From Eledone cirrhosa (taxonomy: Eukaryota), in NCBI GenBank assembly GCA_964016885.1, contig OZ024761.1, positions 7,068,001-7,132,000 on the forward strand: a stretch of DNA of 64,000 nucleotides, in the 5' to 3' direction. A model generated the notes under the pieces. The model searched no databases. It was not told the origin of the DNA and saw nothing but the letters and a program-made list of their open reading frames with translations. The position numbers and the translations under genes were made by a program. This document shows, piece after piece, positions 1 to 64,000 of the stretch (its first letter is position 1; every line of letters begins with the position of its first letter).

Positions 1-3000
1 GTAGTGGTGGTGATGGTGGTGGGTGTCAGTAGTGGCAGTGGTGGTGGGTGTCAGTGGTAGTCGTGGTGATGGTAGTGATGGTGATGGTAGTGGGTGTCAG
101 TAGTGGCAGTGGTGGTGGGTGTCGGTGGTAGTCGTGGTGATGGTAGTGGGTGTCAGTAGTGGCAGTGGTGGTGGGTGTCAGTGGTAGTCGTGGTGATGGT
201 AGTGATGGTGGTGATGGTAGTGGGTGTCAGTAGTGGCAGTGGTGGTGGGTGTCAGTGGTAGTGGTGGTGATGGTAGTGGGTGTCAGTAGTGGCAGTGGTG
301 GTGGGTGTCAGTGGTAGTGGTGGTGATGGTAGTGGGTGTCAGTAGTGGCAGTGGTGGTGGGTGTCGGTGGTAGTCGTGGTGATGGTGGTGGTGGTGATGG
401 TGGTGGGTGTCAGTGGTAGTGGTGGTGATGGTAGTGGGTGTCAGTAGTGGCAGTGGTGGTGGGTGTCGGTGGTAGTCGTGGTGATGGTGGTGGGTGTCAG
501 TGGTAGTGGTGGTGATGGTAGTGGGTGTCAGTAGTGGCAGTGGTGGTGGTGGTGATGGTAGTGGGTGTCAGTAGTGGCAGTGGTGGTGGGTGTCGGTGGT
601 AGTCGTGGTGGGTGTCAGTGGTAGTGGTGGTGATGGTGGTGGGTGTCAGTAGTGGCAGTGGTGGTGGGTGTCAGTGGTAGTCGTGGTGATGGTAGTGGGT
701 GTCAGTAGTGGCAGTGGTGGTGGGTGTCGGTGGTAGTCGTGGTGATGGTGGTGGGTGTCAGTGGTGGTGGTGGTGATGGTGGTGGGTGTCAGTAGTGGCA
801 GTGGTGGTGGGTGTCAGTGGTAGTCGTGGTGATGGTAGTGGGTGTCAGTAGTGGCAGTGGTGGTGGGTGTCGGTGGTAGTCGTGGTGATGGTGGTGGGTG
901 TCAGTGGTAGTGGTGGTGATGGTGGTGGGTGTCAGTAGTGGCAGTGGTGGTGGGTGTCAGTGGTAGTCGTGGTGATGGTGGTGGGTGTCAGTGGTAGTGG
1001 TGGTGATGGTGGTGGGTGTCAGTAGTGGCAGTGGTGGTGGGTGTCAGTGGTAGTCGTGGTGATGGTAGTGGGTGTCAGTAGTGGCAGTGGTGGTGGGTGT
1101 CGGTGGTAGTCGTGGTGATGGTGGTGGGTGTCAGTGGTAGTGGTGGTGATGGTGGTGGGTGTCAGTAGTGGCAGTGGTGGTGGGTGTCAGTGGTAGTCGT
1201 GGTGATGGTAGTGGGTGTCAGTAGTGGCAGTGGTGGTGGGTGTCGGTGGTAGTCGTGGTGATGGTGGTGGGTGTCAGTGGTGGTGGTGGTGATGGTGGTG
1301 GGTGTCAGTAGTGGCAGTGGTGGTGGGTGTCAGTGGTAGTCGTGGTGATGGTAGTGGGTGTCAGTAGTGGCAGTGGTGGTGGGTGTCGGTGGTAGTCGTG
1401 GTGATGGTGGTGGGTGTCAGTGGTAGTGGTGGTGATGGTGGTGGGTGTCAGTAGTGGCAGTGGTGGTGGGTGTCAGTGGTAGTCGTGGTGATGGTAGTGG
1501 GTGTCAGTAGTGGCAGTGGTGGTGGGTGTCGGTGGTAGTGGTGGTGATGGTAGTGATGGTGATGGTAGTGGGTGTCAGTAGTGGCAGTGGTGGTGGGTGT
1601 CGGTGGTAGTCGTGGTGATGGTGGTGGTGGTGATGGTAGTGGGTGTCAGTAGTGGCAGTGGTGGTGGGTGTCAGTGGTAGTCGTGGTGATGGTAGTGGGT
1701 GTCAGTAGTGGCAGTGGTGGTGGGTGTCAGTGGTAGTCGTGGTGATGGTAGTGATGGTGATGGTAGTGGGTGTCAGTAGTGGCAGTGGTGGTGGGTGTCG
1801 GTGGTAGTCGTGGTGGTGGTGGTGATGGTAGTGGGTGTCAGTAGTGGCAGTGGTGGTGGGTGTCAGTGGTAGTCGTGGTTATGGTGGTGGTGGTGATGGT
1901 AGTGGGTGTCAGTAGTGGCAGTGGTGGTGGGTGTCAGTGGTAGTCGTGGTTATGGTGGTGGTGGTGATGGTAGTGGGTGTCAGTAGTGGCAGTGGTGGTG
2001 GGTGTCAGTGGTAGTCGTGGTTATGGTGGTGGTGGTGATGGTAGTGGGTGTCAGTAGTGGCAGTGGTGGTGGGTGTCAGTGGTAGTCGTGGTTATGGTGG
2101 TGGTGGTGATGGTAGTGGGTGTCAGTAGTGGCAGTGGTGGTGGGTGTCGGTGGTAGTCGTGGTGATGGTAGTGGGTGTCAGTAGTGGCAGTGGTGGTGGG
2201 TGTCAGTGGTAGTCGTGGTTATGGTAGTGATGGTGGTGATGGTAGTGGGTGTCAGTAGTGGCAGTGGTGGTGGGTGTCAGTGGTAGTCGTGGTTATGGTG
2301 GTGGTGGTGATGGTAGTGGGTGTCAGTAGTGGCAGTGGTGGTGGGTGTCAGTGGTAGTCGTGGTTATGGTAGTCGTGGTGATGGTAGTGGGTGTCAGTAG
2401 TGGCAGTGGTGGTGGGTGTCGGTGGTAGTCGTGGTGATGGTGGTGGTGGTGATGGTGGTGGGTGTCAGTGGTAGTCGTGGTGATGGTAGTGGGTGTCAGT
2501 AGTGGCAGTGGTGGTGGGTGTCGGTGGTAGTCGTGGTGATGGTAGTGGGTGTCAGTAGTGGCAGTGGTGGTGGGTGTCAGTGGTAGTCGTGGTGATGGTA
2601 GTGATGGTGGTGATGGTAGTGGGTGTCAGTAGTGGCAGTGGTGGTGGGTGTCAGTGGTAGTGGTGGTGATGGTAGTGGGTGTCAGTAGTGGCAGTGGTGG
2701 TGGGTGTCAGTGGTAGTGGTGGTGATGGTAGTGGGTGTCAGTAGTGGCAGTGGTGGTGGGTGTCAGTGGTAGTCGTGGTTATGGTAGTCGTGGTGATGGT
2801 AGTGGGTGTCAGTAGTGGCAGTGGTGGTGGGTGTCGGTGGTAGTCGTGGTGATGGTAGTGGGTGTCAGTAGTGGCAGTGGTGGTGGGTGTCGGTGGTAGT
2901 CGTGGTGATGGTGGTGGTGGTGATGGTGGTGGGTGTCAGTGGTAGTCGTGGTGATGGTAGTGGGTGTCAGTAGTGGCAGTGGTGGTGGGTGTCAGTGGTA

Positions 3001-5380
3001 GTGGTGGTGATGGTGGTGGGTGTCAGTAGTGGCAGTGGTGGTGGGTGTCAGTGGTAGTCGTGGTGATGGTAGTGATGGTGATGGTAGTGGGTGTCAGTAG
3101 TGGCAGTGGTGGTGGGTGTCGGTGGTAGTCGTGGTGATGGTAGTGGGTGTCAGTAGTGGCAGTGGTGGTGGGTGTCAGTGGTAGTCGTGGTGATGGTAGT
3201 GATGGTGGTGATGGTAGTGGGTGTCAGTAGTGGCAGTGGTGGTGGGTGTCAGTGGTAGTGGTGGTGATGGTAGTGGGTGTCAGTAGTGGCAGTGGTGGTG
3301 GGTGTCAGTGGTAGTGGTGGTGATGGTAGTGGGTGTCAGTAGTGGCAGTGGTGGTGGGTGTCGGTGGTAGTCGTGGTGATGGTGGTGGTGGTGATGGTGG
3401 TGGGTGTCAGTGGTAGTGGTGGTGATGGTAGTGGGTGTCAGTAGTGGCAGTGGTGGTGGGTGTCGGTGGTAGTCGTGGTGATGGTGGTGGGTGTCAGTGG
3501 TAGTGGTGGTGATGGTAGTGGGTGTCAGTAGTGGCAGTGGTGGTGGTGGTGATGGTAGTGGGTGTCAGTAGTGGCAGTGGTGGTGGGTGTCGGTGGTAGT
3601 CGTGGTGGGTGTCAGTGGTAGTGGTGGTGATGGTGGTGGGTGTCAGTAGTGGCAGTGGTGGTGGGTGTCAGTGGTAGTCGTGGTGATGGTAGTGGGTGTC
3701 AGTAGTGGCAGTGGTGGTGGGTGTCGGTGGTAGTCGTGGTGATGGTGGTGGGTGTCAGTGGTGGTGGTGGTGATGGTGGTGGGTGTCAGTAGTGGCAGTG
3801 GTGGTGGGTGTCAGTGGTAGTCGTGGTGATGGTAGTGGGTGTCAGTAGTGGCAGTGGTGGTGGGTGTCGGTGGTAGTCGTGGTGATGGTGGTGGGTGTCA
3901 GTGGTAGTGGTGGTGATGGTGGTGGGTGTCAGTAGTGGCAGTGGTGGTGGGTGTCAGTGGTAGTCGTGGTGATGGTGGTGGGTGTCAGTGGTAGTGGTGG
4001 TGATGGTGGTGGGTGTCAGTAGTGGCAGTGGTGGTGGGTGTCAGTGGTAGTCGTGGTGATGGTAGTGGGTGTCAGTAGTGGCAGTGGTGGTGGGTGTCGG
4101 TGGTAGTCGTGGTGATGGTGGTGGGTGTCAGTGGTAGTGGTGGTGATGGTGGTGGGTGTCAGTAGTGGCAGTGGTGGTGGGTGTCAGTGGTAGTCGTGGT
4201 GATGGTAGTGGGTGTCAGTAGTGGCAGTGGTGGTGGGTGTCGGTGGTAGTCGTGGTGATGGTGGTGGGTGTCAGTGGTGGTGGTGGTGATGGTGGTGGGT
4301 GTCAGTAGTGGCAGTGGTGGTGGGTGTCAGTGGTAGTCGTGGTGATGGTAGTGGGTGTCAGTAGTGGCAGTGGTGGTGGGTGTCGGTGGTAGTCGTGGTG
4401 ATGGTGGTGGGTGTCAGTGGTAGTGGTGGTGATGGTGGTGGGTGTCAGTAGTGGCAGTGGTGGTGGGTGTCAGTGGTAGTCGTGGTGATGGTAGTGGGTG
4501 TCAGTAGTGGCAGTGGTGGTGGGTGTCGGTGGTAGTGGTGGTGATGGTAGTGATGGTGATGGTAGTGGGTGTCAGTAGTGGCAGTGGTGGTGGGTGTCGG
4601 TGGTAGTCGTGGTGATGGTGGTGGTGGTGATGGTAGTGGGTGTCAGTAGTGGCAGTGGTGGTGGGTGTCAGTGGTAGTCGTGGTGATGGTAGTGGGTGTC
4701 AGTAGTGGCAGTGGTGGTGGGTGTCAGTGGTAGTCGTGGTGATGGTAGTGATGGTGATGGTAGTGGGTGTCAGTAGTGGCAGTGGTGGTGGGTGTCGGTG
4801 GTAGTCGTGGTGATGGTGGTGGTGGTGATGGTAGTGGGTGTCAGTAGTGGCAGTGGTGGTGGGTGTCAGTGGTAGTCGTGGTTATGGTGGTGGTGGTGAT
4901 GGTAGTGGGTGTCAGTAGTGGCAGTGGTGGTGGGTGTCAGTGGTAGTCGTGGTTATGGTGGTGGTGGTGATGGTAGTGGGTGTCAGTAGTGGCAGTGGTG
5001 GTGGGTGTCAGTGGTAGTCGTGGTTATGGTGGTGGTGGTGATGGTAGTGGGTGTCAGTAGTGGCAGTGGTGGTGGGTGTCAGTGGTAGTCGTGGTTATGG
5101 TGGTGGTGGTGATGGTAGTGGGTGTCAGTAGTGGCAGTGGTGGTGGGTGTCAGTGGTAGTCGTGGTTATGGTGGTGGTGGTGATGGTAGTGGGTGTCAGT
5201 AGTGGCAGTGGTGGTGGGTGTCAGTGGTAGTCGTGGTTATGGTGGTGGTGGTGATGGTAGTGGGTGTCAGTAGTGGCAGTGGTGGTGGGTGTCAGTGGTA
5301 GTCGTGGTTATGGTGGTGGTGGTGATGGTAGTGGGTGTCAGTAGTGGCAGTGGTGGTGGGTGTCAGTGGTAGTCGTGGTT
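1..5380. repeat. G-rich compound minisatellite (modules ggtggtgggtgtcagt, agtggcagt, ggtagtcgtggtgat) with a 2997-bp higher-order duplication; runs off the window start
   Basis: Directly visible; rare variant modules recur at offset 2997 (604 vs 3601). Confidence 0.95.
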
Positions 5381-5513
5381 GCGATTTTTGGTTGGTATTT
5401 CACTTCCTGTGCTCTTTGGGTTCAATTCTTGAGATGGGACCCTAACCCTTTTGATACCAAACTGCCAGAAACCTCCCTTGTAGGCTACAAAACTGTTTGA
5501 TTTAAAGTGTTTA

Positions 5514-6262
5514 TCATCATCATCATTATCATCATTTAACGTCTATCTTCCACGCTAGCATGGGTTAGACTGGAATTGTCCCACTTGAGGCAAGATTGGT
5601 TGGGTGATCGTGTCTCGCTCGTAGAGGACTATCTGGTAGGTTTTCTACGGCTGGATGCCCTTCCTAACACCAACCACATTTACAGTGTGGACTGGGAGTC
5701 TTTTTAACGCATTACCTCCACCACTTTAGTGTGGACTGGGTGCTTTTTTGTCGTGACACCTACACAACTTCATTTATTTTGGACTGGATGTTGTGGTACC
5801 AACATAACTTAACAGAGAGAGGGTGGTGTTGGTGGGAGTGGGAGGATGGAGTAGGGGTAGTGGGTTGGGGTGTATATTGGGTTAAGAGGTGCCTACTGAC
5901 TGTAGGTTTAAGTTTGTACATAGGCAAGGCGGGTCTTCTGTATTACTGTGTAGCTCCAAAGATCTCGGTCCAGTGACATTGTCTTAGAGGGGTGTGTGTG
6001 CAAGGTCAGATTTTATATTGTCCCAGGTTTTGCTGGGTCTACCTACTCCATAACTTCCATCAATTTTGATCGCCCTGCACTTTTTTATACAGCAGTTGTC
6101 TTTCATGCACATCACGTGACCATACCAACGTAATCTTCTCTCAAGTAAACAGCATCTGATCCCTCTTATTCCTAATTTATCACTTAGTTTGTTTGTTTTA
6201 CCGTTTGTGTATATTACTATTACACATTCAGTGGAGCATCCATACTTCCTTCCTTTCCTAAC
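5514..6262 (-). mobile_element. Decayed RTE-clade LINE 3' end plus SINE/LINE-type tail ending in (tga)n
   Basis: Minus strand near 6110-6190 reads KLGIRGIRCCLLERRLRWYGHV (RTE C-terminal RLRWYGHV motif); (atc)n + tttaacgtc tail at 5514-5545. Confidence 0.7.
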
Positions 6263-6892
6263 CTGTTGACTGCTGTGTATATTTTACACGGCTATAGTTG
6301 CTGTGTTGACTGCTGTGTATATTTTACACGGCTATAGTTGCTGTGTTGACTGCTGTGTATATTTTACATGGCTATAGTTGCTGTGTTGACTGCTGTGTAT
6401 ATTTTACATGGCTATAGTTGCTGTGTTGACTGCTGTGTATATTTTACACGGCTATAGTTGCTGTGTTGACTGCTGTGTATATTTTATATGGCTACAGCCG
6501 GTGTGTATATTTTACACGGCTACAGTTGCTGTGTTGACTTCTGTGTATATTTTACATGGCTACAGTTGCTGTGTTGACTTCTGTGTATATTTTACACGGC
6601 TACAGTTGCTGTGTTGACTGCTGTGTATATTTTACATGGCTACAGTTGCTGTGTTGACTGCTGTGTATATTTTACACAACTACAGTTGCTGTGTTGACCG
6701 CTGTGTATATTTTACATGGTTACAGTTGCTGTGTTGACTGCTGTGTATATTTTACACGGCTACAGTTGCTGTGTTGACTGCTGTGTATATTTTACATGGC
6801 TACAGTTACTGTGTTGACCGCTGTGTATATTTTACACAGCTACAGTTGTTGTGTTGACTGCTGTGTATATTTTACACAGTTACAGTTTTGCT
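6263..6892. repeat. 40-bp minisatellite (ctgtgttgactgctgtgtatattttacacggctatagttg), ~15 copies
   Basis: Period 40 visible (6301, 6341, 6381). Confidence 0.95.
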
Positions 6893-7299
6893 GTGCTGGG
6901 TTTTTGACTATTTTTTTAAACAAACATTTATTAACAACACAAGGCTTCAACATCATTGAAACTATATAGAAAAGCAGGAAAATGTCCAGAACACAGTTTT
7001 TACGGTTAGGTTACTTACTAAACAATGATCCACAAACTTTAGAGGCATCTTATCTCTTACCGTTCAAATCACACACATACAATAAGAATAACGAGAAAAA
7101 AAATCTCAAATGATTACCAGGGAAAAAACCCATGCAAAATTTATTTGGTGACCCAATGTCAGTGGTTCCCAACCTTTTGATGACGTCAGTGGTTAACAAC
7201 CTTTTCTGCCCCATGCCCCACCTTAACATCTCAAACATTTTTATGTTCCACTTTGATATAGAAACAGCGTAAAAGTGTAAACAAATTGGCATGTGGGTG

Positions 7300-7702
7300 A
7301 TAACAGGTGTGGAGGAGGTGAGACAGGAGTTTCTGACAGTAATGTGTACCAAAGTTACCTTGGTGTAGATGTCAGATGTACAATAACAGGTGTGGGGGAG
7401 GTGAGACGGGAGTTTCTGACAGTAATGTGTACCAAAGTTGCTTTGGTGTAGATGATGTCAGATGTACAATAACAGGTGTGGGGGAGGTGAGACAGGAGTT
7501 TCTGACAGTAATGTGTACCAAAGTTGCCTTGGTGTAGATGATGTCAGATGTACAATAACATGTGTGGAGAAGGTGAGACGGGAGTTTCTGACAGTAATGT
7601 GTACCAAAGTTACCTTGGTGTAGGTGATGTCAGATGTACAATAACAGGTGTGGGGGAGGTGAGACAGGAGTTTCTGACAGTAATGTGTACCAAAGTTACC
7701 TT
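7300..7702. repeat. ~85-bp tandem repeat, ~4.7 copies
   Basis: ataacaggtgtgg..gaggtgagacaggagtttctgacagtaatgtgtaccaaagtt recurs near 7300, 7384, 7469, 7554, 7641. Confidence 0.9.
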
Positions 7703-7901
7703 ACGGGGTCGATAAAATAAAGTACCAGTAATGCACTGGGAGGTAATTGCTGGCCTTGTGCCTAAAGTAGAAACAATTATTTTAAAAGTTACTTGAAAAA
7801 TGTGTTTCATTAGAATGTTTTAACAAAATGTTTACAGTTTTTACATTCATCTAAACCCTTTCCATTAATCTATAGGTAGTATATTTTATTTAGCCCTAGA
7901 T

Positions 7902-8169
7902 CAGAGGTTCTCAAGCTTTTGCCCCACGGCCATATAATACACTCACCGCCCGCAACCCTATTTCCAGAGAGACACGCAAATTGTAAATAATTTAATAAAT
8001 ACTATGTATAAATAAATATTATATATTATTTGTTTTACTATATTTATGTATGATATGTATCATTTGATATTTAATATAGTATTTTATCATCTCTACCTCT
8101 CCCCCACTGCCCCAGCACCCCCCCCTCCGGACTTCAAGGGGGTGGTAGCGCCCACTTTGAGAACCTCTG
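7902..8169. mobile_element. hAT (Charlie-like) MITE, 268 bp
   Basis: TIRs cagaggttctcaa / ttgagaacctctg; perfect 8-bp TSD ccctagat at 7894-7901 and 8170-8177. Confidence 0.9.
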
Positions 8170-8258
8170 CCCTAGATGATAATGACTTTCATCATCATCA
8201 TGGTATTGATGTTATAGTTGTTATAGATGATGATGATGATGATGATGATATATTTCAG

Positions 8259-8434
8259 CTGCAAAGTCAATTGGAACAACAGAATATTGACCAAAAGAAG
8301 GAATGGGCCCTACAACAGAAGGTTGCACTCCCTGACCTCTATCATGACAGAAACAGACCAAATCTGCGCACCATTAAAACTCATGTCCATGTGGTCAGTG
8401 TGAACTTTGTCGAGGAATGGCGCCGGGCTGTCAA
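8259..8434 (+). CDS. USP48: USP48 internal exon (first visible): LQSQLEQQNIDQKKEWALQQKVALPDLYHDRNRP...FVEEWRRAVK
   Basis: tttcag acceptor, aa|gtaagt donor (phase 0 to 2); resembles vertebrate USP48 QKTSLPNLFQDKNRP...FVEEWRKFVR as recalled. Confidence 0.9.
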
Positions 8435-8452
8435 GTAAGTGTTATTTTGGAT

Positions 8453-8632
8453 TGGCAGTATCGGTAGAGGGTCGGACGCCATGCTTTCCAGCATATTTAC
8501 GTCCCTTTATGATCTGAGTTCAAATCCCGCCGAGGTTGACTTTGCCTTTCATCCTTACGGGGTCGATAAAATAAAGTACCAGTAATGCACTGGGTAATTG
8601 CTGGCCTTGTGCCTAAAGTAGAAACAATTATT
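8453..8632 (+). mobile_element. SINE (family 2) with B-box gagttcaaatcc and conserved body gcctttcatccttacggggtcgataaaataaagtaccag
   Basis: Same body at 7700-7780, 9135-9420 and inverted at 53500-53600 and 53665-53855. Confidence 0.75.
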
Positions 8633-8671
8633 TTTAAGGTTATAAGAAGAATGAATTGGTAGAATCGGTAG

Positions 8672-9128
8672 TCTTCTTCTTCTTCTTCGCCCACATATTC
8701 CTGAGAGGGTCGTGGGGGCAGAGTCCTCAAACACTCCTTCCAGCGGGTCCTGTCAGAAGCAACTGTCTTCAACTGATCCAGCTGGATCCCCAAGCGTCAT
8801 CAGCTAAACTCATGGATGTTATCCAACCATCTTGCTCAGGGTCTACTCCTTGGGTCTCCTGCCAGCTGGTTTCACCTGTAAAATCTGTCCAGCGATTCTT
8901 TCCTTGGACAATCTAACCATATACCCCATAGTATCGGATCTGTGATCTCTCTATTTGCAGAAGTAGTGGCTCTACCTGGAGTGACTCTCTCATCTCCAGG
9001 CTACGCATTTTATCGAGTAATGTTACTCCAAAGACCCTTTGGAGGAACCCCATTTCGGCCGCTTGTATTTGCGATCGTATTCTTTCAGTCATTACCCAAG
9101 ATTCACGACCATAAGTAAGGGTTGGCAT
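8672..9128 (-). mobile_element. 5'-truncated RTE-clade LINE 3' end with (gaa)n tail
   Basis: ORF fragments PTLTYGRESWVM...IQAAEMGFLQRV...IERSQIRYYG and ASDRTRWKECL; (ttc)n at 8672-8688. Confidence 0.85.
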
Positions 9129-9448
9129 GAAAACCGAATCGGTTGAGTGTCAGACAAAATTCTTTACAATATTTAGTTCGGACTTTCTATATTCTGAGTT
9201 CAAATCCTGCCAAGTTCAGCTTTACTTTTCATTCTTCCCTTCCAGGGTTGATAATGTAAAGTACCAGTTACTAACTGGGGTTCATATAATTGATTTCTCC
9301 CTTCCCATAAATGTTCTGAATTCAAATACTCCTGAGGTCAATTTTTGCCTTTTATCCTTCCAGGGTTCATAAAATAAAGTACCAGTAATTTACTGGGGTT
9401 AATGTAATTCCATTTCCTCTCCAAACAAATTGTTGAGGTCTTTCTTAA

Positions 9449-10592
9449 CCCTTTAGCATTTATATTACTCTATTTCTACCTGAATTTGCGACCGACAGAT
9501 AGTATTAGCAATTGGAAAGACCAATGGAAACATTGTTTCCTCGGTCTGATTTGACGAGCTCCACCCCACTCGTGAAGCAAGGATCTTGTCGATTGACTGT
9601 CGAGATTACTCTATATTTACTGTTGTATTTTCACGGTAAAGGCTCTACCTCACATAACATCTACATTACTCTATATTTACTGTTGTATTTTCACGGTAAA
9701 GGCTTTATCTCACATAACATCTACATTACTCTATATATACTATTGTATTTTCACGGTAAAGGCTTTACCTCACATAACATCTACATTACTCTATATTTAC
9801 TGTTGTATTTTCACGGTAAAGGCTTTACCTCACATAACATCTACATTACTCTATATTTACTGTTGTATTTTCACGGTAAAGTCTTTATCTCACATAACAT
9901 CTACATTACTCTATATTTACTGTTGTATTTTCACGGTAAAGTCTTTATCTCACATAACATCTACATTACTCTATATTTACTGTTGTATTTTCACGGTAAA
10001 GGCTTTACCTCACATAACATCTACATTACTCTATATTTACTGTTGTATTTTCACGGTAAAGTCTTTACCTCACATTACTCTATATTTACTGTTGTATTTT
10101 CACGGTAAAGGCTTTATCTCACATAACATCTACATTACTCTATATTTACTGTTGTATTTTCACGGTAAAGGCTTTACCTCACATAACATCTACATTACTC
10201 TATATTTACTGTTGTATTTTCACGGTAAAGGCTTTATCTCACATAACATCTACATTACTCTATATTTACTGTTGTATTTTCACGGTAAAGGCTTTACCTC
10301 ACATAACATCTATATTACTCTATATTTACTGTTGTATTTTCACGGTAAAGGCTTTACCTCACATAACACCTACATTACTCTATATTTACTGTTGTATTTT
10401 CACGGCAAAGGCTTTATCTCACATAACATCTACATTACTCTATATTTACTGTTGTATTTTCACGGTAAAGGCTTTATCTCACATAGTATCGAATCTATGA
10501 GATTTTGTTATTTATTTTGAGAACAATACCTTAACATCAGTATGCGTGGCCAGTTACAGCTGGTTTGAACAGAAAGATATGGCTGGTTTATA
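9449..10592 (+). mobile_element. piggyBac-like MITE containing a 60-bp minisatellite (9605-10484, ~14.5 copies)
   Basis: ttaa|ccctttagcattta left end at 9445; body after the array matches copies ending taaatgctaaaggg|ttaa; right end decayed here. Confidence 0.75.
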
Positions 10593-10842
10593 TGTTTATT
10601 TCAGGTGTTTGTGTTCTGATTTCAAATCTTTCTCAAATCAACTTTGCCTTTTATCCTTTCAGGAAGAGAAAGTACTAATCAGGTCTATAAATTTGGGCGA
10701 CTTATATCCATCTGTCATACAATGTGTGTGTGTGTGTGTGTGTGTAAAAGGAAGGAAGGGGATGGGGAAAAAACTATAGCAAAACAGTGGCTGGCATTCC
10801 ATTTATGCTGTGTATGTGTTTGTGTGAATATATGTGTGAGTT

Positions 10843-11155
10843 GCGTGGCTTTGTGGTTAGGGAATTTGGTTCAGGATTGTATGGTTATGAGTTCGATTCC
10901 TGGTGGCACACTGTGTCCTTGAGCAAGACACTTTATTTCACATTGCTCCAGTTCACTCAGTTGGCAAAAACGAGTTGTACCTGTAATTCGAAAGGCCAGC
11001 CTTGTCACATTCTGTGTCACGCCGAATCTCCCTGAGAACTATGTTATGGGTACGCATTTTTGTGGAATGCTCAGTCATTTGCACGTTAATTTCCTGAGCA
11101 GGCTGTTCCGTTTATTGGATCAACTGGAACTCTCGTCGTAACCGACAGACTGCCT
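10843..11155 (+). mobile_element. tRNA-derived CORE-type SINE
   Basis: A-box tggctttgtgg, B-box gagttcgattcc, CORE-like gtgtccttgagcaagacactt. Confidence 0.8.
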
Positions 11156-11253
11156 TCCATTTCTGTGAGAGTGTATTTTTGTAAGGTTGTCTGAGTTTGT
11201 GTGTTTATATTTATATACTCATACATATAAATGTATCCATACGCATGCACGCG

Positions 11254-11284
<31 letters not shown>

Positions 11285-11544
11285 ATACACGTGTCAGTGT
11301 GTTGAAAAAAATTGTAGTATTAAAAAAGTGTAAAGTCTGTGTGAAGCGGTGAGGGTCATCAGGCCAGTACTTACTCTGGTTTCTGTGGCATGAAGCACTG
11401 AAAGTACAAGACTTCCCCCTGGATAGGACACCAGTCCATTGTAGAATTGTTACAACACTTTCTAACATTTGTTCCACTTCTTTATGGTCTCAGTTAAATG
11501 TTGACTTTACTAAGGCTTTTTTTTTGTGAGATTTTTTTCTCACC

Positions 11545-11995
11545 CCCCTCCCCTCCTCCTCCCTTTATAGTTACCCCCCCCCCCCCCCCTCTATTCCCTC
11601 TCTAATCCCTCCTCCTCCTCTATTGTTCCTTCTCTAACCCCCCTCCTCGATTCCCTCTCTAACCTCCCTCCTCTATTGTTCCCTCTCTAACCTCCCTCCT
11701 CTATTGTTCCCTCTAAACCCCCTCCTCTATTGTTTCCTCTAACCCCTCTCCTCTATTGTTCCCTCTCTAACCTCTCCCCTCTATTGTTCCCTCTCTAACC
11801 CCTCCCCTCTATTGTTCCCTCTCTAACCCCCTCCTCTCTATTATGTTCCCTCTCTAAGCCCCCTCTCTAACCCCCCCTCTCTAAGCCCCCTCTCTAACCC
11901 CTCCTCTCTATTATGTTCCCTCTCTAGTCCTTCCTCCTTCTCTCTACTATTTATATTCCTCCCCCTCCATATTCCACTTCTATTCCATCTCTCTC
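11545..11995. repeat. Polypyrimidine minisatellite (cctcctctattgttccctctctaacc variants)
   Basis: Directly visible, just upstream of an acceptor. Confidence 0.85.
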
Positions 11996-12033
11996 TCATA
12001 TTCTACCTGTCCCCTTATCTCCCCCTATTTCAG

Positions 12034-12147
12034 GGATCCAATAAGACGTAGTCCAGTGACCACAGTCAGAAACTCTGCCCTCATCTGTGTCCATGGTGGA
12101 ATGTTATATGAACCTGACCTTAATGCGCTAACACTCGCTTCCCAATG
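12034..12147 (+). CDS. USP48: USP48 exon: DPIRRSPVTTVRNSALICVHGGMLYEPDLNALTLASQ
   Basis: tttcag acceptor, tg|gtatgt donor, phase 2/2; resembles SPVSSVGNSALLCPHGGLM of vertebrate USP48. Confidence 0.9.
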
Positions 12148-12183
12148 GTATGTAACACCTTGCTTTCTTCACTCACATTTACA

Positions 12184-12524
12184 ATCATCATCATCATCAT
12201 CATTTTACGTCTGCTTTTCCCTGCTTGCAAGGGTGGGACGGGAACTGATTCTGGCTTGATTTCTACAGCTGGATGCCCTTCCTAACACCAACCTCATTTA
12301 CAGTGAGTGCTGGGTGCTTTTTTTGCCGTGGCACCTCCACGACCACTTTGCAGTGGAATGATAGGGACCCCAGTCCTATCATCTCATTTCTACAGCTGAG
12401 TAAACTGGAGCAATGTGAAATAAAGTGTCTTGCTCAAGGAAACAACACATCACCCGGTCTGAGAATTGAACTCACAACCTTTCGATTGCAAGGCCAATGC
12501 TGTAACCACTAAGCCATGTGCCTC
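12184..12524 (-). mobile_element. Full-length tRNA/CORE SINE with (tga)n tail, copy 1
   Basis: Minus strand ggcacatggcttagtgg (A box), gagttcaattc (B box), ccttgagcaagacactt (CORE-like); near-identical to 26587-26930 and 28273-28566. Confidence 0.88.
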
Positions 12525-12530
12525 ACACAA

Positions 12531-12561
<31 letters not shown>

Positions 12562-12596
12562 TATATATACACACACAAATATATATATATATACAC

Positions 12597-12635
<39 letters not shown>

Positions 12636-12949
12636 CATATATCATCATCATTATCATCATCATCGTCTAACGTCCATATTCCACGTTTGCATGGGTTTGG
12701 ACGGGAGTTTTCCCACTTGAGGCAAGATTGGTTGTCTTGCTCAGGACTGTCTGGCGGGTTTTCTACGGCTGGATGCCCTTTCTAATACCAACCACGTTTA
12801 CAGTGTGGGGCTGGGAGGTTTTTACCGTGTTACCTACACAGCCACATTACAGCGTGGACTGTGTGTTTTTTTTGTCGTGACACCTACACGACCTCATTTG
12901 TTTCAGACTGGATGTTGTGGTAAATATACACACATATATATATATATAT

Positions 12950-12992
<43 letters not shown>

Positions 12993-13001
12993 TATATATA
13001 T

Positions 13002-13080
<79 letters not shown>

Positions 13081-13102
13081 TATATATATATATACACACA
13101 CA

Positions 13103-13138
<36 letters not shown>

Positions 13139-13157
13139 CACACAGATATATATATAT

Positions 13158-13198
<41 letters not shown>

Positions 13199-13211
13199 TA
13201 TTTATATATAT

Positions 13212-13254
<43 letters not shown>

Positions 13255-13274
13255 TATATGCATATATATATATA

Positions 13275-13308
<34 letters not shown>

Positions 13309-13328
13309 TATATGCATATATATATATA

Positions 13329-13362
<34 letters not shown>

Positions 13363-13381
13363 TATATGCATATATATATAT

Positions 13382-13420
<39 letters not shown>

Positions 13421-13433
13421 TATATATATATAT

Positions 13434-13513
<80 letters not shown>

Positions 13514-13514
13514 G

Positions 13515-14093
13515 AATGACAGCTGCATAAAAAGGTGCAGAGCACTAGAAGTTGATGGAGACCGTGGGGAGACCCAAGAAGACCTGGGATGAGGTGATAA
13601 AAGCCGACCTTACCCAATTACACCTCTCCAAGGCGATGACACACGACCGTGATCTCTAGCATCACGCAGTAATACAGAGTACCTGACCTCCCATGGGTAC
13701 AAGCTGAAGCATATAGACAATATGCTCCCCCACTGTAAAGTGGACGTGTAGGCGCCACGGCAAAAAAGCACCCAGCCCACACTGTAAAGTGGACGTGTAG
13801 GCACCACGGCAAAAAAGCACCCAGCCCACACTGTAAAGTGGACATGTAGGCACCACGGCAAAAAAGCAACCAGCCCACACTGTAAAGTGGACGTGTAGGC
13901 GCCACGAAAAAGCACCCAGCACTCACTGTAAATGAGGTTGGTGTTAGGAAGGGCATCCAGCTGTAGAAATCAAGCCAGAATCAGTTCCTGTATGAGCAAG
14001 GCATGGTCAGCCGACCAGACACTGCCCACAACAGGACAACCCATCTAACCCATGCTAGCCTGGAAGAACGGACGTAAAACAGTGATGATGATG
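13515..14093 (+). mobile_element. RTE LINE 3' fragment followed by SINE-type tail with internal 49-bp tandem duplication (~4 copies, 13727-13930)
   Basis: [14 protein letters not shown] / [14 protein letters not shown] motifs; tail ggaagggcatccagctgtag...gatgatgatga. Confidence 0.7.
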
Positions 14094-14111
14094 ACACATA
14101 TATATATATAT

Positions 14112-14154
<43 letters not shown>

Positions 14155-14323
14155 TACATATATACACACACACACATATATATGTATATATATATATATA
14201 TAAATGAAAGGTATAGAAATTGTTGTAGCGAGAAGCTAACAGTATTCCATAACATATATGTGACTATAGCGTCAAATGTATATATATATATATATATATA
14301 CACACACATATATATATACACAC

Positions 14324-14354
<31 letters not shown>

Positions 14355-14355
14355 T

Positions 14356-14388
<33 letters not shown>

Positions 14389-14701
14389 CATATATATATA
14401 TACACACATATATATATATACACACATATATATATATATATACACACACATATATATATATATACACATATATATATATACACACATATATATATATATA
14501 TACACACATATATATACATATACACATATATATATATATACATATACACATATACACATATATATATATATATATATACACATATATATATATACACATA
14601 TATATACATATACACATATATATATATACATATACACATATATATATATATATACACACACATATATATATATACACATATATATATATATATATACACA
14701 C

Positions 14702-14740
<39 letters not shown>

Positions 14741-14761
14741 CACATATATATATATATATAT

Positions 14762-14908
<147 letters not shown>

Positions 14909-14954
14909 TATTTATATATATACACATATATATTTATATATATATTTATATATG

Positions 14955-15046
14955 GGAATGAGTAGGACCCCAACGGCTGAGCTCAAGCCGTTTCGAATTA
15001 GCTGTCGAAACAGCTTGAGCTGAGCCGTCGGGGTCCTACTCGTTCC
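14955..15046. repeat. Hairpin with 42-bp arms (38/42 complementary), 8-nt loop
   Basis: ggaatgagtaggacccc...gtttcga / tcgaaac...ggggtcctactcgttcc, beside a (TA)n tract. Confidence 0.9.
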
Positions 15047-15130
15047 TATTACCCACTCTACTACCCTAAGTATTGAGTACTTTGGTGCGTTATGGTCCAT
15101 CTGGTTCCTTACCACATTTCCTTCGTTATA

Positions 15131-15197
<67 letters not shown>

Positions 15198-15722
15198 GTA
15201 ATCTGAGTTTTTCGAATATTAATAATAACATTCGATTCGTTTGCAATTATGCAAACAAACCTCAATTTTATAGCCATGTCAGTAGAATGAACCCTTCATT
15301 CTTGTTCTTGTGTTGGCATGGAAATAGAACTGCAGACACTAATGTTTCTGGGTATCACCCTTCATCAGTACAGCTCACTGTTCATCTGCCAAACTGTCAG
15401 AGCTAGTGAAAATATATACTATTTTCAAAAATACACAGTGACTGATCGGCCTGATTTGCATATTAGCAGACTGGCTGATCAGTCAGATCTGTATATTAGC
15501 AGATCCACTGATCAACCAGATTTCCATATCAACAGACTGACTGATCAGGCCAATCAGTCACTGTGTATATCAGGGTATATGAGGGTATTACATGGCCGCG
15601 AGTGGCGTGGGGGTGGGGCAAAATGTTTGAGAACCTCTGGGTTAAATGGAAATATGGAGGGTGGAGGGGTGAGTTAGTTGAAATCCCTGTTTAACTATCT
15701 TCTATATTATATTGTTGGGCAG

Positions 15723-15850
15723 TATTACTTATCTGTGGCCAGAGGAGTGGACATTCATTGAGGCCAGCTGTACAGTTGATATACAGATTACTGTCCACAA
15801 ACAACAAACTCCTAGTGACCCTGAACAGCCTTCATTGATCTGTAAACCTG
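15723..15850 (+). CDS. USP48: USP48 exon: ITYLWPEEWTFIEASCTVDIQITVHK...SLICKP
   Basis: gcag acceptor, g|gtaagt donor, phase 2 to 1; resembles IALIWPSEW..I....VDHVIKI. Confidence 0.88.
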
Positions 15851-15855
15851 GTAAG

Positions 15856-15903
<48 letters not shown>

Positions 15904-15930
15904 CATATATATATATATGTCTCTCTATAC

Positions 15931-15964
<34 letters not shown>

Positions 15965-15973
15965 CTCTCTCTC

Positions 15974-16008
<35 letters not shown>

Positions 16009-16211
16009 CTCTCTCTCTCTCTCTATATATATATACATATATATATATATGTCTCTCTCTCTCTCGCGCTCTCTCTCTCTCTCTCGCTCTCTCTCTCTCT
16101 CTCGCGCTCTCTCTCTCTCTCTCTCTCTCCCCCCCCCCCTCTCTCTCTCTCTCGCTCTCTCTCTCTCTCGCTCTCTCTCTCCCTCTCCCCCCTCTCTCTC
16201 TCTCCCCCCTA

Positions 16212-16248
<37 letters not shown>

Positions 16249-16284
16249 CATTCCTCTATCTCTTTGTCTCTCTAATATGACCAG

Positions 16285-16523
16285 CTGTCTGCCAGGACTG
16301 TGTCCTGTCCAGACTCCAGCAGGAAGAACAGCAACGGTTTGAGTACTCTGGTGCCAAGATCTACGTGCGGAAGGTGTTGAAGGATTGGCAGCAGTTGAAG
16401 ACAACCATGGGCTACACGAACCTCTGCACCACCCCTACTGTACCACCACCACCACCTACTCCCAACACTGCACCAACAACAGCGCCATCTGCTGACGACT
16501 CTGATAAGGACCTTGACTTTCAG
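16285..16523 (+). CDS. USP48: USP48 exon: VCQDCVLSRLQQEEQQRFEYSGAKIYVRKV...DDSDKDLDFQ
   Basis: ccag acceptor, cag|gtaaga donor, phase 1 to 0; resembles LCPECREG...EYTQATIYVHKV...KDPDF. Confidence 0.9.
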
Positions 16524-16700
16524 GTAAGATGTGTCTCTTGGCTAGCACTCACCACCACCATCACCATGATCTCTTCAGGGAAGTGACCCTGCTCCATATT
16601 TAGAAAATGAGTAGGCATAAACTCTAAATGATGTACACAATTTAAATCGATGTTGTGGGATAACAAATACACTAACAAGAAGGGAAGACTTTGTATTTAA

Positions 16701-17833
16701 CTCTTTACATTACTCTATATATACTATTGTATTTTCACAGTAAAGGCTTTACCTCACATAACATCTCACATAACATTTACATTACTCTATATATACTATT
16801 GTATTTTCACAGTAAAGACTTTACCTCACATAATATCTCACATACCATTTACATTACTCTATATATACTATTGTATTTTCACAGTAAAGGCTTTACCTCA
16901 CATAATATCTCACATACCATTTACATTACTCTATATATACTATTTTATTTTCACAGTAAAGGCTTTACCTCACATAACATTTACATTACTCTATATATAC
17001 TATTTTATTTTCACAGTAAAGGCTTTACCTCACATATCTCACATACCATTTACATTACTCTATATATACTATTGTATTTTCACAGTAAAGGCTTTACCTC
17101 ACATAACATTTACATTACTCTATATATACTATTTTATTTTCACAGTAAAGGCTTTACCTCACATAATATCTCACATAACATTTACATTACTCTATATATA
17201 CTATTTTATTTTCACAGTAAAGGCTTTACCTCACATAATATCTCACATAATATTTACATTACTCTATATATACTATTGTATTTTCACAGTAAAGGCTTTA
17301 CCTCACATAACATTTACATTACTCTATATATACTATTTTATTTTCACAGTAAAGGCTTTACCTCACATAATATCTCACATACCATTTACATTACTCTATA
17401 TATACTATTTTATTTTCACAGTAAAGGCTTTACCTTACATAACATTTACATTACTCTATATATACTATTTTATTTTCACAGTAAAGGCTTTACCTCACAT
17501 AACATTTACATTACTCTATATATACTATTTTATTTTCACAGTAAAGGCTTTACCTCACATATCTCACATACCATTTACATTACTCTATATATACTATTGT
17601 ATTTTCACAGTAAAGGCTTTACCTCACATAACATTTACATTACTCTATATATACTATTGTATTTTCACAGTAAAGGCTTTACCTCACATAATATCTCACA
17701 TAATATCAAATCTATGAGATTTTAATATTATTTATTTTGAGAACAATACCTTAACATCGATATGAGCGGCCGATTACGACTGGTTTGAAGAGAAAGAGGT
17801 GAGAGAATTCTGGCTGGTTTAAATGCTAAAGGG
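16701..17833 (+). mobile_element. piggyBac-like MITE with internal 60/72-bp minisatellite (16707-17703)
   Basis: TTAA at 16697-16700 and 17834-17837; right TIR taaatgctaaaggg. Confidence 0.8.
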
Positions 17834-17839
17834 TTAAAA

Positions 17840-18240
17840 GATGCACAGGAGTAATTGATGGGAAGAACGTCGGTGATATAAACATTTTCCAATCACATGA
17901 AAGATCGATAGAAGTGGTTAATAACTTCTGCTCTCTAAGTGACTTAATTAGCAGTGGAGGAAGATGCTCTGGGAACATAATAGCTAGAAGTTTAGAGAAC
18001 TACTTCCACTGTTGACAACAAAAGGTTTCTCCCTACGTACAAAACAATGGTTTTATGAACGCCTGTGGGTGAAGTGGAATGCTGCATGGTAGTGAAACAT
18101 GGGCAGTCTCGACAGGGGACAAGCATAGGCTGGAGAGAAATGAAGCAACCATGCTTTGTTGGATGTACAATATAAATGTGAGAGAAAGGCAGAGCTTGGA
18201 TGAACTGAGAGAGAAATTGTGTTTAAGAGGAGTCAAACAT
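17840..18240 (+). mobile_element. Decayed RTE LINE post-RT fragment
   Basis: Reads FRELLPLLTTKGFSLR / MLHGSETWAV..DKHRLERNEATMLCWMYNI with frameshifts. Confidence 0.75.
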
Positions 18241-18620
18241 AATGGAAAACCATAAGTAGTGTCTATCATTAGAAATATGGTAACGAAAAAGATTTACTCG
18301 CAATTGTCAGTGTGTGCCATCACTGTATATATACAGTTGTCCCCCGATATTCACGGGTCACATTCCCAGAGTACCCGTCAAGAGTGAAAAACTGAGAATA
18401 TTAGACGTGGTCCATAAAAAATATAACATAAAATATAATAAAAAGAGGGAGAATCTTATGCAAAGGGGTGTCCAATAGGCTGGCAAATACTGTATATTGT
18501 TGTTAATAATTTAGTGTTAAAATATATATATTGCCACGAAAAAAGACATTTAAAAAATTGCAGAAGATATTTACGATCCCATGAATATGGGGTGGTTTCC
18601 ATGAACAATGCCGGGGTACA

Positions 18621-18671
<51 letters not shown>

Positions 18672-19004
18672 TTGTACGCAAATGGCGGACAACAGAGGCC
18701 ACGTACCGTTCCTCTCCGACTAAAAACTTTCCCCCTCGGAAAAACCCCCAGTTGATGGATGCGAAATCTGAAATACAGGGACAATTAAATCTCTCCCAAG
18801 GTAACTCTATCTCAAGTTATTATTTTTACACTCTTTCCTACGTTCCTCTACACACTATACGTCTCATGCTACACTCCCTTACACCTCTCTCTTCACCACC
18901 GGATTCTGTTACCCGGAGATTTACCCATCTGCATTATTGAGGCTTCCAAAACGACCAAATTTTTTATTATTCCACAATGCTTCAAGCAAACTTCAATACT
19001 CTCT

Positions 19005-19035
<31 letters not shown>

Positions 19036-19071
19036 GTGTATATATGTATATATATATATATATATATATAC

Positions 19072-19179
<108 letters not shown>

Positions 19180-19195
19180 GTGTATATATATATAT

Positions 19196-19240
<45 letters not shown>

Positions 19241-19256
19241 TGTATATATATGTATA

Positions 19257-19336
<80 letters not shown>

Positions 19337-19343
19337 TATATAC

Positions 19344-19398
<55 letters not shown>

Positions 19399-19736
19399 AG
19401 GGATAACAAAATATTGTTATAGGTAATCCAGTTAGAGGTTGTGAATACTTCGTATTGTGGATAGTTTTAGTGTACGGCGTTGTTTGACTCAACAAGAGTC
19501 TTTTCTCTTCTTTTTCTCTTCTTTTTCTCTTCTTTTTCTCTTCTTTTTCTCTTCTTTTCTCTCTATCCTTTTCTTTTTTCCTTTTTCTCTTTTTCTCTTT
19601 ATTAATCATGTTGTAATTTGAATTCATAGAAATTGAGTGGCTCAGCTTCAAGTGTTCAGCAATTTTTAGACAACTTAATCAGTGAAACAATTGTTAAGAC
19701 TAAATAAAACCCCCTTTTTTGTACTGTTGACCATCT

Positions 19737-19769
<33 letters not shown>

Positions 19770-19771
<2 letters not shown>

Positions 19772-20081
19772 TCAGGAAAGAAGAGTGACACGGTTTGCTA
19801 TACAAAAAAAGTTTTTAATCTCATTGCTGACAATTGTTTCACTGAACTGGTATGTCTAGAAATCGCTACACGCTTGTTTTCACGCCATTCGATCACCAAT
19901 ACATAGTTGTATTGTCACAAGCTCCGATGAATTGACTGGTTACAACTATGTATTGGTGATCGAATGACGTGAAAACAAGCGGGTAGCGATCTCTAGACCT
20001 ACCAGTTCAGAGAAACAATTGTCAGCGATGAGATTAAAAACCTTTTTTGTATAGCAAACCGTGTCACTCTTCTTTCCTGAT
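19770..20081. repeat. Fold-back element, ~141-bp arms, ~30-nt loop, with degenerate hammerhead-like motif
   Basis: Both strands translate to near-identical peptides in the ORF track (SGKKSDTVCYTKKVFN...), confirming the inversion. Confidence 0.92.
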
Positions 20082-20295
20082 TTATCATTACTCCAAGTGC
20101 TTACACCATAGAAATTACCTCGTACTCGCAGCATCACTATGGAAATGCCTTGTTGAGTCAAACTTAGCCAAGCGTTGATATTATTCACTACTTGGAGTAC
20201 CCTAACTGGACTACACCTAAGTGGCCTACCTTAAACAATAATCTGTTACCCCGTATATATATATATGTGTGTGTGTTTTTTGCAATATTTTTCAG

Positions 20296-21006
20296 GCTGG
20301 AGGTAAACGACCCAAAGTCAGCCTCTTATCAGATGTCACCATTAATATCAACGCCACAACTACAACCAATATTACGAACTGTATTGCCACCACAACCAAC
20401 AACAACACTACTGCTACCACAATCACTACAAATACTGTCATCTATAGTACTGATACTACCGGAAATACTCCTACTACAACAGAAGCAATAGCAGCAACTC
20501 CTGATACTACTACTCTTACTACTACAACAGAAGCAATAGCAGCAACTCCTGATACTACTACTCTTACTACTACAACAGAAGCAATAGCAGCAACTCCTGA
20601 TACTACTACTCTTACTACTACTACAACAAAAACTATAGCAGCAACTCCTGATACTACTACTCTTACTACTACAACAGAAGCAATAGCAGCAACACCTGAT
20701 ACTACTACTACTACAACAGAAGCAATAGCAGCAGCAACTACTACTACTAAAACAGAAGCAATAGCAGCAGCAATTACTACTACTACTACTACTACTACAT
20801 CAGTACCAAATACATCGTTATCATTATCATCATCTTCATTGTCATCATCATCATCATCATCATTGCCAACAGGAGATGGTGTCACCAAGCAAGTGGCAGC
20901 CCTGGGGGACAGTTCTGTACGACGAAGTCATCGTCATCGAAGGATGCGGGGTGAGAAGGAGGTGGTTGTCTCGTCCACAGATACACTGAGAGACTTGAAG
21001 CTTCAG
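20296..21006 (+). CDS. USP48: USP48 exon with Thr/Ala/Ser-rich insertion: AGGKRPKV...VRRSHRHRRMRGEKEVVVSSTDTLRDLKLQ
   Basis: tttcag acceptor, cag|gttagt donor, phase 0/0, open for 711 nt; ends resemble GGTKRQKI and [30 protein letters not shown]. Confidence 0.85.
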
Positions 21007-22362
21007 GTTAGTTACTTCCTCCCTCACACTCATCCCTCTCTAATCCTCCTCTCTCTCTCTCTCCTCCCTCTCTCTTACTCTTTCCTCCTCCCCTTCCCCT
21101 CTCTCTTTCCTCCTCCCCTTCCCCTCACTCTTTCCTCCTCCCATTCCCCCCTCTCTCTCCCCCCATTCCCCCCTCTCTCTCCCTCTCTTTCCTCCTCTCC
21201 CTCTCTCTCTCTCACTCTTTCCTCCTCTCTCTCTCTTTCACTCTTTCCTTCCTCCCCTCCCCTTCCCCCTCTCCCCCTCTCCCCTCCCCTTCCCCCCTCT
21301 CTGTCTTTCTTCCCTCTCTCTTACTCTTTCCTCCTCCCTCTCCCTCACTTCCCCTCATATATGTGTATCTATATCTCTGTTTACATCTGTCTTAAATTGG
21401 TGTTGTGGTCTACATTATGCCCCTTTATATTCCATAACTTAGCAGTTGGCAAACAAAGATTGATAAAAGGAGTGCCTCCTTATGTGTATGCGTATATATA
21501 TATATATATATATATATAGACATGTCTACATATATCCATTTTAGAGTAGTTACACCGTATCTTTACGGGTCATAAGAGCTGATTAAAAGGGTTGAGGTGA
21601 GGAAGGACATCTGGCTGTAAAACCTTAAAATAGAGCCTATGATGTGGAGGTTATGAAGGGGCTCTCGATTAACCCCTGCTTTAGCCTTTACATTACTCTA
21701 TATATACTATTATATTTTCATGGTAAAGGCTTCATCTCACATAATATTGAATCTGCCTGACTGTAAACCATGTATCATTGCATAGACATGGTTGTTCCAC
21801 GTTTCTCAAAAGGATGATGGAAGTTCCAATCTTTTATATTATATGTAGATATAGATATAGATAATTAATATAAAAGATGTCCGTCAATGTAAAAAAAGGT
21901 CCCTATTCACTCCGTTCACAACACTGTGTATGTTAGATTGACAGACAGGCACACAGACAGATAAACAGCGTGGCGATTGTGGAACGCCACACACATACAC
22001 GCATGGAATCGCGCACACGCACGCAAACTTTCACATGCACACACTCACACATGTTGATAGTTTTACTTTCTGTGGAACGCTGCACGCACGCACACACGCA
22101 TAAACATACGTACATACGCACGCATGTTAATAGTTATTGCTTTCCTTCCCCTCTTATTTCCACACACATCACACACACACATGTCTCTACACTGACACAT
22201 ATAGCGTTCACTCCCTCCCCTCTCACTCCCTCATTGGCATTATGCATATTAATTTCAGTTTGGCGTCGTTGAGGTGGGCGGAGTCATTTGAAACCTATGA
22301 TCCAATGATAATCGAGAATTATGACACACGGAATACTGACGTTGTTCAAATTAATATATAGA

Positions 22363-23801
22363 TATACTATTGTATTTTCATAGTAAAGGCTTTACCTCAC
22401 ATAACATTTACATTACTCTATATATACTATTGTATTTTCATAGTAAAGGCTTTACCTCACATAACATTTACATTACTCTATATATACTATTGTATTTTCA
22501 TAGTAAAGGCTTTACCTCACATAACATTTACATTACTCTATATATACTATTGTATTTTCATAGTAAAGGCTTTACCTCACATAACATTTACATTACTCTA
22601 TATATACTATTGTATTTTCATAGTAAAGGCTTTACCTCACATAACATTTACATTACTCTATATATACTATTGTATTTTCATAGTAAAGGCTTTACCTCAC
22701 ATAACATTTACATTACTCTATATATACTATTGTATTTTCATAGTAAAGGCTTTACCTCACATAACATTTACATTACTCTATATATACTATTGTATTTTCA
22801 TAGTAAAGGCTTTACCTTACATAACATTTACATTACTCTATATATACTATTGTATTTTCATAGTAAAGGCTTTACCTCACATAACATTTACATTACTCTA
22901 TATATACTATTGTATTTTCATAGTAAAGGCTTTACCTCACATGACATTTACATTACTCTATATTTATTAATGTATTTTCATGGTAAAGACTTTACCTCAC
23001 ATAACATTTACATTACTATATATATACTATTGTATTTTCATAGTAAAGGCTTTACCTCACATGACATTTACATTACTCTATATTTATTAATGTATTTTCA
23101 TGGTAAAGACTTTACCTCACATAACATTTACATTACTCTATATATACTATTGTATTTTCATAGTAAAGGCTTTACCTCACATGACATTTACATTACTCTA
23201 TATTTATTAATGTATTTTCATGGTAAAGACTTTACCTCACATAACATTTACATTACTCTATATATACTATTGTATTTTCATAGTAAAGGCTTTACCTCAC
23301 ATGACATTTACATTACTCTATATTTATTAATGTATTTTCATGGTAAAGACTTTACCTCACATAACATTTACATTACTCTATATATACTATTGTATTTTCA
23401 TAGTAAAGGCTTTACCTCACATGACATTTACATTACTCTATATTTATTAATGTATTTTCATAGTAAAGGCTTTACCTCACATGACATTTACATTACTCTA
23501 TATTTATTAATGTATTTTCATGGTAAAGACTTTACCTCACATAATATCTCACATAACATTTACATTACTTTCATCATCATCATCATCATCGTTTAACGTC
23601 CATCTTCCACGCTTGCATTTTCATGGTAAAGACTTTACCTTACATAATTTATCTCACATAATATAAAATCTATGAGGTTTTGATATTATTTATTTTGGGA
23701 ACAATACGTTAACATAATTATGAGCAACTGGTTATGGCCAGTTTAAACAGAAAGAAGTGAGATATTTGTGGCTGGTTATGGGTGGTTTAAATGCCGAAGG
23801 G
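22363..23801 (+). mobile_element. piggyBac-like MITE 3' part with 60-bp minisatellite (22363-23568, ~20 copies); a related left end lies at 21673-21753
   Basis: Right end aaatgccgaaggg|ttaa at 23789-23805; period 60 aligns with the 60-nt lines. Confidence 0.8.
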
Positions 23802-23861
23802 TTAAAGGGTTATTCTAAAGACTTCATTGGCACGCCAAGTATATATATGTCACTATATATA

Positions 23862-24090
23862 TGCATGGTGTGGATGTGGATGTTTTCAAGAAACATCTCG
23901 ACACCCTGCTATCCAGGATCCTGAATGAGCCCACAGCACGGCATGAGGGAAACCTAAGTGCAGCAGCAACGAACTCCCGCTTACACCAATGGTCAACCAA
24001 CACAGGCTGGAGACAAAATGTGTAGCAACAAGGGCGGTGCCCCAGCATGGCCTCAGCCGGATGGCTGGAACAGGTAAAAGAGTAAAAAGT
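23862..24090 (+). mobile_element. Probable CR1-clade LINE 3' end fragment
   Basis: Reads HGVDVDVFKKHLDTLLSRILNEP followed by a 3' tail ending gtaaaagagtaaaaag. Confidence 0.55.
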
Positions 24091-24604
24091 ATCTCCATCA
24101 TCCACTTTTCTAAAAAATAAATCATACACAAAACACCAGCACCAACAGTTTTGCAAGAGATGTCAACATGAATGGACCTGTTATTTTTATCTAAAGACAT
24201 TATTTCTAATTCCACCCCGCCAATCCCTTCAATCTTTCTTATTTCTCATTCTTTCTTGTGACGAAGGACTAGCATCCGAAACGTTAAGACCCTCTTCCTG
24301 CTATATCAAGTGTTAACCTAATATAACCCTTCCATATACTGTATCGAGTGTGTTGTTATTTCTGTTTACCTTTTACATATATATATGTATATATGTCTGT
24401 ATGTCACTATATATATATCACGATAAATTAACAGAGCCATAGGCCCTCGCCATTCCCTGTAAATAATGTGCTCAAAGGAGAAGAAATCCTGAGCTCTTTA
24501 AAATATAATATGTTGAAAAGGTAACACACCAGAGAGAGATATACAGTGTGCTATCAATAAAACGGAAAAAACCACACTGGTGGTTTTTTCCCTGTGTCTG
24601 TTTG

Positions 24605-24650
<46 letters not shown>

Positions 24651-24724
24651 TGTATATCACTATATATATATATATGTAATCTATATATATATATGTCTGT
24701 ATATCACTATATATATATATGTAA

Positions 24725-24755
<31 letters not shown>

Positions 24756-24794
24756 CTGTATATCACTATATATATATATATATATATATCTGTA

Positions 24795-24827
<33 letters not shown>

Positions 24828-24832
24828 CTGTA

Positions 24833-24886
<54 letters not shown>

Positions 24887-25094
24887 TATGTAGATACATC
24901 TACCAAAATATACGGTAGTGTCCAATCCGTATGAAGAACTCAATGTAATCCAAATATCATGAAAAGAGATAACATTTTTACATAGATCTATATGATATAC
25001 ATACCAACACACACATATATATCCTAGAAACGATCGTAAAATGATGAATTTTTTAATATAAGGAACTGTTTCTTTGTTTTCATTGTTTTTATTA

Positions 25095-25162
<68 letters not shown>

Positions 25163-25206
25163 AAGTTAAATAAAGGTCAAATGATTAAAATTTAGCTTCG
25201 TTTATT

Positions 25207-25261
25207 ACTGCTATATATATTTCAGTGACAGCCATCTTTGGCTGTGACCTCTTCAGGCAGT
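25207..25261 (-). ncRNA. Type I hammerhead ribozyme motif (candidate)
   Basis: Minus strand: actgc-CTGAAGA-ggtcacagcca aaga tggctgtcact-GAAA-tatata-TA-gcagt; 5-bp stem I, 10/11-pair stem II, palindromic stem III. Confidence 0.7.
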
Positions 25262-25416
25262 TTGATTTAGTATGGTATAGACAAGTTCATATGTTGTTGA
25301 GGTGTATAATATTGTCAATACTCTGATATGCCCAGTTCCTTGTTTGGTTGTTAATTCACTGTATATATATGTATATCACTATATATATATATGTATATAT
25401 ATGTATATCACTATAT

Positions 25417-25462
<46 letters not shown>

Positions 25463-25499
25463 TGATGTCTGTATGTCACTATATATATATATGTCTGTA

Positions 25500-25537
<38 letters not shown>

Positions 25538-25541
25538 TGTA

Positions 25542-25581
<40 letters not shown>

Positions 25582-25585
25582 TGTA

Positions 25586-25618
<33 letters not shown>

Positions 25619-25807
25619 GTCTGTATATCACTATATATATATATATATATATGAAAAGTGTAATTTTCTACACAAAACGAAGGTTATAGAGAAAATTGAG
25701 GTCGGTAATGGCACATGGAATATATGAGACAGAATACTTTTTTGTGAAAAAACATATAATTTTATAAGGTAAGGAAATAATAAAGGGTATAAAAAATGAC
25801 CGGTTTC

Positions 25808-25925
25808 GATGGGTCTGCAAAAGCCATCTTTTCAAATGTTGATTAATATTAAGAAAAATTAATAATACGAAGAGTTAAAATTTGAGATTTGAAAATTCAA
25901 GTATAAAATTCATTGTGTATATATA

Positions 25926-26000
<75 letters not shown>

Positions 26001-26480
26001 ATGTGTATATATGTGTGTATGTGTATATATGTGTATGTGTGTATGTATATGTATGTGTGTGTGTATATGTATATGTATATATATATATATATGTATATGT
26101 ATGTATGTGTGGATGAAGGTATGTGTGTATATATAGGTGTAAGTGCACTAAATCCCTTTCTATCACGCTCCACTCTCCTACCCACCACAGGAAGATATGT
26201 GTATGTATATTGCTTCCACCCCCTCACTGACCAGCAGCTGGCCAGTTGGCCATTGCTAAATCTGACCTTTATAAAATAACCCACACCCCAAATAACTTCT
26301 CATTCACTACCAGAAAGGGACACAGCAGTCAACCTGTTGTTGCTACCTAGATGAAAACTACTATGAAATCCCACAATGAATTTTATACTTGAATTTTCAA
26401 ATCTCAAATTTTAACTCTTCGTATTATTAATTTTTCTTTATATTAATCAACATTTGAAAAGATGGCTTTTGCAGACCCAT
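25808..26480. repeat. Inverted repeat, ~110-bp arms (25808-25917 / 26372-26480) around a ~450-bp spacer
   Basis: atgggtctgcaaaagccatc...aattcattgtg vs cacaatgaatt...gatggcttttgcagacccat. Confidence 0.9.
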
Positions 26481-26482
26481 TT

Positions 26483-26559
<77 letters not shown>

Positions 26560-26586
26560 CACTATATATATATCACTATATATATA

Positions 26587-27072
<486 letters not shown>

Positions 27073-27396
27073 CATCATCATCATCTCATTTTACGTCCAC
27101 TTTTTCCCTGCTTGCAAGGGTGGGACAGGAACTGATTCTGGCTTGATTTCTACAGCTGGATGCCCTTCCTAACACCACCATGCAAACGTGGTGGACGTTA
27201 AACGATGATGATGATATATATATAAGATCAAAAGATGGTTAAAAGAGTTCCATGTATTTTATTATGCACATTTCAAAAACAAATATCATCATGCGATGAC
27301 ATTTGCGTTTTCGTCAGATAAAATAGGGAGACATGATATGAAGGTTAAAAAACACTTGTGAATAGTGCAGTTTTAAATCAACATAAACTCACCACC

Positions 27397-27435
<39 letters not shown>

Positions 27436-27447
27436 GTCTGTAAATCA

Positions 27448-27945
27448 CTAACGCCCTCTGGTGATGTCCAGCAGAAGCAAGGGGGGACAACCGTCTATGC
27501 ATTTCAGGCTTAACTGGCCTTCGTCAGGATGATCCGTCCCACCGCTTGCGACTGCTGGACTAGAAGACAGCTGAGAATATATACTTTTCTCATCTATGTA
27601 AATGAGGTGATTAATCTCATTTGCATATGAAGCTGCATAAGTTGGCTCAACTTATAATGAAAAAGAAATAGGATTTCACTTCAAGCATAGCTTTGTACAA
27701 TATGTAGAAATATTTTGTATCTCCAAAGAAATAGTTTTAGGAAGCCATAGCTATGCAAACCCCGGGAGGCTAACTGGCCTTCGCCAGGTCGGTTCCTCGG
27801 GAGGGACCGTCCTGGCGAAGGCCAGTTAAGCCTGAAATGCATCGACGGTTGTCCCCCTTGCTTCTGTTGGGCATCACCAGAGGGCGTTAGCCCCCCTCCG
27901 GTGTTTACAGCTTCCTAAAACTATTTCTTTGGAGATACAAAATAT
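27448..27945. repeat. Nested inverted repeats carrying two opposed hammerhead-like motifs (27492-27531 minus, 27806-27849 plus)
   Basis: 27448-27531 is the inverse of 27806-27890; 27709-27746 is the inverse of 27910-27945. Confidence 0.85.
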
Positions 27946-27975
27946 ATATATATATATATAGTTTTAATATAGATG

Positions 27976-28026
27976 AGATTCTACAGGACTAGAACTGTTT
28001 CATTCATTAGAAATCATCAGGAATCT
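27976..28026 (-). ncRNA. Type I hammerhead ribozyme motif (candidate), same family as the 54.4-55.2 kb array
   Basis: Minus strand: agattc-CTGATGA-tttc taat gaat-GAAA-cag ttctagtc ctg-TA-gaatct; perfect 6-bp stem I, 4-bp stem III. Confidence 0.65.
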
Positions 28027-28151
28027 GGGTATCAAAAAATAAATATGGTATTTATAGGTCTCTACAAGTGGTAGGAGAGGGTGGGGAGTGGGATGGGTGC
28101 AGGTCATTGGTTGATAGAAAAGGGAATTCATTAAAAGCTAATTCTACAAAG

Positions 28152-28615
<464 letters not shown>

Positions 28616-28816
28616 GGAGAACCGACCGTTAATACATGTTTATTTAAAATAGCACCTATGTACGTTTTGCCCAAATGGGCTCCTCAAGGGCATAACAACT
28701 AAAAAGCGTTTCTTACATTCCGGAACATGTAAGGAACGCTTTTTAGTTGTTATGCCCTTGAGAAGCCCATTTGTAGGTGCTATTTTAAATAAACATGTAT
28801 TAACGGTTTGTTCTCC
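28616..28816. repeat. Near-perfect ~200-bp palindrome adjoining (TA)n
   Basis: ggagaac..ccgttaatacatgtttatttaaaatagcaccta / taggtgctattttaaataaacatgtattaacgg..gttctcc; ~13-nt bulge in left arm. Confidence 0.92.
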
Positions 28817-28985
28817 TGTATTGTACTTCTCCACGTGCTTACGCTCTGCTAACTCTGTCACTAGATATTAACACTTCTAATATTTAACACTGCCGGCACT
28901 AGTATTGAGTACCTTCGGCTACGCTATTTGGCAAATAACTACATGTATCACCTATCCCTCTTTTTCTCTCTCTTGATATGTAAAT

Positions 28986-29021
<36 letters not shown>

Positions 29022-29090
29022 TATATATATATACATGTCTGTATATCACTATATATATATATACATGTGTGTTATATTTCTTCTCCACAG

Positions 29091-29216
29091 ATCATGAAAC
29101 TATTTTCTGTACCTCCATTTGATCAGAACCTTCATTTTAATGGGACATGTCTGCTGGACGAGACGGCAACATTAGGGCAACTGAAGATTTCACCGGGATC
29201 TTTAATATTTCTCAAG
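29091..29216 (+). CDS. USP48: USP48 exon, ubiquitin-like domain: IMKLFSVPPFDQNLHFNGTCLLDETATLGQLKISPGSLIFLK
   Basis: ccacag acceptor, aag|gtcagt donor, 126 nt; resembles IMHAFSVAPFDQNLSIDG...ATLGTLGVIPESVILLK. Confidence 0.95.
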
Positions 29217-29447
29217 GTCAGTCATATTTCCGATGGTGGTGGGGCTCTGGTGGTTGGGGGTCGCTTTGGGGGTGACGGGGGCCTCTGGTAGTGGTGGGGC
29301 TTCTGGTGATGGGGGCATCTGGTGGTGGTGGTGGTGGTGCATTTCATTGACTCCCCCCCCCCCCCCCCCCCCCCTTCAAATTGCTGGCCTTGGGCCTAAA
29401 GTACAAAAAATTATTATTATAATTATTATTGTTGTTCTTGTTTTTAG

Positions 29448-29496
29448 GCAGATGAACCTTCTGAAGACCCAATGGTTGTTGAAGAGATTTTAACAT
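29448..29496 (+). CDS. USP48: USP48 small exon: ADEPSEDPMVVEEILT
   Basis: ttttag acceptor, t|gtatgt donor, phase 0 to 1; ADEP follows LLK in USP48. Confidence 0.9.
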
Positions 29497-29589
29497 GTAT
29501 GTTGTGGCTTTCTTCTCTATCTTCTACATACTATACTATAATAGTTAACATTGTCTTCTACATGCTATACCATATACTATAATAGTTAA

Positions 29590-31305
29590 CATCTACATTA
29601 CTCTATATATACTATTATATTTTCACAGTAAAGGCTTTACCTCACATAATATCTCACATAACATTTACATTACTCTATATATACTATTGTAGTTTCACAG
29701 TAAAGGCTTTACCTCACATAATATCTCACATAACATTTACATTACTCTATATATACTATTTACATTACTCTATATATACTATTATATTTTCACAGTAAAG
29801 GCTTTACCTCACATAATATCTCGCATAACATTTACATTACTCTATATATACTATTGTATTTTCACAGTAAAGGCTTTACCTCACATAATATCTCACATAA
29901 CATTTACATTACTCTATATATACTATTGTATTTTCACAGTAAAGACTTTACCTCACATAATATCTCACATAACATTTACATTACTCTATATATACTATTG
30001 TATTTTCACAGTAAAGACTTTACCTCACATAATATCTCACATAACATTTACATTACTCTATATATACTATTGTATTTTCACAGTAAAGGCTTTACCTCAC
30101 ATAATATCTCACATAACATTTACATTACTCTATATATACTATTGTATTTTCACAGTAAAGACTTTACCTCACATAATATCTCACATAACATTTACATTAC
30201 TCTATATATACTATTGTATTTTCACAGTAAAGGCTTTACCTCACATAATATCTCACATAACATTTACATTACTCTATATATACTATTATATTTTCACAGT
30301 AAAAGCTTTATCTCACATAATATCTCGCATAACATTTACATTATTCTATATATACTATTATATTTTCACAGTAAAGGCTTTACCTCTCATAATATCTCGC
30401 ATAACATTTACATTACTCTATATATACTATTGTATTTTCACAGTAAAGGCTTTACCTCACATAATATCTCACATAACATTTACATTACTCTATATATACT
30501 ATTGTATTTTCACAGTAAAGGCTTTACCTCACATAATATCTCACATAACATTTACATTACTCTATATATACTATTTACATTACTCTATATATACTATTGT
30601 ATTTTCATGGTAAAGGCTTTACCTCACATAATATCTCACATAACATTTACATTGCTCTATATATACTATTGTATTTTCACAGTAAAGGCTTTACCTCATA
30701 ATATCTCTCTTAACATTTACATTACTCTATATATACTATTGTAGTTTCACAGTAAAAGCTTTATCTCACATAATATCTCACATAACATTTACATTACTCT
30801 ATATATACTATTGTATTTTCACAGTAAAGGTTTTACCTCACATAATATCTCACATAACATTTACATTACTCTATATATACTATTTACATTACTCTATATA
30901 TACTATTGTATTTTCATGGTAAAGGCTTTACCTCACATAATATCTCACATAACATTTACATTGCTCTATATATACTATTGTATTTTCACAGTAAAGGCTT
31001 TACCTCATAATATCTCTCTTAACATTTACATTACTCTATATATACTATTGTAGTTTCACAGTAAAAGCTTTATCTCACATAATATCTCACATAACATTTA
31101 CATTACTCTATATATACTATTGTATTTTCACAGTAAAGGCTTTACCTCACATAATATCTCATATAACATTTACATTACTCTATATATACTATTGTATTTT
31201 CATGGTAAAGGATTTACCTCACATAATTATCTCGCATAATATCGAATCTATGATATTTTGATATTATTTATTTTGAGAACAATACCTTAACATCAGTGTG
31301 AGTAG
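29590..31305 (+). repeat. 72-bp minisatellite (29594-31240) expanded inside the same piggyBac-like MITE
   Basis: 24-aa period in ORF track; followed by the MITE body aatatcgaatctatga...gagaacaataccttaacatcag. Confidence 0.9.
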
Positions 31306-31616
31306 CTATATATTATCTATGGCGAAGTGGTTAGAGAATTGGATTTGCAATCGTGTGGTTGTGATTTTGATTCCCGGATCAGGTGATGCGTTAGGTCCTT
31401 GAGCAAGACACTTTATTTCACATTGCTACTTCTGCCTGGAGTTACGACCAACAAATAGTATTAGCAGTTGGAAAGACCAATGGAAACATTGTTTCCTCGT
31501 TCCGATTTGACAAGCTCAACCTCACTTGTTCAGCAAATGAGGTCTGGGAACTTGTCGATCGACTGTCGATATGGTACACCATAATAGTTAAAATATTTTT
31601 TATATGATATATGGTA

Positions 31617-34600
31617 TCTGTAGTATATTCTATATCTGTAGTATATTCTATGTCTGTAGTATATTCTATATCTAGTATATTCTATATCTAGTATATTCTA
31701 TATCTGTAGTATATTCTATATCTAGTATATTCTATATCTGTAGTATATTCTATATCTAGTATATTCTATATCTGTAGTATATTCTATATCTAGTATATTC
31801 TATATCTGTAGTATATTCTATATCTAGTATTTCTATATCTAGTATATTCTATATCTAGTATATTTTATATCTGTAGTATATTTTATATCTGTAGTATATT
31901 CTATATCTAGTATATTCTATATCTGTAGTATATTCTATATCTGTAGTATATTCTATATCTGTAGTATATTCTATATCTGTAGTATATTTTATATCTGTAG
32001 TATATTTTATATCTGTAGTATATTCTATATCTAGTATATTCTATATCTAGTATATTCTATATCTAGTATATTCTATATCTGTAGTATATTCTATATCTGT
32101 AGTATATTCTATATCTGTAGTATATTCTATATCTGTAGTATATTCTATATCTGTAGTATATTCTATATCTAGTATATTCTATATCTAGTATATTCTATAT
32201 CTGTAGTATATTCTATATCTGTAGTATATTCTATATCTGTAGTATATTCTATGTCTAGTATATTCTATATCTAGTATATTCTATATCTAGTATATTCTAT
32301 ATCTAGTATATTCTATATCTAGTATATTCTATATCTGTAGTATATTCTATATCTGTAGTATATTCTATATCTGTAGTATATTCTATATCTAGTATATTCT
32401 ATATCTGTAGTATATTTTATATCTGTAGTATATTCTATATCTGTAGTATATTCTATATCTAGTATATTCTATATCTGTAGTATATTCTATATCTGTAGTA
32501 TATTCTATATCTGTAGTATATTTTATATCTAGTATATTCTATATCTTTAGTATATTCTATATCTGTAGTATATTCTATATCTGTAGTATATTCTATATCT
32601 GTAGTATATTCTATATCTGTAGTATATTCTATATCTGTAGTATATTCTATATCTGTAGTATATTCTATATCTGTAGTATATTCTATATCTGTAGTATATT
32701 CTATATCTGTAGTATATTCTATATCTAGTATATTCTATATCTGTAGTATATTCTATATCTAGTATATTCTATATCTGTAGTATATTCTATATCTGTAGTA
32801 TATTCTATATCTGTAGTATATTCTATATCTGTAGTATATTCTATATCTAGTATATTCTATATCTGTAGTATATTCTATATCTGTAGTATATTCTATATCT
32901 GTAGTATATTCCATATCTAGTATATTCTATATCTGTAGTATATTTTATATCTGTAGTATATTCTATATCTGTAGTCTATTCTATATCTGTAGTATATTTT
33001 ATATCTGTAGTATATTTTATATCTGTAGTATATTCTATATCTGTAGTATATTCTATATCTAGTATATTCTATATCTGTAGTATATTCTATATCTGTAGTA
33101 TATTTTATATCTGTAGTATATTCTATATCTGTAGTATATTCTATATCTAGTATATTCTATATCTGTAGTATATTCTATATCTGTAGTATATTCTATATCT
33201 GCAGTATATTCTATATCTGCAGTATATTCTATATCTAGTATATTCTATATCTAGTATATTCTATATCTGTAGTATATTCTATATCTGTAGTATATTCTAT
33301 ATCTGTAGTATATTCTATATCTAGTATATTCTATATCTGTAGTATATTCTATATCTGTAGTATATTCTATATCTAGTATATTCTATATCTGTAGTATATT
33401 CTATATCTAGTATATTCTATATCTGTAGTATATTCTATATCTAGTATATTCTATATCTGTAGTATATTCTATATCTAGTATATTCTATATCTGTAGTATA
33501 TTCTATATCTGTAGTATATTCTATATCTGTAGTATATTCTATATCTAGTATATTCTATATCTGTAGTATATTCTATATCTGTAGTATATTCTATATCTAG
33601 TATATTCTATATCTGTAGTATATTCTATATCTAGTATATTCTATATCTGTAGTATATTCTATATCTAGTATATTCTATATGTAGTATATTTTATATCTGT
33701 AGTATATTCTATATCTGTAGTATATTCTATATCTGTAGTATATTCTATATCTGTAGTATATTTTATCTCTGTTGTATATTCTATATCTGTAGTATATTCT
33801 ATATCTGTAGTATATTCTATATCTGTAGTATATTCTATATCTGTAGTATATTTTATCACTGTAGTATATTCTATATCTAGTATATTCTATATCTAGTATA
33901 TTCTATATCTGTAGTATATTCTATATCTGTAGTATATTCTATATCTGTAGTATATTCTATATCTGTAGTATATTCTATATCTAGTATATTCTATATCTGT
34001 AGTATATTCTATATCTAGTATATTCTATATCTGTAGTATATTCTATATCTAGTATATTCTATATCTGTAGTATATTCTATATCTGTAGTATATTCTATAT
34101 CTAGTATATTCTATATCTGTAGTATATTCTATATCTGTAGTATATTCTATATCTGTAGTATATTCTATATCTAGTATATTCTATATCTGTAGTATATTCT
34201 ATATCTAGTATATTCTATATCTGTAGTATATTCTATATCTGTAGTTTATTCTATATCTGTAGTATATTCTATATCTAGTATATTCTATATCTAGTATATT
34301 CTATATCTGTAGTATATTCTATATCTGTAGTATATTCTATATCTGTAGTATATTCTATATCTGTAGTATATTCTATATCTGTAGTATATTCTATATCTAG
34401 TATATTCTATATCTGTAGTATATTCTATATCTGTAGTATATTCTATATCTTTAGTATATTCTATATCTGTAGTATATTCTATATCTGTTGTATATTCTAT
34501 ATCTGTAGTATATTCTATATCTGTAGTATATTCTATATCTGTAGTATATTTTATCTCTGTAGTATATTCTATATCTGTAGTATATTCTATATCTAGTATA

Positions 34601-37600
34601 TTCTATATCTGTAGTATATTCTTTATCTGTAGTATATTCTATATCTGTAGTATATTCTATATCTGTAGTATATTCTATATCTGTAGTATATTCTATATCT
34701 AGTATATTCCACATCTAGTATATTCTATATCTAGTATATTCTATATCTAGTATATTCTATATCTGTAGTATATTCTATATCTGTAGTATATTCTATATCT
34801 AGTATATTTTATATCTAGTATATTCTATATCTTTAGTATATTCTATATCTGTAGTATATTCTATATCTATAGTATATTCTATATCTGTAGTATATTCTAT
34901 ATCTGTAGTATATTCTATATCTGTAGTATATTCTATATCTAGTATATTCTATATCTGTAGTATATTCTATATCTGTAGTATATTCTATATCTGTAGTATA
35001 TTCTATATCTGTAGTATATTCTATATCTAGTATATTCTATATCTAGTATATTCTATATCTAGTATATTCTATATATCTAGTATATTCTATATCTATAATA
35101 TATTCTATATATGTAGTATATTCTATATCTGTAGTATATTCTATATCTGTAGTATATTCTATATCTGTAGTATATTTTATATCTAGTATATTCTATATCT
35201 TTAGTATATTCTATATCTGTAGTATATTCTATATCTGTAGTATATTCTATATCTGTAGTATATTCTATATTTGTAGTATATTCTATATTTGTAGTATATT
35301 CTATATCTGTAGTATATTCTATATCTGTAGTATATTCTATATCTGTAGTATATTCTATATCTGTAGTATATTCTATATCTGTAGTATATTCTATATCTAG
35401 TATATTCTATATCTGTAGTATATTCTATATCTAGTATATTCTATATCTGTAGTATATTCTATATCTGTAGTATATTCTATATCTGTAGTATATTCTATAT
35501 CTGTAGTATATTCTATATCTAGTATATTCTATATCTGTAGTATATTCTATATCTGTAGTATATTCTATATCTGTAGTATATTCCATATCTAGTATATTCT
35601 ATATCTGTAGTATATTTTATATCTGTAGTATATTCTATATCTGTAGTATATTCTATATCTGTAGTCTATTCTATATCTGTAGTATATTTTATATCTGTAG
35701 TATATTTTATATCTGTAGTATATTCTATATCTGTAGTATATTCTATATCTAGTATATTCTATATCTGTAGTATATTTTATATCTGTAGTATATTCTATAT
35801 CTGTAGTATATTCTATATCTAGTATATTCTATATCTGTAGTATATTCTATATCTGTAGTATATTCTATATCTGTAGTATATTCTATATCTAGTATATTCT
35901 ATATCTAGTATATTCTATATCTGTAGTATATTCTATATCTGTAGTATATTCTATATCTGTAGTATATTCTATATCTAGTATATTCTATATCTGTAGTATA
36001 TTCTATATCTGTAGTATATTCTAAATCTAGTATATTCTATATCTGTAGTATATTCTATATCTAGTATATTCTATATCTGTAGTATATTCTATATCTAGTA
36101 TATTCTATATCTGTAGTATATTCTATATCTAGTATATTCTATATCTGTAGTATATTCTATATCTGTAGTATATTCTATATCTGTAGTATATTCTATATCT
36201 GTAGTATATTCTATATCTAGTATATTCTATATCTGTAGTATATTCTATATCTGTATTATATTCCATATCTAGTATATTCTATATCTGTAGTATATTTTAT
36301 ATCTGTAGTATATTTTATATCTGTAGTATATTCTATAGCTGTAGTATATTCTATATCTGTAGTATATTCTATATCTGTAGTATATTTTATATCTGTAGTA
36401 TATTCTATATCTGTAGTATATTCTATATCTGTAGTATATTCTATATCTAGTATATTCTATATCTGTAGTATATTTTATATCTGTAGTATATTCTATATCT
36501 GTAGTATATTCTATATCTAGTATATTCTATATCTGTAGTATATTCTATATCTGTAGTATATTCTATATCTGTAGTATATTCTATATCTAGTATATTCTAT
36601 ATCTTGTATATTCTATATCTGTAGTATATTCTATATCTGTTGTATATTCTATATCTGTAGTATATTCTATATCTGTAGTATATTCTATATCTGTAGTATA
36701 TTCTATATCTGTAGTATATTCTATATCTGTAGTATATTCTATATCTGTAGTATATTCTATATCTGTAGTATATTCTATATCTGTAGTATATTCTATATCT
36801 TTAGTATATTCTATATCTGTAGTATATTCTATATCTGTTGTATATTCTATATCTGTAGTATATTCTATAGCTGTAGTATATTCTATAGCTGTAGTATATT
36901 CTATATCTGTAGTATATTCTATATCTGTAGTATATTCTATATCTGTAGTATATTCTATATCTGTAGTATATTCTATATCTGTTGTATATTCTATATCTGT
37001 AGTATATTCTATATCTGTAGTATATTCTATATCTAGTATCTTCTATATCTGTAGTATATTCTATATCTGTAGTATATTCTATATCTGTAGTATATTTTAT
37101 ATCTGTAGTATATTTTATATCTGTAGTATATTTTATATCTGTAGTATATTCTATATCTAGTATATTCTATATCTGTAGTATATTTTATATCTGTAGTATA
37201 TTCTATATCTGTAGTATATTCTATATCTGTAGTATATTCTATATCTGTAGTATATTCTATATCTAGTATATTCTATATCTAGTATATTCTATATCTGTAG
37301 TATATTCTATATCTGTAGTATATTCTATATCTGTAGTATATTCTATATCTGTAGTATATTCTATATCTGTAGTATATTCTATATCTAGTATATTCTATAT
37401 CTGTAGTATATTCTATATCTAGTATATTCTATATCTGTAGTATATTTTATCTCTGTAGTATATTCTATATCTGTAGTATATTCTATATCTGTTGTATATT
37501 CTATATCTGTAGTATATTCTATAGCTGTAGTATATTCTATAGCTGTAGTATATTCTATATCTGTAGTATATTCTATATCTGTAGTATATTCTATATCTGT

Positions 37601-40600
37601 AGTATATTCTATATCTAGTATATTCTATATCTGTAGTATATTCTATATCTGTAGTATATTCTATATCTAGTATATTCTATATCTGTAGTATATTCTATAT
37701 CTAGTATGTTCTATATCTGTAGTATATTCTATATCTAGTATATTCTATATCTGTAGTATATTCTATATCTGTAGTATATTCTATATCTAGTATATTCTAT
37801 ATCTGTAGTATATTCTATATCTGTAGTATATTCTATATCTTTAGTATATTCTATATCTAGTATATTCTATATCTAGTATATTCTATATCTGTAGTATATT
37901 CTATATCTGTAGTATATTCTATATCTGTAGTATATTCTATATCTGTAGTATATTCTATATCTGTAGTATATTCTATATCTGTAGTATATTCTATATCTGT
38001 AGTATATTCTATATCTGTAGTATATTTTATCTCTGTAGTATATTCTATATCTGTAGTATATTCTATATCTAGTATATTCTATATCTGTACTATATTCTAT
38101 ATCTGTAGTATATTCTATATCTGTAGTATATTCTATATCTGTAGTAATATTCTATATCTAGTATATTCCATATCTAGTATATTCTATATCTAGTATATTC
38201 TATATCTAGTATATTCTATATCTGTAGTATATTCTATATCTAGTATATTCTATATCTAGTATATTCTATATCTGTAGTATATTCTATATCTGTAGTATAT
38301 TCTATATCTGTAGTATATTCTATATCTAGTATATTCTATATCTAGTATATTCTATATCTGTAGTATATTCTATATCTTTAGTATATTCTATATCTGTAGT
38401 ATATTTTATCTCTGTAGTATATTCTATATGTAGTATATTCTATATCTGTAGTATATTCTATATCTGTAGTATATTCTATATCTGTTGTATATTCTATATC
38501 TGTTGTATATTCTATATCTGTAGTATATTCTATATCTGTTGTATATTCTATATCTGTAGTATATTCTATATCTAGTATATTCTATATCTGTAGTATATTC
38601 TATATCTGTAGTATATTCTATATCTGTAGTATATTCTATATCTGTAGTATATTCTATATCTGTAGTATATTCTATATCTGTAGTATATTCTATATCTTTA
38701 GTGTATTCTATATCTGTAGTATATTCTATATCTGTAGTATATTCTATATCTAGTATATTCTATATCTGTAGTATATTCTATATCTGTAGTATATTCTATA
38801 TCTGTAGTATATTCCATATCTAGTATATTCTATATCTGTAGTATATTTTATATCTGTAGTATATTCTATATCTGTAGTATATTCTATATCTGTAGTCTAT
38901 TCTATATCTGTAGTATATTTTATATCTGTAGTATATTTTATATCTGTAGTATATTCTATATCTGTAGTATATTCTATATCTAGTATATTCTATATCTGTA
39001 GTATATTTTATATCTGTAGTATATTCTATATCTGTAGTATATTCTATATCTAGTATATTCTATATCTGTAGTATATTCTATATCTGTAGTATATTCTATA
39101 TCTGTAGTATATTCTATATCTAGTATATTCTATATCTAGTATATTCTATATCTGTAGTATATTCTATATCTGTAGTATATTCTATATCTGTAGTATATTC
39201 TATATCTAGTATATTCTATATCTGTAGTATATTCTATATCTGTAGTATATTCTAAATCTAGTATATTCTATATCTGTAGTATATTCTATATCTAGTATAT
39301 TCTATATCTGTAGTATATTCTATATCTAGTATATTCTATATCTGTAGTATATTCTATATCTAGTATATTCTATATCTGTAGTATATTCTATATCTGTAGT
39401 ATATTCTATATCTGTAGTATATTCTATATCTGTAGTATATTCTATATCTGTATTATATTCCATATCTAGTATATTCTATATCTGTAGTATATTTTATATC
39501 TGTAGTATATTTTATATCTGTAGTATATTCTATAGCTGTAGTATATTCTATATCTGTAGTATATTCTATATCTGTAGTATATTTTATATCTGTAGTATAT
39601 TCTATATCTGTAGTATATTCTATATCTGTAGTATATTCTATATCTGTAGTATATTCTATATCTAGTATATTCTATATCTGTAGTATATTTTATATCTGTA
39701 GTATATTCTATATCTGTAGTATATTCTATATCTGTAGTATATTCTATATCTGTAGTATATTCTATATCTGTAGTATATTCTATATCTAGTATATTCTATA
39801 TCTTGTATATTCTATATCTGTAGTATATTCTATATCTGTTGTATATTCTATATCTGTAGTATATTCTATATCTGTAGTATATTCTATATCTGTAGTATAT
39901 TCTATATCTGTAGTATATTCTATATCTGTAGTATATTCTATATCTGTAGTATATTCTATATCTGTAGTATATTCTATATCTGTAGTATATTCTATATCTT
40001 TAGTATATTCTATATCTAGTATATTCTATATCTGTAGTATATTCTATATCTGTTGTATATTCTATATCTGTAGTATATTCTATAGCTGTAGTATATTCTA
40101 TAGCTGTAGTATATTCTATATCTGTAGTATATTCTATATCTGTAGTATATTCTATATCTGTAGTATATTCTATATCTGTTGTATATTCTATATCTGTAGT
40201 ATATTCTATATCTGTAGTATATTCTATATCTAGTATCTTCTATATCTGTAGTATATTCTATATCTGTAGTATATTCTATATCTGTAGTATATTTTATATC
40301 TGTAGTATATTTTATATCTGTAGTATATTTTATATCTGTAGTATATTCTATATCTAGTATATTCTATATCTGTAGTATATTTTATATCTGTAGTATATTC
40401 TATATCTGTAGTATATTCTATATCTGTAGTATATTCTATATCTGTAGTATATTCTATATCTAGTATATTCTATATCTGTAGTATATTCTATATCTGTAGT
40501 ATATTCTATATCTGTAGTATATTCTATATCTGTAGTATATTCTATATCTGTAGTATATTCTATATCTGTAGTATATTCTATATCTAGTATATTCTATATC

Positions 40601-43025
40601 TGTAGTATATTCTATATCTAGTATATTCTATATCTGTAGTATATTTTATCTCTGTAGTATATTCTATATCTGTAGTATATTCTATATCTGTTGTATATTC
40701 TATATCTGTAGTATATTCTATAGCTGTAGTATATTCTATAGCTGTAGTATATTCTATATCTGTAGTATATTCTATATCTGTAGTATATTCTATATCTGTA
40801 GTATATTCTATATCTAGTATATTCTATATCTGTAGTATATTCTATATCTGTAGTATATTCTATATCTAGTATATTCTATATCTGTAGTATATTCTATATC
40901 TAGTATATTCTATATCTGTAGTATATTCTATATCTAGTATATTCTATATCTGTAGTATATTCTATATCTGTAGTATATTCTATATCTAGTATATTCTATA
41001 TCTGTAGTATATTCTATATCTGTAGTATATTCTATATCTTTAGTATATTCTATATCTAGTATATTCTATATCTAGTATATTCTATATCTGTAGTATATTC
41101 TATATCTGTAGTATATTCTATATCTGTAGTATATTCTATATCTGTAGTATATTCTATATCTGTAGTATATTCTATATCTGTAGTATATTCTATATCTGTA
41201 GTATATTCTATATCTAGTATATTCTATATCTGTAGTATATTCTATATCTGTAGTATATTCTATATCTGTAGTATATTCTATATCTGTAGTATATTCTATA
41301 TCTGTAGTATATTCTATATCTGTAGTATATTTTATCTCTGTAGTATATTCTATATCTGTAGTAATATTCTATATCTAGTATATTCCATATCTAGTATATT
41401 CTATATCTAGTATATTCTATATCTAGTATATTCTATATCTGTAGTATATTCTATATCTAGTATATTCTATATCTAGTATATTCTATATCTGTAGTATATT
41501 CTATATCTGTAGTATATTCTATATCTGTAGTATATTCTATATCTAGTATATTCTATATCTAGTATATTCTATATCTGTAGTATATTCTATATCTTTAGTA
41601 TATTCTATATCTGTAGTATATTTTATCTCTGTAGTATATTCTATATGTAGTATATTCTATATCTGTAGTATATTCTATATCTGTAGTATATTCTATATCT
41701 GTAGTATATTCTATATCTGTAGTATATTCTATATCTGTTGTATATTCTATATCTGTAGTATATTCTATATCTGTTGTATATTCTATATCTGTAGTATATT
41801 CTATATCTAGTATATTCTATATCTGTAGTATATTCTATATCTGTAGTATATTCTATATCTGTAGTATATTCTATATCTGTAGTATATTCTATATCTGTAG
41901 TATATTCTATATCTGTAGTATATTCTATATCTTTAGTATATTCTATATCTGTAGTATATTCTATATCTGTAGTATATTCTATATCTAGTATATTCTATAT
42001 CTGTAGTATATTCTATATCTGTAGTATATTCTACATCTGTAGTATATTCTATATCTGTAGTATATTCTATATCTAGTATATTCTATATCTGTAGTATATT
42101 CTATATCTAGTATATTCTATATCTAGTATATTCTATATCTAGTATATTCTATATCTGTAGTATATTCTATATCTGTAGTATATTCTATATCTAGTATATT
42201 CTATATCTAGTATATTCTATATCTGTAGTATATTCTATATCTGTAGTATATTCGATATCTGTAGTATATTCTATATCTAGTATATTCTATATCTGTAGTA
42301 TATTCTATATCTGTAGTATATTCTATATCTGTAGTATATTCTATATCTAGTATTTTCTATATCTGTAGTATATTCTATATCTGTAGTATATTTTATATCT
42401 GTAGTATATTTTATCTCTGTAGTATATTCTATATCTAGTATATTCTATATCTGTAGTATATTTTATATCTGTAGTATATTCTATATCTGTAGTATATTCT
42501 ATATCTGTAGTATATTCTATATCTAGTATATTCTATATCTTTAGTATATTCTATATCTGTTTTATATTCTATATCTGTAGTATATTTTATATCTGTAGTA
42601 TATTCTATATGTAGTATATTCTATATCTGTAGTATATTCTATATCTGTAGTATATTCTATATCTGTAGTATATTCTATATCTGTTGTATATTCTATATCT
42701 AGTATATTCTATATCTGTAGTATATTCTATATCTGTTGTATATTCTATATCTGTAGTATATTCTATATCTCTAGTATATTCTATATCTCTAGTATATTCT
42801 ATATCTCTAGTATATTCTATATCTAGTATATTCTATATCTAGTATATTCTATATCTGTAGTATATTCTATATATCTAGTATATTCTATATATCTAGTATA
42901 TTCTATATCTGTAGTATATTCTATATCTGTAGTATATTCTATATCTAGTATATTCTATATCTGTAGTATAATCTATATATGTATATATCTAGTATATTCT
43001 ATATCTGTAGTATTTTCTATATCTG
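31617..43025. repeat. 11.4-kb AT-rich satellite of interspersed 18-bp (ctgtagtatattctatat) and 16-bp (ctagtatattctatat) units in the last USP48 coding intron
   Basis: Directly visible; remnants resume at 43912-43994 after the mariner. Confidence 0.97.
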
Positions 43026-43042
43026 TATGTATATGGTATATA

Positions 43043-43909
43043 CGAGGTATCTCAGAAAAATTCCAGGACTGATGTCAGAAAAGATTTATTTCAAACCCAA
43101 ACTTCACACTAAGAATTTTCTCCTTTAAAGTAATCCCCCTGGAGTCTAATGCACTTTTCCATCCTTTTCTGTCACGCTTGCATGCACTCCTGGAAGCATT
43201 CTTCCGGGATCCTCTGCAGTTCTGCCGTCACGGCCTTTTTGTTGTCGTCCACGTCTTCAAAACGGGTCCCCTCCGGGTCATACTCGAAGATCCATGACTC
43301 ATCACCGGTGATGACTGTCCCTAGCAAGTCGACCCTTCTGGTCATCGTTCAGCAGTTTTGGCACCATCTTCGCGCAGACTTTCCGCATGTCCAAATCTTC
43401 AGTGAGAATCTTCCAGACGCTGTCCTGATTCATGCCCAGCTCATTAGCTATCAGTCGAACAGTCAGCCGACGATCGCTACGCACCATCTGCCTGAGGCGC
43501 TCAACGTTGACCTCAGTCCTGGTTGTTGAGGGCCTTCCGCTCCTGTGGTCATCTTCCACGTCCTCGCGTCCCTCTTTAAACCTCTTGCACCACTCAAAAA
43601 CACGTGAGTGTGACATCGTCTCATCTCCATACACTTGCTGCAGCAATCCCAGTGCTTCTGACAGAGTTTTCCCCAACCGTACCAGAAACTTCAAGTTTGT
43701 TCGTTGCTCTGTGTTCATTGCTTGACGACCTGAAACAGAGAACATGTATATAAAATTATGAAGAAAAAAGTTTGATCGCTGCAGAGAGCTAAGATTACAG
43801 TTACATACTCCAGGGGGATTACTTTGAAGGAGAAAACTCTTAGTGTGAAGTTTGGGTTTGAAATAAATCTTTTGTGACATCAGTCCTGGAACTTTTCTGA
43901 CACACCTCG
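43043..43909 (-). mobile_element. Internally deleted mariner (Tc1/mariner) transposon, ~103-bp TIRs, TA target duplication
   Basis: TA|cgaggt...acctcg|TA; ORF from ATG at 43718 with HTH region (QRTNLKFLVRLGK..RVFEWCKRFKEG..RSGRP..KMVPKLL), frameshifted VITGDESWIFEYDPE fused to C-terminal KCIRLQGDYF. Confidence 0.95.
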
Positions 43910-44023
43910 TATATATATAGTATATTCTATATCTGTATATATATAGTATATAGTATATTCTATATCTGTATATATATAGTATATTCTATATCTGTGTTGT
44001 GATATGTGGTTTCTTCATTTCAG

Positions 44024-44076
44024 CCTCAAACTATGGAGAAGAAGGTTTCAAAGGAACTGGTTTATTGAGTGGATAA
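44024..44076 (+). CDS. USP48: USP48 last coding exon: SNYGEEGFKGTGLLSG*
   Basis: tttcag acceptor, phase 1 matches previous exon; EEGFKGTGLL is the USP48 C-terminal signature; TAA 44074-44076. Confidence 0.95.
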
Positions 44077-44174
44077 CTTCAGTTATCTTCCTGCTTGGCA
44101 TATCTCATCCATGGATATCTCATATTTTCCACGACATTCGATATTTCCATCCGATCTTTCACCCTCAACATCAA

Positions 44175-45453
44175 CTAACTCTCTCCGATACTTCCCACAA
44201 CACTGACTAACTCTCTCCCATACTTCCCACAACATTGACTAACTCTCTCCCACATTTCCCACAACACTGACTAACTCTCTCCCATACTTCCCACAACATT
44301 GACTATCTCTCTCCCACATTTCCCACAACACTGACTAACTCTCTCCCATACTTCCCACAACACTGACTAACTCTCTCCCACATTTCCCACAACACTGACT
44401 AACTCTCTCCCATACTTCCCACAACACTGACTAACTCTCTCCCATACTTCCCACAACATTGACTATCTCTCTCTGATACTTCCCACAACACTGACTAACT
44501 CTCTCCCATACTTCCCACAACATTGACTAACTCTCTCCCACATTTCCCACAACACTGACTAACTCTCTCCCATACTTCCCACAACATTGACTATCTCTCT
44601 CCCACATTTCCCACAACACTGACTAACTCTCTCCCATACTTCCCACAACACTGACTAACTCTCTCCCTTACTTCCCACAACACTGACTAACTCTCTCCCA
44701 CATTTCCCACAACACTGACTAACTCTCTCCCATACTTCCCACAACACTGACTAACTCTCTCCCATACTTCCCACAACACTGACTAACTCTCTCCCATACT
44801 TCCCACAACACTGACTAACTCTCTCCCTTACTTCCCACAACACTGACTAACTCTCTCCCACATTTCCCACAACACTGACTAACTCTCTCCCACATTTCCC
44901 ACAACACTGACTAACTCTCTCCGATACTTCCCACTACACTGACTAACTCTCTCCCATACATCCCACAACACTGACTAACTCTCTCCCACATTTCCCACAA
45001 CATTGACTAACTCTCTCCGATACTTCCCACAACATTGACTAACTCTCTCCGATACTTCCCACAACATTGACTAACTCTCTCCGATACTTCCTACAACACT
45101 GACTAACTCTCTCCGATACTTCCCACAACACTGACTAACTCTCTCCGATACTTCCCACAACACTGACTAACTCTCTCCGATACTTCCCACAACACTGACT
45201 AACTCTCTCTGATACTTCCCACAACACTGACTAACTCTCTCCGATACTTCCTACAACACTGACTAACTCTCTCCGATTCTTCCCACAACACTGACTAACT
45301 CTCTCCGATTCTTCCCACAACACTGACTAACTCTCTCCGATTCTTCCCACAACACTGACTAACTCTCTCCCACATTTCCCACAACACTGACTAACTCTCT
45401 CCGATACTTCCCACAACACTGGTCATCTCTCTCCCACATTTCCCACAACACTG
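44175..45453. repeat. 32-bp minisatellite (cccacaacactgactaactctctcccatactt), ~40 copies
   Basis: Directly visible, starting ~100 bp after the USP48 stop. Confidence 0.95.
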
Positions 45454-45516
45454 GGTCACTTCTACTCCAGTGAGTGGTGGTGTACTTAACTCACTGCTGC
45501 TTCAAATTCTCTACTT

Positions 45517-48500
45517 ATTGACACAACTAGTGGTCAATACTACATAAGACTAAGTGACCAACACATTGACACAACTGGTGGTCAGTACTACATAAGACTA
45601 AGTGGCCAACACATTGACACAACTAGTGGTGAGTACTACATAAGACTAAGTGACCAACACATTGACACTAGTGGTCAGTACTACATAAGACTAAATGACC
45701 ACATTGACACAAGTAGTGGTCAGTACTACATAAGACTAAGTGACCAACACATTGACACAACTAGTGGTCAGTACTACATAAGACTAAATGACCAACACAT
45801 TGACACAAGTAGTGGTCAGTACTACATAAGACTAAATGACCAACATTGACACAAGTAGTGGTCAGTACTACATAAGACTAAGTGACCAACACATTGACAC
45901 AACTAGTGGTCAGTACTACATAAGACTAAATGACCAACACATTGACACAAGTAGTGGTCAGTACTACATAAGACTAAATGACCAACATTGACACAAGTAG
46001 TGGTCAGTACTACATAAGACTAAGTGACCAACACATTGACACAACTAGTGGTCAGTACTACATAAGACTAAGTGACCAACAATTTGACACAACTAGTGGT
46101 CAGTACTACATAAGACTAAGTGACCAACACATTGACACAACTAGTGGTCAGTACTACATAAGACTAAGTGACCAACACATTGACACAAGTAGTGGTCAGT
46201 ACTACATAAGACTAGATGACCAACACATTGACACAAGTAGTGGTCAGTACTACATAAGACTAAATGACCAACGCATTGACACAAGTAGTGGTCAGTACTA
46301 CATAAGACTAAATGACCAACACATTGACACAACTAGTGGTCAGTACTACATAAGACTAAATGACCAACACATTGACACAAGTAGTGGTCAGTACTACATA
46401 AGACTAAATGACCAACACATTGACACAACTAGTGGTCAGTACTACATAAGACTAAATGACCAACACATTGACACAAGTAGTGGTCAGTACTACAAGACTA
46501 AATGACCAAAACATTGACACAAGTAGTGGTCAGTACTACATAAGACTAAATGACCAACACATTGACACAACTAGTGGTCAGTACTACATAAGACTAAGTG
46601 ACCAACACATTGACACAACTAGTGGTCAGTCTACATAAGACTAAATGACCAACACATTGACACAACTAGTGGTCAGTACTACATAAGACTAAATGACCAA
46701 CACATTGACACAAGTAGTGGTCAGTACTACAAGACTAAATGACCAACACATTGACACAAGTAGTGGTCAGTACTACATAAGACTAAATGACCAACACATT
46801 GACACAACTAGTGGTCAGTACTACATAAGACTAAGTGACCAACACATTGACACAACTAGTGGTCAGTCTACATAAGACTAAATGACCAACACATTGACAC
46901 AACTAGTGGTCAGTACTACATAAGACTAAATGACCAACACATTGACACAACTAGTGGTCAGTACTACATAAGACTAAGTGACCAACACATTGACACAACT
47001 AGTGGTCAGTCTACATAAGACTAAATGACCAACACATTGACACAAGTAGTGGTCAGTACTACATAAGACTAAATGACCAACACATTGACACAAGTAGTGG
47101 TCAGTACTACATAAGACTAAATGACCAACACATTGACACAACTAGTGGTCAGTACTACATAAGACTAAATGACCAACACATTGACACAACTAGTGGTCAG
47201 TACTACATAAGACTAAATGACCAACACATTGACACAAGTAGTGGTCAGTACTACATAAGACTAAGTGACCAACACATTGACACAACTAGTGGTCAGTACT
47301 ACATAAGACTAAATGACCAACACATTGACACAACTAGTGGTCAGTACTACATAAGACTAAATGACCAACACATTGACACAAGTAGTGGTCAGTACTACAT
47401 AAGACTAAATGACCAACACATTGACACAAGTAGTGGTCAGTACTACATAAGACTAAATGACCAACACATTGACACAACTAGTGGTCAGTACTACATAAGA
47501 CTAAATGACCAACACATTGACACAAGTAGTGGTCAGTACTACATAAGACTAAATGACCAACACATTGACACAACTAGTGGTCAGTACTACATAAGACTAA
47601 GTGACCAACACATTGACACAACTAGTGGTCAGTACGACATAAGACTAAATGACCAACACATTGACACAACTAGTGGTCAGTACTACATAAGACTAAATGA
47701 CCAACACATTGACACAACTAGTGGTCAGTACTACATAAGACTAAGTGACCAACACATTGACACCTAGTGGTCAGTACACAAGACTAAATGACCAACACAT
47801 TGACACAACTAGTGGTCAGTACTACATAAGACTAAGTGACCAACACATTGACACAACTAGTGGTCAGTCTACATAAGACTAAATGACCAACACATTGACA
47901 CAAGTAGTGGTCAGTACTACATAAGACTAAATGACCAACACATTGACACAAGTAGTGGTCGGTACTACATAAGACTAAATGACCAACACATTGACACAAC
48001 TAGTGGTCAGTACTACATAAGACTAAATGACCAACACATTGACACAACTAGTGGTCAGTACTACATAAGACTAAATGACCAACACATTGACACAAGTAGT
48101 GGTCAGTACTACATAAGACTAAATGACCAACACATTGACACAACTAGTGGTCAGTACTACATAAGACTAAATGACCAACACATTGACACAACTAGTGGTC
48201 AGTACTACATAAGACTAAGTGACCAACACATTGACACAACGAGTGGTCAGTACTACATAAGACTAAATGACCAACACATTGACACAACTAGTGGTCAGTA
48301 CTACATAAGACTAAATGACCAACACATTGACACAACTAGTGGTCAGTACTACATAAGACTAAATGACCAACACATTGACACAAGTAGTGGTCAGTACTAC
48401 ATAAGACTAAGTGACCAACACATTGACACAACGAGTGGTCAGTACTACATAAGACTAAATGACCAACACATTGACACAACTAGTGGTCAGTCCTACATAA

Positions 48501-51500
48501 GACTAAATGACCAACACATTGACACAAGTAGTGGTCAGTACTACATAAGACTAAATAACCAACACATTGACACAAGTAGTGGTCAGTACTACATAAGACT
48601 AAGTGACCAACACATTGACACAAGTAGTGGTCAGTACTACATAAGACTAAATGACCAACACATTGACACAAGTAGTGGTCAGTACTACATAAGACTAAGT
48701 GACCAACACATTGACACGAGTGGTCAGTACTACATAAGACTAAATGACCAACACATTGACACAACTAGTGGTCAGTACTACATAAGACTAAATGACCAAC
48801 ACATTGACACAACTAGTGGTCAGTACTACATAAGACTAAGTGACCAACACATTGACACAACTAGTGGTCAGTACTACATAAGACTAAGTGACCAACAATT
48901 TGACACAACTAGTGGTCAGTACTACATAAGACTAAGTGACCAACACATTGACACAACTAGTGGTCAGTACTACATAAGACTAAGTGACCAACACATTGAC
49001 ACAAGTAGTGGTCAGTACTACATAAGACTAGATGACCAACACATTGACACAAGTAGTGGTCAGTACTACATAAGACTAAATGACCAACGCATTGACACAA
49101 GTAGTGGTCAGTACTACATAAGACTAAATGACCAACACATTGACACAACTAGTGGTCAGTACTACATAAGACTAAATGACCAACACATTGACACAAGTAG
49201 TGGTCAGTACTACATAAGACTAAATGACCAACACATTGACACAACTAGTGGTCAGTACTACATAAGACTAAATGACCAACACATTGACACAAGTAGTGGT
49301 CAGTACTACAAGACTAAATGACCAAAACATTGACACAAGTAGTGGTCAGTACTACATAAGACTAAATGACCAACACATTGACACAACTAGTGGTCAGTAC
49401 TACATAAGACTAAGTGACCAACACATTGACACAACTAGTGGTCAGTCTACATAAGACTAAATGACCAACACATTGACACAACTAGTGGTCAGTACTACAT
49501 AAGACTAAATGACCAACACATTGACACAAGTAGTGGTCAGTACTACAAGACTAAATGACCAACACATTGACACAAGTAGTGGTCAGTACTACATAAGACT
49601 AAATGACCAACACATTGACACAACTAGTGGTCAGTACTACATAAGACTAAGTGACCAACACATTGACACAACTAGTGGTCAGTCTACATAAGACTAAATG
49701 ACCAACACATTGACACAACTAGTGGTCAGTACTACATAAGACTAAATGACCAACACATTGACACAACTAGTGGTCAGTACTACATAAGACTAAGTGACCA
49801 ACACATTGACACAACTAGTGGTCAGTCTACATAAGACTAAATGACCAACACATTGACACAAGTAGTGGTCAGTACTACATAAGACTAAATGACCAACACA
49901 TTGACACAAGTAGTGGTCAGTACTACATAAGACTAAATGACCAACACATTGACACAACTAGTGGTCAGTACTACATAAGACTAAATGACCAACACATTGA
50001 CACAACTAGTGGTCAGTACTACATAAGACTAAATGACCAACACATTGACACAAGTAGTGGTCAGTACTACATAAGACTAAGTGACCAACACATTGACACA
50101 ACTAGTGGTCAGTACTACATAAGACTAAATGACCAACACATTGACACAACTAGTGGTCAGTACTACATAAGACTAAATGACCAACACATTGACACAAGTA
50201 GTGGTCAGTACTACATAAGACTAAATGACCAACACATTGACACAAGTAGTGGTCAGTACTACATAAGACTAAATGACCAACACATTGACACAACTAGTGG
50301 TCAGTACTACATAAGACTAAATGACCAACACATTGACACAAGTAGTGGTCAGTACTACATAAGACTAAATGACCAACACATTGACACAACTAGTGGTCAG
50401 TACTACATAAGACTAAGTGACCAACACATTGACACAACTAGTGGTCAGTACTACATAAGACTAAATGACCAACACATTGACACAACTCGTGGTCAGTACT
50501 ACATAAGACTAAATGACCAACACATTGACACAACTAGTGGTCAGTACTACATAAGACTAAGTGACCAACACATTGACACCTAGTGGTCAGTACACAAGAC
50601 TAAATGACCAACACATTGACACAACTAGTGGTCAGTACTACATAAGACTAAGTGACCAACACATTGACACAACTAGTGGTCAGTCTACATAAGACTAAAT
50701 GACCAACACATTGACACAAGTAGTGGTCAGTACTACATAAGACTAAATGACCAACACATTGACACAAGTAGTGGTCGGTACTACATAAGACTAAATGACC
50801 AACACATTGACACAACTAGTGGTCAGTACTACATAAGACTAAATGACCAACACATTGACACAACTAGTGGTCAGTACTACATAAGACTAAATGACCAACA
50901 CATTGACACAAGTAGTGGTCAGTACTACATAAGACTAAATGACCAACACATTGACACAACTAGTGGTCAGTACTACATAAGACTAAATGACCAACACATT
51001 GACACAACTAGTGGTCAGTACTACATAAGACTAAGTGACCAACACATTGACACAACGAGTGGTCAGTACTACATAAGACTAAATGACCAACACATTGACA
51101 CAACTAGTGGTCAGTACTACATAAGACTAAATGACCAACACATTGACACAACTAGTGGTCAGTACTACATAAGACTAAATGACCAACACATTGACACAAG
51201 TAGTGGTCAGTACTACATAAGACTAAGTGACCAACACATTGACACAACGAGTGGTCAGTACTACATAAGACTAAATGACCAACACATTGACACAACTAGT
51301 GGTCAGTCCTACATAAGACTAAATGACCAACACATTGACACAAGTAGTGGTCAGTACTACATAAGACTAAATAACCAACACATTGACACAAGTAGTGGTC
51401 AGTACTACATAAGACTAAGTGACCAACACATTGACACAAGTAGTGGTCAGTACTACATAAGACTAAATGACCAACACATTGACACAAGTAGTGGTCAGTA

Positions 51501-52838
51501 CTACATAAGACTAAGTGACCAACACATTGACACGAGTGGTCAGTACTACATAAGACTAAATGACCAACACATTGACACAACTAGTGGTCAGTACTACATA
51601 AGACTAAATGACCAACACATTGACACAAGTAGTGGTCAGTACTACATAAGACTAAATAACCAACACATTGACACAAGTAGTGGTCAGTACTACATAAGAC
51701 TAAATGACCAACACATTGACACAACTAGTGGTCAGTACTACATAAGACTAAATGACCAACACATTGACACAACTAGTGGTCAGTACTACATAAGACTAAA
51801 TGACCAACACATTGACACAACTAGTGGTCAGTACTACATAAGACTAAATAACCAACACATTGACACAAGTAGTGGTCAGTACTACATAAGACTAAATGAC
51901 CAACACATTGACACAACTAGTGGTCAGTACTACATAAGACTAAATGACCAACACATTGACACAACTAGTGGTCAGTACTACATAAGACTAAATGACCAAC
52001 ACATTGACACAACTAGTGGTCAGTACTATATAAGACTAAATGACCAACACATTGACACAACTAGTGGTCAGTACTACATAAGACTAAGTGACCAACACAT
52101 TGACACAACTAGTGGTCAGTACTATATAAGACTAAATGACCAACACATTGACACAACTAGTGGTCAGTACTATATAAGACTAAATGACCAACAGATTGAC
52201 ACAACTAGTGGTCAGTACTACATAAGACTAAGTGACCAACACATTGACACAACTAGTGGTCAGTACTACATAAGACTAAATGACCAACACATTGACACAA
52301 CTAGTGGTGAGTACTACATAAGACTAAGTGACCGACACATTGACACAACTAGTGGTCAGTACTACATAAGACTAAGTGACCGACACATTGACACAACTAG
52401 TGGTCAGTACTACATAAGACTAAATGACCAACACATTGACACAACTAGTGGTTAGTACTACATAAGACTAAGTGACCAACACATTGACACTAGTGGTCAG
52501 TACTACATAAGACTAAATGACCAACACATTGACACAACTAGTGGTTAGTACTACATAAGACTAAGTGACCAACACATTGACACTAGTGGTCAGTACTACA
52601 TAAGACTAAATGACCAACACATTGACACAACTAGTGGTTAGTACTACATAAGACTAAGTGACCAACACATTGACACTAGTGGTCAGTACTACATAAGACT
52701 AAATGACCAACACATTGACACAACTAGTGGTCAGTACTACATAAGACTAAGTGACCAACACATTGACACAACTAGTGGTCAGTACTACATAAGACTAAAT
52801 GACCAACACATTGACACAACTAGTGGTCAGTACTACAT
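45517..52838. repeat. 48-bp satellite (attgacacaactagtggtcagtactacataagactaaatgaccaacac), ~150 copies, with 2816-bp higher-order duplication
   Basis: 16-aa period in ORF track; identical spurious ORFs recur at offset 2816. Confidence 0.97.
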
Positions 52839-52924
52839 GGATGGTTGGCCAGTTGGAAGGATGGTTGCTAAGAAAGTATTAGATTGTGGCTAATCAGTTT
52901 GTTAAAAATTAATTAGTTAATTAA

Positions 52925-53398
52925 CCCATTACAATTTACATTATTCTATATATACTATAGAGTGTCTTGCTCAAGGACATAATGCATTGCCCAGTCTGGA
53001 ATCGAACTCACAACCTCACTGTTGTGAATCCAATTCTCTAACCACTCAGCCACGTGCCTTCACGTTGCTACTTCTGCCTGGATTTGCAACCAATAGATAG
53101 TATTAGCAATTGGCAAGGCCAATGGAAACACTGTTTCCTCGGTCCAATTTGACGATCTCCACCCCACTCGTTAAGCGAATGAGGTCTGGGGATCTTGTTG
53201 ATTGACTGTCGATATATACTATTGTATTTTTGTGGTAAAGGCTTTATTTTACATAATATCGAATCTAGGAGATTTTGATGTTATTTATTTTGAGAACAAT
53301 ACCTAAACATCAGTATGGGCAGCCACTTACAACCAGTTTGAACAGAAAGAGATAAGAGAGAATTCACACCAGATACGGCCGGTTTAAATGCTTGAGGG
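52925..53398 (+). mobile_element. Unexpanded piggyBac-like MITE interrupted by a minus-strand SINE head and a ~145-bp dispersed repeat
   Basis: ttaa|cccattacaattta ... taaatgcttgaggg|ttaa; single copy of the 60-bp unit. Confidence 0.75.
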
Positions 53399-54001
53399 TT
53401 AAAGATATATCCTTATCTTGTTACTCTGTCAGTATGTGGGATATTCACAGATTTGTCGCCACATGTGGCCAAAAAGGAGTCATATGAGGAAGCCAAAATA
53501 ATAATTGTTTCTACTTTTGGCACAAGGCCAGCAATCACCCAGTACATTACTGGTACTTTATTTTATCGACCCCGTAAGGATGAAAGGCAAAGTTACCTGG
53601 GAAGCCAAAATAATAATATAAGTATTTTTTAAAATACTGATTATATGATTGTGACGGGTCATAATAATAATTGTTTCTACTTTAGGCACAAGGCCAGCAA
53701 TTACTCCAGTGTATTACTGGTACTTTATTTTATCGACCCCCGTAAGGATGAAAGACAAAGTTTACCTCAGCAGGATTTGAACTCAAACCATAAAGGGCCG
53801 TAACTCTATGCTGCACAGCATGGCGTCCAACCCTCTCCCAATGCTGCCAATCCACAGTTCATAATAATGTGTGCCAGTCTTCTCTCAGCAAATTGCAGCT
53901 TTGGTGGAGGGGGAAGGATTTTTTTTTCTCTGTACATCTTATGTGTATATATGTATCTGTGTGTGTGTGTGTGTATGTCTGTATGTAAGTATATATATGT
54001 A

Positions 54002-54046
<45 letters not shown>

Positions 54047-54423
54047 CTGTATGTGAGTATATATATATGTATCTGTGTGTGTGTGTGTGTGTCTGTATGT
54101 GAGTATATGTATCTGTGTGTGTATGTCTGTATGTGAGTATATATCTGTGTGTGTGTATGTATGTCTGTATGTGAGTATATATATGTATCTGTGTGTGTGT
54201 GTGTATGTATGTCTGTATGTGAGTATATATATGTATCTGTGTGTGTGTGTGTGTATGTATGTATGTCTGTATGTGAGTATATATATGTATCTGTGTGTGT
54301 GTGTGTATGTATGTCTGTATGTGAGTATATATAATATATATATATATATGTGTATGTGTGTGAGTCCCAAGTTCAATCAAGGGTAACCACAGTAAGTAAG
54401 GTACTCAATTCATTAGTAGAGTG

Positions 54424-55156
54424 TATATAACAAATTTAATTTAGAAATGGCTTCTACAGGACTAGAGCTGTTTCATTCAAAAGGAATCATTGCTTTCCTG
54501 ATGATTTCCTTCAAATGAAACAGTTCTAGTGCTGTAGAAGCCATTTCTATTAAATTTGTTATATATATATAACAAATTTAATATAGAAATGGCTTCTACA
54601 GGACTAGAGCTGTTTCATTCAAAAGGAATCATTGCTTTCCTGATGATTTCCTTCAAATGAAACAGTTCTAGTCCTGTAGAAGCCATTTCTATTAAATTTG
54701 TTATATATGTAACAAATTTAATTTAGAAATGGCTTCTACAGGACTAGAGCTGTTTCATTCAAAAGGAATCATTGCTTTCCTGATGATTTCCTTCAAATGA
54801 AACAGTTCTAGTCCTGTAGAAGCCATTTCTATTAAATTTGTTATATATATATAACAAATTTAATATAGAAATGGCTTCTACAGGACTAGAGCTGTTTCAT
54901 TCAAAAGGAATCATTGCTTTCCTGATGATTTCCTTCAAATGAAACAGTTCTAGTGCTGTAGAAGCCATTTCTATTAAATTTGTTATATATATATAACAAA
55001 TTTAATATAGAAATGGCTTCTACAGGACTAGAGCTGTTTCATTCAAAAGGAATCATTGCTTTCCTGATGATTTCCTTCGAATGAAACAGTTCTAGTGCTG
55101 TAGAAGCCATTTCTATTAAATTTGTTATATATATATAACAAATTTAATATAGAAAT
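54424..55156 (+). repeat. Tandem array of five 140-142-bp palindromic units, each with a hammerhead core on the + strand
   Basis: Units start at 54429, 54571, 54711, 54853, 54995 (partial 55137); each has CTGATGA-12 nt-GAAAcag...ctgTA. Confidence 0.9.
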
Positions 55157-55430
55157 ATCATTGTCATTTTAATGTCCACTGCTAGTGTTGGGTCAATATA
55201 GACCAAGTTAGTACTGAAGCGGAGCAAATGATCTCCCAGGCAGGCCAGGGATCTGTGTACTGTTCCATCGAGTGCTCTGGAGAGGTTGTCATGCCTTTGA
55301 CACAACTGAAGGGTCCGCCCAAACCCCTTTGTTTATCTGTGTGTGTATATGTAAAATATATTATTACTGAGGCTTAGATATGTTGAATAATAGCCATACT
55401 AGTAAAATCTCATCTAATATATATGTTATA

Positions 55431-55468
<38 letters not shown>

Positions 55469-55473
<5 letters not shown>

Positions 55474-55701
55474 CAAGGACAATTTGTTAAGCCTTCATTA
55501 CGTTTATTGATTGGTAACGCATGTTTAACTATTGATCAGCACAAGGTTTGATCTGTATCGATCTGGCCTGACTCTGGAATCAAGAGCTCGTCAGACCTCT
55601 GCTGTTGTAATGACAGAATGGTTCATTGAGCAGATTAATAGTAAAACGCGCGTCACCAATCAATAAACATAATGAAGGCTTAACAAACCATCCTTGTATT
55701 A
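55469..55701. repeat. Fold-back element, ~75-80-bp imperfect arms, next to (TA)n
   Basis: taatacaagga..tttgttaagccttcatta.gtttattgattggt / accaatcaataaac.taatgaaggcttaacaaa..tccttgtatta. Confidence 0.85.
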
Positions 55702-55848
55702 TTATACTACACTCAGTCTAGCTCTACACCTCGCTACAGACGTGAGCCTAAACATTGAGTGCTCACCTGGGTGAAGAACCTACAGTAACTTCAGGTTACA
55801 CTTCCTGTATATATATATATATGTGTGTGTATATACATATATATGTGG

Positions 55849-55892
<44 letters not shown>

Positions 55893-56000
55893 AACTCGCG
55901 TATAACTTTTATACATATTTCCTATAGTCTTTTATATATGTATCTATGTATAATAGGCACACTCACACAAACACATATATGTACATATGGGGGGGGGGGG

Positions 56001-56240
56001 GGGCACGTGCCATAGTGGTAAGGGTGTTGCACTTACAATCATAATGTTGGGGGTTCAATTGCTGGGCTGGGTTGTGTGTTTTGTTCTTGAGCAAAACACT
56101 TTATTTCATGTTGCTCCAGTATACTCAGCTGAAAATGAGTACCCCCAGCAATAGCGGGGAGTATAACCCTGCAATGGACGGGAATTCTGACCATGGGGGA
56201 GTCTTGTCCTCTCAGTCGCTCTGGAATAAAACCCCGGCCA
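56001..56240 (+). mobile_element. Diverged tRNA/CORE SINE
   Basis: ggcacgtgccatagtggtaag, ggttcaatt, ttcttgagcaaaacactttatttc. Confidence 0.75.
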
Positions 56241-56795
56241 GGTTTTAGTCATGTCAACATACACACAGACACTCCCTTACTCCTCACCCTCCTTACCTTA
56301 GTTATTTCAATCTTATTCTGGTGTTTCTCTCTCTCCTCCCACCAGCCCTTCTTAGGGATATCAATTTAACCAAGGTACAGAAATCTATTAATGATCGAAT
56401 AACAATAAAAATAATGTATTTTTCTATTGTTGTTTCTTTCTTTTTTTATTTATTTTATCAACGATTGTCATGTTTAGTGTTGTCAACCCCACCACAAACG
56501 ATGTTTGTTAGATATAAACAAACTCTGTATATACTATTATACAATTTTCATGGTAAACACTACCTCAAATAAATCTCACATAACGTTGAATCTAGATTTT
56601 GAAATTATTTATTTTAAGAACAATACCTTAACAGCAGATGAGTGGCCAGTTAGAGCTGGGAGAATTCTGGCCACATTGGTTGGACGTGTTGTCACATTAC
56701 ATCGAAAATCCCAAACCACATAAATTTAAAAATCCCAAAATCCGAAAATCAAAAATTCAAGAATCCAAAAATACAAATGTGAGGAATTTAGCTTC

Positions 56796-58042
56796 CAAGA
56801 TGGCGTCCACCAGGGCTCTGTCGTTAATCCACTACAAGATGGCGTCCACCAGGGCTCTGTCGTTAATCCACTACAAGATGGCGTCCACCAGGGCTCTGTC
56901 GTTAATCCACTACAAGATGGCGTCCACCAGGGCTCTGTCGTTAATCCACTACAAGATGGCGTCCACCAGGGCTCTGTCGTTAATCCACTACAAGATGGCG
57001 TCCACCAGGGCTCTGTCGTTAATCCACTACAAGATGGCGTCCACCAGGGCTCTGTCGTTAATCCACTACAAGATGGCGTCCACCAGGGCTCTGTCGTTAA
57101 TCCACTACAAGATGGCGTCCACCAGGGCTCTGTCGTTAATCCACTACAAGATGGCGTCCACCAGGGCTCTGTCGTTAATCCACTACAAGATGGCGTCCAC
57201 CAGGGCTCTGTCGTTAATCCACTACAAGATGGCGTCCACCAGGGCTCTGTCGTTAATCCACTACAAGATGGCGTCCACCAGGGCTCTGTCGTTAATCCAC
57301 TACAAGATGGCGTCCACCAGGGCTCTGTCGTTAATCCACTACAAGATGGCGTCCACCAGGGCTCTGTCGTTAATCCACTACAAGATGGCGTCCACCAGGG
57401 CTCTGTCGTTAATCCACTACAAGATGGCGTCCACCAGGGCTCTGTCGTTAATCCACTACAAGATGGCGTCCACCAGGGCTCTGTCGTTAATCCACTACAA
57501 GATGGCGTCCACCAGGGCTCTGTCGTTAATCCACTACAAGATGGCGTCCACCAGGGCTCTGTCGTTAATCCACTACAAGATGGCGTCCACCAGGGCTCTG
57601 TCGTTAATCCACTACAAGATGGCGTCCACCAGGGCTCTGTCGTTAATCCACTACAAGATGGCGTCCACCAGGGCTCTGTCGTTAATCCACTACAAGATGG
57701 CGTCCACCAGGGCTCTGTCGTTAATCCACTACAAGATGGCGTCCACCAGGGCTCTGTCGTTAATCCACTACAAGATGGCGTCCACCAGGGCTCTGTCGTT
57801 AATCCACTACAAGATGGCGTCCACCAGGGCTCTGTCGTTAATCCACTACAAGATGGCGTCCACCAGGGCTCTGTCGTTAATCCACTACAAGATGGCGTCC
57901 ACCAGGGCTCTGTCGTTAATCCACTACAAGATGGCGTCCACCAGGGCTCTGTCGTTAATCCACTACAAGATGGCGTCCACCAGGGCTCTGTCGTTAATCC
58001 ACTACAAGATGGCGTCCACCAGGGCTCTGTCGTTAATCCACT
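56796..58042 (+). repeat. Perfect 39-bp tandem array, 32 copies, within an RTE LINE RT fragment (~56775-58290)
   Basis: Unit caagatggcgtccaccagggctctgtcgttaatccacta; flanks read EEFSF-QDGVHQGSVVNPL-IFNIGLQAIM; downstream KGVGRNSILCSKYKLCVHKRCS. Confidence 0.95.
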
Positions 58043-58339
58043 CATCTTTAATATTGGTTTGCAGGCTATAATGGACCGGCTGTACGTGGATAAACTTACA
58101 CACATAGCTGAATATAGAGAAGAAATTTCAAACATATAAGCAGGCCCTAGGAAGAAGGGGTTTTAAAGTACACCTGACAAAGACGAAGTTCCTAGTAAGA
58201 AAGGTGTAGGTAGAAACTCCATCCTCTGCTCTAAATACAAACTATGTGTACACAAAAGATGTAGTGCGATCTAAGGAACTTTAGCTAAGTTCACGCATGC
58301 ACACCTTGTCCCATTTGCGCATGCGCACCTCTTTACACC

Positions 58340-59420
58340 TTGCACATACGTACCTCATCCCAGTTCAGGGGTTGGTCCAGCTCCCAATGCCAAAGTTTGG
58401 TGCTAGTCCCTTCAGGATTTTCCATATGTAGATCACTGCGTATCTCTCTCGTCTTCGTTCCAAGGAGTAGGGGTTCAATTCTTTTAGCCTCTCCCAGTAG
58501 CTTATCTCCCTCATCATGGCAATCCTCTTGGTGTAACTTTGCTGGATTGCCTCAAGCTCCGTGGTTAGTTTGACACTATGGGTGACCACAACTGGGAGCA
58601 ATAGTCCAGGCGGCTTAGGGCAACTGTCCTCCATAGTGTCAACATGGTGTCTCGATCTCTTGTCCGGAAAGTCCTCAAGATCCAGCCAGCGAGTCGTCTG
58701 CACATTGTCGCCACTTTCATGATGTGTGAGGAAGAAGATGCATCGTTGCTCATGTCTATCCCCAGGTCTCGTATCGATTTCGACACGGGAATTTCAGTCC
58801 CTCCTGGCCCAGTGTAACTGTGTTTGAGTTTGCAGGTTGGTATTGTAGGGCTTGAAATTTTCCAGCATTAAACTGCATGTTGTTATCTTCCGCCCATTTG
58901 TATATGGCATCCAGATCTTGTTGTAAAAGGGCAGCGTCAGCCGGGTTTTTGATTGCCTGTGCTACCTTAGTGTCATCAGCATAGCTAGTGAGGGATATTG
59001 TATGTACTACAGAGGGCATGTCTGAGAGAGCCACCAAAAACAATAGTGGTCCCAGGACTGTCCCTTGAGGCACCCCACTTGTTATTGATGTTTCCTTTGA
59101 GAGGGCCCTGTTTGCTGCAACTGTCTGGCTTCTGTCCTTTAAGAAGTCAGGCAGCCACTCACCTACTTTTCCAGTTATGCCGAGTCTGTGTAGTTTGTGA
59201 CATATCATTCCGTTGTCGACCTTGTCAAAAGCCTTTGCAAAGTTAAGATATATCACGTCCACATGTGAGCTGTCTAGCAGTTGTTTCAGTACCCAGTCGT
59301 AGTGATGTAGCAGCTGTGTAAGGCAGCTTCTTCCTGGGCGAAAGCCATGCTGCGTGCTTGTTAGGTGGTCATTTTCCTCAAGGAACGTGATCAGTTTCTT
59401 TCCGATGATTTGCTCCACGG
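58340..59420 (-). pseudogene. CR1-clade LINE ORF2 reverse transcriptase fragment, frameshifted
   Basis: QHGFRPGRSCLTQL, KAFDKVD, GVPQGTVLGPLLF, YADDTK, then RLDYCSQLWSP and SLERRRER in other frames. Confidence 0.92.
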
Positions 59421-59734
59421 ACAATTTGTTAAATCTTAATTGTCGTTTTGAGAAATGTAATGTATTTCGCTTCATTCTGTCAGACCCTTAAAAACAATCT
59501 TCTTGTATTTAAACTCCAATTACTGTTATACGTTCGTTTAACGTTTCATAATTAAGGTCGAATTTGTAGGACCTTTATAAAAATAATAATCTCGTTAAAC
59601 TTCCCATTTCCTTCCCCCACACACCACCATTACTATTTGGTCCAATCATAATTTACGGTTTATAGTATGTTTCTCTTACCAATCTCTTTCACAAAACCAC
59701 CGCCTCAGCTATTACTCCTTAAGTTTAGACCTGG

Positions 59735-61546
59735 TTGCTTTTCAGTTTGCTAAATGGACTACAGAATTTGGAGAGTGAACAATCTGAACACTCAATGATG
59801 ATGTCAAAGATAAAGATAAATTCACCTCCTGTTGCTGGACGAGAATGCAAGGACTCCTCTTTATTTCAGACACGGACGGCTAACATAACCCCATCTCCCT
59901 CACCCCTCCCTACGCCTCCAACCCATCCCTTCCACCCACCCAACGAAACCCAAAGCTTCAGAGTTGGTACCATGAATGTAGGCACTTTAAAAGGTCGTTC
60001 AAATGAGGTTGTAGAGATGCTTCAACGTAAGGAGGTTGATGTTTATTGTATTCAAGAGACTAGGTGGAGGGGTGGGTCTGCTAGATTCATTGTGGGTAAA
60101 AAACAATGTTATAAACTTTTCTGGGTGGGAAATGACAATGGGCTGGGTGGAGTAGGAATTATGTTAGCAGAAAAATGGGTAGATAGGATAGTTGCTGTAA
60201 ATAGAGTGAATGACAGAATAATTAAAATAAGACTAGTTCTAAATAGAACAACTGTGATAATAATATCTGCTTATGCACCTCAATCTTGTCTACCTGACGT
60301 TATAAAAGACAGATTCTATGAGTCGCTAATGCTCACTACCTCCCAAATAACTGACAGTGACTACATAATTATTGCCGGCGACGGAATCCATGGAGGCTAT
60401 GGGTTTGGTACTAGAAATGAGGAAGGCTTCAGAATCCTGGAATTCTGTGACGCTAAAAGCCTAACTATCTGTAACACAAACTTCAAAAAATGAGACAATC
60501 ACTTGATCACCTATAGATCAGGGGAACATGCCAGCCAGAAGACGTGACAGAGTGTCTGTTGTAAACACTAAATCCCTTCCCCATGAAGAATGCACCTCCC
60601 AACATAGCCTCATAGTCAGGATTAGACGTACTCAACAACAGAGGAGGGCTACCCCGTGGAGAATATGGAAGTTAAAGGACGAAATAGCCAGTAACAAATT
60701 TAAAAGTATATTGATGCTTTTAACAGTAAGGAAGAGCAATTAGAGACGTACAATACAGTGGGAATTCCTGAAAGTTAACCTGCTGAAGGCGACAGATGAA
60801 ATTTGTGGCTGGAACAGACCTATAGGCAGGAGGAGAGTAACTTGGTGGAGGAGTCAAAAAGCAGGCTTGCAAAGTATGGGGGAAGTAGAGAACACTATCA
60901 AGTGGCCAGGAGAGAAGCTAGGACATAAGTGTACTTTGCAAGAAGGGAAGCAGAGGATAGAAAGTTCAAGCATGTTCTACAACGTGAGGTGTTCAGGATG
61001 GCAAGGAAAACTGATATTGTCGGGGAGAAGTGTGTCCGTAATGATAATGGTGTACTTGCCATCACTGATGCTGATAAGAAGGTAGCTTGGAAGTGTCACT
61101 GCAAGAGACTACTAAATGAGGAGAATAAATGGAAAAATTCCAAATCGATCCAATAGAGGGACCAGCAGTGCAAGTTAAAGGTAGTATAATAAGTAAGGCA
61201 ATCAAAGATATGAAGACAGGCAAGGCAGCTGGGCCTTTGGAGATAGTTGCTGAAATGCTGAAAGCATCTGGAATGGTGGGACACACTATGGTCACCCAGA
61301 TAGTAAACCAGAATGGGTCATACCAAATGATTGGCGTAGCAGCATCATTAACTGTTACAAGGGTAAAGGAGATGCTCTATATGGGGGCATTAAGTTAGTT
61401 GACCAGGTCATGAAAGTCACAGAAAGAGTTATAGCGCAACTAATCAGAGAGCGAATTGATCTAGTTGAAATGCAGTTGGGTTTGTGTCAGGTAAAAGTAC
61501 CACAGATGCTCTTTTCCTTGTACAACAACTACTGGAGAAGTACCTA
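59735..61546 (+). pseudogene. RTE-clade LINE: APE endonuclease and N-terminal RT, disrupted and 3'-truncated
   Basis: VGTMNVGTL, CIQETRWRG, ISAYAPQ, IIAGD, GYGFGTRNEEG, CNTNFKK; MKTGKAAGP, GKSTTDALF. Confidence 0.92.
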
Positions 61547-64000
61547 TTAGATTGATACATATACCACAGTTGGGTCTTCCGCATTTTTTTACTGGGGGTT
61601 GGCTGAACTTTGGCTTGTGTAATGATGTTTTTTATTGATTTAGGTTGTCTTTTGCTCTTTATGATATTGTGTGTTTGGAAGATTTGGTTCATTCTTAGGT
61701 CTCTTTTTAGTAAAAGTATGTTCTGGAGGATGGTGTTGAATGCCTCAATGTTGAGGGGGTTGTGTGTGGAGATGTATGGTAGAGTTTTCAGTTTTGAATC
61801 ATTCCTTGGTTTGGGGTGTCTAAGTTCCTGGATGTTGAGTTTTAGGGCACGTTGGAATCCATTGTTGATTAGAGATGGTAGGTAATTCCTGCTAATAAGT
61901 GTGTTCTTTAATTCTTCTAGTTGTATGTAGCATGTGTATTTATCAGATACTATTGTGCAGATCCTTTTGTAGGGAATGCTCATTTTGGTGTGTCTAGGGT
62001 GGCATGAGTTGAATGGAAGATGCTGTTTGGAGTCTGTGGGTTTATAGTATATGTCTGTTTCTATTTTGTCGTTGGTTTTCTTGATAAGAATGTCGAGAAA
62101 AGGAAGTTGTTCGTGGCTGTATTCCATTGTAAATTGAATGTTTGTGTTGAGTCCATTTAGAAGTGTTTTAAATTCAATAAGTCTTTCTATACTTTCATGC
62201 CAGAGGATGAAGCAATCATCCAGATTTCTCTTCCAGTTTTTTTCTATGTGGAGGTAGAAGGGGTTTCCATATTTATCTAGTACTTTTCGGTAGAGGGTGA
62301 TTTCCAAGTATCCCATAACCAGGTTGACATTAGAGGGGGGTGTTTTCATGCCCATGTCAGTCCCAGATTTCTGTCTGTAGAATTTGGCATCGAATTCGAA
62401 GTAGTTATTCTCCAAGATGAATTTAAACCCTTCTATTACAAATTCTTTTATGATTCAGTGTGGGAGTTCATTTGGGGTAATTTTCTAACTAGAATTGGAT
62501 TGCCTCTATTCCTAGGTTGTGTGGGATATTGGAATATAGGTTGGCTACATCGAAAGACACTAGTAGGGTATATTCATTATTAAGTGTTTTGGGGAGGTGG
62601 TTGAGCATATCCAGGTCATCCCTTATGTAGCTTTTAATGTGTTTCAGGAATGGTTTTAACAAGATATCTAAGACGTTGCTGAGGTGGTGGGTTTCACAAG
62701 CGGGACCTGCTATTATAGGCCTTAATTTGAGGTCGTTGGGTGAGGGGACATTGATGAATATGTCTGTAGCTTCCTTGCATGCCTTACTTATTTTTTTGAT
62801 TTTGTGTATCTTAGGGATACCATAGAAAAGCTGGGTTTGCTTTTGAAGTCAGTGATATAGTTGTATTCCTTGTCGGTAAGTCGTTCTCTGTAAAGGGTTG
62901 TTAGAGTTTTTAGGTTTCTCATTATGTTCTGTTGGCTGTAGTGTTGAGCCTTTTCGTAGTATGTTTCATCTTCTAAAGATGAGAGTACTAGGGTTGTATA
63001 ATATTCTGTTTCCATAAGGACTACCACACTCCCTTTATCCGCCTCTTTGATTGTTATAGTTTTCTCTCTCTCTCTATTTAAGGCGGGTAAAATTCCCGAG
63101 ATCCATGGACGAGTTCTCTCCAGCGGTCTCTGTCCCTCATTATCGCTGCCATAGTTTTATCATTCTTTAAATTGTTAAACTCATCCCATTCTTTCTCGTT
63201 GGTGTCTGGCTTATATTTATGCCTGTGTAGGTGTTGATATCGGTAATTTGTAATGTTTTCAGAATTGGTCAAAGAATTTGTTCTTACCTTTTGATGGGGT
63301 GTAGTTGCTTCTGTTTCTAGCCAGTGAGTCGTCCTTATTGTACTTGTCGTGTAGTTCCTCGCTAAGTCTTAGTTTTCTACAAAATTCCGTAATGTCCTCC
63401 TTCATTTCGGACTAGTTTGGACGTGGGGGGTGGTGGTGTAAATTTCAGCCCTTTTGGAGAGTATGTTGATTTGGTCTATTGTTAGTTCTTTAGTGGCTAA
63501 ATTTATTACTTTTGGTCTCTCCTGTATGTCTTGTGTCATCTTGTTTCCCTGTGATTAAGGTAGTTGTGATGGTTGTTGATGTTAGGTTGTCTCCTGTGGT
63601 TGTATTGTTCCCTGCTGTTGTTATTGAAGGTTTGGGTTCGTGGATGTGGGTTGATTAGGGCGTCCCTATATTTAGTGTGTGGTTGTGTGTCCTTATATAT
63701 CATGTATGGTAGTTGTATTTTAGGGGCCCTTCGTTGCTGAATATATCAAGTGGTTTGGGTTTGTTGTGTGTGGTGGTTGGGGAGGTTGTAAGAGTGGAGG
63801 TTTCCATCGTATCTCCTAATGGGAGAGAGGCTGTATTGTCCATCCTGTAGGTGTTGTTTTCTTATTTCTTTGTGTGTTGCAGGGGTGTCCACGTAGTTGC
63901 TGCATGGTTGGGGTAAGGGTAAGGTGTTCCCTTCTTTTTTAGTAGGAGGGGGGGGTGTGTTTTTTTGTTGGTTGTTGAACAATGTTTGAATGGTGTTTAG
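61547..64000 (-). mobile_element. Penelope-like retroelement, disrupted; truncated before the GIY-YIG domain, continues beyond window
   Basis: KGLKFTP, IKEADKG, RPIIAGP, LVSFDVANLYSNIPH, NYFEFD..YRQKSGTDMG, WKRNLDDCF, QFTME..LPFLD, IYYKPTD..SCHPRHTK; Cys motif KCGRPNCGIC at ~61555-61590. Confidence 0.9.
63064..63150 (-). mobile_element. 87-bp LINE (RTE-like) 3' tip inserted in the Penelope ORF
   Basis: 8-bp TSD atagtttt (63056-63063, 63151-63158); encodes MRDRDRWRELV..* plus (ag)n tail. Confidence 0.8.

Follow-up and report, generated by a model that had tools for sequence, protein, structure and literature searches.

A tandem array of self-complementary hammerhead units in Eledone cirrhosa, probably Penelope-like terminal-repeat ends duplicated in place

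A 64,000-nucleotide stretch of Eledone cirrhosa contig OZ024761.1 (hereafter, the window) contains five tandem palindromic units (54424..55137, no strand assigned; delimited by TRF, arm alignment and folding), each composed of two oppositely oriented arms joined head to head and connected tail to tail with the next unit via short TA runs. Each right arm carries a complete type I hammerhead ribozyme motif. The array belongs to a dispersed, high-copy family in which head-to-head joints recur and the ribozyme is structurally conserved. The explanation we consider probable is that the array originated from one head-to-head pair of Penelope-like terminal-repeat ends, presumably inserted next to a (TA)n/(TG)n target and subsequently duplicated in situ via TATA runs, with its hammerheads predicted to be blocked.

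TRF analysis of the window identified a repeat at 54424-55156 with a period of 142, 5.2 copies and 97% matches. Unit lengths are, in order, 142, 140, 142, 142 and 142 bp; after the fifth unit comes a sixth left arm truncated to 25 bp (55132..55156, minus strand), which was assigned to the left-arm type by arm comparison. Unit 1 folds into a single hairpin of -80.5 kcal/mol (z -16.6), and none of 200 shuffles was equally stable. The first-pass annotation, which had been made from the letters of the window, reported five near-identical, self-complementary units of 140-142 bp at this location, and both the TRF period and the hairpin energy bear this out. Selection for an RNA-level rod was considered as well; given that the two strands have about equal fold energies (-80.5 vs -75 kcal/mol), there is no clear strand bias.

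The left arm, located at 54424..54491 (minus strand) in unit 1 and recurring in every unit, is an inverted hammerhead module that is truncated within the core, so that AUGA is kept and CUG is absent. It had been described as an antisense copy without the CUG, which is accurate, with the addition that this copy is old: the left and right arms differ by 6 substitutions and a 2-nt indel across 68 columns, and the left arm is accordingly no fresh mirror of the right one. Between units, only 3 sites and one junction vary. Because the arms differ at 6 sites plus the indel and the units only at 3, the palindrome is older than the array. Two of the variable sites show all four possible combinations among the five units, that is, the units are mosaic; such a pattern needs recombination, conversion or recurrent mutation and, as far as the variants can tell, points to DNA exchange between units.

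The structure reaches about 60 bp to the left of 54424, the start given at first pass. This additional segment (54363..54423, minus strand), found at the left end only, was matched by eye to contigs of the family and appears to be an inverted element tail of about 60 bp. We assign it to the family because the loose end past the inverted arm of a metatranscriptome contig (run X11, see below) agrees by eye with the reverse complement of the array's left flank in 22 of 25 columns; the start of the same tail is also found in the loose-end consensus of RAD reads (X14). Considering that the tail-bearing first left arm is of the same type as the other left arms, this arm belongs to the repeat. The tail is adjoined by a (TA)/(TG)-type microsatellite with a 48-bp compound repeat (53946..54362, no strand assigned), which is the likely insertion target by analogy with the insertions described in the accessible text of PMC8557442. 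The right end of the array has no tail, and no target duplication was seen in the flanks, so that a deletion or truncation must be assumed there. The 7 bases that follow 55156 repeat the left arm's inner end together with the initial stem I base, a match that suggests a deletion junction. Further to the right, the flank at 55190-55320 represents a different dispersed repeat, in an old copy to which numerous diverged contigs from two genomic runs (X1 and X4) aligned.

The five hammerheads are all on the plus strand, at 54492..54542, 54634..54684, 54774..54824, 54916..54966 and 55058..55108 in units 1 to 5, respectively, with CTGATGA starting at 54498, 54640, 54780, 54922 and 55064, and N17 at 54536, 54678, 54818, 54960 and 55102. 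The core elements CUGANGA, GAAA and NUH occur in type I order in 5/5 units and in a solitary copy of the module elsewhere in the window. For unit 1, a type I hammerhead with a GUA cleavage site after 54536 had been proposed, and the descriptor agrees, as it does in all five units. As for chance occurrence, a loose version of the motif was found in 9 of 20,000 shuffled units, and the descriptor had 6 matches in the real window compared to 2 in all across 20 shuffled windows; the sixth match in the window is on the minus strand, at 28020-27982. Unit 5 is the sole unit with an intact stem II. Units 1 to 4 each contain a C-A mismatch in this stem: a C-G pair is broken by an A at a position for which a G is indicated by unit 5, by the solitary copy and by the left arm.

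Helix III consists of 4 bp and an 8-nt quasi-palindromic loop and is centred on CUAG. Because of this helix, the array hammerhead is not “minimal” in the sense in which the available portion of PMC4209133 uses the term; the earlier assignment to the Penelope/retrozyme kind of hammerheads stands, whereas the qualifier “minimal” does not. Helix III pairs better between two copies than within one (self-duplex, -12.8/-16.8 kcal/mol, vs hairpin, -1.4/-3.9 kcal/mol), and for dimer-type hammerhead motifs, helix III pairing between copies is expected, as stated in the part of PMC4209133 that covers them. The modeling suggests that, in ordinary dispersed copies, the ribozyme would likely work as a dimer via the quasi-palindromic helix III. 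The canonical G10.1-C11.1 pair is absent and is replaced by U-U in all six copies (five units and the solitary copy), a feature that had been listed as a caveat at first pass. The caveat has published precedent in natural hammerheads: U-U at the base of stem II is described as a natural variant (PMC3088659, available text), and the axolotl retrozyme HHR_Amex2, which has a U-U at its helix II base, shows 22% cleavage as a monomer, is more efficient as a dimer, and gives rise to circles (PMC7229834, available text). This U-U does not represent decay in the array family. Rfam did not corroborate the motif, with no hammerhead model detected at E<=10 in 52000-58000, 27400-28160 or 55050-55120; in a sensitivity control, a type III hammerhead with U-U from locus L002 was likewise missed at E<=1. 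The sub-threshold Rfam matches, mostly of microRNA models to the hairpin, were dismissed as generic.

The solitary, non-palindromic relative is located between two (TA)n tracts (27961..28152, minus strand) and contains a hammerhead at 28026-27976 with a 6-bp stem I. It has no inverted arm, is preceded by CCAAT- and TATA-like words and, judging from this organization, is likely a solo terminal repeat. Comparison of the solitary copy with the array shows that the core and stems II and III are kept, the stem II loop is changed, and stem I contains compensatory changes on both sides in 2/6 pairs (4 rows that represent two independent lineages only). Stem covariation among genomic copies, the absence of which had been listed at first pass among the refuting observations, is therefore found in stem I, at a level that 29 of 500 shuffles also reach. 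Among the 40 of 95 rows listed, all 6 variants inside 55058-55108 are in loops (loop II, 55075-55078, and loop III, 55097). The location of the five variant sites within the 12 loop bases of the 51 has p = 3e-4, a value weakened by the unlisted rows and by alignment clipping. The solitary-type stem I was also recovered in the loose-end consensus of 1,278 (5' side) and 780 (3' side) X14 reads. Taken as a sequence family, the hammerhead of the array is real and structurally conserved.

The right arm of unit 5 together with its flank (55040-55330) was used as the query against four sequencing runs: X1 and X4 (genomic contigs from organisms A and B, respectively), X11 (metatranscriptome) and X14 (RAD reads). 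Among six runs with a 0.06 share, X11 was the one included, and the 16 candidate runs listed comprised no RNA run under the species name of the best match. Matches were obtained for 10,518 of 16.5 million contigs in X1, 10,160 of 17.6 million contigs in X4 and 8,320 of 12.5 million reads in X14, counts that include the second repeat in the flank. The summed depth, which does not equal copy number, peaked on the ribozyme: in X1, it reached 1.3 million at 55080-55099, compared to 73,000 for the repeat in the flank, and dropped to about 70 at 55160-55189; beyond the TA run, depth was below 1% of the peak in both X1 and X4. Loose ends are mixed on both sides of the arm in X1, X4 and X14; hence, the hammerhead module is dispersed. 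None of the pieces listed from these runs spans the array or links it to its right flank. The family patterns matched 0 loci in viral and prokaryote contig collections, which are not expected to contain an animal element, and a word-index search yielded one unrelated match for the 142-bp unit (3/31 words) and none for the solitary copy.

Head-to-head joints were found repeatedly among the 15 of 44 joint rows listed: 55058 is joined to 55059, 55063 or 55067 in 5+8+1 = 14 contigs of X1 and in 11+17+5 = 33 contigs of X4, and 55061 is joined to 55062 in 2 contigs of X4. The array locus matches the 55067-type joint. Because 47 of the 49 X1 and X4 contigs with listed arm joints have one side of the joint starting at the initial stem I base, the edge of the ribozyme may set the point where the elements turn around; the fixed 55058 breakpoint could partly reflect the query, in which the bases to the left of 55058 are left-arm sequence. 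Joins of the right arm-TA-left arm type and alternating arrangements are also present at other loci (X1 pieces 2-5 and X4 pieces 10-11), with joints that lead from 55143-55160 back to 55058-55071 and with left-arm lengths different from those in the array. The metatranscriptome contributed one contig (depth 2.4), which contains a single head-to-head unit and is possibly derived from DNA.

Among known elements, the array most closely recalls the insertion anatomy of Penelope-like elements, for which the accessible portions of PMC8557442 and PMC3846280 describe inverted truncated copies, an optional tail at one end, and microsatellite or AT-rich targets. In the array, an inverted truncated copy is head to head with a direct copy, and the tail is present at one end only (about 60 bp here vs the 30-40 bp given in the available text of PMC8557442). 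The array lies beside the microsatellite at 53946-54362, and the solitary copy lies between its two (TA)n tracts. Under the proposed scenario, an inverted truncated copy with a tail and a direct copy with the hammerhead would have produced the head-to-head pair; this palindrome would have formed once, from two different copies of the family, and would have been repeated afterwards, with the TA runs at both unit ends possibly serving as a simple handle for slippage or unequal exchange. The right end, with its truncated sixth left arm and the 7-base match, would then be the product of an apparent deletion. As a counterpoint, the alternating multimers at other loci could move as units. The array is most likely a tidy by-product of a Penelope-type insertion.

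With the pseudo-LTR ends of endonuclease-bearing Penelope-like elements (PMC4209133, PMC8557442 and PMC3846280, in the parts available), the array family further shares the type I hammerhead within a terminal module that is short, a dispersed distribution with copies in the thousands, most of them single, nearby pairs on opposite strands, microsatellite neighbors, and a palindromic helix III suited to dimers. Compared with the ends described there, the array family has no linked ORF, its helix III, with 4 bp and an 8-nt loop, exceeds that of minimal motifs in length, it contains U-U in place of the usual G10.1-C11.1, and the head-to-head pair is itself repeated five times. No reverse transcriptase ORF linked to the family was found in the 64-kb window or in the viral and prokaryote collections. 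The window does contain a decayed Penelope-like reverse transcriptase ORF in several pieces (61444-63580, minus strand), the 3' end of which is cut off by a LINE fragment. Its best named relatives are from Octopus vulgaris (63% identity), Argonauta hians and Octopus bimaculoides, and many of its relatives carry RVT_1 and GIY-YIG; 0 of 3 ORF pieces had a Pfam match, and the ORF has no hammerhead in common with the array family.

Each hammerhead of the array is predicted to be blocked by the adjacent antisense arm. The left arm precedes the ribozyme in the transcript, and because the inner part of this arm pairs with the core, the core is not expected to be free. In terms of secondary structure alone, that is, ignoring tertiary contacts and proteins, the hammerhead fold would cost +39 to +52 kcal/mol while the transcript is growing and, in circular monomers, +51 to +58 kcal/mol. 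By comparison, the cost would be +4 kcal/mol for either the solitary copy or an isolated unit 5 arm, and about +8 kcal/mol for an isolated unit 1 arm. For a transcript that starts just inside an arm, the cost would be +7.5 to +10 kcal/mol until the next left arm, about 50 bases later. The competition between the long hairpin and the ribozyme fold that was anticipated at first pass is thus pronounced (a predicted penalty of +39 to +58 kcal/mol for adopting the active fold). Conversely, the release of ~142-nt monomers from a transcript, which had been inferred in the same annotation, is disfavored by this cost wherever the left arm is present and by the stem II mismatch in units 1 to 4. A read-through transcript of the array would likely form a long double-stranded hairpin rather than serve as a source of monomers.

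These predictions bear directly on the reading of the array as an active retrozyme, in which plus-strand multimers would self-cleave, the 142-nt monomers would circularize as rods, and the array would be rolling-circle cDNA. The working definition of a non-LTR retrozyme in bioRxiv 10.64898/2026.07.22.740005 (available text), namely, an uninterrupted series of at least two tandem units, all of which contain a complete type I motif, describes the array, which has five such units. Cut-to-cut monomers are also predicted to fold as rods, with 120-122 of the 140-142 nt paired; the axolotl U-U hammerhead cleaves and yields circles; and circles of plant retrozymes and viroids carry blocked ribozymes (PMC7229834, for both, in its available text). 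However, the antisense arm of the array is made before the ribozyme and would pair with the emerging core, the stem II pair is broken in units 1 to 4, most animal retrozyme circles are predicted to have a free ribozyme (PMC7229834, available text), and 8 of 9 predicted frog dimers failed to cleave (bioRxiv 10.64898/2026.07.22.740005, available text). Furthermore, the tail is on the strand without the intact core, a polarity that appears unfit for priming and copying from a plus-strand circle, and together with the mosaic units this speaks against the rolling-circle origin previously put forward. On balance, we regard an active retrozyme as quite unlikely, and the array is not filed as one because activity would require a ribozyme free to fold, whereas the ribozyme here is predicted to be blocked. 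Under a very unlikely variant, the 142-bp unit is itself a mobile RNA, a rod of the ribozyme and its antisense that would be cut in a transient or dimer fold, circularized, kept from recutting by the antisense arm as in viroids, and copied back by Penelope enzymes. Animal retrozyme circles reported in the accessible parts of PMC7229834 and bioRxiv 10.64898/2026.07.22.740005 span ~170-400 nt; should a circle of the array unit exist, it would amount to a viroid-like rod in an animal, built solely from a ribozyme and its antisense.

An unlikely alternative that does not depend on ribozyme cutting is that the multimer was retroposed whole: read-through transcription of a source array would have yielded a minus-strand RNA with the tail at its end, and Penelope enzymes would have copied this RNA into the microsatellite, with 5' truncation at the right end. 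The precise end of the tail at the left microsatellite, the truncated unit on the right and the alternating arrangements at other loci all fit this course of events, and terminal repeats can mobilize intervening sequence in trans, according to the part of PMC3846280 that is available. Such retroposition, however, requires a source array and only shifts the question of duplication elsewhere; moreover, the 7-base match at the right end resembles a deletion, and left-arm lengths differ at the other alternating loci. Inflation or distortion of the copy number by assembly of the palindrome, at a locus that is itself real, is highly improbable: the window is very satellite-rich, and none of the listed contigs or reads spans the array or connects it to the right flank, but the arms differ at fixed sites in all units, unlike in a read fold-back, the units have distinct combinations of variants, and right arm-TA-left arm joins are found in independent runs. 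A tandemly amplified MITE or foldback DNA transposon with TA ends, in which the hammerhead would be incidental, is suggested by the short, palindromic, non-coding unit, its TA ends and the absence of an Rfam hammerhead match. This possibility is extremely unlikely and largely refuted already, given that the family consists mostly of single arms (in X1 and X4, depth past the TA run is below 1% of the maximum), an inverted repeat is absent from the solitary copy, the head-to-head joined forms are a small minority, the stems covary and the loops vary; Rfam also missed a clean type III motif with U-U. Local duplication of a pair of Penelope-like ends is hence the reading that we adopt.

Animal non-LTR retrozymes resemble the array in their short, AT-rich tandem units with a type I hammerhead each and in their proposed origin from Penelope terminal repeats (PMC7229834; bioRxiv 10.64898/2026.07.22.740005), and the axolotl HHR_Amex2 shares the U-U at the base of helix II (PMC7229834). 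In the available text of the preprint, Penelope ends are argued to be the source of such arrays, with local amplification as a possible route. In contrast to the retrozymes covered in the accessible portions of these sources, the array unit (140-142 bp) is shorter than the reported circles and consists almost entirely of a ribozyme and its own antisense, with the ribozyme predicted to be blocked. Viroids and the circles of plant LTR retrozymes have in common with the array a rod-like predicted fold and a complementary strand that blocks the ribozyme (PMC7229834, available text). As far as they are described there, they differ in that the array hammerhead is type I, not type III, and is present on one strand only, the array has no LTR or primer site, and its rod comes from a genomic inverted copy. 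Full-text searches of openly accessible papers revealed neither an octopod hammerhead family nor hammerhead units repeated head to head in tandem, and a search for U-U variants by position number yielded 0 papers. The gain is a high-copy family of U-U hammerheads that Rfam misses. The array also implies that counting tandem hammerheads as active retrozymes can take in self-blocked arrays.

Hammerhead motifs are common in the window, considering that a relaxed descriptor detected 11 of them compared to a mean of 0.1 across 30 shuffles. A second hammerhead family, of the minimal type with a palindromic helix III, has copies in 27710-27945 and 27448-27540: the one at 27812 (plus strand), with a changed core, is inside a MITE-like head-to-head palindrome (27710-27945) with 36-bp perfect ends, and the core at 27527 (minus strand) is intact. 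A TA run links this palindrome, whose head-to-head arrangement favors the Penelope-type reading of the array, to the solitary member of the array family. Three additional hammerhead-like motifs, from other families, are located at 15368 (minus strand; stem I of 8 bp, stem II of 4 bp and a palindromic helix III), 25256 (minus strand) and 24258 (plus strand).

In other collections, a core-plus-stem II pattern matched 4 metagenome and 4 viral loci, none of which is like the array element outside the pattern. Three of the 4 metagenome loci are complete type III hammerheads with a 7-bp stem I (1-5 of 5,000 shuffles each); another locus, L004, was rejected as not being a hammerhead. Compact type III hammerheads with a U-U-based stem II are located at L001 4001-4026, L002 209-234 and L003 4001-4026, among the metagenome and viral contigs, and L005-L008 are the same stretch as L003.

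The window is also rich in satellites. One 60/72-bp satellite family occupies four places (9605-10485, 16704-17703, 22362-23544 and 29587-31239), and the region at 56796-58042 consists of 32 copies of a 39-bp unit with 100% matches that is open in three frames, either a very young satellite or an assembly effect.
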